NCBI GenBank assembly: GCA_951813565.1
Contig: OX638351.1
Coordinates: 4,160,001-4,224,000, forward strand
Direction: 5' to 3'
DNA: 64,000 nucleotides
Source of the DNA: an uncultured Poribacteria bacterium
Lineage (GTDB): Bacteria; Poribacteria; WGA-4E; WGA-3G
Made by a program: the position numbers and the translations under genes
Part shown: piece after piece, positions 1 through 64,000 of the stretch
How the letters are laid out: each line of letters opens with the position of its first letter
How positions within the stretch are numbered: the first letter of the stretch is position 1
Notes under the pieces: model-generated
What the model was told of the DNA's origin: nothing
Database searches by the model: none
What the model saw: the letters and a program-made list of their open reading frames with translations, nothing else

Positions 1-83
1 GGAAAACGCGCTTATTTTGCGTTCGTTGTTGAAAGCGTACGCCCGCAATAGATGTGTGAGATTCCGCTTTGATTTACCAAATA

Positions 84-1718
84 TTAGTACATGTGGTCGT
101 CATGCGGGTCTGCAGCTTCAGAGAAGTCGGGTGGTTCTTCAATCTCCGTGATCAACGTCTCTGTAGTCAAGAGCAATCCGGCAATACTTGAAGCATTTTG
201 TAGTGCCGACCTGACAACCTTTGTTGGGTCAATAACACCGTATTCAAACATATCACCGTATTCTTCAATAGCTGCATTGAACCCGTAGTTACCTTCACCG
301 TCCTCAACCTTTGCGAGGACAACGGCACCTTCTAATCCAGCATTTTCCGCTATTGCACGGATAGGTGCGCGTAAAGCCGCTCGGACGATGTTAAGACCTG
401 TATTTTGGTCGCCTTCAAGCTCAAGTGCTTCAATTGCTGAAATAACGCGCAAGAGTGAGGTTCCACCACCGGCGACAATACCTTCTTCAATAGCGGCACG
501 AGTTGCAGAGAGCGCATCCTCACATCGTGCCTTTTTCTCTTTCATTTCTATTTCAGTCGCTGCACCGACGTTTACAACGGCGACCCCACCAGCCAGTTTT
601 GCAAGCCGTTCCTCAAGTTTTTCACGGTCATATTCAGAGGTTGTGTCTTCAATCTGCATGCGTATTTGTTTTATTCTACCTTCAACACTTTCTTTTACAC
701 CACTACCACCGACTATAGTCGTATTCTCTTTATCAATTGTAACGCGCCGAGCGGTACCCAACATGCCAACTACGATATTTTCTAAACGAATACCGGCATC
801 TTCAGAGATTACCTGACCAGCTGTTAAGATAGCAATATCTTCAAGCATTTCCTTGCGTCTATCCCCGAATCCAGGTGCTTTTACAGCTGCTACTTGTAGG
901 ATGCCTCGGAGTTTGTTTACCACTAAAGTAGATAACGCTTCCCCTTCTACATCCTCAGCAATAATTAACAGAGGGCGCCCGAGTTGCATTACCTTTTCCA
1001 TAATCGGGGCAATGTTTAATATTGAACTGATTTTATCGGTGTTAATGAGAATCAATGGGTTCTCAAAATCAACGACCTGTGCTTCCATGTCTGTAACAAA
1101 ATTAGGCGATAGGAATCCTCTGTCAAACTGCATTCCTTCAACAATGTCAACAGTGGTTTCAGAGGTTTTACCTTCCTCAATGGTGATGGCACCATCATTT
1201 CCAACTTTCTCTATTGCGTCTGCGATAAGAGTGCCGATATTGCTGTCATTGGCGGGATCGTTGGCTGCAATTGATGCTACCTGCACAATTTCGTCATGTG
1301 TGTTTACTTCGCGGCTTTGGACAACAATTGCATTGACAGCAGCATCTACAGCTTTGTCGATACCAATTTTTAACTGCATTGGGTCAGCCCCAGCAGTAAC
1401 GTTTTTAAGACCTTCGTGAAGGATTTCTTGTCCTAATAGCGTAGCAGTAGTTGTTCCGTCCCCCGCAACATCGTTTGTTTTGGTAGCAATAGATTCAAGT
1501 AATTGGGCGCCCATATTTTCATAAGGGTCTTCAAGTTCAATTTCTTTAGCGACGGTGACGCCATCGCATGTTATCAGCGGCGCACCGAAAGATTTTTGGA
1601 TAACTACATTACGTCCACGTGGACCGAGAGTAACTTTTACCGCGTTAGCGAGTGTATCCGCGCCGCGTTTGAGCGCTACCCTCGCGTTCTCTTCGAAGAT
1701 TAATTGCTTTGCTGGCAT
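84..1718 (-). CDS. groEL: Chaperonin GroEL (Cpn60)
   Basis: [24 protein letters not shown] and [10 protein letters not shown] motifs. Start placed at ATG 1718 (MPAKQLIF) behind an AGGAGG RBS. Atypical His/Asp-rich tail instead of GGM repeats. Confidence 0.97.
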
Positions 1719-1776
1719 TAAATTCCTCCTCAAGTGATTTTAAAATAGTTTGTATGATGTTTTATTGATATATTTA

Positions 1777-1805
1777 ATTATAACATGCACAATGTCCAAA
1801 GTCAA
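1777..1805 (-). promoter_or_regulatory. Sigma70-type promoter upstream of groEL
   Basis: Minus strand reads TTGACT-17 bp-TATAAT, with an extended -10 TG. Confidence 0.7.
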
Positions 1806-1822
1806 CTTTTTGACATTTCATA

Positions 1823-2359
1823 GGGTGTGTGAAGTTTTTGTATAAATCCGCACAACTCCTATTGTAGGGGCGGGTCTCCGGGGAATGCCAAAAGGCATTC
1901 GGACCCGGTGAATGACTAAATGTCGTTCATACCGTTGATTTCTTGATTTAGTGCCCGCCCGTTGGATGGCACGTCCTGTGCAGTGGCGGGGCACAGAGAC
2001 CCCGCCCATAGGCGTCAATTTAAACACACAATTACCAGATTGCCTCTTGTGGGAGGGCTTTATAAGCCCGATTTATATGTATTTATCGGGGTTGAAAACC
2101 CGCCAAATGCCAAAAAGCGCATTTGGCGTTGATTTGGCAGCATGCCAAACGCGCATGCTGCGTTGATTTGGCAGCATGCCAAACGCGCATGCTGCGTTGA
2201 TTCACTCCCACAAGAGGGTATATCCTTAAATTGACGGCTATGGGGCACCAAATCAACGGTATGAATGCCTTTTGGCATTCCCCGGGACCCCGCCCTAAAG
2301 TGGAAAACGCCGCGTAATCATTGTAAATTGAACCTATGTAACCAAATATTTACACACCC
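1823..2359. mobile_element. Composite MITE, copy 1 (TIR GGGTGTGT(G/A)AA...TTTACACACCC), containing REP hairpins, a nested IS4-like MITE and GTTGATT hairpin units
   Basis: 11-bp terminal inverted repeat with 1 mismatch. Colinear with 6314-6917. No credible ORF. Confidence 0.85.
2007..2242. mobile_element. IS4-like MITE nested in a REP hairpin
   Basis: Ends CATAGGCGTCAATTTAA / TTAAATTGACGGCTATG. Flanked by a duplicated gggcac..gaccccgcc hairpin; the right copy is interrupted by a hairpin unit. Confidence 0.75.
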
Positions 2360-2488
2360 CATTCCATAATAAAACTTAAGAATCTAAAATAGGTGTTTTC
2401 TGTAGGTGTGGTTTAGAAGTTACTTTAAGCAACAAAATGTATTTTCACACCTACAGATATGATTAGTGAACTTAAGAATTGAAACTTA

Positions 2489-3217
2489 TTAATATCCAAA
2501 CGAATGCTTCAGGTTTCCCCATGTAAGCGTCATTTTTTGAACAGGGTGTACATCAAGTGATCCTTCACCCAATGAAATTGCAGTAATAATAGGTACCGCT
2601 CCCGTTTCCAAAGAGATTGCATCAATTGAAACAATCTCTGTATTCGGATGCGGATTTTCCCATTTCGTGGTAATCAATCCAGCTTTGTTGCAAGCCGGTT
2701 TTTCGTTTGCTGTCCAGCCCCATACAGAATTTTTATCAGCGAAATTTTTCTCTATATGGCACCAATCATGGGAATTATGACCTGTAATCATCTCAAGAGT
2801 TTCCTGTATTCCACCTTGATAATTCATGACAAATTTGTAACTTGGTCCGCCACCATGTGACCAACCTGTTGCATGGAAAAAATAGATGGATTTTGCGACA
2901 CCTTCCACAGCAATATCATTAACAGCCTTGGGCCACCTCTGCGCGTTAGTCCCAAAGAGAACGATGCCGCCATCGAAAATCTGGAATTTCACTTTTTTGT
3001 CGGGGCCCTCAAACTCTGCAATTTCACCTATCGGTAGGAGAGAATAGGTATTATCTCCTGCATTAAGTGTCCACCATTGATGTCCCACCAGTTTAGTGTT
3101 TGAGTAGGGTTCAAGGTCAATAGGCACAAATTCTTGTAATGCAAGTGTTTGTCCAGCACAAAAAAACGTAACCGCACAAAGCACTGCGATTATTAGAAAC
3201 AACTTAGCCAACTTCAT
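2489..3217 (-). CDS. Secreted hypothetical beta-sandwich protein with Poribacteria-type C-terminal tail
   Basis: N-terminal signal peptide, GGAGG RBS, ends LDVHPVQKMTLTWGNLK. Confidence 0.8.
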   Translation of the reverse strand: MKLAKLFLIIAVLCAVTFFCAGQTLALQEFVPIDLEPYSNTKLVGHQWWTLNAGDNTYSLLPIGEIAEFEGPDKKVKFQIFDGGIVLFGTNAQRWPKAVNDIAVEGVAKSIYFFHATGWSHGGGPSYKFVMNYQGGIQETLEMITGHNSHDWCHIEKNFADKNSVWGWTANEKPACNKAGLITTKWENPHPNTEIVSIDAISLETGAVPIITAISLGEGSLDVHPVQKMTLTWGNLKHSFGY

Positions 3218-3250
3218 AACGAATTCCTCCAGTATTTTGTTTTTTATTGC

Positions 3251-3279
3251 AGTATAGTCAATATTACAAATAGTGTCAA
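3251..3279 (-). promoter_or_regulatory. Sigma70-type promoter
   Basis: Minus strand TTGACA-17 bp-TATACT, upstream of 3217. Confidence 0.65.
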
Positions 3280-3350
3280 CAATCTAATAAGGTTGCTTTT
3301 TTTATTTTAATATGGGAAAATGATAGTTAATAATTTCTTAGGGGGAAACC

Positions 3351-3857
3351 ATGAATTCAAATAATTTTCGCTTAGCATTATCAAAATCTAAAGATATTAC
3401 ACTAAATTTTTTTGGTCGCGTTTTATCAAGCACACGTGTTGAACCAATTCGTGATGAAGAAGGTGCTAAAGGTGTTAAGGCATGTTGGGTAGGGGAACAA
3501 GGTGGAAGCAGTATTGCAGTGGATACTGGTGAATGGAACGCTAATGTTACAATGGAAGCAGACGAACCACCTACTGTAGAATATGTTCAATACGGGGACA
3601 CGCGCAGTGTTACAATCAAAAATATCAATAATATATCTTGTTCTGTAGACCGTGAGACATTAGACCAGTTTGCAACACCGAGAGGCGCGGCGATTGCAGT
3701 TTGCGCTGGAGCTGCCGCTGGATTAGTTGGTTGGTTTGTCGTTTCTGTGATGCGTGCTCTTGCAGTGCCCAATAGAGAGGAGGATGCCCCTTCAATAGCT
3801 GCTGTATCTTCTGAGGAAGTCGAGACCGAACAAGAAAATCCATCCATAGAAGAATGA
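3351..3857 (+). CDS. Hypothetical protein with a near-C-terminal hydrophobic helix and acidic tail
   Basis: 168-aa ORF, purine-rich RBS, ATGA overlap with the next gene. Confidence 0.65.
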   Translation: MNSNNFRLALSKSKDITLNFFGRVLSSTRVEPIRDEEGAKGVKACWVGEQGGSSIAVDTGEWNANVTMEADEPPTVEYVQYGDTRSVTIKNINNISCSVDRETLDQFATPRGAAIAVCAGAAAGLVGWFVVSVMRALAVPNREEDAPSIAAVSSEEVETEQENPSIEE

Positions 3858-5047
3858 AAATCGTATCGGTAGATCCTTTCTATTTGCGGATGCCAGAGCT
3901 CACCGATGCAGCGGATGGAACACAGGATACGCTTTTAGTACGTGTTCGCACAGATGCAGGATTTGAAGGGTGGGGAGAATGTGATGCTTCACCTTTGGTC
4001 AGCATTGCTGTTTATTGCTGTCCGATGTCGCACGGCAATATTATTAATATCCGCACTTCGCTAATTGGTGAAACGCTTGATAGTCCAGACGATGTGCTTC
4101 GCTTGAGTGAAAAGGTGCTGCGGAACGGCTTGGACATTCAGCAGATACAGCATGCTTATAGCGGAGCAGAGATAGCGTTGTGGGATATTATCGGAAAGAA
4201 GTTTGAAAAACCCGTTTACCATTTTCTCGCTGAAATCTCTGGAACATCTGACATAGCACATCCGAAACTGCCGTATGCGTCTGTTCTTTTTGGTGATACA
4301 CCTGAAGATACCTATCAAATCGCAGTGGGATTGCGCGAACAAGGGTATCGTGCTGCGAAGTTCGGTTGGGGACCGATGGGAAAATTCGGTCAGGAAAATG
4401 ACATTGCACTTGTACGTGCGGCGCGCGAGGGTATGGGTGTTGACGCACAAATTATGATTGATGCGGGTGTTGTTTGGGGAACAGATTACGAAACCGCTTA
4501 TCAGCGTGCTGAAGCGTTTGCCGAATTTTCTCCCACGTGGTTGGAAGAACCGCTTACCCCCGATGCGATTGATGCTTATAGTTCGTTAACCCAAAAGAAT
4601 CCGCGTGTTCCCATCGCAGCAGGCGAAGGTTCAAATACCTATCGCATGGCAGAAGACTTGATCATTCATGGCGGTGTCCAGTTTGTTCAGATTGACACAG
4701 GACGCATTGGCGGCATTATGCCCTCTTTTCAGGTACGTCAACTTGCTGAGCAGCGCGGTGTTCAATATGTCAATCACACCTTTAAAAGCCATCTCAGTCT
4801 TGCCGCTGCACTTCACGTTTTTGCCACTAACCCAGATTTCAATTTATTAGAATATCCGGCTGCAGGTTCAAAACTATCGCAGCAAATTGTAAAAATTCCC
4901 TATCAAGTTGATCAAGATGGTATGGTTCGCGTTAATGATTTACCTGGACTTGGTGTACAAGTGAATACGGATGCAATTTGTCCATATTTAGTCTCAGTAA
5001 ATATCCACGTTGGTACTGAAAAGGTTTTCCAAGATGCATTTCTTTAG
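3854..5047 (+). CDS. Mandelate racemase/muconate lactonizing enzyme family (enolase superfamily)
   Basis: GWGE, IALWDI, KFG, IMIDAG, WLEEP, PIAAGE and QIDTGRIGG motifs. Confidence 0.92.
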   Translation: MKIVSVDPFYLRMPELTDAADGTQDTLLVRVRTDAGFEGWGECDASPLVSIAVYCCPMSHGNIINIRTSLIGETLDSPDDVLRLSEKVLRNGLDIQQIQHAYSGAEIALWDIIGKKFEKPVYHFLAEISGTSDIAHPKLPYASVLFGDTPEDTYQIAVGLREQGYRAAKFGWGPMGKFGQENDIALVRAAREGMGVDAQIMIDAGVVWGTDYETAYQRAEAFAEFSPTWLEEPLTPDAIDAYSSLTQKNPRVPIAAGEGSNTYRMAEDLIIHGGVQFVQIDTGRIGGIMPSFQVRQLAEQRGVQYVNHTFKSHLSLAAALHVFATNPDFNLLEYPAAGSKLSQQIVKIPYQVDQDGMVRVNDLPGLGVQVNTDAICPYLVSVNIHVGTEKVFQDAFL

Positions 5048-5077
5048 TCAGTACCCTTACTTATTCCGACCCATTCA

Positions 5078-5400
5078 CTATATCTCTAACCAGTATTTAT
5101 ACGATATTATCTTACCATCTTTGTTAATTAACCACTTAGATGGCATACCACTAACACGGCACAGTTTTTTTTTAGAGGACCTTCTTTTCCATCAAAAATC
5201 TGCCGCCAAGGTAAGCTGCACACATTTAGGTATTCGGACATATCTGATTCTTCCGTATCTCGGTTAATACCGATAACATCAAAACCGAAATCTCTATTAG
5301 CATCATATACCTTTTTCACGATTGGCATATTACCAATACAAGGTCCGCACAAAGTTGCCCAAAAATAGAGTAACACAACTTTTCCTCTATAGTCTTTAAC
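5078..5400 (-). pseudogene. Truncated, frameshifted TlpA/ResA-like thiol-disulfide oxidoreductase
   Basis: DYRGKVVLLYFWATLCGPC (CxxC). After the A9 run at 5165-5173, homology continues in another frame (LCRVSGMPSKWLINKDGKII). No own N-terminus or RBS. Confidence 0.75.
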
Positions 5401-6226
5401 GGTTAAGCCCCAGAAACTCATAGGGATCAATACCATCTTCATAAGATCTTATCTCAATCCAATCAGGAATCGGTTCGTATCCCATTCGTTGCTCTATAGA
5501 TAACAATCCGACTGCTCCGGTCGCACTTGATATATAACGCCTTACTTGACCATTTGCATCTGTCGTCTCGTCCCACTCTACATAGATAACATTGGGCACA
5601 GTGGGGTAAAACAGACCGTTCCCATCGAGATTTGTTATTCCAGAAACATCAACACCTTCGTTAAAAAGCTTGATTCCGACACGCCCCAACAGCTCACTTA
5701 TTCTCAGATGATCATTAAAAGTGATACCTCTTAATTTAAGACCATCACTCATAACATCTTCCAGTTTCGCAATGAATTCTTCGGTCCAGAGCCATGAGGG
5801 TGTCATAGGATAACCCTCTGGCACTTCGGGATACGGTCCGAAGCCAAAAGGCGAGACAGGCACATCTTCTGCCGGTGCATCTTCAGGTAAAGACGCATCC
5901 GCAGTGTCAAGCATTTCGGAGGCATTATCTACCGGTGACACAACCGTGTCGTCAGGCATTTGTGTGTCCCCGGTTTCAAGTAACTTTTTAGCCTGTTCAG
6001 AATCCACCAGGATTGTATCAACGGTGTCCTGGGCATCGCGTGTTTCATCATCATTCTTCCATGAATGCAGCATCGCATCGGTTTTTGCCAACTCCGCATC
6101 AATAGTGCGTTGAACATGCCAACTATAGAACCAGCAAGCACCCGCAACCACAAATAAGATAACAAGCCCAGCAAGAATTAATCTACTGGAAAGTAATGCA
6201 CGTAACATACTATTTACCTCCTTCAT
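5396..6226 (-). CDS. Membrane-anchored hypothetical protein (VSPFGFGPYPEVPEGYP motif)
   Basis: N-terminal TM helix, acidic linker, globular C-terminus. The start may instead be the ATG at 6208 behind GGAGG. Confidence 0.75.
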   Translation of the reverse strand: MKEVNSMLRALLSSRLILAGLVILFVVAGACWFYSWHVQRTIDAELAKTDAMLHSWKNDDETRDAQDTVDTILVDSEQAKKLLETGDTQMPDDTVVSPVDNASEMLDTADASLPEDAPAEDVPVSPFGFGPYPEVPEGYPMTPSWLWTEEFIAKLEDVMSDGLKLRGITFNDHLRISELLGRVGIKLFNEGVDVSGITNLDGNGLFYPTVPNVIYVEWDETTDANGQVRRYISSATGAVGLLSIEQRMGYEPIPDWIEIRSYEDGIDPYEFLGLNR

Positions 6227-6269
6227 TCTGAAATAACGATCCCATGGAGAAAATCATTAATACGATATA

Positions 6270-6297
6270 ATTATACAAAAAAAACACTTTTTGTCAA
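6270..6297 (-). promoter_or_regulatory. Sigma70-type promoter
   Basis: Minus strand TTGACA-16 bp-TATAAT. Confidence 0.6.
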
Positions 6298-6313
6298 GAA
6301 TTTGTCAAGAAAA

Positions 6314-6917
6314 GGGTGTGTAAAGTTTTTGTAGAAATCCGCACAACTCCTATTGTAGGGGCGGGTCTCCGGGGAATGCCAAAAGGCATTCGGACCGTTG
6401 ATTTGGTGCCTGCCCGTTGCATGGCACGTCCTGCGCAGTGGCGGGGCACCAAATCAACGGTATGAATGCCTTTTGGCATTCCCCGGGACCCCGCCCATAG
6501 GCATCAATTTAAGCACACAATTACCAGATTGCCTCTTGTGGGAGGGCTTTATAAGCCCGATTTATATGTATTTATCGGGGTTGAAAACCCGCAGCATGCC
6601 ACACGCGCATGCTGCGTTGATTTGGACAAATGCCAAAAGCAGAATCAACGCCGAGCGCGCGTATGGCACTCGTCGCATTTGGCGTTGATTTGGCAGCATG
6701 CCATACGCGCATGCTGCGTTGATTCGCTCCCACAAGAGGGTATATCCTTAAATTGACGGCTATGGAGCACCAAATCAAGAAATCAACGGTATGAATAACA
6801 TTTAGTTATTCACCGGGTATGAATGCCTTATGGCATTCCCCGGGACCCCGCTCTACAGTGGAAAACGCCGCGTAATCATTGCAAATTGAACCTATGTAAC
6901 CAAATATTTACACACCC
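6314..6917. mobile_element. Composite MITE, copy 2 (perfect 11-bp TIR GGGTGTGTAAA/TTTACACACCC)
   Basis: Same backbone as 1823-2359. Nested IS4-like MITE at 6496-6764. Different complement of hairpin units. Confidence 0.85.
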
Positions 6918-7123
6918 AATTGAAAAGAATCCGCATGATGTTCAAGCAAAAGTATCTGAACACCTATAATCGGGCAATTCGCGTAATTTATAGTAAAATT
7001 CACAATTACCTTTACATTGGCGAGGTTAGGAAACCTCGCCAGCGCATGCGTGTGGGAATTGCTGTTCATTGAAATGTGAACATATTATTGGATTTTACTA
7101 TAATATGGAGACCTGATCGCAGG

Positions 7124-8179
7124 TTAAAATTGACCAGAAACAGAAATACGTTGCGAGCCGCCGAGTGTATGTGTGTTGAAAGCGTAATCAACAAAAAAGG
7201 TCATGGTGCTGACTCGCAATTGGAGTCCGGTGCCAGCAGAAAATCCATGCCCATTCCAGCCACAACGTAAGGCAAGCGTGTTAAAGAGCCAGTATTCCGC
7301 GCCTGTGCGAAAGAGAAGTCCGCCGGAGTCTGTGCCTTCTTCTAAATCCGCTTGATCGGTTTCAAAGTCAGCACCGATGCTACCTTTGCCGAAGCTTGGA
7401 AAGGTGAATTGGTAAGCACCCCCAAATCGTAGTCGCCGCCCGCGAGTGAAAACGGGTTTATCCGCTGTGTCCCACCGAATTTGCGTGCCAGTGGCATCAA
7501 GTAACATAGTGCCGAACCGTAAACCTTTGTAAGGAGCGAGAATAAGACCGATGTCAATGCCGAAACCTCTTCCACTATTTTCAAAAATAGATTGACTCAG
7601 GAGTTTGAGGTTACCACCGACAGCCGCGATCGAATGGATTTGACGCGCATAAGAGATGAGCAAAGCGTTGTCGGTATTGCTAAAATATTCCGCAACTGTG
7701 GGGCGGTCGATATAGGGTTCACCTTCATCTTTAGTGCCGTTCCCGTTTATGTCCTGAAAATCGCCGAGGAAACCGTTATTATCAACATCAATGAAGGTAG
7801 TGCGTGGTATGTCGTCAATTCCGAGACGAATCCAACTCAAACCGAGGCTACCAATATCCTCAATTTGATGGACATAGTTGACAAAATTGTAATTTACCAA
7901 ACCTTTACTAAAAAAACTGCCATCGCCAGTACTGAATGTATCTGAATACATTGCTGAAAAACTATGTTTTTTGACATTCGTCAGACCGGCAGGATTCCAA
8001 TAAGTTGCGGTAGCATCGTCAGCGATTGCAACGAATGCACTTCCCATTCCGAGTGCGCGTGCCCCGACGCCATGGCTAAGAAACTCTGCCGCGTGTGATC
8101 CTTCATCAGCAGCAAAAGCGGTTAAAGGTAAGATGAAACCTATTGCGAGTACAAAGAGAGAGATTTTTGTTGTATTCAT
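7124..8179 (-). CDS. PorV/PorQ (FadL-like, UPF0164) outer membrane beta-barrel
   Basis: GVGARALGMGSAFVAIADDATATYWNPAGL signature, signal peptide, C-terminal Phe. Start placed at ATG 8179. Confidence 0.85.
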   Translation of the reverse strand: MNTTKISLFVLAIGFILPLTAFAADEGSHAAEFLSHGVGARALGMGSAFVAIADDATATYWNPAGLTNVKKHSFSAMYSDTFSTGDGSFFSKGLVNYNFVNYVHQIEDIGSLGLSWIRLGIDDIPRTTFIDVDNNGFLGDFQDINGNGTKDEGEPYIDRPTVAEYFSNTDNALLISYARQIHSIAAVGGNLKLLSQSIFENSGRGFGIDIGLILAPYKGLRFGTMLLDATGTQIRWDTADKPVFTRGRRLRFGGAYQFTFPSFGKGSIGADFETDQADLEEGTDSGGLLFRTGAEYWLFNTLALRCGWNGHGFSAGTGLQLRVSTMTFFVDYAFNTHTLGGSQRISVSGQF

Positions 8180-8186
8180 GATGTTT

Positions 8187-10160
8187 TTAGCCTGGTGCGA
8201 AGTCGTAGATCGGTTCACGGATAATGACGCTTAAAACGCTCCAGAACGCACCTACGCAGTATTCACCGAGGATAACTCCAAAGAAGAAGAAAATCATTTT
8301 TTGATATGTGCTGGGACCCCCAAATCGGAGTGCCATCCACTTAAGAAATGTACTAATAACGAGACAACTCCAAAAATAACCAACACCGAACGTCATGGAG
8401 ATGGGATAGCCTGCAGGATGGAGCGGCCACCAAATAAACCGCATCCGCATAAACATCAGTAAGAAAGTGAAGCCCATGCCACCTGCCATAAAACTCATGG
8501 CGGGGACGTTCGGATCGCGCGGGAAAGCAAAAAGACCAGCAAGCCATCCGAATTGGCCGATATGTCCAACTGACGGACCAATTCCGCCACCTGCGCCTGT
8601 GATTGCTCCACCGAGGCGATAGAGTTCACTCAGCGTTGCCCAGAATGCTGAGAGTGAGCCAAGCACAACAGCAATAATCATTGCCAACACCAATTTTTTC
8701 GTGTTCATGTTGGCGCGTTCAGCCATCTTGAAGGATTCAAGTTGATGTGGCATGATGTGTTCACGATAGCCGCGCCCACTAAAAAACCAAAAATACGGAA
8801 ACACTGTTAGGTTGTTAGGTCCGATGCGTCGCGTGCCCAAAATATTCACTAAAAATTGCTGCGCGTTGCACATCCCTGCCATCTCATGTGCGGGAGGACC
8901 CAATTCAGCACGAACACGTGTGATAGCGATTGAGATTGCGTAGAAAAATCCGAAGAAGGGAAGAATAATTGGGAGTGTCATCCCTGCCTTTAGACAGAAC
9001 CAGATAATATAGAGACTGGCGAGGATTATCAAGAAAAATGCTGTTCGATATCGTATCGGTTCCTGTGCATCGTCAATACCTCCTTGCATACCTAAGATCG
9101 TTCGGGCAACCTTTGCAATATGTCTACGCGTTACCAGCAGCGCGATGATGAAAATTGCCATCCATCCTCCTATGGACTGCTCACTACCATACGGAAAAGG
9201 TGCAGGAATTCCGACAGCACTCCCGAAAACACGTTGTATTTTCTCGAAAAGATAGAAGAACCATAGGGAAAAAGATAGGTCAAGTGGTAAAAGAAAGCCT
9301 AAACCGATTACAAATGGATATAGCGGAACAGGGATATTCCCAACAGCGTTCCACGGTTTTTCAGTGAAAAATGTCCCCCAATTACGCGCGTTATGTCGCA
9401 CACTGAAATCTGGAAGTATTGGGAAAAAATGAGCCAATCCGTGCCAAACATTCAGTATAGCTGCAGCAATAAAACCGTACCACAATAGTCGATTTCGGAA
9501 AAGTTGTGCTCTGCCACCGCCTTCTGTGATTGCCATCGGCAGTTGAATGATGGGATATGCCAGTTTCTCGTGTTCTGTCCACTGTTTACGAATAAGCACA
9601 TTTAGACAGATCATGATGGCACCGAGTGCAAGGATAAAAGATGTCCACCACAAGGTCGGCATAACCCATGCCCCACCTATCTGTGCGTTGTAGAACGGGG
9701 TATCGCCTTCGTAGAATCCACGAATAATTTCTTTATCGGCAACTACGAGGTGTTGTGGTATATAACTGTGGAATGTGCCAGCCCAATCATTTTCTATGGT
9801 AGCGAACCAAAAGGCATGTGGTAGTGCGGGGATAGTTAAAGCCAACATATCGTGTCCTGCCAAACCAGATGCAATAGAAAGCATAGCGTAGATGGTAATC
9901 ATCTCGCCTTGTGTCAATGCTGATTTTGGTGCTACGCGTTTGAGGAAAAGGTTTATTAGGATTAAGAAAAAGATGTTGAGAACGACATTCCAAAACAGAG
10001 AGATTGTTGTAGGATGTCCAGAGTGCCATACACACTCAACTTCAATGATCCAAAATACATTGGGTGGGATTAGGAAAATCGCAATGAGTATCGCACGCCA
10101 TGTGACACCGGACTCACGATTTTTGTTCAGTTCGCTGAGGTTTTGTACTGATGATTCCAT
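8187..10160 (-). CDS. Polytopic membrane protein, DUF6785/DUF6784-like (putative transporter)
   Basis: Many TM helices; RKQWTEHEKLAYPIIQLP and WWPLHPAGY motifs. Paralogue of 50996-52912. Confidence 0.8.
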   Translation of the reverse strand: MESSVQNLSELNKNRESGVTWRAILIAIFLIPPNVFWIIEVECVWHSGHPTTISLFWNVVLNIFFLILINLFLKRVAPKSALTQGEMITIYAMLSIASGLAGHDMLALTIPALPHAFWFATIENDWAGTFHSYIPQHLVVADKEIIRGFYEGDTPFYNAQIGGAWVMPTLWWTSFILALGAIMICLNVLIRKQWTEHEKLAYPIIQLPMAITEGGGRAQLFRNRLLWYGFIAAAILNVWHGLAHFFPILPDFSVRHNARNWGTFFTEKPWNAVGNIPVPLYPFVIGLGFLLPLDLSFSLWFFYLFEKIQRVFGSAVGIPAPFPYGSEQSIGGWMAIFIIALLVTRRHIAKVARTILGMQGGIDDAQEPIRYRTAFFLIILASLYIIWFCLKAGMTLPIILPFFGFFYAISIAITRVRAELGPPAHEMAGMCNAQQFLVNILGTRRIGPNNLTVFPYFWFFSGRGYREHIMPHQLESFKMAERANMNTKKLVLAMIIAVVLGSLSAFWATLSELYRLGGAITGAGGGIGPSVGHIGQFGWLAGLFAFPRDPNVPAMSFMAGGMGFTFLLMFMRMRFIWWPLHPAGYPISMTFGVGYFWSCLVISTFLKWMALRFGGPSTYQKMIFFFFGVILGEYCVGAFWSVLSVIIREPIYDFAPG

Positions 10161-10190
10161 ATTTTTAGATATGACAATAGTTTCTTCAAG

Positions 10191-11657
10191 TTAAAAGTGT
10201 GTTAGCGGTTCGTTCTCTTTTAATTCCCATAGAATATGTCCGAATTCACAAGCACCGGGTGTGGAACCGCTGAAGATTTCTGTTTGGATACCCCAAGCTA
10301 ATTTATAGGCGGAGATAATTTGTGTCAACGAAGTGGAGACATCACCATAGCAGAGAATAGCCGCGGTCCCGCCGCCACCACCGCCAGTAATTTTAGCACC
10401 GTAGATCCCGCCCTGCTCACCAATTTTTTGTGCGATGTTGACAATTCCATCAATTTCGGGAGAACCGAGTCCGGCTAAATCACGATAGCTTGCATTTGAT
10501 TCGTACATGAGGCTCCCCGCTATTTTGAGAAAATCACGTGCGCGGTCCGGAAATTCATGAACATTTTTGAGGGCATTTATAAATTGTTTAACCCGTTCGT
10601 TTTCATAAATCGGATGTTTCACACAATTTCTAACCATGTATACTTTATGAGGGTCTACCTGTGTAACGGAATCAACGGTCTCACCGTATTTATTGAGAAA
10701 ATCGCTGCCTTGCATCTGTTCGGGTAAAAGCGTTTCACAATGCTCACGAAATTCTTGAACAGATAAATTACAGAGATAGTTATCTTTTAACTTTTCCCAT
10801 CCGAGTTCCTTTTTTAAGATTGATAACCCCATAAATGCTGCGGTACGTGTGTTGATGTACGCGTCACTTTTTGTGCTTCGCGGTGCTTTGGTGTGGATAC
10901 CAATAAAACTCACTTCTGACGGACATTCAACGAATTCAAGGATTTTATCCGGTTGGCAGAGGATAGAAAGTATTTTATTCCTCGCGCCAGCTGCGGAAGT
11001 CACTTGGTCCATGATCCCGCATGGCGCCCCAACGATTCGGTTTTCAACAATTTGTGCAATCCTCGCGATTTCCATCGCGTCCAAATTCAAATCGTAGAAT
11101 TGATTGAGTGCAGTTAACGTTGCGACTTCGATCGCGGCAGAGGAAGCGATACCTGCTCCCATCGGAATATCGCTTTTGAGAACAATCACTACACCGTGCG
11201 GAAACTTTTCAATTTTTTCTTCCTTTAACAGTGTAAACAAACAGCCGAGTATATATCCTGTCCACGTTGTTCGCGTATCCTTGTTAAAAAGATTTTTGAC
11301 CTGTGTGTACGATTTAAGAGCGCCATCAGCATAGAGATCATCAAGCGATATCTGAAAACTCGGTTTTAGTCGAGTATCGGTTTGAAGTGTCAGGACACAG
11401 AGATTTCTGTCTTCCCTTGCCTGGCACGCTACGACAGCAGCACGGTTTAGCGTCATTTCAAAGACGTTTGATCCACAATAATCTGCGATGCCACCCATTA
11501 TGTCAAGCCTTGCGGGGGCACGTGCAACTGTTATCCGCCCTTCATTCCGTAAACCGTGCGGACACAAAATATCTGGCGAATCACATTGTAAAAGATATTC
11601 AAGTTCAACAACCTGAAGCGTTTTTTCTTTGGGACCGTGAATCTGCTCAACTTTCAT
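10191..11657 (-). CDS. GHMP sugar kinase (galactokinase/L-arabinokinase-like)
   Basis: ARAPARLDIMGGIADY, PMGAGIASSAA, CGIMDQ and GAKITGGGGGG motifs. Confidence 0.9.
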   Translation of the reverse strand: MKVEQIHGPKEKTLQVVELEYLLQCDSPDILCPHGLRNEGRITVARAPARLDIMGGIADYCGSNVFEMTLNRAAVVACQAREDRNLCVLTLQTDTRLKPSFQISLDDLYADGALKSYTQVKNLFNKDTRTTWTGYILGCLFTLLKEEKIEKFPHGVVIVLKSDIPMGAGIASSAAIEVATLTALNQFYDLNLDAMEIARIAQIVENRIVGAPCGIMDQVTSAAGARNKILSILCQPDKILEFVECPSEVSFIGIHTKAPRSTKSDAYINTRTAAFMGLSILKKELGWEKLKDNYLCNLSVQEFREHCETLLPEQMQGSDFLNKYGETVDSVTQVDPHKVYMVRNCVKHPIYENERVKQFINALKNVHEFPDRARDFLKIAGSLMYESNASYRDLAGLGSPEIDGIVNIAQKIGEQGGIYGAKITGGGGGGTAAILCYGDVSTSLTQIISAYKLAWGIQTEIFSGSTPGACEFGHILWELKENEPLTHF

Positions 11658-11717
11658 TTTGTATCTTTGGTCGCACGGTTTCCGGTGTGAATGTCCTTTT
11701 TAAAGTTTGCTACTATA

Positions 11718-12037
11718 ACGTGAGTTTGGCATAAGCAATTTTGAGAATAGGAGCGGTTAGAAACCGCTCCATAACTGTCAATTTAAGGGTTTATTTCAGG
11801 TATCACACATTTTAACCCAAACAACACCGTAACCCGATTGTAGGGGTGGGTCTCTGTGCCCACCCGTTGTTTGAATACATCAGCAATGGCGGGCACAGAG
11901 ACCCCACCCTACAAGGTTTGAAGGGATTTATCCCCTAAATTGACGTCTATGGTGCGGTTAGAAACCACACCTACCGCGTCTATGAGAGTAGAATTCAAAG
12001 CATTAAGAACTGCATATTTCTTACACCGAACTCAGGT
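11718..12037. mobile_element. Degenerate ACGTGAG-family MITE enclosing an IS4-like MITE (11770-11951) that itself holds a REP doublet
   Basis: Outer ends ACGTGAGTTTGGCATAAG / CTTACACCGAACTCAGGT (4 mismatches). Inner ends CATAACTGTCAATTTAAG / CCTAAATTGACGTCTATG with a 19-bp flanking repeat. Confidence 0.65.
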
Positions 12038-12056
12038 TCTTATAACTAACAAGGCA

Positions 12057-13664
12057 TCAAGGATTAACAACCCTGACACTTTCTCCTACTTTGAGAGAAT
12101 GTTGTCCAGCAACGATGACGGAGTCTCCTTCACTCAGTCCGCCTCGTATTTCTACTTCACCGCCACGAGAAAGCCCTATTTCCACAGGACGACGTTTGCT
12201 CATGCCGGCTTCAACGACGAAAACATTTTGCGTTTTCGTTTCAGCATCTTCAATCAGTGAAACACGGGGAACCAAAATGGTACCTGTACGGATTTCGATA
12301 GGCACAGTGACTTTTGCGAACATTCCGGGTTTAAGAATACTTTCAACGTTATCAATATGAAATTCAACTTTTGCGGTGCGTTGCATCGGTTGTAAAGTCG
12401 GGCTAATGTAAGTAATCTTACCTATTATCGGCATGTTGATTCCCTCAACAATGATTGATGCTTGTTGATTAAGTGTCAATTGCGCCAGCTGGACTTCAAT
12501 CACATCTGCAGTAGCTTTGACTGTGTCAATATCTACAATTTCAAACAAGGGTGCTGTTGGAACTGCCATACCACCCTCATCTAAATAACGTTGTGAGACA
12601 ATACCAGCAATAGGTGCTTCAATTGTGGCATCTCTAAGTCGTTTTTTGGCAAGTTTAAGGGCAATGCTGGCTTGTGTACGAGCAGTCTTTGCAGTCGTAA
12701 TCTCTGCTTCCCAACTTTTTGCTTTTTCTAGTGCCTTTGCAGATATAAGACCTGCACGTGCTGTTTCAACTTGAGATTGTGCGAGTGCGATATCTTTTTC
12801 CCAAGTTTTTGTGGTGGCTTGTGCTTGTGCAAGTCTTAAACCAGCTTTTGCTTGTTCCACTTGTGCTTCCATCGCCTGAATGTCTTCTTCCCGCGCGCCG
12901 TTATCTATAAGTTGAAGTTGTTCTGTGGCGATTTTATGTTGTGCTTTTACAATATCTAACTGTGTTTGGCTGTTTTCAAGAGATTGCTGGCTAATAGCTC
13001 CGTTTTTGAAAAGTTGTTCCATACGGGCATAGTTATTTTGAGCGTTAAGTAGGTTCGCCTTCGCCTGATTCAAACCTGCTTCAGCTTGCCGTCGGTCTTC
13101 ATCGCGTGCCCCTGTTTTTATTTTTTCCAGATTTGCCACGAGAGATTTTAACCCTGCTTCAGCTTGGTCTATTTGCGTGGTTGTGCGAATTTTAGCAAGT
13201 TCTTGGACCTGTTGTAATGATACTTCAGCAGCATTGAATTGTGCCTTTACCTGCGCTACCTGTGAATGTACGCGGACTTCGGCGAGTTGCTGTGCCTGAG
13301 AGTACCCAGTTTCAGCGGATTCGAGGGTTGCTTCTGCTTGTTGGACTGCAAGTTTTAACTCCTCATGCTCAATGACCGCGAGTGTTTCGCCATTTTTCAC
13401 ACGGTCACCTTCAGTTACAAAAATTTGAATAATGCGCCCAGAGGTTTTGGGAATTACGCTCACACGGGATGCCGCTTCAATTGTCCCTGACAACTGAAGT
13501 TCTGAGCGGATCTCCCCACGTTTGGCTTTCGCGATTTCTACAGGTTTAGAAACATCGGTTTGTGCTGTTTCTTCGGTTATCGGTTGTTCAGGTTTTAAAA
13601 ATCGAAACATCGCGATAACCGCTATTACGGCAATTATGATAATGGCAATCCATAATTTTTTCAA
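12057..13664 (-). CDS. Efflux RND transporter periplasmic adaptor (MFP, HlyD family) with long coiled coil
   Basis: VTEGDRVKNGETLA lipoyl-like motif, IEAPIAGIV, LKPGMFAKV, N-terminal anchor. Confidence 0.92.
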   Translation of the reverse strand: MKKLWIAIIIIAVIAVIAMFRFLKPEQPITEETAQTDVSKPVEIAKAKRGEIRSELQLSGTIEAASRVSVIPKTSGRIIQIFVTEGDRVKNGETLAVIEHEELKLAVQQAEATLESAETGYSQAQQLAEVRVHSQVAQVKAQFNAAEVSLQQVQELAKIRTTTQIDQAEAGLKSLVANLEKIKTGARDEDRRQAEAGLNQAKANLLNAQNNYARMEQLFKNGAISQQSLENSQTQLDIVKAQHKIATEQLQLIDNGAREEDIQAMEAQVEQAKAGLRLAQAQATTKTWEKDIALAQSQVETARAGLISAKALEKAKSWEAEITTAKTARTQASIALKLAKKRLRDATIEAPIAGIVSQRYLDEGGMAVPTAPLFEIVDIDTVKATADVIEVQLAQLTLNQQASIIVEGINMPIIGKITYISPTLQPMQRTAKVEFHIDNVESILKPGMFAKVTVPIEIRTGTILVPRVSLIEDAETKTQNVFVVEAGMSKRRPVEIGLSRGGEVEIRGGLSEGDSVIVAGQHSLKVGESVRVVNP

Positions 13665-13742
13665 TTGTGTAATTCTCCTTCCAATGGCAGATAAAATATC
13701 CGCCTTTATATTCCGATCAATATATTTTGGGGTAAAAGTTTT

Positions 13743-15131
13743 CTATTGTATTTTTTGTCCTATTGCTTTTTCCAGTCGTGCTAAACCCACAACATAGTCA
13801 TATTGAGCTTGCAGACGATTGACTTTTGCCTGCATCAATGCAAGTTGCGTGTCAGTAAGTCCGACAGTGGTAATAATGCCATTCTCGAATTGGATAGTTG
13901 CAATTCGAACACTTTCTTCTGCCTGTGCAATGGTTTCGCGCTGAACGTCAATGAGAGTTTTTGCTTCAAGTAGGGCAAGATAGGCATTACGCACCTCAAA
14001 CTCAACAGTTGACATAACTTGTTTTGTACCCAATTGGAGCTGCTTCAGAACCGATTCGCTCTGTTCTACCCCCGCACGAGAAGCAAACCCATCGAAAATG
14101 GGGATATTGATTTGCAATCCAAGGCTCCAGATTCGGTTCATTTCAGTGAGTCTTTCGTTATGAGAAATTTGGTAATTGGAGAAAAAAGCAAGGTCAGGGA
14201 GGTTCCGAGTCTTCGCGACACTCAGTTGTTTTTGCCCTGCTTGTTCGTTGAGTTGAGATCGACTAATTTCTGGACGTGTCTCAAGAGCCAATTTAATTAA
14301 TTCGTCCAGTTGAACTTCGATTTTAGGTATTTCAAAAGAACCCTCAACTGAAACCTCCTCAGAAAACGGAAGATTAAGTAAGGTTTTGTAGGCGTTTTGT
14401 GCTGTTTTGACTCCGTTTTTGGCACGAATTAATTGTGATTCTGCATTTGCAAGTTGCACGTTCGCACGAAGCACATCGAAATTAGTGGTTGCTCCTGCAT
14501 CAAAGGATGTTTGTGCGATACCGAGTTGTTTTTTTACTAACGCAACACTTTGTTCTGCAACTACCACGAATTCTTGTGCTATTAACACACGATAAAATGC
14601 CTCAATAACATCTAAACGGAGTTTTTCATAAGCAGCGTTTAACTCTTTTTTCGCTGCTTCGTATTGAATTTTCGCTGCTTGATAACCGTAGTAGTAACGT
14701 CCCCAAGCAAAGACAGGTTGTGTCAAATTGACTGCGCCTTGGACATTATGATGTGCCCCAAACTCCAACTCAATTAGATCAACCTCATTATCTACACTTG
14801 GTGTTGACATTTCATTCATATCTTCCCCAGGTATAGGGAATCCGAAACCACCTTCCGCCTGAATTACTGATTTTTGTACATCTTTAAAATAGGTATAGTT
14901 TCCATTTGCTGCGAGTCTTGGTAGCATTGTAGCGCGAGCAGTACTAATTTGTGCTTCAGCAGATTTTAGATTTTGTTCAGCAGTCTGAATAACAAGATTG
15001 TTCTGTTTAGCAACTTGTAAACTATCTTCAAGGTTAAAAACTTTAGCTTCTTCAGCGGATGCTGACAAAGTTAGCAATAGTAGTAAAATGGTTCCAACCC
15101 AACTTGGGTAATGGAACCGTAATGTATTCAT
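13743..15131 (-). CDS. TolC family outer membrane efflux protein
   Basis: Two OEP repeats, LQINIPIFDGF motif, ends ARLEKAIG. Start placed at ATG 15131 behind GGAGG. Confidence 0.92.
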   Translation of the reverse strand: MNTLRFHYPSWVGTILLLLLTLSASAEEAKVFNLEDSLQVAKQNNLVIQTAEQNLKSAEAQISTARATMLPRLAANGNYTYFKDVQKSVIQAEGGFGFPIPGEDMNEMSTPSVDNEVDLIELEFGAHHNVQGAVNLTQPVFAWGRYYYGYQAAKIQYEAAKKELNAAYEKLRLDVIEAFYRVLIAQEFVVVAEQSVALVKKQLGIAQTSFDAGATTNFDVLRANVQLANAESQLIRAKNGVKTAQNAYKTLLNLPFSEEVSVEGSFEIPKIEVQLDELIKLALETRPEISRSQLNEQAGQKQLSVAKTRNLPDLAFFSNYQISHNERLTEMNRIWSLGLQINIPIFDGFASRAGVEQSESVLKQLQLGTKQVMSTVEFEVRNAYLALLEAKTLIDVQRETIAQAEESVRIATIQFENGIITTVGLTDTQLALMQAKVNRLQAQYDYVVGLARLEKAIGQKIQ

Positions 15132-15382
15132 GTATAATGTTTCCTCCAAATGAGGTAGTACCAAATTCATTTGATTCATTGTCTTCACATGCCGCGCCGC
15201 ATGAAGATTAAGAAAATATTTCGGTAATTCTAATTTGTCCCAAACCCGGTAGGTGCGATTTCCCAACCGCACTAAATCTTTCTCCAAAATTACCGAATTA
15301 ATAAATTATAGTAAAACCTATAATTAATGGGACACTTCTGTAGTACAACCTTTTAGTTTGCGTCTCATAAGGCACAAACTAA

Positions 15383-15497
15383 ATGAAGTTTAAAAAAATA
15401 AATCGGTAATTTAGCGAGGTTAGGAAACCTCGCCAGCAGGTGGGTACACCTGCCTTGTGCGGACAGAAAATTACCGAATTAAAAAATTAATCTTCAT
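15383..15497. mobile_element. Small MITE with long imperfect IR (ATGAAG...TCGGTAATT / AATTACCGA...CTTCAT), related copy at about 15201-15310
   Basis: IR read directly. Inserted in the loop of a cacaaact/agtttgtg hairpin. Contains the REP-like gcgaggttaggaaacctcgc. Confidence 0.55.
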
Positions 15498-15660
15498 AAA
15501 GTTTGTGCTACAGCTTCTATTGTCCATTATCTTTCCAAGACAAGTGTACTATAAACATACCGCTCCGCTGGAGCGGAAGACGGAAAAAGCACTGGGGAAC
15601 AAGACGAATTACGTTAATTTTGGTATAAATTGAATCTTGTCCCTCATCAAATTAATGTGT

Positions 15661-15778
15661 TATACCAATTCTATAAATGAATTTCCCTTTTAAATTAGAA
15701 TATAAGAGGCGCAATAAATTGCGCGACTACGAACCAGCTATTTCTTAAAGGGTATGTTATTTTATAGAAATGGTATTA
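15661..15778. mobile_element. MITE with TACCA(A/T)TTCTA ends (TA-bounded)
   Basis: TATACCAATTCTATAAA ... TTTATAGAAATGGTATTA. The same ends occur at 50594-50986. Confidence 0.6.
15706..15730 (-). repeat. GTAG-type REP, GTAGTCGCGCAATT(T/C)ATTG... family (5 copies: 15706, 27174, 27323, 44453, 63803)
   Basis: Near-identical 25-mers (GTAG foot plus palindrome), all intergenic and in the same orientation. Confidence 0.85.
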
Positions 15779-15842
15779 GATGTTATCTCATAATGGATAA
15801 TAGGAACTTCTAAAGCGTGCCTACTGGGTAATGAAATTGCTT

Positions 15843-17714
15843 TTAGTAGCGTAGAATTGTCGTAGAATCACCGACGATCCACAACGTCCCATTTGGGGTT
15901 TTTATAATATCTCTAAGGTTGTTTGTGGTTGGTGAGTTACGTTGCAACCATGTGACACCACCATCAGTTGTGCGTAGAATTGTCCCTTTATCACCAACTG
16001 CCCATCCAGATTTTTCGTCTATAAAGAGGATGGCATTGATGTTTTCTTCAGTTGGAACAGTTTGGTCAATCCATGTCTCACCACCATCAGTTGTTACCAT
16101 GATAGTGCCTTGATTACCAGCAGCCCACGCAAGTTCTGAACTAATTGCATAAATGTCCTGCAATTCAGCATAACCTATTGTGATGCTCCATGTATCGCCT
16201 CCATCAGTTGTCTTGGCAACTGTTCCGCCAAAACCGACAATCCAACCGACTTTTTCGTCAACAAAATGAACACCAAAAAGGTTATTAAAACCTGCTCCGC
16301 TGAAACCGGGATCTATGTCTACTCCAACCCATGTTTTACCACCATCGCTGGTTCGCATAACCTTTCCTGTTTCACCAACTGCCCATGCGTGCGTAGGATT
16401 GCCAAAACTCATGGCATAAGACGCCATGGCACTTTTCCAGCTCATGTCGCCACCAAATTTTATCCGCTTGGCTCTACCGTGTCCTTCATCGCCAGGGTCA
16501 CTGACACTTTTCCAAGTTGTTCCACCATCAAGTGTCTCAAGTAAGGCTGCGTTACTACCAACGATATAACCTTTCATTTCGTTAACAAAACCGACACCGA
16601 ACAGTTCAAAAACATCACCACTATTTTGAGGTCTCCATGTGTCACCGCCATCGCTCGTATGCATAACACTTCCAGCTAAACCAACTGCCCAACCGAGTTC
16701 GTCGTTAAAAAAGTGAACAGCACGTAATTCATTTGCATTAGAGACAACATCCCATGTGTTTCCGCCATCGGTCGTGTGAAGAATTGTTGCTTTATCGCCG
16801 ACGATCCATGCTTCTGAATCACTAATCATATGAACACCCTGCAGGCGTGCAGCGACTGGCCGATGCTCAAGAGGTTTCCATGTTATTCCGCCATCCATTG
16901 TGGTCAGAATTACCCCGAATTCGGCTGCAGCGATTCCCACATTTTTGTCGGCAAAATGCACATCCCAAATTGGCTCTGGCATTCCGTTAGAATTGGGTAC
17001 ATTACTCTGTTGGACTTCCCAATTCCTTCCATCTACTGTTGAAACGACGGCACCACCTGCACCGACTGCCCAACCATTTGCGTGGTCAAGCATGGAAATA
17101 GCATCAAGCGTGTTAACCGTTGCGCTGGTCTGAAACTGCCAATTGTTTCCGCCATCGGTTGTATGAAGTAAGGTTCCGCCTCCACCTGCTGCCCAACCAA
17201 TTTGAGGTGTAACGAAATGAACACCCTCAATCGTATTGTTAGTATCAATGGGTTGTGGTGTCCAAGTGGCCCCTCCATCTGTGGTATGCATGATGAATCC
17301 ACCATCACCACATGCCCAACCGTTCTGTTCATCTACGAATGAAACACCCAACAGCGCAACAAGGGTTCCAGTGGATAATTTCATCCAACTTTTTCCGCCA
17401 TCAAGCGTTTTTAAAACAGTCCCGTTTTCACCGACAACCCACCCAGTTTTAGCATTGATAAACCGGATTTTCTTAAATTCAGTGTTGAAAGGTAAGGGTT
17501 GATGAGTCCAAGTTTTACCACCATCCGTGGTATTTAAAATAGTTGCATTACTCCCAACGATCCAGCCATTCTGAGCGTCAAAGAAAAAGACATCAGAAAA
17601 GGAACCTTGCCACTGCGATTCGCTGACTGTAACCCACTCTTTTTGAGCAAGCACGAACGATGTTGTGATGAGCAAAAAAGTTAATATGATCGAAAAAAAC
17701 ATTCTCCGCTTCAT
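15843..17714 (-). CDS. Ycf48/BNR-repeat double beta-propeller secreted protein
   Basis: About 14 repeats of GWxVGxxGxILxTxDGGxTW, plus a signal peptide. Start placed at ATG 17714 behind GGAGG. Confidence 0.92.
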   Translation of the reverse strand: MKRRMFFSIILTFLLITTSFVLAQKEWVTVSESQWQGSFSDVFFFDAQNGWIVGSNATILNTTDGGKTWTHQPLPFNTEFKKIRFINAKTGWVVGENGTVLKTLDGGKSWMKLSTGTLVALLGVSFVDEQNGWACGDGGFIMHTTDGGATWTPQPIDTNNTIEGVHFVTPQIGWAAGGGGTLLHTTDGGNNWQFQTSATVNTLDAISMLDHANGWAVGAGGAVVSTVDGRNWEVQQSNVPNSNGMPEPIWDVHFADKNVGIAAAEFGVILTTMDGGITWKPLEHRPVAARLQGVHMISDSEAWIVGDKATILHTTDGGNTWDVVSNANELRAVHFFNDELGWAVGLAGSVMHTSDGGDTWRPQNSGDVFELFGVGFVNEMKGYIVGSNAALLETLDGGTTWKSVSDPGDEGHGRAKRIKFGGDMSWKSAMASYAMSFGNPTHAWAVGETGKVMRTSDGGKTWVGVDIDPGFSGAGFNNLFGVHFVDEKVGWIVGFGGTVAKTTDGGDTWSITIGYAELQDIYAISSELAWAAGNQGTIMVTTDGGETWIDQTVPTEENINAILFIDEKSGWAVGDKGTILRTTDGGVTWLQRNSPTTNNLRDIIKTPNGTLWIVGDSTTILRY

Positions 17715-17823
17715 TAGAATTCCTCCTACATTAGAATCTGCATAACATTCACACAAATTCTGTGGTGCGTGCCTGATTCCCACGCTGTCTATATTATGAG
17801 ATAACATCTATATATCCTTTTAA

Positions 17824-17852
17824 AGTATAGCACGTTCCGAATTTTACGTCAA
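17824..17852 (-). promoter_or_regulatory. Sigma70-type promoter for the Ycf48-like gene
   Basis: Minus strand TTGACG-17 bp-TGCTATACT. Confidence 0.65.
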
Positions 17853-17905
17853 CGTGAATTTGGGGTTGAACCAGGGCAATTTCGTTTTAAGAATTATCAG
17901 TTGAT

Positions 17906-18484
17906 TACAGTCTATCTCAGAAATCGTTAAATACGTTTCCTTACACAGGATCTACATTCATCGTAGGGGCGGGTCCCTGTGCCCGTATAGGTGTCAATTT
18001 AAGAACAAAATTGCTAAATTTTCTCTTGTGGGAGGGAAACCTTGTCCGCCCGATTGAACGAGATTCAAGCAGAAAATCCAAATCAAGAAATCAACGGTAT
18101 GAACGACATTTAGTCATTCACCGGGTATGAATGCCTTATGGCATTCCCCGTATGGCATGCTGCCAAATCAACGCTGAATGCGCGTGTAGGCATTCATCCA
18201 AATCAACGCAGCATGCGCGTATGGCATGCTGCCAAATCAACGCTGAATGCGCGTGTAGGCATTCATCGGGGTTGAAAACCCGCCAAATGCCAAAAAGCGC
18301 ATTTGGCGTTGATTCACTCCCACAAGAGGATATATCCTTAAATTGACACCTATGGGGCGGGTCCCTGTGCCCGCCCATTGTTTCCACTTATGAGAGAGAT
18401 GGCGAGGCACCAAATCAACGGTCCGAATGCCTTATGGCATTCCCCGGGACCTCGCCCTACAAATGATTTATGAGATACGCTCTA
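17906..18484. mobile_element. ATCTCA(T/G)AAAT-family MITE (TA-bounded) enclosing a REP doublet and nested elements
   Basis: TACAGTCTATCTCAGAAAT / ATTTATGAGATACGCTCTA (15/19 match). Related ends at 27097/27277 and 15777/17810. Confidence 0.55.
17986..18354. mobile_element. IS4-like MITE with a perfect 19-bp flanking direct repeat
   Basis: TIR (T)ATAGGTGTCAATTTAAG / CTTAAATTGACACCTAT(G). Direct repeat GGGCGGGTCCCTGTGCCCG at 17967-17985 and 18355-18373. Confidence 0.85.
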
Positions 18485-18573
18485 GTGTTACTGAGAGTTT
18501 ATATTCTCCGTTAGTAAGTGTTTGCGAAACCCAACAATTGCCTATATGTGTCGGGTTTCGCTATCGCTCTACC

Positions 18574-18921
18574 CTTATGTGTCAACTTAAGGATTTTCCG
18601 AATATGAATAATGTTCTTGAATCCCATAGGGATGCTATGTTTATAGCACGCTGTAAAGCGCCTCTTTAGCACCAGCGGTGGCAGCAAGCGCGTGTGGCAT
18701 GCTGCATGAGGTGTATCCTAAACAAACATATACACCTTTCGCCCCTCTGGGGCTTTGTGAATGGGTGTTAAGACTGTTCTGGACACCTTTCGCCCCTCTG
18801 GGGCTGAAACACACTTAAAAATACAGGTTAATTTCCTTAAGTTGACACCCGTCAAATGCCACAAGCGCATTTGGCGTTGATTTGGCTGAATGCCATAAAG
18901 CATCCACAGCGTTGATTTATA
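18574..18921. mobile_element. IS4-like MITE (second subfamily); right TIR interrupted by two hairpin units
   Basis: CTTATGTGTCAACTTAAG ... CTTAAGTTGACACC[units]TATA. Flanking repeat ggtttcgct(at/gc)cgctctacc is 20 bp. Confidence 0.65.
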
Positions 18922-18976
18922 GGTTTCGCTGCCGCTCTACCCAACGGACATTTATATTTGGATTTTATTATAGAAC

Positions 18977-19648
18977 TCACGTCATACTACGTTCAATTGA
19001 CCAGTGCCGATCAGTACTTTGGACGACAACTGCGCCGGGCATGCCCATCTGTATCAACATTTGATTGACTTCGGCAAGTGTGAAGGCAGCAAGGAAGGAA
19101 TCGTAATAGAGTTTCTGTTGATACGGGGTATCATCTGCGGCATAACGGTCGACAAAAGCTTGTGCATCTGCTGGCGTTTCTGGACGAATGAGGTCGCGAA
19201 TTAAAACCACCCCGTTCTGCTTCACAACTCTGCCCATCTCTTGGAGTGCTTTCATAGCATCATGAATATGATGTACAATGCTGTTGGAGATGAGTCCGTC
19301 AAAAGTATTGTCGGGATAGGGTAATGTTTTGGCATCAACATGTTTAAGCGTTATCTGATCGGTGAGATCGGCATCCGAGACATGGCGTTTCGCTATTTTT
19401 AACATCTCCTCGGATAGGTCTATGGCGGTGATGTGGATATTTGGACAACGTTGTGCGAGTAGGATGGGGATTTGGGCAGGTCCAGTGCCGACATCAAGAA
19501 AATGTCCTGTGTCTGCCCCGAGTTCAATAACCCGATTAACAAAGGCATCATCAACCTCTCCATGCTCCATCGCATCGTAAGCCTCGGCGGCTTCCGCTGT
19601 GTCCATGACTTCTGGTTCTACAATTCGTTTCATTTTCGGTTCTTTCAT
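18977..19648 (-). CDS. Class I SAM-dependent methyltransferase
   Basis: FLDVGTGPA, IDLSEEML and LPYPDNTFD motifs. Confidence 0.92.
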   Translation of the reverse strand: MKEPKMKRIVEPEVMDTAEAAEAYDAMEHGEVDDAFVNRVIELGADTGHFLDVGTGPAQIPILLAQRCPNIHITAIDLSEEMLKIAKRHVSDADLTDQITLKHVDAKTLPYPDNTFDGLISNSIVHHIHDAMKALQEMGRVVKQNGVVLIRDLIRPETPADAQAFVDRYAADDTPYQQKLYYDSFLAAFTLAEVNQMLIQMGMPGAVVVQSTDRHWSIERSMT

Positions 19649-19659
19649 GCATTGCGCGC

Positions 19660-20454
19660 TTAGTAAAGTGCGCTTACCAGTGGTGTGGATAAGTTAGCGA
19701 CAGTCAGTGCGTTTTGGCGAATCTGGTCAGGTTGGAATTGGGTGGACATCCCGACTGCCATAGCGTCAATTGGTTTTATATTTTCGAGTGCAAACTGAAA
19801 AGCTCCATGTGGTTCATTTCTACCTGCCGCTAATACCTTTATAGCAATTATAGGCATCGGCACCGCTTGAATAGCAGCGACTGCAGCATCACGGTCATCT
19901 GGCAGATATAGTTCTCTGTGCCGTGTATGATTATACAACGCACAGACATAAAAGTCAACATCATATCCTTCTGTGTAGCAGTATTTTAGGATTTGTGGGT
20001 CGTGCGTGCCGATACCGACTGCACATCCGAGGTCACGGATACGTTTGAGACTATCGTTCAATGAATTGAGTTGTCCTTGAGCATATAACTCATCAGTGGT
20101 GCCGCCGTGATGATAGATTGCAATTGGTTTGTAGCAAGCGATAATTTTGAGGTAGTCGTTGAGGTCACTATATTCTGTTGGCTTCGGTGTTTGCGCAATC
20201 CACTGAATTGTGCCACCTGCGTTCCAGTATTCATTGAGCGTGCGCATGATATGCTTATCTGCCCGCGCAAGCACGGTGTTAATACCGCTCTGTTCCGCTT
20301 GTGAAAGGTCCGCCATAATTTGATGTGTCGTATAGTAATCCTCCATCGCTTTTGATGCAGCAGGAGATTGATGCGAGATGCCGCTATACGGATTACCACC
20401 AATAATGAGGCGTGTGATGTTATGGGATGCGATGGAAATTGCTGGTATTTTCAC
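19660..20454 (-). CDS. Aldo/keto reductase-like protein
   Basis: ITRLIIGGNP N-terminus and IAIKVLAAGR motif. GTG start with AAGGA RBS. Confidence 0.75.
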   Translation of the reverse strand: MKIPAISIASHNITRLIIGGNPYSGISHQSPAASKAMEDYYTTHQIMADLSQAEQSGINTVLARADKHIMRTLNEYWNAGGTIQWIAQTPKPTEYSDLNDYLKIIACYKPIAIYHHGGTTDELYAQGQLNSLNDSLKRIRDLGCAVGIGTHDPQILKYCYTEGYDVDFYVCALYNHTRHRELYLPDDRDAAVAAIQAVPMPIIAIKVLAAGRNEPHGAFQFALENIKPIDAMAVGMSTQFQPDQIRQNALTVANLSTPLVSALY

Positions 20455-20488
20455 AGGACGTTTCCTTAATCATTAGAACGGACATCAA

Positions 20489-20563
20489 TACACAACTAAA
20501 CACAAAGTTTCATTACACAACTAAACACAAAGTTTCATTACACAACTAAACACAAAGTTTCAT
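20489..20563. repeat. Perfect tandem repeat, 25 bp x3 (TACACAACTAAACACAAAGTTTCAT)
   Basis: Three identical abutting units, overlapping the stop codon of the upstream minus-strand gene. Confidence 0.95.
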
Positions 20564-21774
20564 TTTTGTGACTCTTCAGGCGTTGCTAACACGTAGGCGT
20601 AGTTTTTTCCAACGGCTATGCTGATCGGATGTTGCTCCTGAAGTGTTGTAGCAGATATAAAACGATGTTTTGCTTGCGCATCGAGGTCAATAACAGAAAG
20701 AAAACCCTTTGCGTTTACTACGTAAAGCAAATTCTGAGAAATTTGGAAATCAGTGATCGGTCCTAATAGATTATTTTCTTCAATGTCTATTGTTTCGGAC
20801 CATTGGTCTTGCATGGCGAACTGAATCTTGTTTGAACGTTCAACATAAGCATCTGTAGGTTTTCCTCGGGTGAGCGTCTTTTTCCCTGTCAAGTAGAGAT
20901 AAGCGAGATAGTTCCCCTCTAAGTTGTAGTGTTCAAGCCACTCCCACATATAAGGACGAACTTGGTTCTTTCCCCAGACGATAGTAATATCGCGATTTGG
21001 ATATCTATAACTTATCAATACCAGATTGTTATCGGTAACGCGGACCTTCTCATATCTACCACTTATCTCTAAGAGGTCGGTTCTATCTGAAAGTGCTGCC
21101 CAACCAGGGTCAGTAGAGTGTCTATGCTGCATCAGAATCTGTTCTACTTCTGTTCCTTTAGCTCTAACACCTACTAACGATGAAGGAGATATTGTCCCAA
21201 CAGACTCAACGAATTGAGCATTCCCGTTGTCTAAGGAATAAATGTGCAGATAGTCATGGATATCCATAATATATAGGTAGGATTTATGGATATCGAATTC
21301 TCTTATTACGTTTGCCTGGTGTAGTTTCACCATAGATTGATTCACTGGTTGAAGTCGATTGGAAACGTCTACGAGATAAATCTTCTGCTTGCTTGCAACA
21401 TAAACATGATTTCCAGATACGCGTGCCTTACCGATTCTGTCGGGGAACGCTATTGATGCCATATATGATGGTTGTTGTGGGTTGGAAACATCAATGACGT
21501 GTAGATGATTTTCAGATGTGACATAAGCGTGTTTCCCTGAAAGGACAACATTGTTGTTTTGACTAACACGAAACGGTAGGTTGATAGAAGTCATGAGTGC
21601 TGGATTTTTCGGATCTGTCGTGTCTACAACCGTGAAAATGTTCTCTTGCGGTTTTGCCTCGGCAACCGTATTTTGACTCTGCTCAAGAATACTCAGGTTA
21701 CACCCAATATTAATAATTGCGATTAACGTTATTATGACAAAAGTATAAGTTGACTTTGCAAAATCTATTCGCAC
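20560..21774 (-). CDS. LVIVD-repeat lipoprotein
   Basis: Lipobox NIGC; repeats such as SGKHAYV..LHVIDVSNPQQP and YLVDVSN. Confidence 0.8.
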   Translation of the reverse strand: MRIDFAKSTYTFVIITLIAIINIGCNLSILEQSQNTVAEAKPQENIFTVVDTTDPKNPALMTSINLPFRVSQNNNVVLSGKHAYVTSENHLHVIDVSNPQQPSYMASIAFPDRIGKARVSGNHVYVASKQKIYLVDVSNRLQPVNQSMVKLHQANVIREFDIHKSYLYIMDIHDYLHIYSLDNGNAQFVESVGTISPSSLVGVRAKGTEVEQILMQHRHSTDPGWAALSDRTDLLEISGRYEKVRVTDNNLVLISYRYPNRDITIVWGKNQVRPYMWEWLEHYNLEGNYLAYLYLTGKKTLTRGKPTDAYVERSNKIQFAMQDQWSETIDIEENNLLGPITDFQISQNLLYVVNAKGFLSVIDLDAQAKHRFISATTLQEQHPISIAVGKNYAYVLATPEESQK

Positions 21775-22035
21775 TGTTTATCTCCTCTGTAATGATTACG
21801 CTAACGATATTACGTCACTTTACTGGTTTGCACATAGGCTTTGCCATTTACTATTGTCTATGTATGAGCAATTTCTGTGCCAGTGCCGAACATAGTAAAT
21901 ATGCGGATAAGCGCGCAGATTGAGGTTTGAATTGCACAAAAAGGGGCAAAAGTGAAATTATATGTACAATTTTGTGCAGATGTGGAAAGAAAAATGAAGA
22001 GATTGTGGGACAGCAGAGATGCTGTCCCGTGAGGA

Positions 22036-22983
22036 TTATCGGATAGCGATCGGATTACCGGGTGAACCCGTAGCACCTTTCAGACGAAGCGGCGCGAAAC
22101 TGAAGGCAAATTCATAGACCTCGTCCGCTGCTAATTCCTCTGTGATGATGTTCTCAAGATTGTAAATACCGTGTTTGACGATAAACAGCTGATGTACTGG
22201 AAACGCAAGAGATTCATCCGGATTAGGGACAACCTCAATGCCCCAGTTATCACAACATGCCATCACAATCTTTTGTTCGACGAGGTATTGTCCTGCTTCT
22301 AAGCCGATGCCGGGTTCTGTTGCACTATAACGTTCATTATCTGTCATCCAGTATTTTCCCCAGCCAGTATGAATAACCACAACGTCGCCAGGGGTAATTT
22401 TTACGCCTTGCTTTTTCAATGCGCCCTCTAAATCAGCGCGCGTAATTTCATAACTATCGCCAAGCACTTCAACACCTTTAAAGCCAGCAACATCAATCAG
22501 GACACCGCGGGTTACGATGGGTCCCACATTTTCAACACCGAGTTCTGTCAATCCTTCTGCTTTGGCAAAATCGTGTTGATCCAATCCGTTGTAAAAATGG
22601 TCACCGATCCCGATGTGACCGAGTCCATCAAATTGAGTGCCGATCTGCCCGATTTCACCACTGAAAATCTCCTCAAACCAAGTTGTTTTATTTTCACCGA
22701 GTGGACCGGACATCGCTGGAATCCGAAGGCTATAATGCCGCGTGCCGAAAACAGGAATACCGCTTTCATAGACTCTGCCGAGTTGATATACTTCGCCAGT
22801 TTTGATCAGGCTTGCAGCTTGTAGCACTTTTTGCGGTGTTAATCGGTTTGCTGCCCCGCGCCTATCATCTGCTCCCCATTCGGATGGAAACCATGATTCT
22901 TGGGTTAGGGTAACGGTTGCTGTCAATGCAACTAATCCAAATGCAATCACAAATATTAAGATACGTTTCGGTTTGTTAAACAT
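22036..22983 (-). CDS. Cyclase family (kynurenine formamidase-like) metal hydrolase, exported
   Basis: GTQFDGLGH, RGVLIDV, GDVVVIHTGW and GATGSPGNPIAI motifs; signal peptide. Confidence 0.88.
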   Translation of the reverse strand: MFNKPKRILIFVIAFGLVALTATVTLTQESWFPSEWGADDRRGAANRLTPQKVLQAASLIKTGEVYQLGRVYESGIPVFGTRHYSLRIPAMSGPLGENKTTWFEEIFSGEIGQIGTQFDGLGHIGIGDHFYNGLDQHDFAKAEGLTELGVENVGPIVTRGVLIDVAGFKGVEVLGDSYEITRADLEGALKKQGVKITPGDVVVIHTGWGKYWMTDNERYSATEPGIGLEAGQYLVEQKIVMACCDNWGIEVVPNPDESLAFPVHQLFIVKHGIYNLENIITEELAADEVYEFAFSFAPLRLKGATGSPGNPIAIR

Positions 22984-23002
22984 TGTTGCCTCCTTTTCAT
23001 AA

Positions 23003-26000
23003 TTAATTGTTGCCTAAAATGCTTGCTAAAATAGCACGCTGTAACTTAGTCGTCTCTGTCTTTTTAGTGATACGAACGCTTGCATCCCTTGTCGTTGGTG
23101 GATTTTCGACAACTCCACTTAGCGTAATTGGTAGAGTGAGCGTTTCCTCATTTTCTATGATTGTTACCGTTAGTTCGTCACCAGATTTCCACGTTTTAGC
23201 GTTCTCGCGAAGGTCAGCAAACTTTTCGACTTTCGTACCGTTTAGAGAAATCAGACGCCACTTTTCTTTCTGTAAACTGGTTTTAAGAACGTCAATAATA
23301 TAATCGGTTGTTGGTAATTCTTCGCTGTATTCTATCTGAACATCTAAGCCAGCATAGTTAAAATATTCAGAGATCGGAAGTCTCTCTTTTCCTGTGACGT
23401 ATTTTTCAAAAAATGGGTCAAAATCTTTACCTGTGACTTTATTGACAGTTCTAATGATGTCGCGCTGTGTATATTCTATAGAATTATCAGGAAACTTTCG
23501 ATACATCTGCTGCATAACGTGATTAAAATTTTTTCTGTTTTTTGTGAGGTGGCGAATTTGTAAGTCTAATGAAGCTGCGACAAGACTACCGCCTTCATAT
23601 AGAAGACGGCTATCCCTAAAATCATCACCGATTGCATATTCGTGAGAAACCGCCAGATATTTTTCGCATGCATCCTCAATTCGCTCAAAAAATTCACTTT
23701 CAGATAGATAGTTGAGTTGCTTTGCTGTAATATCAGAATAGTAATTCGTTACCCCTTCAGTGAACCATCTTTCCTTTGATGTAAAAGGATTAAGTGCCGT
23801 GAGTCCATTCCAGATATGAAATACTTCATGCCCAAGAAAAGGTGCCCATTCATGTTTTGTTTGTGCATGCAAAGTTTCATCCATCAAGATACTAACACTG
23901 TGCCTGCGACCGTGCCCTTCCATCCGTTTTTTGCCTTCTCCTTCATACGGATTTACGAAAAACACCACGCGACCTTCTGGACCCCCTTTAAAAACCTTTG
24001 AATAAGCGTGTAGAAACTTTTCAACAGTACGCTGCATCTCATCTTTTGATGCTTTTAGACTACCACCCATGCCAATCACAACCTCAGTCTTGTCTGATTG
24101 TGCTACAACTTCAACGTGTTCACCTATTAGTAAATAGTTCAGAGTTAATTCTTCTTGATTTTCAACAGAGAACCGATGTCCCGTAATTCCGATTCGTTTC
24201 CAAGGTGTTAGTACTTTCCAACCATCAGGAAGTTTAAACTCTACATCAATGCTGTCGTTTTTTCCACCAACAATAAATAAATCACCACTTGACCAAAGCA
24301 TGCAATCATCTCGGAAATAGGGACGTGTCTTTGAGTATGATCCATGTCCGTACCGTTTAGTTTGGAAAGCCTTGTAATCTTCAGCATATTTTTGCGATAT
24401 TTCGTAGTTTAAAGTAATAGGACTTTTGTTACCGTGTTTAAAAAATTTAATATTCCAAACTGGGTAAGGGGATTTCGTAAAATGAGGAAATCCAATTGGT
24501 CGGGGTTCAACGTTTAAGCCACGCATGGCTGGGTGATTCATTGAAGTATATTCACTGTCATCAGGGACATACTGATTATGCTGTGGAATATAATTACTAT
24601 CACCGTTGAGACGTAACTGCAACTTTTCGAGACTCGGGTCTTTGGGAGTTAATCTGTAACTTATTTGCATTTCCCCTCGCTCCTTCGGATCATCAATAGT
24701 TACGACGTAGGTTGCAATTTTGAGAGGCGTTTCTGGTTGAATATTTGGGTCACTGACAAGAAGCTTCTCAATAAGCGGTTTAGGTTGGTAATTGTTATGC
24801 CATCTATAAGTCCAGGTTGTATCAACATTCAAAGGGAAATACTCGTTACTTTCTCCTGGTACATTGTAGTCTATCAATTCAGCTTCTGTAACAACGCCGT
24901 TTGAATGTTCGTAACGCATCTTCACCAGTCCGACTCCTTTTGCAAACCATAGATACCGCGTCCCATTAATCAGCTCACTTTTCAATTCAGTGTCAGCCTC
25001 AGCACCTGTGAAGACAGTTTTGTGTTTGAGGCACTTCTGGAAATCGCCTGCAGCACACTTAACCGCTTCATAATCTTCTATGGTTGTCTGTACCTGTGAG
25101 TTCCATAAACCTTCTTTACGCCACGTTTTTCCAACAGTCAATGGAAACTGGAATAATTCTGGCCAGTGGCCTTCAATATTATCTGAAAATATGCTTGTGG
25201 GATATTCTATAACTGAAGTAGACTTTACTATAGGTCGTGAACTTGCTTGTCTGATTGTCAGTGCTGATCTTGTATTTTTGATGTAAAAATCTCTTTTGCC
25301 TAACTCTTGACCAGATTCCGATTTAACTTTTACAGTGAGATGTAGGGAACCTTTATGCCGTTCCCTATTGATATGATTAACGTCCAGATGTGCTTGTTCA
25401 AAAAAGACTTCGTTATGATAATCGTTTTTCCACCGATACGTCCATGTTGAACCGATATTTAGTGGGAAGTATTCGTTACTTTCACCCGATAATTTGTAAT
25501 CGACTAATTCAGCGTAGGTATTAATTCCGTTTGAATGTTCATAGCGCATCTTTACCAATCCGACACCCTTTGCAAACCATAAATAACGTGTCCCGTTAAT
25601 TATCTCTTTTTCCAATCTGCTTCCAATGTGAGCACCGGTGATGACTGTTTTATGTTTGAGACAATCTGTGAAAGTGGCAAGTGCAATTTCTACCGTTTCA
25701 TAGCCCTCCAGAGTTGTTTCTTTTTTGGAATTCCATCTATATTCCCAGGTTTTTCCTATTGTGATAGGATATTGCAACAGTTCACCATCTGTCTCCAAAG
25801 AAATGTTTTCAAAAAGTAGACGCATAGGATCGACAGCACGATTGAAAGACGATAAATGTGAAAATCGTAAGGTCAAAAAATCGTCAGTTTTGTGGGCGTA
25901 AAGACCCCCTTCGGCAAAATCGTGTCCAATTTCTGTGGCAACTTTGATAGAAATTTTACGTGCCACTTTTTTGGGTGACTCATCGGATGGACTACAAGAT

Positions 26001-26056
26001 GTTAAGACTAAAATCACACAGCAAACTGATAATAAAATTCTCATTTTATTCTCCAT
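23003..26056 (-). CDS. Lipoprotein with duplicated N-terminal domain and C-terminal M61-like zinc metallopeptidase
   Basis: Lipobox LTSC; two copies of CLKHKTV..INGTRYLWFAKGVGLVKMRYEHSNG; GHEVFHIWN...WFTEGVTNY. Confidence 0.85.
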   Translation of the reverse strand: MENKMRILLSVCCVILVLTSCSPSDESPKKVARKISIKVATEIGHDFAEGGLYAHKTDDFLTLRFSHLSSFNRAVDPMRLLFENISLETDGELLQYPITIGKTWEYRWNSKKETTLEGYETVEIALATFTDCLKHKTVITGAHIGSRLEKEIINGTRYLWFAKGVGLVKMRYEHSNGINTYAELVDYKLSGESNEYFPLNIGSTWTYRWKNDYHNEVFFEQAHLDVNHINRERHKGSLHLTVKVKSESGQELGKRDFYIKNTRSALTIRQASSRPIVKSTSVIEYPTSIFSDNIEGHWPELFQFPLTVGKTWRKEGLWNSQVQTTIEDYEAVKCAAGDFQKCLKHKTVFTGAEADTELKSELINGTRYLWFAKGVGLVKMRYEHSNGVVTEAELIDYNVPGESNEYFPLNVDTTWTYRWHNNYQPKPLIEKLLVSDPNIQPETPLKIATYVVTIDDPKERGEMQISYRLTPKDPSLEKLQLRLNGDSNYIPQHNQYVPDDSEYTSMNHPAMRGLNVEPRPIGFPHFTKSPYPVWNIKFFKHGNKSPITLNYEISQKYAEDYKAFQTKRYGHGSYSKTRPYFRDDCMLWSSGDLFIVGGKNDSIDVEFKLPDGWKVLTPWKRIGITGHRFSVENQEELTLNYLLIGEHVEVVAQSDKTEVVIGMGGSLKASKDEMQRTVEKFLHAYSKVFKGGPEGRVVFFVNPYEGEGKKRMEGHGRRHSVSILMDETLHAQTKHEWAPFLGHEVFHIWNGLTALNPFTSKERWFTEGVTNYYSDITAKQLNYLSESEFFERIEDACEKYLAVSHEYAIGDDFRDSRLLYEGGSLVAASLDLQIRHLTKNRKNFNHVMQQMYRKFPDNSIEYTQRDIIRTVNKVTGKDFDPFFEKYVTGKERLPISEYFNYAGLDVQIEYSEELPTTDYIIDVLKTSLQKEKWRLISLNGTKVEKFADLRENAKTWKSGDELTVTIIENEETLTLPITLSGVVENPPTTRDASVRITKKTETTKLQRAILASILGNN

Positions 26057-26104
26057 GTTAGAGTTTAGCAGGGTGCAGAGACCTGCCCTTTAAATTTATT
26101 GTCG

Positions 26105-27079
26105 CTATTGGAAAGAGACACCCAATTTGACACTCCGTTCAGGATGATTGTCCATCTCTATGTAAGCCTCAACAGAATCTTCAAACGGCACAACTGGATC
26201 AACAACATCTTCACATTCAAATCGTCCTTCAACAAGCCACTTCCAACAAGTATTGATGATACGCCGGAAATCCCAACGTGGATGATCGCGATTGGGATCG
26301 CTGTTGGCGCGTGCAAAGATGATGTTCGGAATATTGACATGCGCGACAGCACCGAGGTCAAGCCCGCCAGTACATTCTTTCGCTCGTCCTGCGTAGACGA
26401 TTGTTCCTTCAAAAGTGACGCTGCGAAGTGCATCATCAAGTGCTTTGTAAACTGCACTTGTTTCTACAGCCACATCAACGCCAAGCCCACCGGTCGCTTC
26501 TTTGAGGACTTCTCCGACATTGCAGGCAGTTGGGTCAATGACAAGTTCCGCTCCAGTCTTTTCAGCAACTTTCCGCCGTCTTTCCAGCGGGTCTACGGCA
26601 GCGATGAAGTCAGCTCCAGCGATTCGCGCCATCTGCACTGTCATCAACCCAATAGCACCAAGCCCAAAGACAGCAACACGCTCGCCAACGCGGACTTTTC
26701 CATCACGAATTGCGGACATTGCAAAGTGCGCTGGATCATAACAGACTGCCTCTTTCCACGTCATCTGGTCTGGCATCTTGAGGACACTGCCCGCGCGCCA
26801 CGTGTGCGTCTCTTTGAGATGTCCGTGGTTAGCAACGCGTTCGCCTATCTCAAAGGCTTCCACATCATCGCCGATTTCAGTAATTCTTCCGACGCACATA
26901 TTCCCAAGTCTCAGTGGAAATTTTGGGTTGTTGTATCCGTAGTATGCTGTCAGTTCGGTGCCGCGTTTGGGCGCACCGAATTCAACTTGGACACGAACAC
27001 TGTCTGCGGGAACGGGACCATCTTCATATTCTCTTAAAACAGGTTGTCGAGGGGCAACTGCTACTAATTCTTTTGGCAT
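26105..27079 (-). CDS. Zinc-binding alcohol dehydrogenase (MDR) family oxidoreductase
   Basis: VAVFGLGAIG Rossmann motif and GVDVAVE. Start placed at ATG 27079 behind AAGGAG. Confidence 0.88.
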   Translation of the reverse strand: MPKELVAVAPRQPVLREYEDGPVPADSVRVQVEFGAPKRGTELTAYYGYNNPKFPLRLGNMCVGRITEIGDDVEAFEIGERVANHGHLKETHTWRAGSVLKMPDQMTWKEAVCYDPAHFAMSAIRDGKVRVGERVAVFGLGAIGLMTVQMARIAGADFIAAVDPLERRRKVAEKTGAELVIDPTACNVGEVLKEATGGLGVDVAVETSAVYKALDDALRSVTFEGTIVYAGRAKECTGGLDLGAVAHVNIPNIIFARANSDPNRDHPRWDFRRIINTCWKWLVEGRFECEDVVDPVVPFEDSVEAYIEMDNHPERSVKLGVSFQ

Positions 27080-27096
27080 TTTTTCTCCTTTAAAAG

Positions 27097-27277
27097 TAGA
27101 GTGCATCTCATAAATCGGAATTTGTTGTTTCACTACGCTCAATCCAAGCCGTAAAATACTAATGCAAATGTCCGAGGCGCAATAAATTGCGCGACTACAA
27201 ACGCGTTTCTACTGAAGTAAACATTTCTTGAAGATCGCGTTTACAAAGCCCTCCCACGATTTATGAGATAGGTTGTA
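27097..27277. mobile_element. ATCTCATAAAT-family MITE
   Basis: TAGAGTGCATCTCATAAAT / ATTTATGAGATAGGTTGTA imperfect IR. Confidence 0.55.
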
Positions 27278-27521
27278 GTAGGCACACGCCGTGTGCCGTA
27301 ACCTTATTCAGGTAAAATGTAAGAGCCTCAATGAATTGCGCGACTACGAACGCGTTTCTTCCTAATTGCGATTCGGATAGATATACAATTATCGGGCTTG
27401 GAAAGCCCTCCCACAAGAATATCTATCACTAAATTGACACCAACGGTACGGTTAGGAAACCGCACCTACCAAGGCTGGAGAACTACTAAATTTGCACCTA
27501 TGGTAGCTAATGCGGAATACC

Positions 27522-27796
27522 CATAGGTGTAAACTTAAGGATTTTCCGAATATAAAAATGCTCTTCAGTCCCGTGAATCAACGCCAAATAAGCGTTTGGT
27601 ATTTGTCGGGGACGATATGTTGTCGTATCCATCTACCCATCAGAATATGTCGCTCCTACGGAGCTAAATAGGGGTGGTAATACATGGGCTATAAACATAT
27701 CGTCTCTACGAGACTAAATATGGGACAGTCTCAATAATCATGCGTATTTAGAGATGTTTACAATAACACAGATATTTTCTTAAGTTTACACCTATG
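27522..27796. mobile_element. IS4-like MITE
   Basis: Perfect 18-bp TIR CATAGGTGTAAACTTAAG / CTTAAGTTTACACCTATG. Shares the internal start aacttaaggattttccgaatat with 18574. Confidence 0.8.
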
Positions 27797-27911
27797 GGTA
27801 GAGCGAAGCGAAACCCAACAATTTAACCGTCTTGAGAGTCCTAAAGAGTTGGGTTTCACTTATTTTTCGGAAATATCGACCTCAAATAGCTCAACAACCT
27901 CTCTTTACGGT

Positions 27912-28163
27912 CAGGGTTATTTAGTTTTCGATTTTTCGGCTATATTTTTCACATTTTAATATAAACTAATACGTATGCAAAGTAGTAGGCACACGGCGTG
28001 TGCCGCACACCCAAAATGTAAAGCGGACGGCACGCGGAGTGTGCCTACTACCTTTAACAACGCTAAGTGATACATAAGGGTAGAGCACAAGCGAAACCCG
28101 ACGGACGATATAAACTAACAGTAATATTCATTAACTGAAAATTCTTAAAACTAAATAACCCTG
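27912..28163. mobile_element. MITE with 17-bp TIR CAGGGTTATTTAGTTTT and 9-bp TSD CTTTACGGT
   Basis: Perfect TIR and perfect TSD (27903-27911, 28164-28172). Carries a GTAGGCACAC..GTGTGCCTAC REP doublet. Confidence 0.88.
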
Positions 28164-28288
28164 CTTTACGGTCTGTTTTTATTGTCCATTTCCGTTCTAC
28201 CCCACCGAATGCCGTAGGCGCATTCGGTGTTGATTCCCTACGGGATTTATCAAACTCACGTTATTCTTAAATTGACGGCTATGGGGAT

Positions 28289-28732
28289 TTACATAGAGTA
28301 GTAATAGATTATACCAATAATGATAGACACGACCAATATGACTGCGGCAAAACCGATCCCAATCCATCTACCTACAGTTTTTGCTTTTCCCCTCGCTTCT
28401 TTTTCCCATTGGCGTTCATATTCCAAAGTTTCCTCAACGGTTCCATCAGTCTTATCCTGTTCAATGATTGCAAGGGGGTCTGGCATGCTATAAGTAGAAC
28501 CCGATCCCATTGACCCCATCAAATCTTTATACACCCACTCGGCGTGACGTTTACACACATATTCCCCAAGTGTGATCACAATAGGTTGAATATCTCTATT
28601 CTTGATATAAGGCCGTCTTCCTACAATACGATGTTTATTCTTTAGAGAACCTCTCCTTAGTAAGGATTGTATCTCAATAGACTCAAATTCATTGAGATTA
28701 ACCATCTTACCATCGGTATCTTGGATGTACAT
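28289..28732 (-). CDS. Hypothetical protein with C-terminal TM helix
   Basis: 147-aa ORF, GAGG RBS, hydrophobic C-terminus. Confidence 0.65.
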   Translation of the reverse strand: MYIQDTDGKMVNLNEFESIEIQSLLRRGSLKNKHRIVGRRPYIKNRDIQPIVITLGEYVCKRHAEWVYKDLMGSMGSGSTYSMPDPLAIIEQDKTDGTVEETLEYERQWEKEARGKAKTVGRWIGIGFAAVILVVSIIIGIIYYYSM

Positions 28733-28823
28733 AATAACCTCACTGTTTTGGGTGCCAACTACGATTTGTGAATATTGTGTTCACAAAGCATGTGCCAGCA
28801 CCTTTAAATTAAAGTAAACATTA

Positions 28824-29749
28824 ACCTAAGTTGCTACCTATAATATACTTTTAATTCCATGGGATTTGCTCTATAATGTTTTTATTCCAACAAAACAAAA
28901 GGAGAAACCCCATGGAATTAACCATTGTAGCAATTTATACGATTTGTGACGATCTTTTAATTTCACTCGGTCATCAAACGCATCCACAAGCACAAATGAC
29001 AGATGCTGAAGTGATGACAACTGCGATTATCGCAGCACAATATTTTGGAGGCAATCATCGAAGAACTTGCTGTGTTCTGAAAACTCTCGGATACATCCCG
29101 AATATGTTAGGACACTCCCGATATAATCGTCCACTTCATCGGATACCTCATTTGTTTCAAATACTTTTTGAGTATTTCGCAGAAGTCTCTAAATCTAATA
29201 ATCCGAATGGTATTTATGCGATTGACACCTATCCCGTTGCTGTATGTGACAACATTCGTATTAGTCGGTGTCGCCTCTATCAAGGTGAAAAGTGGCGTGG
29301 TCCAATCGCAAGTAAACGCCGCCACTTTTATGGTCTCAAAGCGCATCTAATGGTCACTGAAAGTGGACACATTGTTGAAGTTTTCTTCACCCCTGGCAAG
29401 TGGAACGATGTATTAGGAATGCGATATTTCCCATTTGATGTGCCGCAAGGTTCTGTAGTATATGCGGATAAAGCATATTGCAACTACGGTATTGAAGATG
29501 CGCTAAAGGAAGTAGGGATTACTTTCAAACCGCTTCGGAAGAAAAACCTCAAGCGTCAGTTTCCACCTTGGGAAGTTTATCTGCAACACTTTTACAGAAA
29601 ACGGGTTGAAGTGACAAATAGTCTGATTACACAACTATTACCGAAGTCAATACACGCAGTGACTGCGTCAGGTTTTGAGTTGAAACTATTTTTATTTATC
29701 ATCGCAACCAATATAAAACAACTTTATGGCGATAGGTAGCAACTTGGGT
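28824..29749 (+). mobile_element. IS982 family insertion sequence
   Basis: TIR ACCTAAGTTGCTACCTAT / ATAGGTAGCAACTTGGGT, 9-bp TSD TAAACATTA, 926 bp long. Confidence 0.93.
28912..29739 (+). CDS. IS982 family DDE transposase
   Basis: MTDAEVMT, AIDTYP, FYGLKAHL, YADKAY and RKRVE motifs; AAGGAG RBS. Stop codon lies inside the right TIR. Confidence 0.92.
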   Translation: MELTIVAIYTICDDLLISLGHQTHPQAQMTDAEVMTTAIIAAQYFGGNHRRTCCVLKTLGYIPNMLGHSRYNRPLHRIPHLFQILFEYFAEVSKSNNPNGIYAIDTYPVAVCDNIRISRCRLYQGEKWRGPIASKRRHFYGLKAHLMVTESGHIVEVFFTPGKWNDVLGMRYFPFDVPQGSVVYADKAYCNYGIEDALKEVGITFKPLRKKNLKRQFPPWEVYLQHFYRKRVEVTNSLITQLLPKSIHAVTASGFELKLFLFIIATNIKQLYGDR

Positions 29750-29755
29750 TAAACA

Positions 29756-32251
29756 TTAATGCGGGATACCTAATTGATGCATCCGACGATGAATCGCCTC
29801 CCGTGCTTCTTGGAAGGGACGAGATAGGTATTCCAGATGATTATCCTCACCGTGATGGTGCGTTACAGTGCCGGGTTCATGATGCCGTGCCGATTGCTGG
29901 ATGTAGGATAATCCACCTTCAATCAAGGTTAGCATATAGTTTGCCGTTTCTGGATCAAACATCCACCACTCACCACCGACAGCAATGTAAATTGGGGAGG
30001 TATGCGCAATGATACCGCGCCGCCATCCATCATGGTGTGGCACTGCTTGTGCATAGTTAGGTCCACCACACCGCGCAGCTATCCACGAATGTTTATCCAC
30101 TTTTAGATTTGCTTTGAGGTGTAGCTGGTGTGATCCATTGTTTTCTTCTGTTGAGGCAACAACTTGTCCTGCTTGCACAATCTGCAAGGTATGGATTGGA
30201 AAGATAGAATCAGCGGATGCCTCTACTTCAACAGTGCCGCCGTTACCGGGTAAGTTTATAGTACTACCTATTGGTCGTCCATTTACAGTAAGACGAATCA
30301 TCGGACCACCACTGAGGAAGGTGTTTCCCGCACTCATGTATTTACACCAATTATCGTAGTTGAATTCCTCGTTTTCTGGGATGTGGACGTACGTTCTATA
30401 GACACCTACAGGCACATCACTTGTCATCTTATCTGTACCGCCGACAAGAGGTAATTTATACCCACAGTTGAGATAGCGATAGTATTCTATATGACCATAC
30501 ATCGCGTTAGTGAGATACTCGACGGCATCAACGCGCCCTGTGGCAATTAACGTTGCAGGTTCGCAATTCGGATTTGGAATATGCGGTAAGACGACGGTGC
30601 CTCCCTGTGCATGACACGCATCTGCCCAGTGTGAAAGCGTTACCTCCATGTTCCCGCCAAGTTCTGCTTCACCCGGTCCATCGGAACACCACGGCGCAAC
30701 TTGTTCCTTTAATCCGAGCAGCGTGAGATGTCCAAGCACATGTTGTCTGTTTTCCTGTGTGGCGTAGACGATACTCCTGCCATCAGCAGACACTGTGGGT
30801 CTTCCGATGAATTCCTCTGTATCGGTAAAGAGATGTCCCCACTGTGAAAGGAGAAGGTTTACTACGCCGAGGTCTTCGCCTTGTGCTTCGGTATGTGCAC
30901 CTTGTGTTGAAAGGAAATGGACATGCGTGTCGCCGCTGAAATAACGTTCAGCATTCATATTGCACCACCGCTTTATCCGTAGCGTCAACTCACGTTGTCC
31001 GGGCTTTATATTTACAGTGGTTCGCAAGGGCGTATATTCAAAACCGCGAGCAACATCAACGATTACATCACCGCGAGGCAACCATCCTTGACATGTTCCA
31101 TCAATATAAGCATAGCTAATCTGTCCCAATCGCACATCGCCACCGATATCTATGTGCCATGTGCCCATGTTTGAGTTGACATGCGCGTGGTGTCCATGCG
31201 GGGCGTACGGCACACCGTGTGGTGAACGAAAATGGATACGGCATGGGACTGGTTTGTTCGTGTCTTCGTCAATCACGGTGGTATGTACCCAGTTTCTGCC
31301 TGTGTCAATGACTTCTACCTTGACATGTTCATTCGGTTGGACAACGCCTTTTTCTTGGAGTTCTCCCCAATTGACCTCGCCAAGCGTTTCACCTTGATTT
31401 TTGACCTCAACGGTTGCAGATGGCGTGGCGGATATCTCTGTGTAGGCAGGGCTGCTTTTGTTGTTTAGAGATTCTCCCCACCCTTTGAAGTCGTCAGTCA
31501 TAAACGCATCGGGTGGATTTTCTGGCAACGGATAGGGATAGGTCGCAGTGCCACGGTCAACATTGACCTCCATGTCAAAGGGTTTGTCAGCATCTTCTGC
31601 TTGTGGGAGTGTGATTTTAACCTCACGGTTGGGATGCCGTGGGATTGGGGCTTCGTCAAGATAACCGAGTGTGATGGCTGCAATAATAAACTTACGTTCT
31701 TGTGGACGAATTTCGATATAGGAAATTTCTTTATCAGGATTAGGATTCTTCCATATATAAAGGTAATAGTTGCGTGGCACACATTGCATCGCCTCTGTTT
31801 GACGATTCCCTGCTGAACCCCACGGTCCTTGATGACGGGCATGCAAACTTTCCTTTGTATCAGGGACAGCAATGAAAGTCTGTTGTCCCCATCCTTGCGG
31901 CACACTGCCAATCTCAAACCGTTCTCGGATTGGGACACTCATTGACATTCCATCTGCATATTGGACAACATAGTTGGCAATCAGTTTTCCGATCGGTTCA
32001 CCTTCATGGATGCGGGACTCAAGCAGTCGATGTGCTACGATAACCCGCTTTGGATTGGAATTAATTGGAATTTGGATAGGGTCTGTCCGGACACCTTCAC
32101 CGAAACCTAAGAAACATTTTTCACCTTCGGAGATGTGAAAAGGGAGTCCGTGGAATGTTTGTTGTCCCAAGGTTGGCGTTGCGTTTGCACCGATAATTTC
32201 TGCGTTGACATTACATAAATCAGTAAGAGAGATAGGTTGATAATCTTGCAT
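29756..32251 (-). CDS. CehA/McbA family (PHP-like) metallohydrolase
   Basis: VARGFEY, FSGDTHVH, GHLTLLGL, GGTD and AHTSPIY motifs. Confidence 0.85.
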   Translation of the reverse strand: MQDYQPISLTDLCNVNAEIIGANATPTLGQQTFHGLPFHISEGEKCFLGFGEGVRTDPIQIPINSNPKRVIVAHRLLESRIHEGEPIGKLIANYVVQYADGMSMSVPIRERFEIGSVPQGWGQQTFIAVPDTKESLHARHQGPWGSAGNRQTEAMQCVPRNYYLYIWKNPNPDKEISYIEIRPQERKFIIAAITLGYLDEAPIPRHPNREVKITLPQAEDADKPFDMEVNVDRGTATYPYPLPENPPDAFMTDDFKGWGESLNNKSSPAYTEISATPSATVEVKNQGETLGEVNWGELQEKGVVQPNEHVKVEVIDTGRNWVHTTVIDEDTNKPVPCRIHFRSPHGVPYAPHGHHAHVNSNMGTWHIDIGGDVRLGQISYAYIDGTCQGWLPRGDVIVDVARGFEYTPLRTTVNIKPGQRELTLRIKRWCNMNAERYFSGDTHVHFLSTQGAHTEAQGEDLGVVNLLLSQWGHLFTDTEEFIGRPTVSADGRSIVYATQENRQHVLGHLTLLGLKEQVAPWCSDGPGEAELGGNMEVTLSHWADACHAQGGTVVLPHIPNPNCEPATLIATGRVDAVEYLTNAMYGHIEYYRYLNCGYKLPLVGGTDKMTSDVPVGVYRTYVHIPENEEFNYDNWCKYMSAGNTFLSGGPMIRLTVNGRPIGSTINLPGNGGTVEVEASADSIFPIHTLQIVQAGQVVASTEENNGSHQLHLKANLKVDKHSWIAARCGGPNYAQAVPHHDGWRRGIIAHTSPIYIAVGGEWWMFDPETANYMLTLIEGGLSYIQQSARHHEPGTVTHHHGEDNHLEYLSRPFQEAREAIHRRMHQLGIPH

Positions 32252-32450
32252 GGTATGCTTCCTTGTTGGTTTTACTCAGTGAGTTCGTCTTCCAACTCAG
32301 CGGATTTTTGCTTGTTCTTTGTTAGTTCTTTTCTGCAATTCGTTGTTTTAAATGAAGATGTAAAAGTTCACCTTCAACAAGTCTATATTCACCAATGTCT
32401 TTTTAACTTGTCCACGATTTCCTAAAGATGCTAACATCTTGTTTATTATT

Positions 32451-35400
32451 TCACTGTAGTAGTACCAACGAGCCAGCTTTATCCGCTAACTCACTGCGTT
32501 CAATCATTTTATAAATTATGCCTTCAATTTCGTATTGCATGTCCCAATTAACCTTTTTAAAACCAAATAACCTACAAGTTGCGCGAGGTAAATCGTCTTG
32601 TTCTATGCCGCAAGATTCCGATACAATCAACTTGATTGCCTCTTGTATTTCTTCAGGTGCAATAAGCTTAAACTTGCGTGAAGTATTTGGAAGTTCACTA
32701 CGATCTCGCACAGTAATATTTTTTTGTCCAGTCCAATAGAGAAATGTCTCATACAGAGATGTCTTTTTGATCTGAATACTTTCAGAACGAGCTACTTGTG
32801 TTGCAGCAAATTTAACTGCGTCTTGAATACGATTGCCGATCCTTTTGAACCCTGCAGCATTTGCAATACGTTTTGCTACTTCATTAATGTGCACTGGACT
32901 CTCAAATTCAACAACACGTTGAATCCAACCCATCATAGAGCGGCACGGAACCGCATGTAAATTAAGCCCGTTGGTAGAAATAGATAATTCAGCGAGTTTA
33001 TACTTTTCCGCAAGTGAATTTGACTTTGGTTCTGGAGTTGGATCACCAGTTGGGTCAACTTCTGTTTCTGGTTCATCCTTATCTTCATTGGAATCATGAT
33101 TATTAGTTTCTGGAGTTTTGCCAATAGAGAAGGGAATGTGTGCCTTGGCTGCCTCAATTGCTTCAGCTGCTTTTTTGAGTTCACGGTCTGGAAATCTAAA
33201 CCAATCGGTACTCCAAATACGATGGATACGCCAACCCAATCCTTCAAGTACTTCCTGCCTAATTCGATCTCTATCGCGAGCTGATTGAGCACTGTGGTAA
33301 GTTGCTCCGTCACACTCAATCCCCAATAAATAACGTCCTGGGCGTTCAGGATCCTTAACCCCAAGGTCGATGAAATAACCAGCAGTTCCAATCTGATGGT
33401 CAATTTCATAGCCAGACTTCCGTAACGCATCGGCAACCTCTACCTCAAATGGAGAGTCTGGTGGCCTAACACCCGGTTTTGGGATGTCTGGGATGTCAAG
33501 TACATCTGTCTGTGCATATTTCAGGTAACGTTTTAGCACTGCTACACCGCGAGCATCGGTGCGACTAATGTCAATATCATCAGTAGTAAGATTAGTAAAC
33601 ACTTCACAACGCTGGCGTGATCGCGTAATCAAAACGTTCAATCGTCTTTCTCCGCCATCTCTGCCGAGAGGACCAAAGTTCATCGTAAGTTTCCCATTAG
33701 CATCGCGCCCGTAGCCAACGCTAATAAAAATTATATCACGTTCATCCCCTTGAACATTTTCCAAATTTTTAACAAAAAATGGTTCTTCAGGATACGCATT
33801 GAAGAAAGTATCCTCACATGATGGATCTTCTCGGCGTAGAAGTTCAAGCTGGTCTTGAATTGCTTGCATTTGTGCTGTGCTAAAAGTCGCGACCCCAAGT
33901 GTCAAATGGGGGCGTAAGCGTGCGTGTTCCATGACTTTTTTGGCAACTATTTTTGCCTCTTCCAAGTTGCTTCTACTCCCTCCACGGTCATAAGCAGTAT
34001 CAGGTAGGTAATGATACACCAATCCGACTTTTTCTCTCGCGGCATCAGGACTTGGAAAAATTATAAGTTTATTATCGTAAAAGCAAAAGTTTGATACTGC
34101 AATCAACGAAGGATGTCTGCTACGGTAATGCCATCGTAACATGCGTTCTGGCGAGTTCTGAGCACTAAACAAGCCAAGAATACTCTCTGTATCGGCTGTT
34201 ACGTTTTCTTCCGTGTCATCATCTTCATCTGTGTGTTTATCAAAGAAAGAGGTAGGTGGTAGTTGTTGCGTATCACCAACAACAACTGTTTGTTTACCTC
34301 GAACAATTGATCCGAAAGCATCAACAGGTTTTACTTGGCTGGCTTCGTCAAAAACCACTAAGTCGAAGTCAACACTTTTCGGTGGTATAAATGTCGCTAC
34401 AGAGAGCGGACTCATCATAAATACTGGTTTAATTGCTTGTATTGCATTACCTGATTTAGTCATAAGTTGACGAATTGGCAGATGTCGTCGCTTTTTTTGA
34501 AATTCACGTCTGAGTAATCCTAATTGTCCACTTGACGCTTCATACTGTGGCAAATGTTTCCAATGTTGGTGTGCTACTTTTACCTTATTGTAGTTAAGTG
34601 AGATGCGATCTAACTCTTTGAACCTTTCTAAAATATGCTGATGGGTCTCACTACTAAAACCCGCAAGAATTGGTCGTTCTGTCATTACTGTCTCAATTTT
34701 TGCGTTGTACCACGTCTGTTTGAGTAAATCTGATAGATATTCTCCCGCTTCTGACCATTCATTTGCAACCTTTACAATTTCAATGAAACCGTTATCCATT
34801 AACGCTTCAACATGGTGATTATACGAAACCATATCTTGGAGAATGCCCGGTTCAGTTTCCCAACATCTAAAGATTTTTATCTGTTCAGTAAATGGAAGTT
34901 GTTTTAATCCATCATCACACCCAAAACGCACTTTTTCATCAAGTTGTATTTTATCAATCACCGTTTGAAGAAGATGCGGATAGTTGCTAAGTAGTTCTTC
35001 AACGGTTGCAAGTGATGCCTTAAGTTCTTCCAAATTCGGATTTGACGCAAGATATGTAACTACTGCTTCAGGTAATTCATAGTTTGCTACCGATTGACGC
35101 GTTGCAGACATATATTTGCTGATCTCACGTAGTTGATCCCAATTCGAGGATTGTCCTTGCCAGTGTGAACCAAATAATTCTTGTCCGATCTCTTGTATCT
35201 GTTCGAGTTGGGGCGATTCACTTTGCACTTCAAGAATTGCATCAACGATACGGAGTCGGGAATGATGTGTTTTTGGTAGTAATTGTGGTTGTGAGCATAA
35301 ACCTTTGAGTTCATTAAGTGCCCGTCGATAGTTTCCCGAAAGTATACGCCACCACTTATCTCCATGAGCAGCAAGCTTTTGCCGCATCTCTAAAACATTT

Positions 35401-37193
35401 TGTCCCCATGCTTCACGTATAAGCATATCATCATGTATTCTATGGAGTTCGTCTAACCTTTCTCCTGCCTTAAAGCCTACTTCAAAATCACTACTATGCG
35501 TTTCCCATTCGGTTGACTGCACAGCAACACCTGATAAGTCTGGTGCATCTAATACATGACGCGCCGCTCGGATGAGATTTTCAATCTGCTCACAAGTATC
35601 CGGTGGCACAAGTTTGAGGTGCTGTGCAAGTTGTTCAGATGAATCCTTGAGTTCGGTAACTCTTTTTCTTGCTTCCGCTGATGCTCGTTTAAGTGATTCT
35701 CTATCAGTAGGAAGAAATACCTTACATTGACTTCCCCAAAACGGATGTTTTTTGGGTATACCCATCCGCTTAAGGAGTGTTTGGAATACTTCAGTAAGTT
35801 CCAATCCTTTTCTAAATTCAGATATTGAATGTTGAAAATCTTTTGATGCTAAAGTCGGCAGTTCCTTTCCTGAGAGGAGACGTTGTGTGGCTAAAAGTTC
35901 TCCATACGCCTGATAAGGTGTGATACCACTCTCGCCAATTGGGGTGTTGACTGCTTCACAGTATCTATTCAAACGGTTACGATCATCAAGAAGATTCTCG
36001 AGTTTTTGTTTTAGGCCTGTTATTTTTGGTTCACTGGTATCAAGAATACGCCTTAGTTCATCAACAACTGCTTTTTTGTTCATCTTATGACTATGTAGTT
36101 CTAAACAGGCATTGCCAAGTCCAATCTTGTCCAAATTCCGCTTGACTACTTCTAAAGCTGCCATCTTCTCAGCAACAAAAAGCACACGTTTCCCTTCCAT
36201 TATAGATGCAGCAATCAAATTGGTAATGGTCTGGGATTTACCTGTGCCGGGTGGACCTTGAATAACGAGATTTCGTCCTTCACTTACATCATGGATAGCC
36301 AATGCTTGTGAACTGTCTGCATTAACTACGTGATGCGTATTTTCGGGAGTCAGGTGTAGATCAACGTTGGGTTCGCTATCCTCAATGGATGAGTCTGGTT
36401 CTTGAAATCCGTTTACGAGCACTGAATCCAATATTGGGTGTTTGGAGAGAGTATTATCGGGCCAATTGTTAACGTCTAAATCGCAGTACATCAGAAACTT
36501 GGCAAATGAGAAAAAACCGAGTGCAATTGTTAAATCATCTACTGACCATCGCTTTAGGTTAACAATTACCTCACTTACTTCTTCAAAGTATTTTAGAATG
36601 GTGGACTGATTAAGGTCATCCACATCGGGAAGATCTGGTAATTGAATACTGAATTCAGCTTTCAGTTTTTCTTGAAGTGATAGATTCGTTCCAATCTCCT
36701 CGTCTGTGTACTGAACTCTAAAATTAGCACGTACACTCGTTCGGTTGAGTTCCACTGGAATCATAATTAGTGGAGCACGACGTAAAATCTCACTAGATTC
36801 AGATTCATACCATTCAAGCATACCAAGCGCGAGATAGAGGGTAGTCACACCTTGCTCTCCAATTGCTGTTCGTTCAGTATACTCGGTGTTTCTTAGACGC
36901 TTTTGAAGTTCAGTAGATGAATGGTTTGTCTGGAGTTTGGTGTCCGTATGTCTATCAGGGTCATGTTCCGTTTCATCTTCAAATAGAAAACTATATTCTT
37001 CAGATTCATCTTTTGGTAAGAAAGACATAGTTTTCTTATCCTGAACAAGTATCTGATAAGTATCTGGTGGAGATTCATCAATGATCTCAACGCCTCTCGC
37101 CTTGAGAAGTTTATAGTTTATCAATGGGTTTCGCAAGGTTAAGTCAAGCAGTTCAGCACGAGCTTTATCTAATTTCGTTTTTACAAAATTCAT
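32451..37193 (-). CDS. DUF4011 - SF1 (Dna2/Upf1-like) helicase - Vsr-like nuclease - DUF3320 protein (hhe-type candidate antiphage effector)
   Basis: LLDLTLRNPLIN (DUF4011), QGPPGTGKSQT, FDEASQ, GDTQQLPP, WHYRS, VQGDERD, GIECDGATYH and RIWSTDW motifs. Confidence 0.9.
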   Translation of the reverse strand: MNFVKTKLDKARAELLDLTLRNPLINYKLLKARGVEIIDESPPDTYQILVQDKKTMSFLPKDESEEYSFLFEDETEHDPDRHTDTKLQTNHSSTELQKRLRNTEYTERTAIGEQGVTTLYLALGMLEWYESESSEILRRAPLIMIPVELNRTSVRANFRVQYTDEEIGTNLSLQEKLKAEFSIQLPDLPDVDDLNQSTILKYFEEVSEVIVNLKRWSVDDLTIALGFFSFAKFLMYCDLDVNNWPDNTLSKHPILDSVLVNGFQEPDSSIEDSEPNVDLHLTPENTHHVVNADSSQALAIHDVSEGRNLVIQGPPGTGKSQTITNLIAASIMEGKRVLFVAEKMAALEVVKRNLDKIGLGNACLELHSHKMNKKAVVDELRRILDTSEPKITGLKQKLENLLDDRNRLNRYCEAVNTPIGESGITPYQAYGELLATQRLLSGKELPTLASKDFQHSISEFRKGLELTEVFQTLLKRMGIPKKHPFWGSQCKVFLPTDRESLKRASAEARKRVTELKDSSEQLAQHLKLVPPDTCEQIENLIRAARHVLDAPDLSGVAVQSTEWETHSSDFEVGFKAGERLDELHRIHDDMLIREAWGQNVLEMRQKLAAHGDKWWRILSGNYRRALNELKGLCSQPQLLPKTHHSRLRIVDAILEVQSESPQLEQIQEIGQELFGSHWQGQSSNWDQLREISKYMSATRQSVANYELPEAVVTYLASNPNLEELKASLATVEELLSNYPHLLQTVIDKIQLDEKVRFGCDDGLKQLPFTEQIKIFRCWETEPGILQDMVSYNHHVEALMDNGFIEIVKVANEWSEAGEYLSDLLKQTWYNAKIETVMTERPILAGFSSETHQHILERFKELDRISLNYNKVKVAHQHWKHLPQYEASSGQLGLLRREFQKKRRHLPIRQLMTKSGNAIQAIKPVFMMSPLSVATFIPPKSVDFDLVVFDEASQVKPVDAFGSIVRGKQTVVVGDTQQLPPTSFFDKHTDEDDDTEENVTADTESILGLFSAQNSPERMLRWHYRSRHPSLIAVSNFCFYDNKLIIFPSPDAAREKVGLVYHYLPDTAYDRGGSRSNLEEAKIVAKKVMEHARLRPHLTLGVATFSTAQMQAIQDQLELLRREDPSCEDTFFNAYPEEPFFVKNLENVQGDERDIIFISVGYGRDANGKLTMNFGPLGRDGGERRLNVLITRSRQRCEVFTNLTTDDIDISRTDARGVAVLKRYLKYAQTDVLDIPDIPKPGVRPPDSPFEVEVADALRKSGYEIDHQIGTAGYFIDLGVKDPERPGRYLLGIECDGATYHSAQSARDRDRIRQEVLEGLGWRIHRIWSTDWFRFPDRELKKAAEAIEAAKAHIPFSIGKTPETNNHDSNEDKDEPETEVDPTGDPTPEPKSNSLAEKYKLAELSISTNGLNLHAVPCRSMMGWIQRVVEFESPVHINEVAKRIANAAGFKRIGNRIQDAVKFAATQVARSESIQIKKTSLYETFLYWTGQKNITVRDRSELPNTSRKFKLIAPEEIQEAIKLIVSESCGIEQDDLPRATCRLFGFKKVNWDMQYEIEGIIYKMIERSELADKAGSLVLLQ

Positions 37194-37367
37194 CTCATAT
37201 ACACCATAATTAATTGTTGAGTTAACCGTTATATTTTTACTTAGTGAGACGTTAAACGCATATAAGCATATCAAAAAGAGGGTTTTGCTCTAATCAGACG
37301 TTCCTCTTGGAGGAAACTCTTTATTAACACTACGGTCTAACTAATAGTTGCGTCAAGGCAATATCAT

Positions 37368-37643
37368 CTACGATGATTCAATCGCGTGGAGACGTTCAGC
37401 TAACCATAAGTTAACCAAAGTTTCCGGTAAGATACCCTGTTCCAGTGCTTGCCTCTCAATTTTTTCATAGATCTCTGGGGTAAGCGTTACACGGCACTTT
37501 CGCTGCATCCGAACCTCAAAATGGACTTCATGTGTTTCGTCCCAGTGGTCAGCCAAGCTATGCGTGTCCCAATAGTCGGCTATTTCCTCCAGAGTGCGTG
37601 CCTTAGACATACTGGTAACCTGTTCGTGTTTATTTTCTTTCAT
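37368..37643 (-). CDS. CopG/BrnA-like antitoxin
   Basis: EEIADYWDTHSLADHWDE followed by a ribbon-helix-helix ending ETLVNLWLAERL. Confidence 0.75.
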   Translation of the reverse strand: MKENKHEQVTSMSKARTLEEIADYWDTHSLADHWDETHEVHFEVRMQRKCRVTLTPEIYEKIERQALEQGILPETLVNLWLAERLHAIESS

Positions 37644-37668
37644 ACCTCTCGCGCATCCAAGTATATAA

Positions 37669-37984
37669 ACGTGAGTTCGATATAAAAAATTGGTTCATCA
37701 CGTGGATTCGATTGAACGAAAAACAGTTCCAACGCAACCCAAAACATCGTCTTTGCTCCAGCGGAGCAATATGTTTATAGCGATCATCCGAACCAGTGTT
37801 TCCGCTCCAGCGGAGCGGTATGTGAGATTATCACATAGCACTCCGCTGGAGTGCAAGAACTTTGAGATTAGCTTTTCTATAGACATAGCACTCCGCTGGA
37901 GTGCGGGAACATGTCCGTCATCAAATCTGCGCTAAATGTGATATATTGTGTCGGATTTTTCTAACCTTTATGTCGAACTCACGT
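37669..37984. mobile_element. ACGTGAG-family MITE with 7-bp TSD TATATAA
   Basis: TIR ACGTGAGTTCGATATAAA / TTTATGTCGAACTCACGT (17/18). Contains four GCTCCAGCGGAGC / GCACTCCGCTGGAGTGC hairpins. Confidence 0.88.
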
Positions 37985-38011
37985 TATATAACATGAGTTT
38001 AGTATGGCGAT

Positions 38012-39019
38012 TTAAAGCGGGAATTCTATCGCTTTCCCCTGTTCAGAGGAGATATAGAAAGCCTGCATCAATTCTGTGAGATTACGCCCATCTTGGATAG
38101 TGATTGTCATCGGTTCATCGCGAAGGATAGCGTTGATCCACTGTTGCAATGGTGGCGGTGGCGCTGCGGGCGCTTCTGCGATGTATTTTGCTTTTTCTTC
38201 ATCAGAGAGTTTGCGGGTTTGAAAATGCATCTCACCGTGTCCTGCGGCAAATGAACCTTCCGTGCCGTAAATCTCAAGCATATTCGGACCAGAGCGGTGC
38301 GTCCATGCAACATCAATTACGCCGAGTGCTTTATTTGCAAATTCCACGACAGAGACACTGTTGTCGTCTATTGGAAAGTTGCCAGTGAAGTTGTTTATCT
38401 TTGCGATTGCACTTTTCGGTTCACCCATCAACCAACGTATCACATCAACACGGTGGCAGCCTAAGTCAAAGAGCGCGCCACCCCCAGCACGTACTGGGTC
38501 TGCAAACCATGCACTTGTTCCACTAAACCATTTATCAAGCGCAGCAGAATGTGCAATCCGTCCTCTGCCAAACGTTATGTCGCCGAGTAGTCCATCGTCA
38601 ATTGCCTTTTTTGCGAACAGAATCTCAGAATTAGCTCGCGAAGGCAGCGAAATCATGAACTGGACGCCTGCTTTTTCTACTGCTTCAATAATTGGATCGC
38701 ATTCTGCGACGGTAATAGCGAGTGCTTTTTCAGTGAAGATGTGTTTGCCTGCTTCGGCAGCGGCGATCATTACACGCGGATGGTCAGATGTAATAGCGTC
38801 AACTGCCACTGCGTCAACATCATCACGACTTAACATTTCGTCAAGATCGGTGTAAAATGGAACTTCATATTGTTCTGCTGCTGCTTTGCCGCCCCCACCA
38901 TGATCGAAGCCCTCTTCGTCCCAAACAGCGACGAGTTCGGTTTCGGGGTTTTCGTGAATTTGTCGGGCATATCCACCTGCGTGGACATGTGCCATACTAA
39001 TTTTTGCAACTCTAATCAT
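38012..39019 (-). CDS. Gfo/Idh/MocA family oxidoreductase
   Basis: AGKHIFTEKA and GGGALFDLGCH motifs. Confidence 0.92.
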   Translation of the reverse strand: MIRVAKISMAHVHAGGYARQIHENPETELVAVWDEEGFDHGGGGKAAAEQYEVPFYTDLDEMLSRDDVDAVAVDAITSDHPRVMIAAAEAGKHIFTEKALAITVAECDPIIEAVEKAGVQFMISLPSRANSEILFAKKAIDDGLLGDITFGRGRIAHSAALDKWFSGTSAWFADPVRAGGGALFDLGCHRVDVIRWLMGEPKSAIAKINNFTGNFPIDDNSVSVVEFANKALGVIDVAWTHRSGPNMLEIYGTEGSFAAGHGEMHFQTRKLSDEEKAKYIAEAPAAPPPPLQQWINAILRDEPMTITIQDGRNLTELMQAFYISSEQGKAIEFPL

Positions 39020-39053
39020 TTATTTCTCCTTTATAATTCCTTAAACATTGTTA

Positions 39054-39117
39054 ACAGCGCGTTTACAAAACGCGCCTACCGGGATGTAGTTGACAGCGCG
39101 CTCACAAAGCGCGCCTA
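39054..39117. repeat. Two direct copies of a REP-like hairpin (cagcgcg..acaaa..cgcgccta)
   Basis: Read directly. A related reverse copy lies at 56588. Confidence 0.6.
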
Positions 39118-39126
39118 AAGAGGTAT

Positions 39127-39900
39127 CTATTTTATACTTCCGACAGAAGATCGGGTAGCGAAATGATTCCAACCACGAAGCACCAATTTCACATTAGTAT
39201 GTCGATTTTCACCCTCAATCTGATCGTCACCAGCATGCATTTGGACAAGCACGCTCTTTCGCGTCTTATTTGAGCGATTCGGCATTGACCCGTGCAGTGT
39301 GAAGTAGCTAAAGAAAAGCACATCTCCCGGTTCTGCCTCTAATACGGTGGCATTCTCAATTGGGTATCGTTCAGTGATTTCTTCGTTCTGTCCACCGCCC
39401 ATCATGCCATCGGTACGTCCCAATTCCTTATGCGAACCTGGGTATACGCGAACACACCCCATCTCATCTGTGGCATCTGACACGTATATGATAGAGGCTA
39501 TCATCGTATCTTTGACTGATGGAAAATACTGCCAATCCTGATGCATTGGAAAGGGTGAACCTTTCTCAGGCGGTTTGCAGAAAAGTTTGGAGTGATGAAG
39601 CATAATATCCGGTCCAAGGATGGCTTCGACATTATCAAGAAAATTGTCTTGCAGAAATGCCTGCATCCACACAGCAGAGAAACTCTGTATATTATGCGTA
39701 TGAATAATAACAGATTCCCCACCATCAAGAGCATCCATTAACCTACCACCCCAACGTGCATTGACATTTTCATCGCTTTTAAGCAACTGGTCTACAACAC
39801 GATCAAAGTCATGCTCCATTAATTTGACTTCTTCAGGTGAATAGACACCTTTTGCGAAATAGTATCCGTTTTCATGAAAAAATTGTCCGATGTCTGACAT
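39127..39900 (-). CDS. Phytanoyl-CoA dioxygenase (PhyH) family
   Basis: HQD iron motif and GDVLFF..LHGS.PN.S..R motif. Confidence 0.92.
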   Translation of the reverse strand: MSDIGQFFHENGYYFAKGVYSPEEVKLMEHDFDRVVDQLLKSDENVNARWGGRLMDALDGGESVIIHTHNIQSFSAVWMQAFLQDNFLDNVEAILGPDIMLHHSKLFCKPPEKGSPFPMHQDWQYFPSVKDTMIASIIYVSDATDEMGCVRVYPGSHKELGRTDGMMGGGQNEEITERYPIENATVLEAEPGDVLFFSYFTLHGSMPNRSNKTRKSVLVQMHAGDDQIEGENRHTNVKLVLRGWNHFATRSSVGSIK

Positions 39901-40673
39901 TACGATTTTGTAACCTCCAAATAGTATTCAGCAAGCCAATTCGACAGAAGACGTTCTGAATTATTAGCGTTTTTAATTTCTCGTTGTAACTGCGTAAAAG
40001 TTTTCAATACTGCGAACTGCCCATTATTGAGAATTCCTATGAGATTATCTTTTTGTGAACTGTCAAAACCCACATCACATAGTTTGGACACATCTTCCAG
40101 CCGATTGGTAGCAAGGACGAGTGTTTTTCCCATTGAATTGAGTTCACTGAACAACTCTACCATCTCAATTTGCCCGCGTGGGTCGAGCGGTGCTAACGGT
40201 TCATCAAGTAGCCACAAGTCTGGTTCATGCAAAAAGGTTTTTGCAAATAGGAGACGTTGACGTTCCCCAGCTGACAATGTACCAATTTTGATGTCCCTTA
40301 GATGCTGAATGTCCATTAATTCAATCACAGCATCAATTGCAGCGGTGCGTTCTTGTTTCTCTAATTTGTATGCAGCAGCGAAAAAATTGAGGTAGTCAAC
40401 AACAGATAATTCTGGGTATCCTTCAAATGCAATAGGGACATAACCGATTTGTGGACGCACCTGTTTCAAGTTGGAAAATGCATCCATTCCTATAATAGAG
40501 ACAGTGCCTGATGTCGGTTCAACCAAGGTTGCCAAAATGTTGAGTAAAAGTGTTTTTCCCGTGCCGTTTCTACCAAGCAAGATGAGAGATTCGCCAGCTC
40601 CCACCTGAAAAGTGAGTTCTGTGAGAAACGGTTTCTTGTCAATGGATTTGCTGAGATTTTGGACATCAAGCAA
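39900..40673 (-). CDS. ABC transporter ATP-binding protein
   Basis: Walker A GRNGTGKT, signature LSAGERQR, Walker B LLDEP. H-loop His replaced by Asn. Confidence 0.88.
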   Translation of the reverse strand: MLDVQNLSKSIDKKPFLTELTFQVGAGESLILLGRNGTGKTLLLNILATLVEPTSGTVSIIGMDAFSNLKQVRPQIGYVPIAFEGYPELSVVDYLNFFAAAYKLEKQERTAAIDAVIELMDIQHLRDIKIGTLSAGERQRLLFAKTFLHEPDLWLLDEPLAPLDPRGQIEMVELFSELNSMGKTLVLATNRLEDVSKLCDVGFDSSQKDNLIGILNNGQFAVLKTFTQLQREIKNANNSERLLSNWLAEYYLEVTKS

Positions 40674-40737
40674 TTAGATTCTCCGATGATTGGGTCGTTC
40701 ATCTTGTGTCAATATCTATTGTGCTATAAATACAGTG

Positions 40738-41739
40738 TTAACTGAGATCAACCTTAACAGGTTTGCCAAGGTCCGCAGACTGCCATGCGGCTTCGGTCAA
40801 TTGGATAACGCGCAACCCGTTTTCAACACCGATAGGATTTTCTGTACGTTCACCACGGATAAGTTCAATGAAGGCAGCGTCTTTGTTGCCACCTTTCGGC
40901 AGATCAGCATTGTCAACGGGAGTCGGTTTACCACCCTGGCCTTGGCGATAGAGTTGACCCGCGCGTAAAAAGAGTGCACCGTCCTCCATCCAGATAGAAA
41001 AGTCTTCTTGCACACCGCCATGGGCATGCCCTACGATGCTGATGTTGCACAATGCACCCGTATCAAATTTGATTGACATAGCGGTAAGGACATCTACCTC
41101 AATGTCCAAGTTATCTATCATTGCAAACACTGTATCTGGGCTTACTTCTAATACCCATAGTAGGATGTCAATGAGATGGCTACCAGAATCGTTTAGTTGA
41201 CCACCGCCGCCGAGAAACGGGTCTTGTCGCCATTTCCCCTGCTGATTCCGATACCAATTCTGTGATTGGTGGGCTGCGACAAAGTTGACTTTTCCAAGTT
41301 CGCCACTTTGGACGACTTTACGACAGTATTGATAGGTGGGACTCAGGTGCCTTTGGTAGCCGATCATCAGGTGTAATCCAGTTTCTTCAACTTTTGCCAT
41401 TACCTGTTTGGCGTGGTCTACCGTGCAGACCATCGGTTTTTCGGTATGTACGTGGCAGCCAGCATCAAGTGCAGCCATGATATGGTCAAAATGCAGCCCG
41501 TGCGGTGAACTAATAACCACCGCATCAGGTTTGGCTGCGGTTAACATTTCAACGTGATCTGCGTAGGTTGGGATAGAATCGTCTAAACCGACGGTTTCTT
41601 TGAACGCGTTAAGTGCATTTTCGCTTGGGTCGGCAAGGGCGACAATCTCTACGTTTTCAACACTGGTAACACTACGTCCATGCCCACGTGAGTTACCACC
41701 GCATCCAATGAATCCAAATTTTAATTTTTGTTTAGCCAT
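40738..41739 (-). CDS. Gfo/Idh/MocA family oxidoreductase
   Basis: GFIGCGG, HVHTEKPM and GGGQLNDSGSH motifs. Confidence 0.92.
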   Translation of the reverse strand: MAKQKLKFGFIGCGGNSRGHGRSVTSVENVEIVALADPSENALNAFKETVGLDDSIPTYADHVEMLTAAKPDAVVISSPHGLHFDHIMAALDAGCHVHTEKPMVCTVDHAKQVMAKVEETGLHLMIGYQRHLSPTYQYCRKVVQSGELGKVNFVAAHQSQNWYRNQQGKWRQDPFLGGGGQLNDSGSHLIDILLWVLEVSPDTVFAMIDNLDIEVDVLTAMSIKFDTGALCNISIVGHAHGGVQEDFSIWMEDGALFLRAGQLYRQGQGGKPTPVDNADLPKGGNKDAAFIELIRGERTENPIGVENGLRVIQLTEAAWQSADLGKPVKVDLS

Positions 41740-42010
41740 GTCCGTTCCTCATTCAATTCTTTTTGCTTTAAGTTACCACGACCTATCACAAAATGCAAGA
41801 AATTAATTCTAATGATACACAGATATTGAAATCTGTTCTTACAATTCACAACTGTTCAAAAAATGAACACTATGGTCCAAATTCTGTCAAAAATTGATTG
41901 AAATTCTCGGTTTTTGTAGGATTACGTATGGCATAAAATTTGCGTAAATTTAGCATATAGTTTAAAATACTGTGATTTCGGACACAACACTATAAGAACA
42001 ATAATATTGA

Positions 42011-44371
42011 ATGGAGAATAATAGCATGCAAAAGTCATTTTATCTTTTTCTAATTTTTAGTATGACACTTTTTGTAATTTGGAAACCTCATGCAGGCGCG
42101 AATGTTAAGGCTAAAGAATATAAGGACAAAAATGTTGTGGAAATGCAGGAGATAACGGTGACAGCAACACGTGCCGAGAAAGAACCATTTAAGACGCCAA
42201 ACGCTATTACTGTACTTAATTTAAGACAATTGGAACGTACCAATGCAGACATAGCGCCTAACCTACTGCGAGATGTGGTAGGTGTTTGGGGCCAACAGAC
42301 AACAGTCGGACAAGGTTCTCCATTACTCCGTGGCTTAACCGGCTACCAAACGTTGATACAAGTTGACTGGGTCCGCCTCAACAATTCAACATTTCGTTCA
42401 GGACCGAATCAGTATACGGCAACGCTGGCACCGGAAACTTTGGATCGGGCAGAGGTGCTACTCGGTTCAAGTTCTACACTGTATGGAAGTGGCGCGATGG
42501 GGGGTGTTATCAACCTATTTACGAAAGCGGTCCCGCTAAATCCATCTCAGGAAATGTGGAAAATACACCCTCGCCTCCTGGCGCGATACACGACTGCTAC
42601 ACAGGAACGTCTCGGTAGGTTAGAGGTAACAGGCAGCCAAGGACGATTTGGATTCAGTGTTGGCGGCGGTGTTCGATTCTACGGAGACCTAAATCCCGGA
42701 CGCGGATACGATCTCCACTACAAAAATCGGAAGTATGAAATAGTTGACGAAATGCCAAGCGGTGTGAAACTATATGAATATGATGAAGTCGGCGCGTTGT
42801 CAAAAGATGATATTCCTGAGAGATGGCTCATTGACAATGAAGGTCCGTTGGGGTGGAGAGCCTATGATGCTGATGCCAAAATGGCTTACCAAATTGACGA
42901 AAGAAGAGCAATCAATGTTGCTTATCAGATGTGGCGACAACCACAAACACCACGTTATGATAAAATCGCACCGCAAGAGTTTGACGAATTCTTTTTTGAA
43001 CCGCAAAATCGCGATCTTGTATACGTTAACTATGTGGCGAATCCTGAAATCTCCAGCATTGACCTATACAGATTCACAGGTTCTTTTCAGCGGCAGAAAG
43101 AGGGGCGAAATGAGGTGACGCGCGGTGAAACTTCACGCAGACAACGATATGATACGGTTAAGACCATTGGTATAAGCGCGCAGGCGGTTAGTAGTGTTCT
43201 TCCCCGACAACGTTTGGTGGGTGGTGGTGAATTTTACTTAGACATGCTGCAAAGTCGTACTGTCAAAACTGATCTTGAAACAGGGAAAGAAACTGTTGAC
43301 GAAAACCTTGGACGATTTATCAACGGTTCTCAGTTTTGGGATGTGAGCTTGTTCCTTCAAGATGAAATAACGATTCACGAACGTGTAGAACTTATCCTCG
43401 GTGGACGTGCAACACTTTATCAAACCAATGCGGACCTTTCTATTCGAGATAAAAGTTTTGATGAATTCAATGAATTGGATAACAGTTTGACAGGAAGTGC
43501 TGGGGTGGTTGTCGGTTTGACAGATTACCTGAACTTTGTAAGTAACTTTGGTACAGCATTTCGCGCGCCATCGTTGAATGATACAACAGCAGTGGAAGTT
43601 ACCAATGAGGGGATAACGGCACCAAGTCCTGATCTTGAAGCGGAGACTTCGTGGACAGTTGAGGGTGGTCTCAAGGCGAAACATTCCTATTTTCGTGGTG
43701 CGCTAACGCTGTTCCACAGAAGGGTTAACGGCTTAGTTACGCGCAAACCCGTTCAAGAAGCTTATGAAGGCAAGACACTACCGCAACTCCATCAAGACCT
43801 AATAAACCAGTACGAGGGGATTGACGTGCTGGTGTTTGACAACGTTGATGAGGCACAGTTTCAGGGCGTTGAGTTAGCAGGGGTGATTCCGATTCACTCT
43901 GCTTGGTCGGTCTACGGGAATGCAGCATTGATACGTGGAGAAGTGCTTTTGATTAACGGCGTAGAACCTGATCCTGAGAAACCTTGGGAGACACGTACTC
44001 GTAGGGAACCGCCTTTGAACGGTGTGGTTGGAATCCAGTGGGAACCTGTGAATACACAGTATTGGGCAACGCTATTTGTGCGGGGTGCTGCGGAACAGAG
44101 ACGCCTAAATCGAAGCGACATACGCGACCCTCGGATACAAGGATCAACACGTGATCCAGCAGAAGTCGAATTTGACGACAACGGGAATGCAGTTGATGCA
44201 GGCACACCGGGATGGTGGACACTTAACGTGCGTAGCGGTGTCAAACTCTTTGACTATACGCGTTTGACGTTATCGCTTGAGAACTTGCTTGATAAACGTT
44301 ATCGTCCGCATGGGTCAGGTGTGAACGCCCCTGGTTTTAATATAAGCGTGAGTTTAGACAATCGGTTTTGA
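42011..44371 (+). CDS. TonB-dependent receptor
   Basis: TonB box EITVTATR, plug motif LYGSGAMGGVIN, C-terminal ENLLDKRY...RF. Confidence 0.93.
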   Translation: MENNSMQKSFYLFLIFSMTLFVIWKPHAGANVKAKEYKDKNVVEMQEITVTATRAEKEPFKTPNAITVLNLRQLERTNADIAPNLLRDVVGVWGQQTTVGQGSPLLRGLTGYQTLIQVDWVRLNNSTFRSGPNQYTATLAPETLDRAEVLLGSSSTLYGSGAMGGVINLFTKAVPLNPSQEMWKIHPRLLARYTTATQERLGRLEVTGSQGRFGFSVGGGVRFYGDLNPGRGYDLHYKNRKYEIVDEMPSGVKLYEYDEVGALSKDDIPERWLIDNEGPLGWRAYDADAKMAYQIDERRAINVAYQMWRQPQTPRYDKIAPQEFDEFFFEPQNRDLVYVNYVANPEISSIDLYRFTGSFQRQKEGRNEVTRGETSRRQRYDTVKTIGISAQAVSSVLPRQRLVGGGEFYLDMLQSRTVKTDLETGKETVDENLGRFINGSQFWDVSLFLQDEITIHERVELILGGRATLYQTNADLSIRDKSFDEFNELDNSLTGSAGVVVGLTDYLNFVSNFGTAFRAPSLNDTTAVEVTNEGITAPSPDLEAETSWTVEGGLKAKHSYFRGALTLFHRRVNGLVTRKPVQEAYEGKTLPQLHQDLINQYEGIDVLVFDNVDEAQFQGVELAGVIPIHSAWSVYGNAALIRGEVLLINGVEPDPEKPWETRTRREPPLNGVVGIQWEPVNTQYWATLFVRGAAEQRRLNRSDIRDPRIQGSTRDPAEVEFDDNGNAVDAGTPGWWTLNVRSGVKLFDYTRLTLSLENLLDKRYRPHGSGVNAPGFNISVSLDNRF

Positions 44372-44534
44372 GGATTTTCTTTTACGGGACAGCTATAGTA
44401 AAACCTATTATTCATGCATTCCCGTGTTGATTGGGAAACGTTGTAAATGTAAGAGGCGCAATGAATTGCGCGACTACAAACAGGCATCCAAAGAAATATA
44501 TGGGCATTTAGATTTACTATAACGTGCCTGCAAA

Positions 44535-45047
44535 TTACTGGACATGAAATTTCTGTTTGATAAATTCCACAACAACCGGCGGCACCATTTCCAACAACTT
44601 TTCTTCACTTAATTTGCCTTGCCCCATTTCCACAACCTCCATCACGAGCGTTGAGCTGATATGGGCGTATTGTTTATTTGCAACCATAAAGAGCGTATCA
44701 ATCTCATGGGCGATCTGCTGATTCATCCGTGCCATTTTGAATTCCCATTCAAAATCGGAGATTTCGCGTAGTCCACGAATGATGGCACATGCGCCGCGTG
44801 TTTGCGCGTAATGCACCATCAAACCAGCATCGCCAGCAATAGTGGCTTTCGGGTAAGGTTTGATGACCTCTTCAAGCATTTGGATGCGTTCTTCAATCGT
44901 GAACCGCTCTTGTTTTGCTGGGTTCACGCCTATAACGACGACGAGTTCATCAAAAACATCAAGCTTACAAACCCGATCAATCAAATCCACATGACCGAGT
45001 GTGATCGGATCGAAACTTGCTGGGAAGATTGCGATTCTTTTGGACAT
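44535..45047 (-). CDS. coaD: Phosphopantetheine adenylyltransferase
   Basis: FPASFDPITLGH, IIRGLR..DFEWE and ISSTLV motifs. Confidence 0.95.
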   Translation of the reverse strand: MSKRIAIFPASFDPITLGHVDLIDRVCKLDVFDELVVVIGVNPAKQERFTIEERIQMLEEVIKPYPKATIAGDAGLMVHYAQTRGACAIIRGLREISDFEWEFKMARMNQQIAHEIDTLFMVANKQYAHISSTLVMEVVEMGQGKLSEEKLLEMVPPVVVEFIKQKFHVQ

Positions 45048-45069
45048 CTGTTCTCCTTTCTTTTATATT

Positions 45070-47031
45070 TTAAGGTTCTTTATCTTTAATACGGAATTCT
45101 CGTGATGCTATGTTTCCGTGCATATCAATCATCCGAAGTGCAACAGTTTTTATCTCGGGATCAGAAATCTCAAATTCAACAGTTGCCTTATCTTTACCTT
45201 CTAATGCTTGACATTCATAAAACTTTTTCCTCCACCGTTGATTTTTAATATCTATTGGTACAAACAGTTGTACTTGGTGTATGCCATCCATATCAGCAAT
45301 CGAAAATTGGAAAAGTCGTGAGTCTGAAGTATCCACCTGTGACACCTTCATCTCAATCTTCGGTCGTTTGTCAAAGAAAGGTTGATTTGGATTAAGGAAA
45401 CGACTCCTGTCCAACCATTCAGCCTCACATTTGGATAATTTCATCGCGTTGATACGAGTCAAAAAGTTAGGCACCAGTTTACGATCAACATTAGGTAAAT
45501 TAAAAGCAGACCGTAATAACTCATAAGCAACTGTGTCGTGATTGACAGTTCTTGCAGAAGCATATATCAGTTGACCATAATTTACCCCTTCAATCTTCTT
45601 CCCTCTGATTTTGTTTGAAGTAGTGCCTCTAATCCAAGGATAGTACTCAAATGTGTTGTAGCGGTATCCAGCAAAGTTATTCTGACGCGAAAAATTGAAA
45701 AACGAATTATAATCATTCGACACAGCAAGCCATGTAACGTTTGAAAAATCGAGGTTTTTGGTTTGCTCTGCTTTGATTAGATAGATTTTTGCTTTTCCAT
45801 TTTCATCGGTTTCAAACGTAAATGTTTTTCTACCGAATCCATGTCTTTCCATCTCATCGGCGTAATATTTTTGAACCTCTCTTATCATTCTATCCAGTTT
45901 TGAGGAAATACCGTTTTGCGGATTTTCCCCGGGACCTATAATATACATTATCTTGATTACATCAAATGAAGTGGTAACTAACTCTGATATGTTAGGTTTA
46001 AATCGCCACAAACGGAGAAAACCGTCCTCCCCGCCAGTGGCAAGCATTTCCCCGTTGTATGAAAACGCAACACCCCATGTCTCTATGGGCAACGAGGTAA
46101 TTGGTGCACCATTTGCGGCTAATCTCAATTCTATACCTTTGCCCATAATAGGACTTGGATTAGCAAACGCACACATCTTTCCATCTGGCGAAAAAGCCAA
46201 ACCTGCAATTAAACCACGGTTTATTTCACCGTGATGTTTCCACTCAGGTACCGTCCACAAGATACAATTTGCTGAATAGGCACAAATTGCCAAATATCGG
46301 TTGTCTGGAGAAAACTTGATAGTCTCAATTCGTTCATGAGAAGTTTTCAATTCTAAAGTTGGTTCTAATGTTTTTACAAGTTGCTTGCTTTGGAAATCCC
46401 ATACGTTTACAGTTCCGTTATTATGTGCGGATGCAATCCACTTTCCATCTGGAGAAATATCTAAAGCCCGCGCGCCCCAATTATGAATGCCTTCTGGTGG
46501 TTCGTACGGTAAAATTCCTATCTCTGTTAGGTTGTCCGGATCACGGATATCCCAAAGTTTTACATGTGCTTTAGGAATCGCAAGTATATTTCCATCTGGT
46601 GAAAATGCTATTTGTCCGCTTGAACCATTCAGAGAATTCAATTTCTTACCCGTAGCAACATCCCATAATATTACTTTAGAAAAATCTGAACTTACAAGCA
46701 ATTTTCCAGAAGGTGAGAAAGTTATCAGTGTACTTAATGCAGGATGGCTAAATATTCTGACAGGATTATTTGAGTCGTTTGTATTCCACAATTTAACAGT
46801 GCCATATTGATCAGCAGTCGCTATTATAGACGAATCGACAGGTGAAAAAGCAACGGATTTTATAGATGGTCCGTTATGAAATTTCGCGATAGGTTTAGGT
46901 TTTTCAGGCAGCTGCGCGAATGTCTGTGGGAGGAATTCCTGATGCTGCGGACGTGAGATGAAATACAATACAACACTAACGATTGCAATTGCCAAAATTA
47001 CAAATAAGAGTGTTATTTTTTTATTTTTCAT
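45070..47031 (-). CDS. Membrane-anchored WD40-repeat protein fused to a degenerate metallopeptidase-like domain
   Basis: About 7 WD40 repeats (AFSPDG..LWD); C-terminal YADEMERHGFGRKTF ... VAYELLRSAFNL. Confidence 0.82.
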   Translation of the reverse strand: MKNKKITLLFVILAIAIVSVVLYFISRPQHQEFLPQTFAQLPEKPKPIAKFHNGPSIKSVAFSPVDSSIIATADQYGTVKLWNTNDSNNPVRIFSHPALSTLITFSPSGKLLVSSDFSKVILWDVATGKKLNSLNGSSGQIAFSPDGNILAIPKAHVKLWDIRDPDNLTEIGILPYEPPEGIHNWGARALDISPDGKWIASAHNNGTVNVWDFQSKQLVKTLEPTLELKTSHERIETIKFSPDNRYLAICAYSANCILWTVPEWKHHGEINRGLIAGLAFSPDGKMCAFANPSPIMGKGIELRLAANGAPITSLPIETWGVAFSYNGEMLATGGEDGFLRLWRFKPNISELVTTSFDVIKIMYIIGPGENPQNGISSKLDRMIREVQKYYADEMERHGFGRKTFTFETDENGKAKIYLIKAEQTKNLDFSNVTWLAVSNDYNSFFNFSRQNNFAGYRYNTFEYYPWIRGTTSNKIRGKKIEGVNYGQLIYASARTVNHDTVAYELLRSAFNLPNVDRKLVPNFLTRINAMKLSKCEAEWLDRSRFLNPNQPFFDKRPKIEMKVSQVDTSDSRLFQFSIADMDGIHQVQLFVPIDIKNQRWRKKFYECQALEGKDKATVEFEISDPEIKTVALRMIDMHGNIASREFRIKDKEP

Positions 47032-48187
47032 TTAGTTCTCTCAAATCCCATAGACTTAGAACACCACCGTAACCACCACCTGCAAGCGTGTTACCGTCAG
47101 GAGAAAACTCAATCACACTACTGCCGATAAGACCTCCTTTTTGAAACAGAGCAATAGGGACAAGGTTTTCTACGGACCAGAGGGTCACCCCTTTAACATC
47201 AGCGACTGCATACATTGTGCCATCTGGTGAAAATGCTATATCTCTTATGCTTTTCTCAGGTACTTCGTGGTAAATATTCCATTCAGGAAGTGACCATATC
47301 GTCATTCCTTTCTCACCTGCAATAGCAAAAAAACGGTTATCTGGTGAAAATTTTATAGTTCGGATATCTGGGTGATATTTTTCAAGTACAAGGTCTTTTG
47401 TAATTTCTCTTTCTAAAATCTTGAAAAGTTGTTTGCTCTGTAAATCCCAAACTTTTACTTTATCAGTCCATCTTTTCTTAGTTTGGTCATATATCTGCCC
47501 ACCCGCTGCGATCCATTTTCCGTCATGTGAAAAGTCAATAGTTTTAAAAGACTGATTCACTGTTGCATTGTGATGTTTGACCCAACTATTATAATTAGAA
47601 CTTTTTACACTCACTTCTTCGTGTGATATGGACTGTTCACCCATTTTTACTGGTAAGATAAATAACTCTGAAATCTTGTTAGGGTTGCTGATATCCCACA
47701 GTTTCACATCTCTCGTTCCAGCTGCGAGATAATCATTCACAGGTGAAACAACGCCAGTGCTTGAGGGAGTTTCTAATGTATTTATCCTTTCTCCTGAAGA
47801 CGCATCCCATATTGCAATCATCCAAAAATCTTTACTGACAAGCCATTCGCCTGTCTGAGAAAAAGTGATATATCTAACTCCAGAAGTACCGCTTTCATTT
47901 GTGGGATGATTCGTTAACATAAGTTCTAGTGAATCTGTATTGTTAAGGTTCCACACCTTTACTTCGTTTCCCTCGCCTGCACTTGCAATAAGGTTTGGAT
48001 TCTTTGGAGAAAAGGCAATAGCGTTTATCCAAGTACCATGGTTAAACGCAGCAATCGGCGGAATCGGTCTCATCCGTTCCAATATCGTTTCTTGATTATC
48101 GTTCCACTGGCGCCATGTTGAAAGCCCTAAAAGTCCTATAGCAATTACAATTCCTATAAACAGGATTAATATTTTTTGAGTCTTCAT
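47021..48187 (-). CDS. Membrane-anchored WD40-repeat protein
   Basis: WD40 repeats and N-terminal TM helix. Paralogous to the N-half of the downstream gene. Confidence 0.88.
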   Translation of the reverse strand: MKTQKILILFIGIVIAIGLLGLSTWRQWNDNQETILERMRPIPPIAAFNHGTWINAIAFSPKNPNLIASAGEGNEVKVWNLNNTDSLELMLTNHPTNESGTSGVRYITFSQTGEWLVSKDFWMIAIWDASSGERINTLETPSSTGVVSPVNDYLAAGTRDVKLWDISNPNKISELFILPVKMGEQSISHEEVSVKSSNYNSWVKHHNATVNQSFKTIDFSHDGKWIAAGGQIYDQTKKRWTDKVKVWDLQSKQLFKILEREITKDLVLEKYHPDIRTIKFSPDNRFFAIAGEKGMTIWSLPEWNIYHEVPEKSIRDIAFSPDGTMYAVADVKGVTLWSVENLVPIALFQKGGLIGSSVIEFSPDGNTLAGGGYGGVLSLWDLRELNEK

Positions 48188-48376
48188 TGTTTTTTCTTCG
48201 GGGAACATCAATTAAGTATCAACGTGAGATTTGCCAAACCGTAGGTAATCAACGACAAATCAAGAAATCTCAGGTTTACAAAACTCTCCAACAAGAAATT
48301 CAGGACTATATTGACACCTACGGGTTTCATGCTGTCAAACCCAACCTTGTTCTACATTTGGAATTTTACTATCTAA

Positions 48377-48696
48377 ACCTAAGTTGCTACGGACAAGATT
48401 TCAAGCTTGTAGACATTGCTTTTTACTGAAAAACAAGGATTTCCAGCTAATTCTTATGCTTTCTTTTTTAAATCGGGGTTAGAAACCCCTCCTACAAGAG
48501 CATTCGCGATATAGGTAACGTGAGTTTGATAATTAACTGGACAGGCAAAAATTGAACAGAGAACGGGCATATTTGCTGAAAAAATCGTTATTTTGGTGTT
48601 TTTAACCCCCTAAATCCCCTTATCAGAGGGACTTTAAGAGGAAATGTGGAAGTTCTAACTATTTATCAAACTCACGTTATAGGTAGCAACTTGGGT
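48377..48696. mobile_element. IS982-derived MITE with 7-bp TSD TATCTAA
   Basis: Ends ACCTAAGTTGCTAC / GTAGCAACTTGGGT are identical to those of the IS982 at 28824-29749. Confidence 0.88.
48518..48677. mobile_element. ACGTGAG-family MITE nested in the IS982-derived MITE, 8-bp TSD TATAGGTA
   Basis: Perfect 15-bp TIR ACGTGAGTTTGATAA / TTATCAAACTCACGT. Confidence 0.88.
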
Positions 48697-48770
48697 TATC
48701 TAACTCCAATTATCATAACACATGAAAAGGAAAAATGTAAGGTCATTTCAGAATTAGCCAAAAATTTACC

Positions 48771-48799
48771 TTGCCTCTTTTTTGTGGATTTGCTATACT
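48771..48799 (+). promoter_or_regulatory. Sigma70-type promoter for the LamG gene pair
   Basis: TTGCCT-17 bp-TGCTATACT. Confidence 0.6.
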
Positions 48800-48905
48800 A
48801 TCTCCAATAATGGTTAATGTTGTTACAATTTTGTAATGAATAGTTCTGCAGCCTGCTACGGAAAGCAGCTGTTAAACCTGATAGTGAAAATAGGAGAATT
48901 ACGGA

Positions 48906-49670
48906 ATGAAAGTTCATAACATTTTCGCGGTATTTGTTGTATTGCTGATGTTGACTGTATCAATATCAGGATTTGCAGTGGTACAAGAAAAAAACCTTGT
49001 TGGTTGGTGGCTCTTTGATGACGGGTCAGAAGAAACAGGTAACTGGGATGATATTGCTCTCCAAGGTGCTAAATTCGAGAAAGGGCAATTAGTCGTTGAA
49101 ACTGGAAAATGGGCACATGCTTTGGGCTATAAAGGTCCCGATATTACGGAATTGAGTTTGGTGACTTGGGTTAGTTTGGACAGTTACGCGAAGACAAACG
49201 GTTCGGCACTCTGCTTGGATAAACGGACCATAGATCAATTTTGTGCGATCGTCTGGGCAGAGAGGGTAGAAAAACAGTGGATGCCAGGAAGTAGTCATTT
49301 TAGGCGTACAGCAGATTTTCCTAAAGCTGTCACTGAAAAAGAAACTGGAGAAATGGTTTTCTTGGTAATCACCTATGAGGATGTCAACGGTCAGTATGAG
49401 ATTACCGGTTATCGTAATGGTGAAAGCCTTGGTGGTTTCAAGGCAACTACGGGACTCAGAACATGGCCTAAAGATGATGCCGAAGCGATTTGGGGTAAAC
49501 GTCATGTCAACGGGCTTGCTGGACCTGGCGAACTCAATGCACATATTGAAGAATCTCGAATTTACAATATCGCATTAACAGAAGACGAGGTCCAAGCTAT
49601 TGGCAAAGGTGATCTTCCAGTAGAACCACGTGGTAAACTCGCCACTCGTTGGGCGAAGATAAAAAGGTAA
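48906..49670 (+). CDS. Secreted LamG/concanavalin A-like domain protein
   Basis: Signal peptide; LVGWWLFDD and IEESRIYNIALT motifs; tail PVEPRGKLATRWAKIK. Confidence 0.85.
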   Translation: MKVHNIFAVFVVLLMLTVSISGFAVVQEKNLVGWWLFDDGSEETGNWDDIALQGAKFEKGQLVVETGKWAHALGYKGPDITELSLVTWVSLDSYAKTNGSALCLDKRTIDQFCAIVWAERVEKQWMPGSSHFRRTADFPKAVTEKETGEMVFLVITYEDVNGQYEITGYRNGESLGGFKATTGLRTWPKDDAEAIWGKRHVNGLAGPGELNAHIEESRIYNIALTEDEVQAIGKGDLPVEPRGKLATRWAKIKR

Positions 49671-49704
49671 TAATCTTTTTGAAACAGGTCAAGATGAGTT
49701 ATAC

Positions 49705-49736
49705 GGTTTACCTGAGTCTACTGACTTAGGTAAACC
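49705..49736. other. Intergenic stem-loop between the tandem LamG paralogues
   Basis: ggtttacctgagtc-tact-gacttaggtaaacc. Confidence 0.5.
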
Positions 49737-49767
49737 ATCAAATTTAAATCAAAAAGGAGTTGTTTCC

Positions 49768-50535
49768 ATGAGAACAAAAATTTACTGTGTATGTGCGGTG
49801 TTGCTAATGGTTGGCATGCCGATGTCAGTTTTCGCTCAGGTACAAGAAGATAACCTCGTCGGTTGGTGGCGGTTTGATAGTGCGAAGGAAGAAACAGGTA
49901 ACTTTGGAGATGTTGTCCTTCATGGTGGTGCTACGATAGAAGATGGCCAATTGGTTGTTGCTAATGGAAAATGGGCACATTCCTTGGACTACACGGGTCC
50001 CGACATTACAGAACTAACACTGGCATCTTGGGTTACTTTGGATGATTACGCAAAAACAAACGGTTCCGCGCTTACCTTGGATGAGTTGTCAACAGATCAG
50101 TTTTGCGGAATCGTTTGGGCTGAAAGGGTTAATAAACAGTGGATGCCGGGAAGTAGTCATTTCCGCCGTACGGATGATTTCCCTAATGCTGTTACTGAGC
50201 CAGAAACAGGCGACAGAGTTTTCATCGCTATCACGTACAAGAACGTTAACAACCAATATGAGATCACTGGTTACCGAAACGGTGAAAGCATGGGGAGTTT
50301 CAGTAGAGGCGATCTCAGAACTTGGGAGGCAGGTGATTCTGAAGCAATTTGGGGTAAACGGCATGTAAATGGACTTGCTGGTCCTGGCGATCTCAATGCT
50401 CACATTGAGGAATCCCGAATCTACAATGTCGCTTTGACTGCTGATGAGATTATGAGTTTGCATATTGGCGCACTTACACCAGTTGAACCACAAAGTAAAC
50501 TTGCCACCCAGTGGGGCGCACTCAAAGCCAAATAG
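49768..50535 (+). CDS. Secreted LamG/concanavalin A-like domain protein (tandem paralogue)
   Basis: Closely similar to 48906-49670; tail PVEPQSKLATQWGALK. Confidence 0.85.
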   Translation: MRTKIYCVCAVLLMVGMPMSVFAQVQEDNLVGWWRFDSAKEETGNFGDVVLHGGATIEDGQLVVANGKWAHSLDYTGPDITELTLASWVTLDDYAKTNGSALTLDELSTDQFCGIVWAERVNKQWMPGSSHFRRTDDFPNAVTEPETGDRVFIAITYKNVNNQYEITGYRNGESMGSFSRGDLRTWEAGDSEAIWGKRHVNGLAGPGDLNAHIEESRIYNVALTADEIMSLHIGALTPVEPQSKLATQWGALKAK

Positions 50536-50593
50536 TTCTTTATTTGATGTAGGCGTGGTTTGAACCGCGCCTACAAGATTATTTCCATCATCT

Positions 50594-50986
50594 AATACCA
50601 TTTCTAATATATTATGTGTCATTTGCAAGAGTATTTTGTAGGAGCGACCAGGAGGTCGCTCCTACAGAAGAAAATCGGGGTTGAAAACCCGACAAATGCC
50701 AAAAAGCGCATTTGGTGTTGATTTGGCAGCATGCCGGACGCGCATGCTGCGTTGATTCGCTCCCACAAGAGGGTATATCCTTAAATTGACGCATAAGGTA
50801 CGTTTTCCTAACTGCTCCATAAATATGAATCAAGTTAATGTGGTATTATGTGTGATTTGCAAGAGTATTTTGTAGGAGCGACCTCCTGGTCGCGACCAGG
50901 AGGTCGCTCCTACAGAAGAAAGGTATCTTCAGCAGACAATAACAGTTGAATCTCTTAATGAGAGAGTATTTTTTAGAATTGGTATA
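50594..50986. mobile_element. TACCA(A/T)TTCTA-family MITE region with REP doublets, an internal direct repeat and a fragment of the IS4-like MITE
   Basis: Ends match 15661-15778. GTAGGAGCGACC...GGTCGCTCCTAC palindromes occur twice. Two GTTGATT units at 50691-50757. Confidence 0.6.
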
Positions 50987-50995
50987 AGTAAGTTA

Positions 50996-52912
50996 CTAAT
51001 CGGGCAATATCCTATATCCGCTACTAATCCCTGTAGTCATCCCTACTATTGCCCATAAACCAGCACATAACATCTCTCCAATGACCAGGCCAAGGAATGC
51101 AGGACGCGCTTGACGGTACGCTTTCAGTCCCCCGTATTTCACGATGGCAAATTTCATCCCCCATCCTAAAAAGATAGAGAACCACAGTTTGAAAGTTGCC
51201 CATGAACTCAACATCGTGTAACCGAGAGGGTGTAGAGGCCACCAAACAAAGGTCTGCCGCATCCACATTAACCACCCTGTGAACCCGCCTCCGAACAGGA
51301 TAAATCCTGTATCTGTCCAATTAGTACTCGTTTTTGGACTTGTGAGCAGCCCTTCAAGTTGCCGCATAAACCAACCGCCGCCCATATAAGGCGCGCCGTG
51401 TGCATACCCAACTTTGATTGCCGAATAATAAGAGACCCCCAGTCCGATGACCATCGCAACCGCCATCGCAATGAGCAGTTGCCGGCGCTTGACGCGTGCC
51501 TCGTCTGCAGCTTTCAGTCCATTCATAATATTTGGCATCATAAATTCGCGCAGGTCAAGCGTGAGACACACGGGATGCATCATTAACGACGTTAATGTTG
51601 AAGGATGAATTTTTGAGGTGCCGAGTGTCGTTAGAAAGAAACTTTGTGGTGAAAATGACGGATTGATAAACGGAATACCACCGTTAATTACCTGCCACGT
51701 CAATACGACATACATTGCCAGCAGAAATAGCACAAATCCAAGTGCGAACAATATAGACATGCCCATCAGGTGGTTGAAAAACACGAGAACGCAGATACCT
51801 CCGAGAAGCCCAAAGATCGTAAAACCGTAGGACATCGCTTCATCAGAAGTGCGAGACTGAAACATGTGTTTGATATGATGGCGTGTTTTCCATAAAGCGA
51901 TAGCAACAAACACAAGACATGCTCCCGCTTCCTGTGCAGCGCTAAACGATTTTCCTGTCCATTGGACACCCGGACCAGAAGTCAGTTGAAAACCGAGCAG
52001 GACACCTATCAGACATTGCAGCTTGTAAAACAGAAAAAAAAACCAGATACTAAATGAAACTTCCAAGGTTAGCAGGTAGCTAAAACCTACCATAGACCAA
52101 AAGATGACGACTTGAAATGGACGCAATGCAGTCCACGGTCTTTCGTTGAAATATTGATTAAGCCAAAAATCGCGTGGGATATGTGGAACGGAAGGAAAAA
52201 ACGTATGGAGTCCGTTCATCGTATGCAGGAATACGGGGAATGCAACGCCAAACCAGAATACGCTGTTCTTAAAGAGCGGTCCGAGTCTGCCGCTGCCTTG
52301 CACTGCCATCTCAACGGGAAGTTTGACGAGTGGAAAGGCACAACGTTCATATTCCACCCACTGCTTTCGGAGTAATACTGAGAGGCAGATCATCACGAAA
52401 TAGATTACAAGGACATAAGCACTCCAGATAAAAATAGGCGTAATCCAGGCGCCCCACGGCACCGTTTCACCAGCAAATAATCCTTCGTAGAAGGAGCTGA
52501 TAGCCGTTTCATCACGTACCACGCGCCAGTGTGGAATGTAGTGGTAAAACAGTGACTCCCAATCGTTTTCTGGTGTAGCAAAATGCTTGTAGGCGATCAT
52601 TGGACTAAGCGCGTAGCGCATCATACCCGAAGACGGGATACCTGCAGGCGCGAGCATAATACACCAGATTGTGATGAGTTCACCGGGCGAAAATGCGGAT
52701 TTGGGGTGTATCTGTTTTAAGATAACGTTTATCCCCAATACAAATATAGTGAGCACAAAGAAGGGACCGACAGGGAAGTGTCCGCCTGCGAGGAAGATGT
52801 TACGAATGACGTAATCATTATATGGCGCAAGTAGACATTCAATTGTGGCGCACACCAAACCGATGAGTACTGCGCGCCGAGATAAGCTTGTCCGAGTTCG
52901 TTGTTGTATCAA
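50996..52912 (-). CDS. Polytopic membrane protein, DUF6785/DUF6784-like
   Basis: RKQWVEYERCAFPLVKLP and WWPLHPLGY motifs. Paralogue of 8187-10160. Start codon uncertain. Confidence 0.8.
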   Translation of the reverse strand: MIQQRTRTSLSRRAVLIGLVCATIECLLAPYNDYVIRNIFLAGGHFPVGPFFVLTIFVLGINVILKQIHPKSAFSPGELITIWCIMLAPAGIPSSGMMRYALSPMIAYKHFATPENDWESLFYHYIPHWRVVRDETAISSFYEGLFAGETVPWGAWITPIFIWSAYVLVIYFVMICLSVLLRKQWVEYERCAFPLVKLPVEMAVQGSGRLGPLFKNSVFWFGVAFPVFLHTMNGLHTFFPSVPHIPRDFWLNQYFNERPWTALRPFQVVIFWSMVGFSYLLTLEVSFSIWFFFLFYKLQCLIGVLLGFQLTSGPGVQWTGKSFSAAQEAGACLVFVAIALWKTRHHIKHMFQSRTSDEAMSYGFTIFGLLGGICVLVFFNHLMGMSILFALGFVLFLLAMYVVLTWQVINGGIPFINPSFSPQSFFLTTLGTSKIHPSTLTSLMMHPVCLTLDLREFMMPNIMNGLKAADEARVKRRQLLIAMAVAMVIGLGVSYYSAIKVGYAHGAPYMGGGWFMRQLEGLLTSPKTSTNWTDTGFILFGGGFTGWLMWMRQTFVWWPLHPLGYTMLSSWATFKLWFSIFLGWGMKFAIVKYGGLKAYRQARPAFLGLVIGEMLCAGLWAIVGMTTGISSGYRILPD

Positions 52913-52972
52913 TATTTGCTCATTTTTGTATTGAGACGTTGTGCGTTTTTAGGCTGTGATGCTTCTTCACGT

Positions 52973-54775
52973 TCATTTTCCTACATTCGGATCTAATTCC
53001 TTTGCTTTTTCAAAATCAGCTTTTGCTGCTTCCTTGCGTCCAAGTGCCTCTTTTGCGAATCCGCGCTTGTGGTATGCTCTCGCGTGTCTTGAGTTCACTT
53101 TAATAACTTGATCAAAATCTTCAATTGCCGATTCATATAAGTTTATTGCTTTTTTACTATTTCCTCGGTTGGTTTCAATTTTCCCAAGTTCAATTTCCGC
53201 ATTACCTCGAATGTTGTAGGCATAAGTATCTATTACTTCATTGGATTTGCGGAACAATCGTCGTCGGTTGATGTGGGATGTATAATCCTTAACTGCAGCT
53301 TCATATAGCATTTGCGATCTTTCGATGTTTCCCTGATCCGATTCAAACTTGCCGTAAATATAGTATGCATAACCTCGGCTGCTGTAGTCTGCTATGCCTT
53401 TATGGGAACTCTTTATTCTTTGAGTACAGTTCTGTACAAATTCTTTATAGTACTTTCGAGATAGATCAACAAATTTTTCATCCTTAGATTTCCTAAGAAA
53501 ATCTTTTATTTCTTTCACTTTCCGATAAACTTTGGAAGATTTGGGAGTACGTTCGATTGCTATATTATAATAAAAAATAGCATCTTCATAGAAACGCTGT
53601 GCCTTTTTGGTATATGAGCGTTTCAATTCATTATCCCCAAGGTTTGACTTTTGGAGTCCATTATAATAGAATAGTTGGATATGCATAGGATTTATCATAA
53701 TAGCATTATTTAAATCTGATATCGCTTCTTTACGGTTTCCAAGTTCAAACTTTGTTGTTCCTTGCAGCAAATATGCATCAGCATTCTCAGGATTTATTTT
53801 GATAGCATCTGAAAAGTCTTTAATCGCTGCCTTGAAATAATCATTTGCTTGCTGTGTCCTTCCAGATTGGATATCCAGAAAACCTTGTTGCAGTTTCGCA
53901 TCACCCCGTTTATAGTAGGAGTAAATAGATTCAGTATTTAACTTAATTGCTTGATTGAATTCAGAGATAGCATTTTTATATTGTCCCCTATCGAATTTTA
54001 TTTTCCCATGAACATGGTGAGCGTATGATCGGATTTCATCCCGCTGACGCCATTCCGCTAAAGACTCAATTTTCTCTGATTGAGTAAGTAATACTCTGAG
54101 ATTGTTTGAAGGGACAGTGAGAGAATAACCGAGGGTTGGGTTTGAGTAGGCATGAATCCCTATAACTTCTCCCTTTTTGTTAAAAACTGGACTACCACTA
54201 CTTCCGCCACTTAAATTTATTTCTATTTGTAACCGTTGACCGCTTTTCTCGATATTGTATACTCGTCCCTTGCTAAAACTATATTTTCTACTGGGGAATC
54301 CCATGGTTGTAATAGGTTCGTTGACTTTTATTTCTTTGCTGTTACCAATTGGGAATGGTGTGCTGACTGCATTGACTTTGAGAATTACAAGATCGTTTTT
54401 GACATCAAACGCTGTGACACCTGCAATAATGCCAATTGCTTCTTTGTTAACTGATTCTGTGGATTTTATTCCTGTTAAAGGAAGGGTAGCATTGTTTACC
54501 CCAACTTTTTTTATTATAATTGGTCTTTGTGGTGCTACAACATGTATATTGGTCGCAACTTTGTCTGATGCAACAAAGAACCCTGTGCCATACCATTTCT
54601 CCTTACCTGTCCCAACTTCTATGTGGACTACAGATCCCTTTAGGTTTTTAATATCACGATTTAATAATAGAGATTGGACATCTATATTAAAAAATAGTTT
54701 AACAACCCACACACCTAAAAGAAGCATTCCCAAAGCAACTAACAAACTTAATAAGTTTTTTCTATTTTGTGTCAT
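52973..54775 (-). CDS. Trypsin-like serine protease with TPR repeats
   Basis: Catalytic triad ATNIHVV / NDLVILK / GGSSGSP, C-terminal TPRs, N-terminal TM helix. Confidence 0.9.
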   Translation of the reverse strand: MTQNRKNLLSLLVALGMLLLGVWVVKLFFNIDVQSLLLNRDIKNLKGSVVHIEVGTGKEKWYGTGFFVASDKVATNIHVVAPQRPIIIKKVGVNNATLPLTGIKSTESVNKEAIGIIAGVTAFDVKNDLVILKVNAVSTPFPIGNSKEIKVNEPITTMGFPSRKYSFSKGRVYNIEKSGQRLQIEINLSGGSSGSPVFNKKGEVIGIHAYSNPTLGYSLTVPSNNLRVLLTQSEKIESLAEWRQRDEIRSYAHHVHGKIKFDRGQYKNAISEFNQAIKLNTESIYSYYKRGDAKLQQGFLDIQSGRTQQANDYFKAAIKDFSDAIKINPENADAYLLQGTTKFELGNRKEAISDLNNAIMINPMHIQLFYYNGLQKSNLGDNELKRSYTKKAQRFYEDAIFYYNIAIERTPKSSKVYRKVKEIKDFLRKSKDEKFVDLSRKYYKEFVQNCTQRIKSSHKGIADYSSRGYAYYIYGKFESDQGNIERSQMLYEAAVKDYTSHINRRRLFRKSNEVIDTYAYNIRGNAEIELGKIETNRGNSKKAINLYESAIEDFDQVIKVNSRHARAYHKRGFAKEALGRKEAAKADFEKAKELDPNVGK

Positions 54776-54787
54776 AAGAGTAAACCT

Positions 54788-54831
54788 TGTTAATATCTGA
54801 GAGTGACAATGTTAATATCTGAGAGTGACAA
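54788..54831. repeat. Tandem duplication, 22 bp x2 (TGTTAATATCTGAGAGTGACAA)
   Basis: Two identical abutting units just upstream of the protease start. Confidence 0.9.
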
Positions 54832-55049
54832 TCTTTCCGAGTGCTGATTCTGCGTTAATCATACACAAAATAGAGGGTTCTGTAAACTGTTTTGCTATTA
54901 TGACAATGAAATTGGTCTTCTATTGAAAAATTATATGACAAATTATTAAAAGTCAAGTAAAATAGTAACAGAATGTTTAAGCACATGACCGAAATTGTTG
55001 CAGTCGTAAGAAAATAGGCTTATTTTGACATAAAAACGGAGATTTAATT

Positions 55050-56555
55050 ATGCAAACACATTCTAATTTATTCAGCGATGAACAGATGCGAGATTTCGTT
55101 GTCCACGGATATGTTACAGTGAAAACGGATTTGCCGCGTAGTGTTCACGAAACAATCTATCGAAAAACACAGGAATATACAGAAAAAGAAGGTAACTTGG
55201 GAAATAACATCTTTCCGCGAGTTCCAGAGTTGCAGGCTGTATTTGAGGATTCTGCGGTTCGTGGGGCATTTACCAGTATTTTAGGGCAAAATTATGTGAT
55301 GCATTCACATCGGCACCCGCATCGGAATGCACCGCACAGTGGTGGGCAAGGATTTCACAAGGATAGCTACTGGGGACATCAGAAAGTTCGGCATCACCTT
55401 CCCCGCTGGGCGATGGCGTTCTACTATCCACAGGATACGCCGGTTGAAATCGGTCCTTCAGCAATCTTATCGGGAACGCAATACTACAGTAACAGGATTA
55501 CTGAGAACAACGATGGCGAAGTTGCCCTCAGTGGTGAAGCCGGAACGGTATCAATCATCCACTTTGACCTGTGGCATCGCGCAATGGCGAATCAGACTGA
55601 TAAGACTCGCTACATGATGAAATTTCAGTTTATCCGTTTGGATGAACCACAAGCACCAGAATGGGACGTGGAAGACCCAAACTGGAAAGCTGAAGGACTT
55701 GACATGAATGGTAACCCTGCAGCTAAAAGCCATGAGACTACATGGCGACACGTTTGGCAGTGGATGACAGGGAATTCCAATGAGCATAATGCAAAGCCAG
55801 TAAACGGCAATTTGTCGCAGCACATTGAAGCACTGAGTGATGAGAATCCATCTGTGCGTTCTGATGCTGCCGATGGATTGGGGTTGTTAGGAGAATCCGC
55901 AGCAGACGCTATTCCCATGTTGACTGATGCTTTACAAGATGACTATGAACCTGCCCGACTCAATGCTGCTTACGCGTTGGGCGCTATTGGTGAGTTGGCT
56001 GTGCCTGCTTTAATCGAAAAACTTGGTAGTGAAAATGGTCCGACACGACGGATGGCGGCGTATGGGTTAGCAGCTGTCGGTCCTCCTGCTGTGTCAGCAC
56101 TTTGCGAAGCATTAGAACATGAAAATGATGCGGTGCGCGTTGAAGCGAGTTATGCTTTGGCACAGATAGGAAGCGGTGCCGAACCAGCGGTTTCTGCTTT
56201 GATGGAACACGCTAAAGATAACAATGCGGAAGTCCGTCGATATATTCCTGAAGCATTCGGAGCAATAGGGCCGCCTGCAGCGCCTGCAGTGCCGACCTTG
56301 ATTGATAGGTTAGCGAACGATGATGATGTCCAGGTCCGTTTTGAGTCCGCATTAGCGTTAGCTCAAATTGGCCCTGCTTCAAGTGATGCGATTCCCGTTT
56401 TGAAGGAGTCGTTATCAGATAAAAATCGGTACGTGCGGGACAATTCTATCCATGCGCTCAAACGAATCGGTACACCAGAAGCCGAATCGGCACTCTTCGA
56501 TTATCTGCTTATGGCGCGATGGTGTCCTATTACCAACAGCGAAAGCACATTTTAA
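55050..56555 (+). CDS. PhyH-like dioxygenase fused to HEAT (PBS lyase-like) repeats
   Basis: FHKD and HFDLWHR..N...R motifs; repeats such as VRxxAAxALGxIG. Confidence 0.88.
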   Translation: MQTHSNLFSDEQMRDFVVHGYVTVKTDLPRSVHETIYRKTQEYTEKEGNLGNNIFPRVPELQAVFEDSAVRGAFTSILGQNYVMHSHRHPHRNAPHSGGQGFHKDSYWGHQKVRHHLPRWAMAFYYPQDTPVEIGPSAILSGTQYYSNRITENNDGEVALSGEAGTVSIIHFDLWHRAMANQTDKTRYMMKFQFIRLDEPQAPEWDVEDPNWKAEGLDMNGNPAAKSHETTWRHVWQWMTGNSNEHNAKPVNGNLSQHIEALSDENPSVRSDAADGLGLLGESAADAIPMLTDALQDDYEPARLNAAYALGAIGELAVPALIEKLGSENGPTRRMAAYGLAAVGPPAVSALCEALEHENDAVRVEASYALAQIGSGAEPAVSALMEHAKDNNAEVRRYIPEAFGAIGPPAAPAVPTLIDRLANDDDVQVRFESALALAQIGPASSDAIPVLKESLSDKNRYVRDNSIHALKRIGTPEAESALFDYLLMARWCPITNSESTF

Positions 56556-57026
56556 GGTAGTAAAGTTTACAAATTTTTAGAACTGTTGTAGGCGCGCTTT
56601 GTAAACGCGCCTAAAATAGAGTCAAGTATTCGCGCGCTTTACACTATTATTCTATTTTAGTGTCTCGTCTTATTGAATTTGACAACGATAAAAATGTAGT
56701 CAAATTCGCACGTCCTGCTGCTGCAGAAGCACGTTCAGAATATCTTGCATCAATAGGCGCAATAGACTAATCAGACAGCGCGGTGTAAAAGCCGCGCATC
56801 TAATCGCACCAATTTGGAATATGAAAACTAAAAAAGGAGGTTGCACCATGAACATCACAAAAGGGATATTTTGGGCAGTTCGATCAAAAACGCAAGCGAT
56901 GAAGCATTATTTCTTGAGCTGGCACTGCGGGGGTACGACTTGACAAAGCTACATGAGAAAAACCACAGCGAACTTATCAAAATCGCATAATTCTGTTTTA
57001 TTGTGAGGAGGTACAATCTAATTGTT

Positions 57027-57365
57027 ATGAATAAAGTCATACATTTTAGCATAACGTTAAAGTATTCAGTTTATTTCTTAATTCCATTATTTCTTATTGG
57101 GTGTGGTGAAATTGGTGAGCCTGATGAACCACCGATCCCTGATTATCATACAATCATACAAAGACATTTAGCAGGTAAAATCTATGAAGCAAGAATTACT
57201 TCCCATTCCCGCAGGGGCAACTTTGTTACATACCTAGCCGATGGCAGAATCACTGATTGGGCTTCCCCACTTTACGTTATGAGGTTGTATATGAATTGGT
57301 CAATGGTAGATGGACACATATCAGAACTACAAAAAGGTAACCCACAAAAGAGCGAAACAAATTAA
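57027..57365 (+). CDS. Hypothetical small lipoprotein
   Basis: Lipobox FLIGC after a hydrophobic stretch; upstream GAGGAGG. Confidence 0.5.
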   Translation: MNKVIHFSITLKYSVYFLIPLFLIGCGEIGEPDEPPIPDYHTIIQRHLAGKIYEARITSHSRRGNFVTYLADGRITDWASPLYVMRLYMNWSMVDGHISELQKGNPQKSETN

Positions 57366-57510
57366 GCATCATTTTTCAGGTAAGACCACAGAGCACCTCA
57401 AAAAAATGCGTTAGAAGGGCATTTAGAGGTGAATTTTTAAGAAAGGCTCAGGCTCGGCACTGCGGCAGGCGCGTGCTTAGCACTCCCCGTCAAACCCCCT
57501 GCCTTTAGGT

Positions 57511-59189
57511 CTTACTATTACCCATAAGTCGAAATTCTTACTATTGATCATAAATTCGACATAAAGTGCAGACATCTATTTTCTTGATTTACATTCACCT
57601 GTGCTGTCAAGATAAGTGTATTTTCGCTTGGGTCATTGGGTCATAATATACTTGCATATCAAGAACATTTGTGTTATGTTCAATAGATATTATTACCAAC
57701 ACAAGTAACACTTATGGATCTGATACATTGGAGTGAATAATGATGTCTACAAACAAGAAAGAGTTATCTACATCTTGGAGTATTGAAGAGTTTACGGGTC
57801 TTGATTTGGGAGATGCCCGTCTAAATAAAAGGTTGCTCAGCGTTGCAGATGCGTTGGCGGCACATCCTACCGCAACCATCAACGCTGCGTGTGGCGATTG
57901 GGCATCGGTGAAGGGTGCCTATCGTTTATTTGATAATGAAAAGGTTTCTTCAGAGAAGATATTGGCACCTCACTTTAGACAGACGATTGCGCGGATGTGT
58001 GCGTATCAGCGTGTGTTTGCTATACAAGATACAACCTATCTGGATTACACCGATCACCCGTCAACAGAAGGTTTAGGTCCGATTGGTGCCTCGTCTCATC
58101 ACCATTATGGTTTTGTCAAACACACGACACTCATCGTGAGTGGGTCGGGGCTCCCGCTTGGGTGTTTGACAGATAAAGTGTGGGTTCGGGATGCGCCGAC
58201 ACAAGAAAAAAAACGGAAATCCAGACCGCTGGTAGAAAAAGAGAGCTACAAGTGGATTGAAGCAGTGTCGGCAATAAAATCCGAAGCCCCAGAAGGTGTT
58301 GAGGTGATTTGCATTTGTGATCGTGAAGCTGATATTTATGAGTTTTTCGTTGAAGCACAAGAGATGCCTTTTGTAATGCGTGCTGCGCAAGATCGTGTGG
58401 TTGATAATGATGTTGGTAGATTGCGTGCTTTAGCAGAAAGTCTACCGGTTGCTGGTGAGTTTAGCATACAAGTTGCAGCGCGTGGTGCCCAACCTGCCCG
58501 AGAAGCAACTCTGAGCGTTAGTTTCACAAAAACGACGCTTCTCCCACCGCATCGTTCGCAAGCATCACGCTCCCAAGAGCTGCCTGCTGTGGAAATATAT
58601 CTCGTATGGGTGATAGAGACGAACCCACCCGATGGCACAACACCTGTGGAATGGCTGCTCCTTACAAATGTGAAAGTCACAGATTTCTCAGATGCGATTG
58701 AACGGGTAGACTGGTATACGCAACGCTGGCACATTGAAGTCTATTTCAAAATCCTCAAATCAGGAACGAAAGTTGAGGAAGTCCGCTTCCAAACCCAAGA
58801 GAGACTCCTACGCTTTATTGCCCTGCTGAGCGTGATTGCTTGGCGTCTTTATTGGTTGACAATCATCAATCGGCAGGCACCGGATACGGACTGCACACAT
58901 ATATTGACTGAAGTTGAGTGGAAAGCACTTTACTGTATAACACATAAGACGCACATTTTACCGAAAAAACTACCAACTGTGTCTGAAGTCGTTGTTTGGA
59001 TCGCCAAACTGGGTGGCTTTTTAGGACGAAAGTCCGATGGTAAACCTGGAGTGACCGTTATTTGGAGAGGATGGTAAAGGCTTAGTGATATTTCTGACAC
59101 CTTTGCTCTTTTTCACCAATACACACAAAACAATATCGGTCAGAACCTTATTGATGGACATGTTCCATAAACTTATGGGTAATAGTAAG
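57511..59189 (+). mobile_element. IS4 family (IS50/Tn5-like) insertion sequence
   Basis: Perfect 19-bp TIR CTTACTATTACCCATAAGT / ACTTATGGGTAATAGTAAG, embedded in a further 34-bp inverted repeat. Confidence 0.9.
57740..59077 (+). CDS. IS4/Tn5-like transposase, probably C-terminally truncated by a nonsense codon
   Basis: LGDARLNKR, IQDTT, DREADIYE and Y..RW.IE..FK.LK motifs. PGVTVIWRGW* continues in frame as RLSDI to 59170. Confidence 0.9.
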   Translation: MMSTNKKELSTSWSIEEFTGLDLGDARLNKRLLSVADALAAHPTATINAACGDWASVKGAYRLFDNEKVSSEKILAPHFRQTIARMCAYQRVFAIQDTTYLDYTDHPSTEGLGPIGASSHHHYGFVKHTTLIVSGSGLPLGCLTDKVWVRDAPTQEKKRKSRPLVEKESYKWIEAVSAIKSEAPEGVEVICICDREADIYEFFVEAQEMPFVMRAAQDRVVDNDVGRLRALAESLPVAGEFSIQVAARGAQPAREATLSVSFTKTTLLPPHRSQASRSQELPAVEIYLVWVIETNPPDGTTPVEWLLLTNVKVTDFSDAIERVDWYTQRWHIEVYFKILKSGTKVEEVRFQTQERLLRFIALLSVIAWRLYWLTIINRQAPDTDCTHILTEVEWKALYCITHKTHILPKKLPTVSEVVVWIAKLGGFLGRKSDGKPGVTVIWRGW

Positions 59190-59191
59190 AC

Positions 59192-59596
59192 CTAAAGGCA
59201 GGGGGTTTGAAGGGGAGTGCTAATAAAAGGTTTCAGCTTTTCCAATGTCTTTTCTCCCAAACCCTTTACTTTGGTCAGCGCATCAACTGAAGTAAAATTG
59301 CCGTGTTCTTCACGATATTGAATAATCCTTTGCGCCATTTGTGGACCAATACCTGAAAGTGTTTCAAGTTCTTCTGCGGAGGCAGTGTTGATATTGAGAA
59401 GTGCAGGTTTATCTTGGACAGATTGTTGCGGTTGATTTTCGTTGGGAACAGCGATGAAATCCGGTTTTCCGAGGAATAGGGCAGGGTTAAACCGTCGCAA
59501 ACCCCAGAATCCTGCACCGATTAAAATGACCAGTACCAAAAAGGTGACCGCACGCCAATAATGTTTGGCAATGACACCTTCAATATTTTTTGCCAC
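59192..59596 (-). CDS. comEA: ComEA-like helix-hairpin-helix DNA-binding protein
   Basis: LNINTASAEELETLSGIG..A..II.YREEHG.F..V..L..VKGLG motif. GTG start at 59596 behind AAGGAGG. N-terminal TM helix. Confidence 0.88.
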   Translation of the reverse strand: MAKNIEGVIAKHYWRAVTFLVLVILIGAGFWGLRRFNPALFLGKPDFIAVPNENQPQQSVQDKPALLNINTASAEELETLSGIGPQMAQRIIQYREEHGNFTSVDALTKVKGLGEKTLEKLKPFISTPLQTPCL

Positions 59597-59607
59597 CGTT
59601 GTCCTCC

Positions 59608-60150
59608 TTAGGATTTCCAAATCGGTTCTGGTATCTGAGAGCGGTGATTCGCCACGCGTGCCAAAACAAACAACAGATCTGAAAGGCGATTTAAACTTCG
59701 GATTATTTCTGGGTTCACGTCTGTTTCTCGTGTTAGGCGGACAACACACCTTTCACTTCGGCGGCACACAGCGCGCGCAACGTGTAAAACTGAACCAGCT
59801 TGGCATCCACCGGGGAGAATAAAGTTTGTTAGCGGCGGCAGTTCCTCTGAAAGCGTATCAATCACTTTCTCCATCTCTGTTGTAAAATCTGCGGATATTC
59901 GCATCTCTGTAGATTTTGTATGTGTGGCTGGGGTTGCTAAGTCTGCGCCGAGTGAAAAAAGGTGATTTTGGATACGCTCCATCAAGTCACAAAGGTCCGT
60001 ATCATCAATCAAAGTCTGTGTATAACCGATATAGGCGTTGAGTTCGTCCACAGTACCTATCGCTTCAATTTGCAGTGCGTCCTTCGGAATACGGGTGCCA
60101 CCGTACAGTGCTGTTTCCCCAGAATCCCCAAATTTTGTATAGATTTTCAT
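59608..60150 (-). CDS. pduO: ATP:cob(I)alamin adenosyltransferase, PduO type
   Basis: KIYTKFGDSGET, GTVDELN, FILPGG and LNRLSDLLF motifs. Confidence 0.93.
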   Translation of the reverse strand: MKIYTKFGDSGETALYGGTRIPKDALQIEAIGTVDELNAYIGYTQTLIDDTDLCDLMERIQNHLFSLGADLATPATHTKSTEMRISADFTTEMEKVIDTLSEELPPLTNFILPGGCQAGSVLHVARAVCRRSERCVVRLTRETDVNPEIIRSLNRLSDLLFVLARVANHRSQIPEPIWKS

Positions 60151-60194
60151 GGTGATTTATTTTATACTGTGTAGCGAAAGGAGTCAACTCAATT

Positions 60195-61553
60195 ATGGAC
60201 ACTCGGACGACACATTTTGCTCAAATAGATTGCAAAATTAAAAACGTTAATGTTATAGATTTACGCGTACCTACATCGGATACACTGCTCGGTTCAGATC
60301 CATTCCACAAGAAACCAAACTATTCCGCAGTGCTAACCACTATAGAAACAAGCACAGTACATACCGGTATTTCAGTGGCTTTCACGGCTGGTGCGGGAAA
60401 CGATTGGATCGCTTACGGTGTTAAAGACCTCGCGCAACTTGTAACGGGGATGGAAATTGATACCTTCGTCAACGATCCGGGAGAATTTCACCGACTTCTC
60501 ATCGATCATCACCAGTTGCGTTGGCTTGCAGATGGGGTTAATCGGATGGCAATCGGCAGTATTGTCAATGCGATGTGGGACCTTTGGGCGAAACTGGTTG
60601 AAAAACCGTTATGGAAACTCCTTGTTGACTTGCCACCAGAAAAAATCGTACAGAGCATTGATTGGCGATATCTGCGAGATGCGTTGACACCAGATGAAGC
60701 ACAAGAAATTCTCAGCGAACATTGGGACAACCGTGAATCCCGTGAGGATGCTCTCTGTCAGAAGGGGCCGAAGGCATATTCCACTGCAGGTTGGCTCGGT
60801 TTAACAGACGAACAAATTATTGAGACAGTAAATCAGGTAAAAGCAGCCGGTCTTGATTGCTTTAAGATGAAAGTAGGTCAAGATTTAGATTTTGATAAGA
60901 AACGGCTTGCCTTTATTCGGGAGGCAATCGGCAACGATGCGCTTTTGATGCTGGATGCGAATCAGGTGTGGGGTGTTGATGAAGCAATCGCCCACATGGA
61001 GGCGCTTGTGGAATTCAAACCGACATGGATTGAAGAGCCAACAGCACGAGATGATGTTCTCGGCTTTGTGAAGATTGCACGTGCATTGGAAAAATATGGT
61101 ATCGGTGTTGCTGCAGGGGAGCAGGTCCCGTCACCTGTCATCTTCAAGCAGTTGATAACAAGTGATGCGATACAATTCTGCCAGATTGATGCAACGCGAC
61201 TTGGTGGTGTGAACGATGTGTTGGCAGTGATTCTGATGGCAGCAAAGTATAAAGTGCCTGTTTGTCCACATGGCGGTGGCATCGGTTTATGTAATATGAT
61301 TCAGCATTATGCTATGTGGGATCAAATTTGTGTTGCAGCACATTCAGATACACAGGTAGTAGAATATCTTAATTTTCTGCAAGATGACGTGTTCATTGAA
61401 CCGATTAAGATTAGAAATGGCGCGTATGTTGCGCCGACGGTGCCCGGATGGGGTCTTGAGATGTCCCCTGATTTTGTGGAAAAGCATACCTATCCGACTG
61501 GTTCAGTCTGGCAAGGCAGAGAGGAGTCAGGTGGGATAACGTTTTTGGCATGA
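60195..61553 (+). CDS. fucD: L-fuconate dehydratase-like enolase (ENOSF1/rTS family)
   Basis: RVPTS...GSD, NAMWDLWAK, AYSTAGWLG, KMKVG, DANQVW and CPHGGGIGLC motifs. Confidence 0.85.
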   Translation: MDTRTTHFAQIDCKIKNVNVIDLRVPTSDTLLGSDPFHKKPNYSAVLTTIETSTVHTGISVAFTAGAGNDWIAYGVKDLAQLVTGMEIDTFVNDPGEFHRLLIDHHQLRWLADGVNRMAIGSIVNAMWDLWAKLVEKPLWKLLVDLPPEKIVQSIDWRYLRDALTPDEAQEILSEHWDNRESREDALCQKGPKAYSTAGWLGLTDEQIIETVNQVKAAGLDCFKMKVGQDLDFDKKRLAFIREAIGNDALLMLDANQVWGVDEAIAHMEALVEFKPTWIEEPTARDDVLGFVKIARALEKYGIGVAAGEQVPSPVIFKQLITSDAIQFCQIDATRLGGVNDVLAVILMAAKYKVPVCPHGGGIGLCNMIQHYAMWDQICVAAHSDTQVVEYLNFLQDDVFIEPIKIRNGAYVAPTVPGWGLEMSPDFVEKHTYPTGSVWQGREESGGITFLA

Positions 61554-61577
61554 TTGCATTAGCATGTCAAAACAGGT

Positions 61578-61873
61578 CTAATCATCAGGCTCTTGCTGCG
61601 GATTTAACTGCTTTTTAATATCTGTCAATGTTTTGTTCATGTCCGACAGAATTATCAAAACCTCACAGATTATACGTAGCAATATTGGGTATAAATAAAC
61701 CAATAAAATCCTGTAAAGAAACCGTATTGCCAAGCGGAAAACCCAGGAAATAATCACACATTTTGAACAATTCGAAATACACCAACAATGAAACAGAAAT
61801 AAATGCCAATCCGAAACAGGACTGGAATGATGACCGGGATTAACATCTTCTTAAAATTGAGAAAATATTTCAT
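61578..61873 (-). pseudogene. Frameshifted DUF4282-like small membrane protein
   Basis: MKYFLNFKKMLIPVIIPVLF.. in one frame and ..PILLRIICEVLIILSDMNKTLTDIKK in another. Span is 296 bp, not a multiple of 3. AAGGA RBS. Absent from the ORF track. Confidence 0.7.
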
Positions 61874-61945
61874 GTAAATTTCCTTATCTAATTTGTTAGG
61901 ACATAATTCATCTGTTTTTTCGCTTCATTTGAAAAGGATTTTACT

Positions 61946-62851
61946 TCAACACCCGTCGTAAGGCTTTGCGTATCCTGATTCAATCATGTGTTCACCAACG
62001 TTAATCTCTTTTCCATCTTTCATGATATATATTTCACATTCAATTCCAACTTTATCATACCCATCTGCATCCCACCATGCCATCCAAATCATGTTTTTAA
62101 TAGTAATTTGATTGTTTGCCTCCCGTATCAACTTTTTGAGATATTCTGTTGCCCCTTCAATCCCTTCGGTTGAAATACCGGTAATCCGCAAATCTGCCTG
62201 AGCAAAAATACCTTGAGGTGTCAGTTGGATTGCAGGCCAAATATATTTAGGTTTAGAAATAAAATCTTCAGGTAGCGGATGCAGCGGAATCATGGTGTCA
62301 TGAATCCTTTCATTCCATATCCTATTAGAATTCTCAAGCTTAACCTGAAAAACCTTCTGAGACAATTTGCCAACGTCAAAATATCCATTGATCACTTTTA
62401 TCTCTTCGTTTTCCTTGATGGTATAAATATCAACTTCCATTGAAAATGGATTTTGATAGATAAAATGGTCGTATGACCAATGACTCCAACGTATCTTTTT
62501 TAGCAGAATTTTCTGATTAGCATCCTTAAAGAAATATCCAACCCCGCGTGTAATTGCTGCATAGTCCTCCGTACTTCCCAGCTGGATGTCTAAATCTGCT
62601 ACAATCTCTTTAGGTGTGAGTTTGATAGAGGGCCAAATCTCTATCGGTTTTTTTATAAAACCATCTGGTAGTGAATGCAAAGAAAGATTAACACTTGTAA
62701 GAGTGTCCCGATTTTCAATTCGCGCTAAGCTTTGGAAGGTTCCTATATAAACGCTTTCACCTGGCCGCTGATTATTAAATTGTCCAACGACTGAACCGAC
62801 CGTGACAAAACACAATGTAGCAATTATGATTATTTCTGAAAATTTTCTCAT
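61946..62851 (-). CDS. Secreted hypothetical protein with two internal repeats, thermonuclease (SNase)-like
   Basis: Signal peptide; repeats LHSLPDGFIKKP..IWPSIKLTP / LHPLPEDFISKP..IWPAIQLTP; C-terminus NVGEHMIESGYAKPYDG. Confidence 0.6.
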   Translation of the reverse strand: MRKFSEIIIIATLCFVTVGSVVGQFNNQRPGESVYIGTFQSLARIENRDTLTSVNLSLHSLPDGFIKKPIEIWPSIKLTPKEIVADLDIQLGSTEDYAAITRGVGYFFKDANQKILLKKIRWSHWSYDHFIYQNPFSMEVDIYTIKENEEIKVINGYFDVGKLSQKVFQVKLENSNRIWNERIHDTMIPLHPLPEDFISKPKYIWPAIQLTPQGIFAQADLRITGISTEGIEGATEYLKKLIREANNQITIKNMIWMAWWDADGYDKVGIECEIYIMKDGKEINVGEHMIESGYAKPYDGC

Positions 62852-62929
62852 TGCAAAACTCACTACAGTTTACTGTAGAACTGATTTTTTACAACACCAT
62901 ATAAATACACACCATCGCCACTATTAAAG

Positions 62930-63685
62930 TTATGGTTTCGCACTTTCCGCTTGTTGTTTGTATGCAGCTGCACCCGATGAAATCCATCCGCCGACACTAA
63001 CAAGCAGAAACTGCACACCAGCTTTGACATATTTCTCAACGGTATTATCCAGCGCCAGTGTCCCTGCGACGCGCCCCCCATCTTGAATACGTGCCAATGC
63101 CGAATCAATAGTGTTTTGCACATCGGGGTGGTTATGATTACCGATGTGTCCCATTGATGTCGCTAAATCTGAGGGTGCTACAAAAAACACATCTATATGG
63201 TCAACAGTAAGAATCTCATCCAAATTGTTTACGGCGACAATATCTTCGATAAGAACAACGAGTAATGTCTGTGAGTTAGCAACGTCAAAATAGTCGTCCA
63301 CGCCATACCCTTGGCGACTTGTGAACATACCTCGGTGTCCAATAGGCGCGAACTTTCCGCCATCAACAACGTTTTGTGCTTCCGCTTTTGTATTAACATG
63401 CGGCACGACAATCCCCATCGCGCCGCAATCCAAGGTGCGGTAGATGAGTGCTTGATCGTTGCGATTGACACGCACTACAGACGTCATGCCCCACAAATCA
63501 CATGCACGTGTGAGATTACCGAGGTTTGTAGCATCTACATTGCCATGTTCACCTTCTAACCACACGCCATCAAATCCATTGGGACCGAAAGCATCTATAT
63601 CATCTGTGTTTGTCAATCCCGCGATGATATACGCAAGTTCGCCAGATGCCAATTTCTGTTTAACTCGATTGGGTCTTATTTCCAT
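62930..63685 (-). CDS. HpcH/HpaI aldolase family protein
   Basis: GFDGVWLEGEHG, LDCGAMGIVVPHV and FVAPSDL motifs. Start placed at ATG 63685. Confidence 0.92.
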   Translation of the reverse strand: MEIRPNRVKQKLASGELAYIIAGLTNTDDIDAFGPNGFDGVWLEGEHGNVDATNLGNLTRACDLWGMTSVVRVNRNDQALIYRTLDCGAMGIVVPHVNTKAEAQNVVDGGKFAPIGHRGMFTSRQGYGVDDYFDVANSQTLLVVLIEDIVAVNNLDEILTVDHIDVFFVAPSDLATSMGHIGNHNHPDVQNTIDSALARIQDGGRVAGTLALDNTVEKYVKAGVQFLLVSVGGWISSGAAAYKQQAESAKP

Positions 63686-63886
63686 TATGTTCTCTCTTTT
63701 ATAGTAAATTAACAATTAACGATATACTATTGTGTAACGTGTTTATAAAACGTCTTATAGTTTTGATCATAAGTCGCGAGCTGGAACTCGCTCCTACAGA
63801 AAGAGGCACAATGAATTGCGCGACTACAAACACATCATTTTTACAGAAAATTGCTTAGTATTTGTAAGTTTCACTATTGTAGGTTT

Positions 63887-64000
63887 TCAAACAAGGAATT
63901 TTGCTGGTAGCACTTGATGTGCTGTATCAATTACTAACTGTTCAACACCGGGTGCAAACCGAGTAGGCTGACCGAAATATATCATTGCACCGCCACCTTC
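63887..64000 (-). CDS. 3' end of a CDS running off the window (neutral ceramidase-like C-terminus)
   Basis: Open frame EGGGAMIYFGQPTRFAPGVEQLVIDTAHQVLPAKFLV*. Confidence 0.5.
   Translation of the reverse strand, partial: EGGGAMIYFGQPTRFAPGVEQLVIDTAHQVLPAKFLV

Follow-up and report, generated by a model that had tools for sequence, protein, structure and literature searches.

GTTGATT-footed hairpin units of 34–35 nt in an uncultured Poribacteria bacterium and its genus: a probable family of very small, non-autonomous insertion elements

The genome of an uncultured Poribacteria bacterium contains hundreds of copies of a hairpin unit of only 34–35 nt, which ends in a GTTGATT foot plus two further bases, has a covarying stem and exact boundaries, follows C on one strand in a fixed orientation, is nested in other repeats and in its own copies, and is restricted to one genus. 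On balance these units are best explained as a non-autonomous, very small selfish DNA family, inserted whole 3' of C and then spread via host repeats and tandem duplication. Independent mobility of the units as an active process is likely on this evidence, while the nature of the mover can be addressed with much less confidence.

Anatomy and copy number of the units

The window, i.e. the whole stretch of 64,000 nt analysed here, is part of a closed genome consisting of one contig of 5.43 Mb with 43% G+C (G000). In the alignment of the window units, the type I unit consists of a 9-bp stem (NNNNNATGC/GCATNNNNN) ending in ATGC/GCAT, a 7–8-nt loop with the pattern C...GC, the GTTGATT heptamer and two variable bases, giving a 9-nt foot (GTTGATT-Y-N) and a total of 34–35 nt; the heptamer and parts of the loop are invariant. 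The preliminary description of this DNA had defined the unit as a hairpin followed by GTTGATT, which is correct as far as it goes, and the two variable bases after the foot have to be added. Two further hairpin classes carry the same foot: type II (GGGGAATGCC-loop-GGCATTC-NNACC-GTTGATT-TG) has a length of 35 nt, and type III is 37 nt long.

The GTTGATT heptamer is found 37 times in the window, versus 16.5 ± 3.9 times in 100 shuffled sequences, none of which reached 37. A script counted 14 strict type I, 4 intact type II and 3 type III units, and the total comes to approximately 27 once the interrupted or decayed copies recognised by eye (1880–1951, 6625–6692, 6770–6842, 18078–18150, 18885–18919 and 27574–27607) are included, which agrees with the earlier estimate of about 25. 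The sequence at all the sites first listed is as described, although that list had merged three hairpin classes with a common foot. A head-to-tail period of 34 bp had also been noted, and TRF reported periods of 34 at 2107–2202 (2.8 copies) and 35 at 18149–18262, with a spacing within arrays of 2 nt in 92 of 92 cases genome-wide.

Genome-wide, an exact foot with at least 8 of 9 stem pairs was found at 470 sites, 446 of which had an ATGC-type core, whereas the same foot and stem criteria gave 12 sites and no ATGC-type core in the reversed genome, and 20 permuted 7-mers used as control feet gave 6–32 sites each. Slightly wider rules led to the set of 458 core (strict type I) units, which form 366 arrays or solos: 308 solo units, 42 pairs, 9 triplets and 7 longer arrays (one of 4 units, four of 5, one of 6 and one of 9). 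The remaining 1912 genome feet were grouped by clustering of the upstream DNA, and include approximately 200 type II units, 90 type III-like units, approximately 170 3' halves of type I units split by other units, and 1284 singleton feet, a number near the approximately 1400 expected by chance. The other foot-bearing classes together have approximately 486 copies and the whole superfamily approximately 940 copies, corresponding to approximately 0.6% of the genome.

Hairpin structure and covariation

The covariation of the stems proposed from the window is real. In 15 window units, 96% of the stem cells are paired and six of the nine pairs are altered on both sides; none of 500 shuffles matches this, and a slid partner pairs only 16–51%. 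Across 147 distinct hairpins from the genome, canonical cells make up 81–99% per stem position, with two to four pair types each at positions 3, 4, 5 and 8. Folding as single-stranded DNA was better than that of shuffles in five of the six units tested (z −2.0 to −4.4; z −0.6 for the sixth). In palindromic DNA, such covariation does not by itself prove a role as RNA or a function.

Units and hosts in the window

The first cluster of units lies in a composite MITE of approximately 500 bp with GGGTGTGTAAA terminal inverted repeats (1822..2363, forward strand), of which a second copy is present at 6313–6921. At 2102..2204 (forward), three type I units of 35, 34 and 34 nt with stems GCCAAATGC, GCAGCATGC and GCAGCATGC follow the GGGGTTGAAAACCC of a REP and precede CTCCCACAAGAGG. 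The type II unit at 1880..1951 (forward; GGGGAATGCC..GGCATTC..ACC plus foot) is split by a 37-nt type III unit (1906–1942) and is located in the loop of a GTAG-tagged REP (GGGGCGGG...), and a 35-nt type II unit at 2249..2283 (reverse) is also located in a REP loop, for which paralogs without the unit exist.

In the region of the second copy, a 35-nt type II unit follows ...GGTCTCC at 6371..6405 (forward), and contigs of the public runs X4 and X9 join 6370 to 6406, an empty form which is possibly a paralog (35-nt joint). The type II unit at 6450..6484 (reverse) is present in this one of eight paralogous MITE copies only. Three type I units occupy 6591..6726 (forward; 6591–6624, 6625–6692 and 6693–6726), and the loop of the middle one contains a fourth unit with stem GACGAGTGC on the reverse strand (6641–6674), while at 6770..6842 (reverse) a type II unit is split by a type III unit (6779–6815).

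The same nesting goes one level further at 18078..18150 (reverse), where a type II unit split by a type III unit (18087–18123) lies within the loop of a split type I unit. It is followed by three type I units with stems GATGAATGC, GCAGCATGC and GATGAATGC at 18164..18267 (reverse), a solo type I unit with tail CA at the REP site GGGGTTGAAAACCC^CTCCCAC (18282..18316, forward), a type II unit in a REP loop (18411..18445, reverse), and a type I unit (18851–18884) with a decayed unit (18885–18919) behind it (together 18851..18919, forward). Further type I units are one with a weaker stem (GACAAATAC) inserted after GTCCCC (27574..27607, reverse), one of the ACCGAATGC subfamily with tail CC (28204..28237, forward), and two at a REP site (50691..50759, forward). 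The empty host REP ATCGGGGTTAGAAACCCC^TCCTACAAGAG at 48473..48501 (forward) is without a unit exactly as quoted in the preliminary description, and its filled counterpart is at 50673–50770.

Filled and empty sites define exact boundaries

Empty sites were searched for by removing the hairpin, foot and 2 nt, joining 11 nt of each flank, and looking for the resulting 22-mer in the genome. An exact empty site was found elsewhere for 148 of the 366 arrays, 97 of which match at that offset only. Of the 159 arrays that match at all, 11 need a different offset (e.g. a 33-nt form that has an extra 5' C and lacks the tail), and alternative offsets match chiefly where runs of C blur the position. No target bases are duplicated at the unit insertions, and direct repeats usable by slippage were not found at the unit boundaries. 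Among the hosts, a GTGG-tagged REP (CTCTTGTGGGAG-GGGTTTTCAACCCC) is the most frequent: at one foot of its hairpin, 133 empty sites compare with 66 filled arrays, and at the other foot 143 copies are empty. Filled/empty pairs thus exist genome-wide, and they uphold the earlier view of an insertion module in REPs, MITEs and its own copies.

For the type II units, 107 of 115 are positioned between C and G with tail TG, and for 40 of the 115 there are empty sites that agree with the insertion of 35 nt at C^G; many of these empty sites are intact type I loops (ATGCCATAC^GCGCAT). When eight paralogs of the approximately 500-bp MITE were aligned, including the two in the window, they differed by whole units at five positions and were otherwise near-identical; one of these five differences is the unit nested in the loop of another unit at 6641–6674. 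No excision footprints beyond single variants were found at four host sites. Contigs from the public runs X1, X4, X9 and X10 all end at the repeat clusters 1873–2332, 6340–7078 and 17950–19226, none of them bridges a unit at its own locus, and a metagenome contig identical to the window (L157) ends inside a unit. As no strain-level insertion polymorphism was seen, the filled/empty pairs all rest on paralogs, and gene conversion or exact deletion between paralogs could be behind part of the pattern.

Insertion target and orientation

The 366 arrays represent 103 unrelated flank contexts. The base at −1 is C in 89 of these, with C at −2 in 67 and at −3 in 68 contexts. As CCC is found upstream in 59 of the 103 contexts and GGG downstream in none, the unit strand continues from the C-rich strand. 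In a symmetric REP hairpin, units are found at both feet, with their orientation set by the respective strand. The same applies to the target in other species, where 111 of the 120 units not preceded by a foot (114 loci) follow C and 101 follow CCC. All units had been reported to lie inside REP or MITE hairpins, and this is correct for the window, but not genome-wide, with 67 of the 103 flank contexts being singletons.

TTGAT is the insertion target of ISDra2, and the preliminary description had pointed to TTGAT/TCAA-type motifs as cleavage sites of IS200/IS605 TnpA. We reject the TTGAT in the foot as the insertion target, as it is not the junction in these units: insertion is after C or CCC, and neighbours in arrays begin 2 nt past GTTGATT.

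The two tail bases are not independent of what comes next. After tail TG the next base is G in 40 of 44 contexts, and after tail CA it is C in 22 of 29; in the other species the tail plus next base reads TGG in 76, CAC in 21 and CGC in 11 cases. This dependence hints at a junction with a one-base overlap or microhomology, and no model accounts for it; it is not predicted by simple cut-and-paste, and in this respect it speaks against the explanation that we favour.

Arrays, subfamilies and mode of spread

Arrays of 5–9 units consist of identical copies or have two-unit periods, and this homogeneity indicates that long arrays expanded through tandem duplication on the spot rather than through successive insertions. 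Several of the stem subfamilies keep to a single host repeat, with which they have been multiplied: 20 of the 23 copies of the ACCGAATGC subfamily follow CTACCCC in the same host repeat, and all 12 copies of the GACGAGTGC subfamily are host-linked. Because of tandem duplication and host-linked multiplication, independent insertions must be far fewer than copies, but they still number at least several dozen, since the two main stem types (GCAGCATGC and GCCAAATGC) are each found in at least 12 flank contexts.

Host-linked multiplication could be taken to its extreme, with the units being immobile and a few ancient insertions having multiplied with their host REPs and MITEs, and with gene conversion between paralogous hosts and replication slippage giving rise to the filled/empty pattern and to the arrays. 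The 66 arrays in one host context, the several strictly host-linked subfamilies, the long arrays of identical or two-unit-period composition, and the fact that empty sites all come from paralogs are in line with this. It is nevertheless rather improbable, as the 103 unrelated contexts, including the singletons, obey the same boundaries and the same CCC^ rule, two stem subfamilies are each spread over at least 12 contexts, units are found in the loops of unrelated units, and there are no direct repeats on which slippage could act.

In the insertion model that we prefer, a complete unit of 34–35 nt would be placed immediately 3' of C, usually CCC and often at CpG, in a fixed orientation and with no target duplication. 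The sites used would be short palindromes rich in G+C (REPs), MITEs, and the loops of units already in place, and after insertion the unit would be propagated with its host repeat and through tandem duplication at its locus. We propose an enzyme that acts in trans on single-stranded DNA able to form hairpins and that would cut and rejoin at both sides of a single hairpin; the monomeric REP nuclease TnpA-REP cuts both sides of one hairpin. On its opposite strand, the unit has the layout of a REP, with the conserved head AATCAAC 5' of the hairpin foot. The exact ends, lack of duplication, strand rule, short target, preference for hairpins, and single hairpin with a foot motif agree with the single-strand logic of HUH systems set out for IS200/IS605 and REP/TnpA-REP in PMC6006769. 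We see the case for a single-strand mechanism as evenly balanced, and a Y1 HUH enzyme as the mover is a tentative and rather doubtful suggestion. In contrast to the ends of IS200/IS605 elements, the unit is built on a single hairpin and leaves no space for a guide from the cleavage site to the foot, which again does not favour our explanation.

Distribution among genomes

The unit family is restricted to the genus. A covariance model of the unit, a check suggested by the preliminary description, gave strong matches in 25 of the 26 species of the genus scanned, and at most one of 16 genomes from three sister families was matched, weakly. In the first draw, all 24 other species of the genus had matches, 23 of them strong, with weak relics only in the remaining one (G001), and a strong match was also obtained for G051. 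Unit counts per genome are lower bounds, with 150 candidate regions scored in each genome. When 185,579 species genomes were scanned for the exact pattern, at least 114 loci were found, and among the 80 matches listed, 79 were from Candidatus Poribacteria and one from an 'uncultured bacterium'; there were no matches to the unit in viral contigs. The same stems persist across species in which genes are only 76–86% identical, which suggests continuing selection by a mover conserved in the genus.

Search for a partner enzyme

The mover had been proposed to be an HUH enzyme acting in trans and not encoded in the window. There is indeed no gene encoding a mover within the window, but the HUH enzyme itself is not supported: the 10 Y1_Tnp matches in G000 all pair with other, cognate repeats, and Y1_Tnp was not found in G001, G010, G023 or G024, of which G010 has at least 58 units and the closed genome G023 at least 93. 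Five of the 10 matches are the tnpA of an IS605-type element with tnpB (51 TnpB matches in G000), the ends of which (LE TTAG^CACTCCCC..., RE ...TATGAC^) have no likeness to the unit; two are 174-aa proteins flanked by a CACCTTTCGC-type repeat; and three are RAYT-like and flanked by GT[AG]G REPs, with a unit merely inserted in one such REP. The absence of both canonical units and Y1 from G001 is compatible with an HUH mover, but is a single case. Searches for other enzymes gave IS110 in none of five genomes tested, a best IntI match for an integron integrase of 33 bits versus a cut-off of 265, and no recurrent enzyme among the 84 ORFs with feet on both sides, all of which are ordinary genes. 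A Y1, RAYT, TnpA, IS110 or reverse-transcriptase gene flanked by units was therefore not found, and the unit family is an orphan, with no partner enzyme among the genes examined.

The RAYT-like genes raise the question of whether the units are ordinary cognate REPs of a resident RAYT (Y1 HUH), i.e. a typical REPtron apart from its unusual head. The opposite strand of the unit reads as the head AATCAAC followed by a palindrome, two of the three RAYT-like genes in G000 have a foot-bearing unit 100–150 bp upstream, and G001 lacks canonical units as well as Y1_Tnp. However, these upstream units are contained in the GT[AG]G REPs which flank the RAYT genes, and at the 11 orthologous RAYT loci in other species the flanks consist of GT[AGT]G REPs, with a unit nearby at one locus only. 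Co-occurrence is not supportive either, with RAYT relatives in 25 of 40 genomes of the genus versus units in 25 of the 26 scanned, and with the units of G023 in a genome without Y1_Tnp, which together make a cognate RAYT distinctly unlikely.

Another route would be movement through an RNA copy reverse-transcribed into nicked DNA, which has reportedly been proposed for the SDR elements of cyanobacteria. The variable 2-nt 3' tail tied to the next base resembles a primed or microhomology junction, and G000 carries reverse-transcriptase genes. In contrast, RVT_1 was not found in G023, despite its at least 93 units, nor in G001, there is no orientation bias with transcription (see below), and instead of 5' truncations it is the 5' junction that is the precise one, making this route highly unlikely.

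We also considered a conserved, vertically inherited activity of the genus, other than RAYT or IS200, which would splice the bare hairpin plus GTTGATT 3' of CCC in single-stranded DNA by an undescribed chemistry. Such an activity would explain the persistence of the same unit sequences across species with genes which are 15–24% diverged and in a closed genome without Y1, and although this option is speculative and unlikely, it would, if true, place the 34–35-nt units among the smallest autonomous-looking insertion modules known.

Genomic context and cellular role

The units are essentially intergenic; 15 arrays are located in long stop-to-stop frames, mostly at the extreme upstream ends. Orientation is not biased with transcription (124 vs 104 in co-directional spacers, p=0.21), and convergent and divergent spacers are equally used (58 and 60). 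With regard to a replication-strand bias, the cumulative GC skew (minimum at 0.50 Mb, maximum at 5.06 Mb) is without a usable origin or terminus, and the 171:195 split of the arrays is uninformative. The position of the first composite MITE was followed in nine related species, all of which lack it: the spacer between the genes at 84–1733 and 2489–3217 measures 200–300 bp without the composite in six related species, and in one further species contains a REP with a decayed unit.

Judged from these sequence patterns, the units appear selfish rather than functional, with no sign of a cellular function. The invariance of the foot and of parts of the loop, the presence in the foot of ATCAA (part of the IHF consensus), and the persistence of stems across species at 76–86% gene identity might fit cis-elements under selection, such as protein-binding sites, terminators or RNA stabilisers. 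This is nevertheless extremely unlikely, given that positions are not conserved between species, that the units favour neither the direction of transcription nor convergent spacers, that arrays reach 9 units, that units are nested in other repeats, and that Rfam has no match.

Relation to known repeats

Rfam 15 gave no matches at gathering score in the window, and a literature search found no such repeats described for the Poribacteria. The preliminary description had suggested a new class, which is too strong a term, as objects of this kind are already known in the form of REPs and of the SDR elements of cyanobacteria. The units fit among the known tiny repeats (REP-like and SDR-like), with a foot or tag of their own and no RAYT association.

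In the account given in PMC6006769, REPs are hairpins with a conserved motif 5' of the foot, and the known REP super-families covered in PMC3733652 are tagged GTAG or CGTC, with some inserting into small palindromes. The units resemble REP/BIME sequences with their RAYT, as outlined in these two sources, in being extragenic, high-copy, imperfect palindromes (20–40 nt) with a motif at one foot, in having a species- or genus-specific sequence and covarying stems, and in the presumed single-strand processing of a single hairpin (PMC6006769, PMC3733652). They are short, extragenic palindromes present in many copies, with 458 core units and 9-bp stems. There is no GT[AG]G or CGTC 5' of the hairpin foot, the units carrying GTTGATT on the 3' side (AATCAAC 5' on the other strand), and no cognate RAYT flanked by them was found among 10 Y1 genes and 11 RAYT loci. 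With a different tag and no RAYT association, the units fall outside the REPs on two defining features. Their mode of working is REP-like. They further differ from REP/BIME sequences in being mostly solo or head-to-tail and not arranged as inverted doublets, and in inserting into genuine GTAG REPs of the same genome.

By analogy, the SDR elements of Nostoc seem closest in kind to the units. Elhai et al. 2008 (Genome Res 18:1484) are said to have described SDR1–8 of Nostoc punctiforme as 21–27-nt repeats sharing a common hairpin with compensatory changes, which reportedly enter MITEs and their own copies, occur in one clade, and have a mover that is not known. On that description, the units agree with SDRs as tiny dispersed hairpin repeats nested in themselves and in MITEs, and differ from them in phylum, sequence and size (34–35 nt), and in having an explicit target rule, 3' of CCC and in one orientation. 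A cyanobacterial host was rejected for the window genome, as there is no Photo_RC and only 50 HIP1 sites, which is at chance level.

For IS200/IS605 elements, PMC6006769 describes insertion on one strand, 3' of a short target, and these elements and PATEs have in common with the units the lack of target duplication, the strand-specific insertion 3' of a short sequence, and hairpins of approximately 20–25 nt as the recognised feature. The units do insert in fixed orientation 3' of a short target without duplication (C at −1 in 89 of 103 contexts), but in place of distinct ends with a subterminal hairpin and guide, and of kinship with a resident IS, they have a single hairpin starting from base 1. 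In addition, no guide lies between target and foot, and the next base after the unit is also constrained. The GTAG-23 REPs of Thermomicrobium roseum, as presented by Di Nocera et al. 2013 (PMC3733652), are likewise short tagged hairpins inside small G+C-rich palindromes, hundreds of which are empty; these are GTAG-tagged and RAYT-associated, whereas in the genome studied here a hairpin with another tag is inserted and GTAG REPs are the targets. The units have neither the terminal inverted repeats nor the target-site duplication of MITEs, and in place of the RYYYAAC...GTTRRRY pair of integron attC sites they have one GTT-type site per unit, with insertion not at G^TT.

How REPs, SDRs and other very short repeats spread is so far understood only in part, and here boundaries, target, lack of duplication and self-nesting can be read from approximately 940 copies in one closed genome plus dozens of related species. 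This defines a precise substrate and target for biochemical tests, while the near-negative G001 and the unit-containing G023 without Y1 provide a comparative set for an enzyme search. On a practical level, short-read assemblies of Poribacteria are interrupted by the units, with the breaks precisely at the repeats.

Unit junctions and distribution

At all 3' junctions of the units (34-35-nt hairpins with a GTTGATT foot), the two bases 3' of GTTGATT vary with the base that follows, being TG where the next base is G and CA, CG or CC where it is C, and this dependence is present in the source genome and in other species alike. Canonical units are absent from G001, a genome of the same genus and the only such case among the 26 genus genomes scanned, where a few unit relics are found in the same REP contexts. 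There were also no matches to Y1_Tnp or RVT_1 in G001.

Host repeats and transposase genes

Units are also components of a roughly 500-bp MITE whose terminal inverted repeats are GGGTGTGTAAA (window 1822-2363 and 6313-6921), together with two GTAG REPs and one GTGG REP, and at least eight copies of this MITE are present in the source genome. Repeat modules account for nearly all of the window kilobase 27300-28300; two of them are solo units, and the others are REPs and the long palindrome GTAGTAGGCACACGGCGTGTGCC....

Outside the window, the source genome (single contig C1) contains three RAYT-like Y1 genes (C1:242044-242490, 3549548-3550003 and 5070797-5071273), and a separate GT[AG]G REP family borders each gene. 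One of the three has an in-frame TAG, and an array of about eight REPs follows one of them. A 174-aa Y1 gene elsewhere in this genome (C1:3098010-3098354) is flanked by the repeat TATACACCTTTCGCCCCTCTGGGGCT, which is also found at window 18700-18800 and is possibly the cognate repeat of this gene. TnpB (Cas12f1-like_TNB) matches numbered 51 across the source genome (for example C1:185903-186106) and 97 in G003, another genome compared. Most of those in the source genome are stand-alone 375-aa copies of one IS605-family element, inserted 3' of TTAG and with terminal TATGAC.

Other repeats in the window are two unrelated short tandem repeats, of 25 nt in 3.2 copies (20485-20564) and of 22 nt in two copies (54788-54832). 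Finally, the adjacent ORFs at window 48980-49655 and 49839-50518 (254 and 255 aa) are tandem paralogs with 73% DNA identity.
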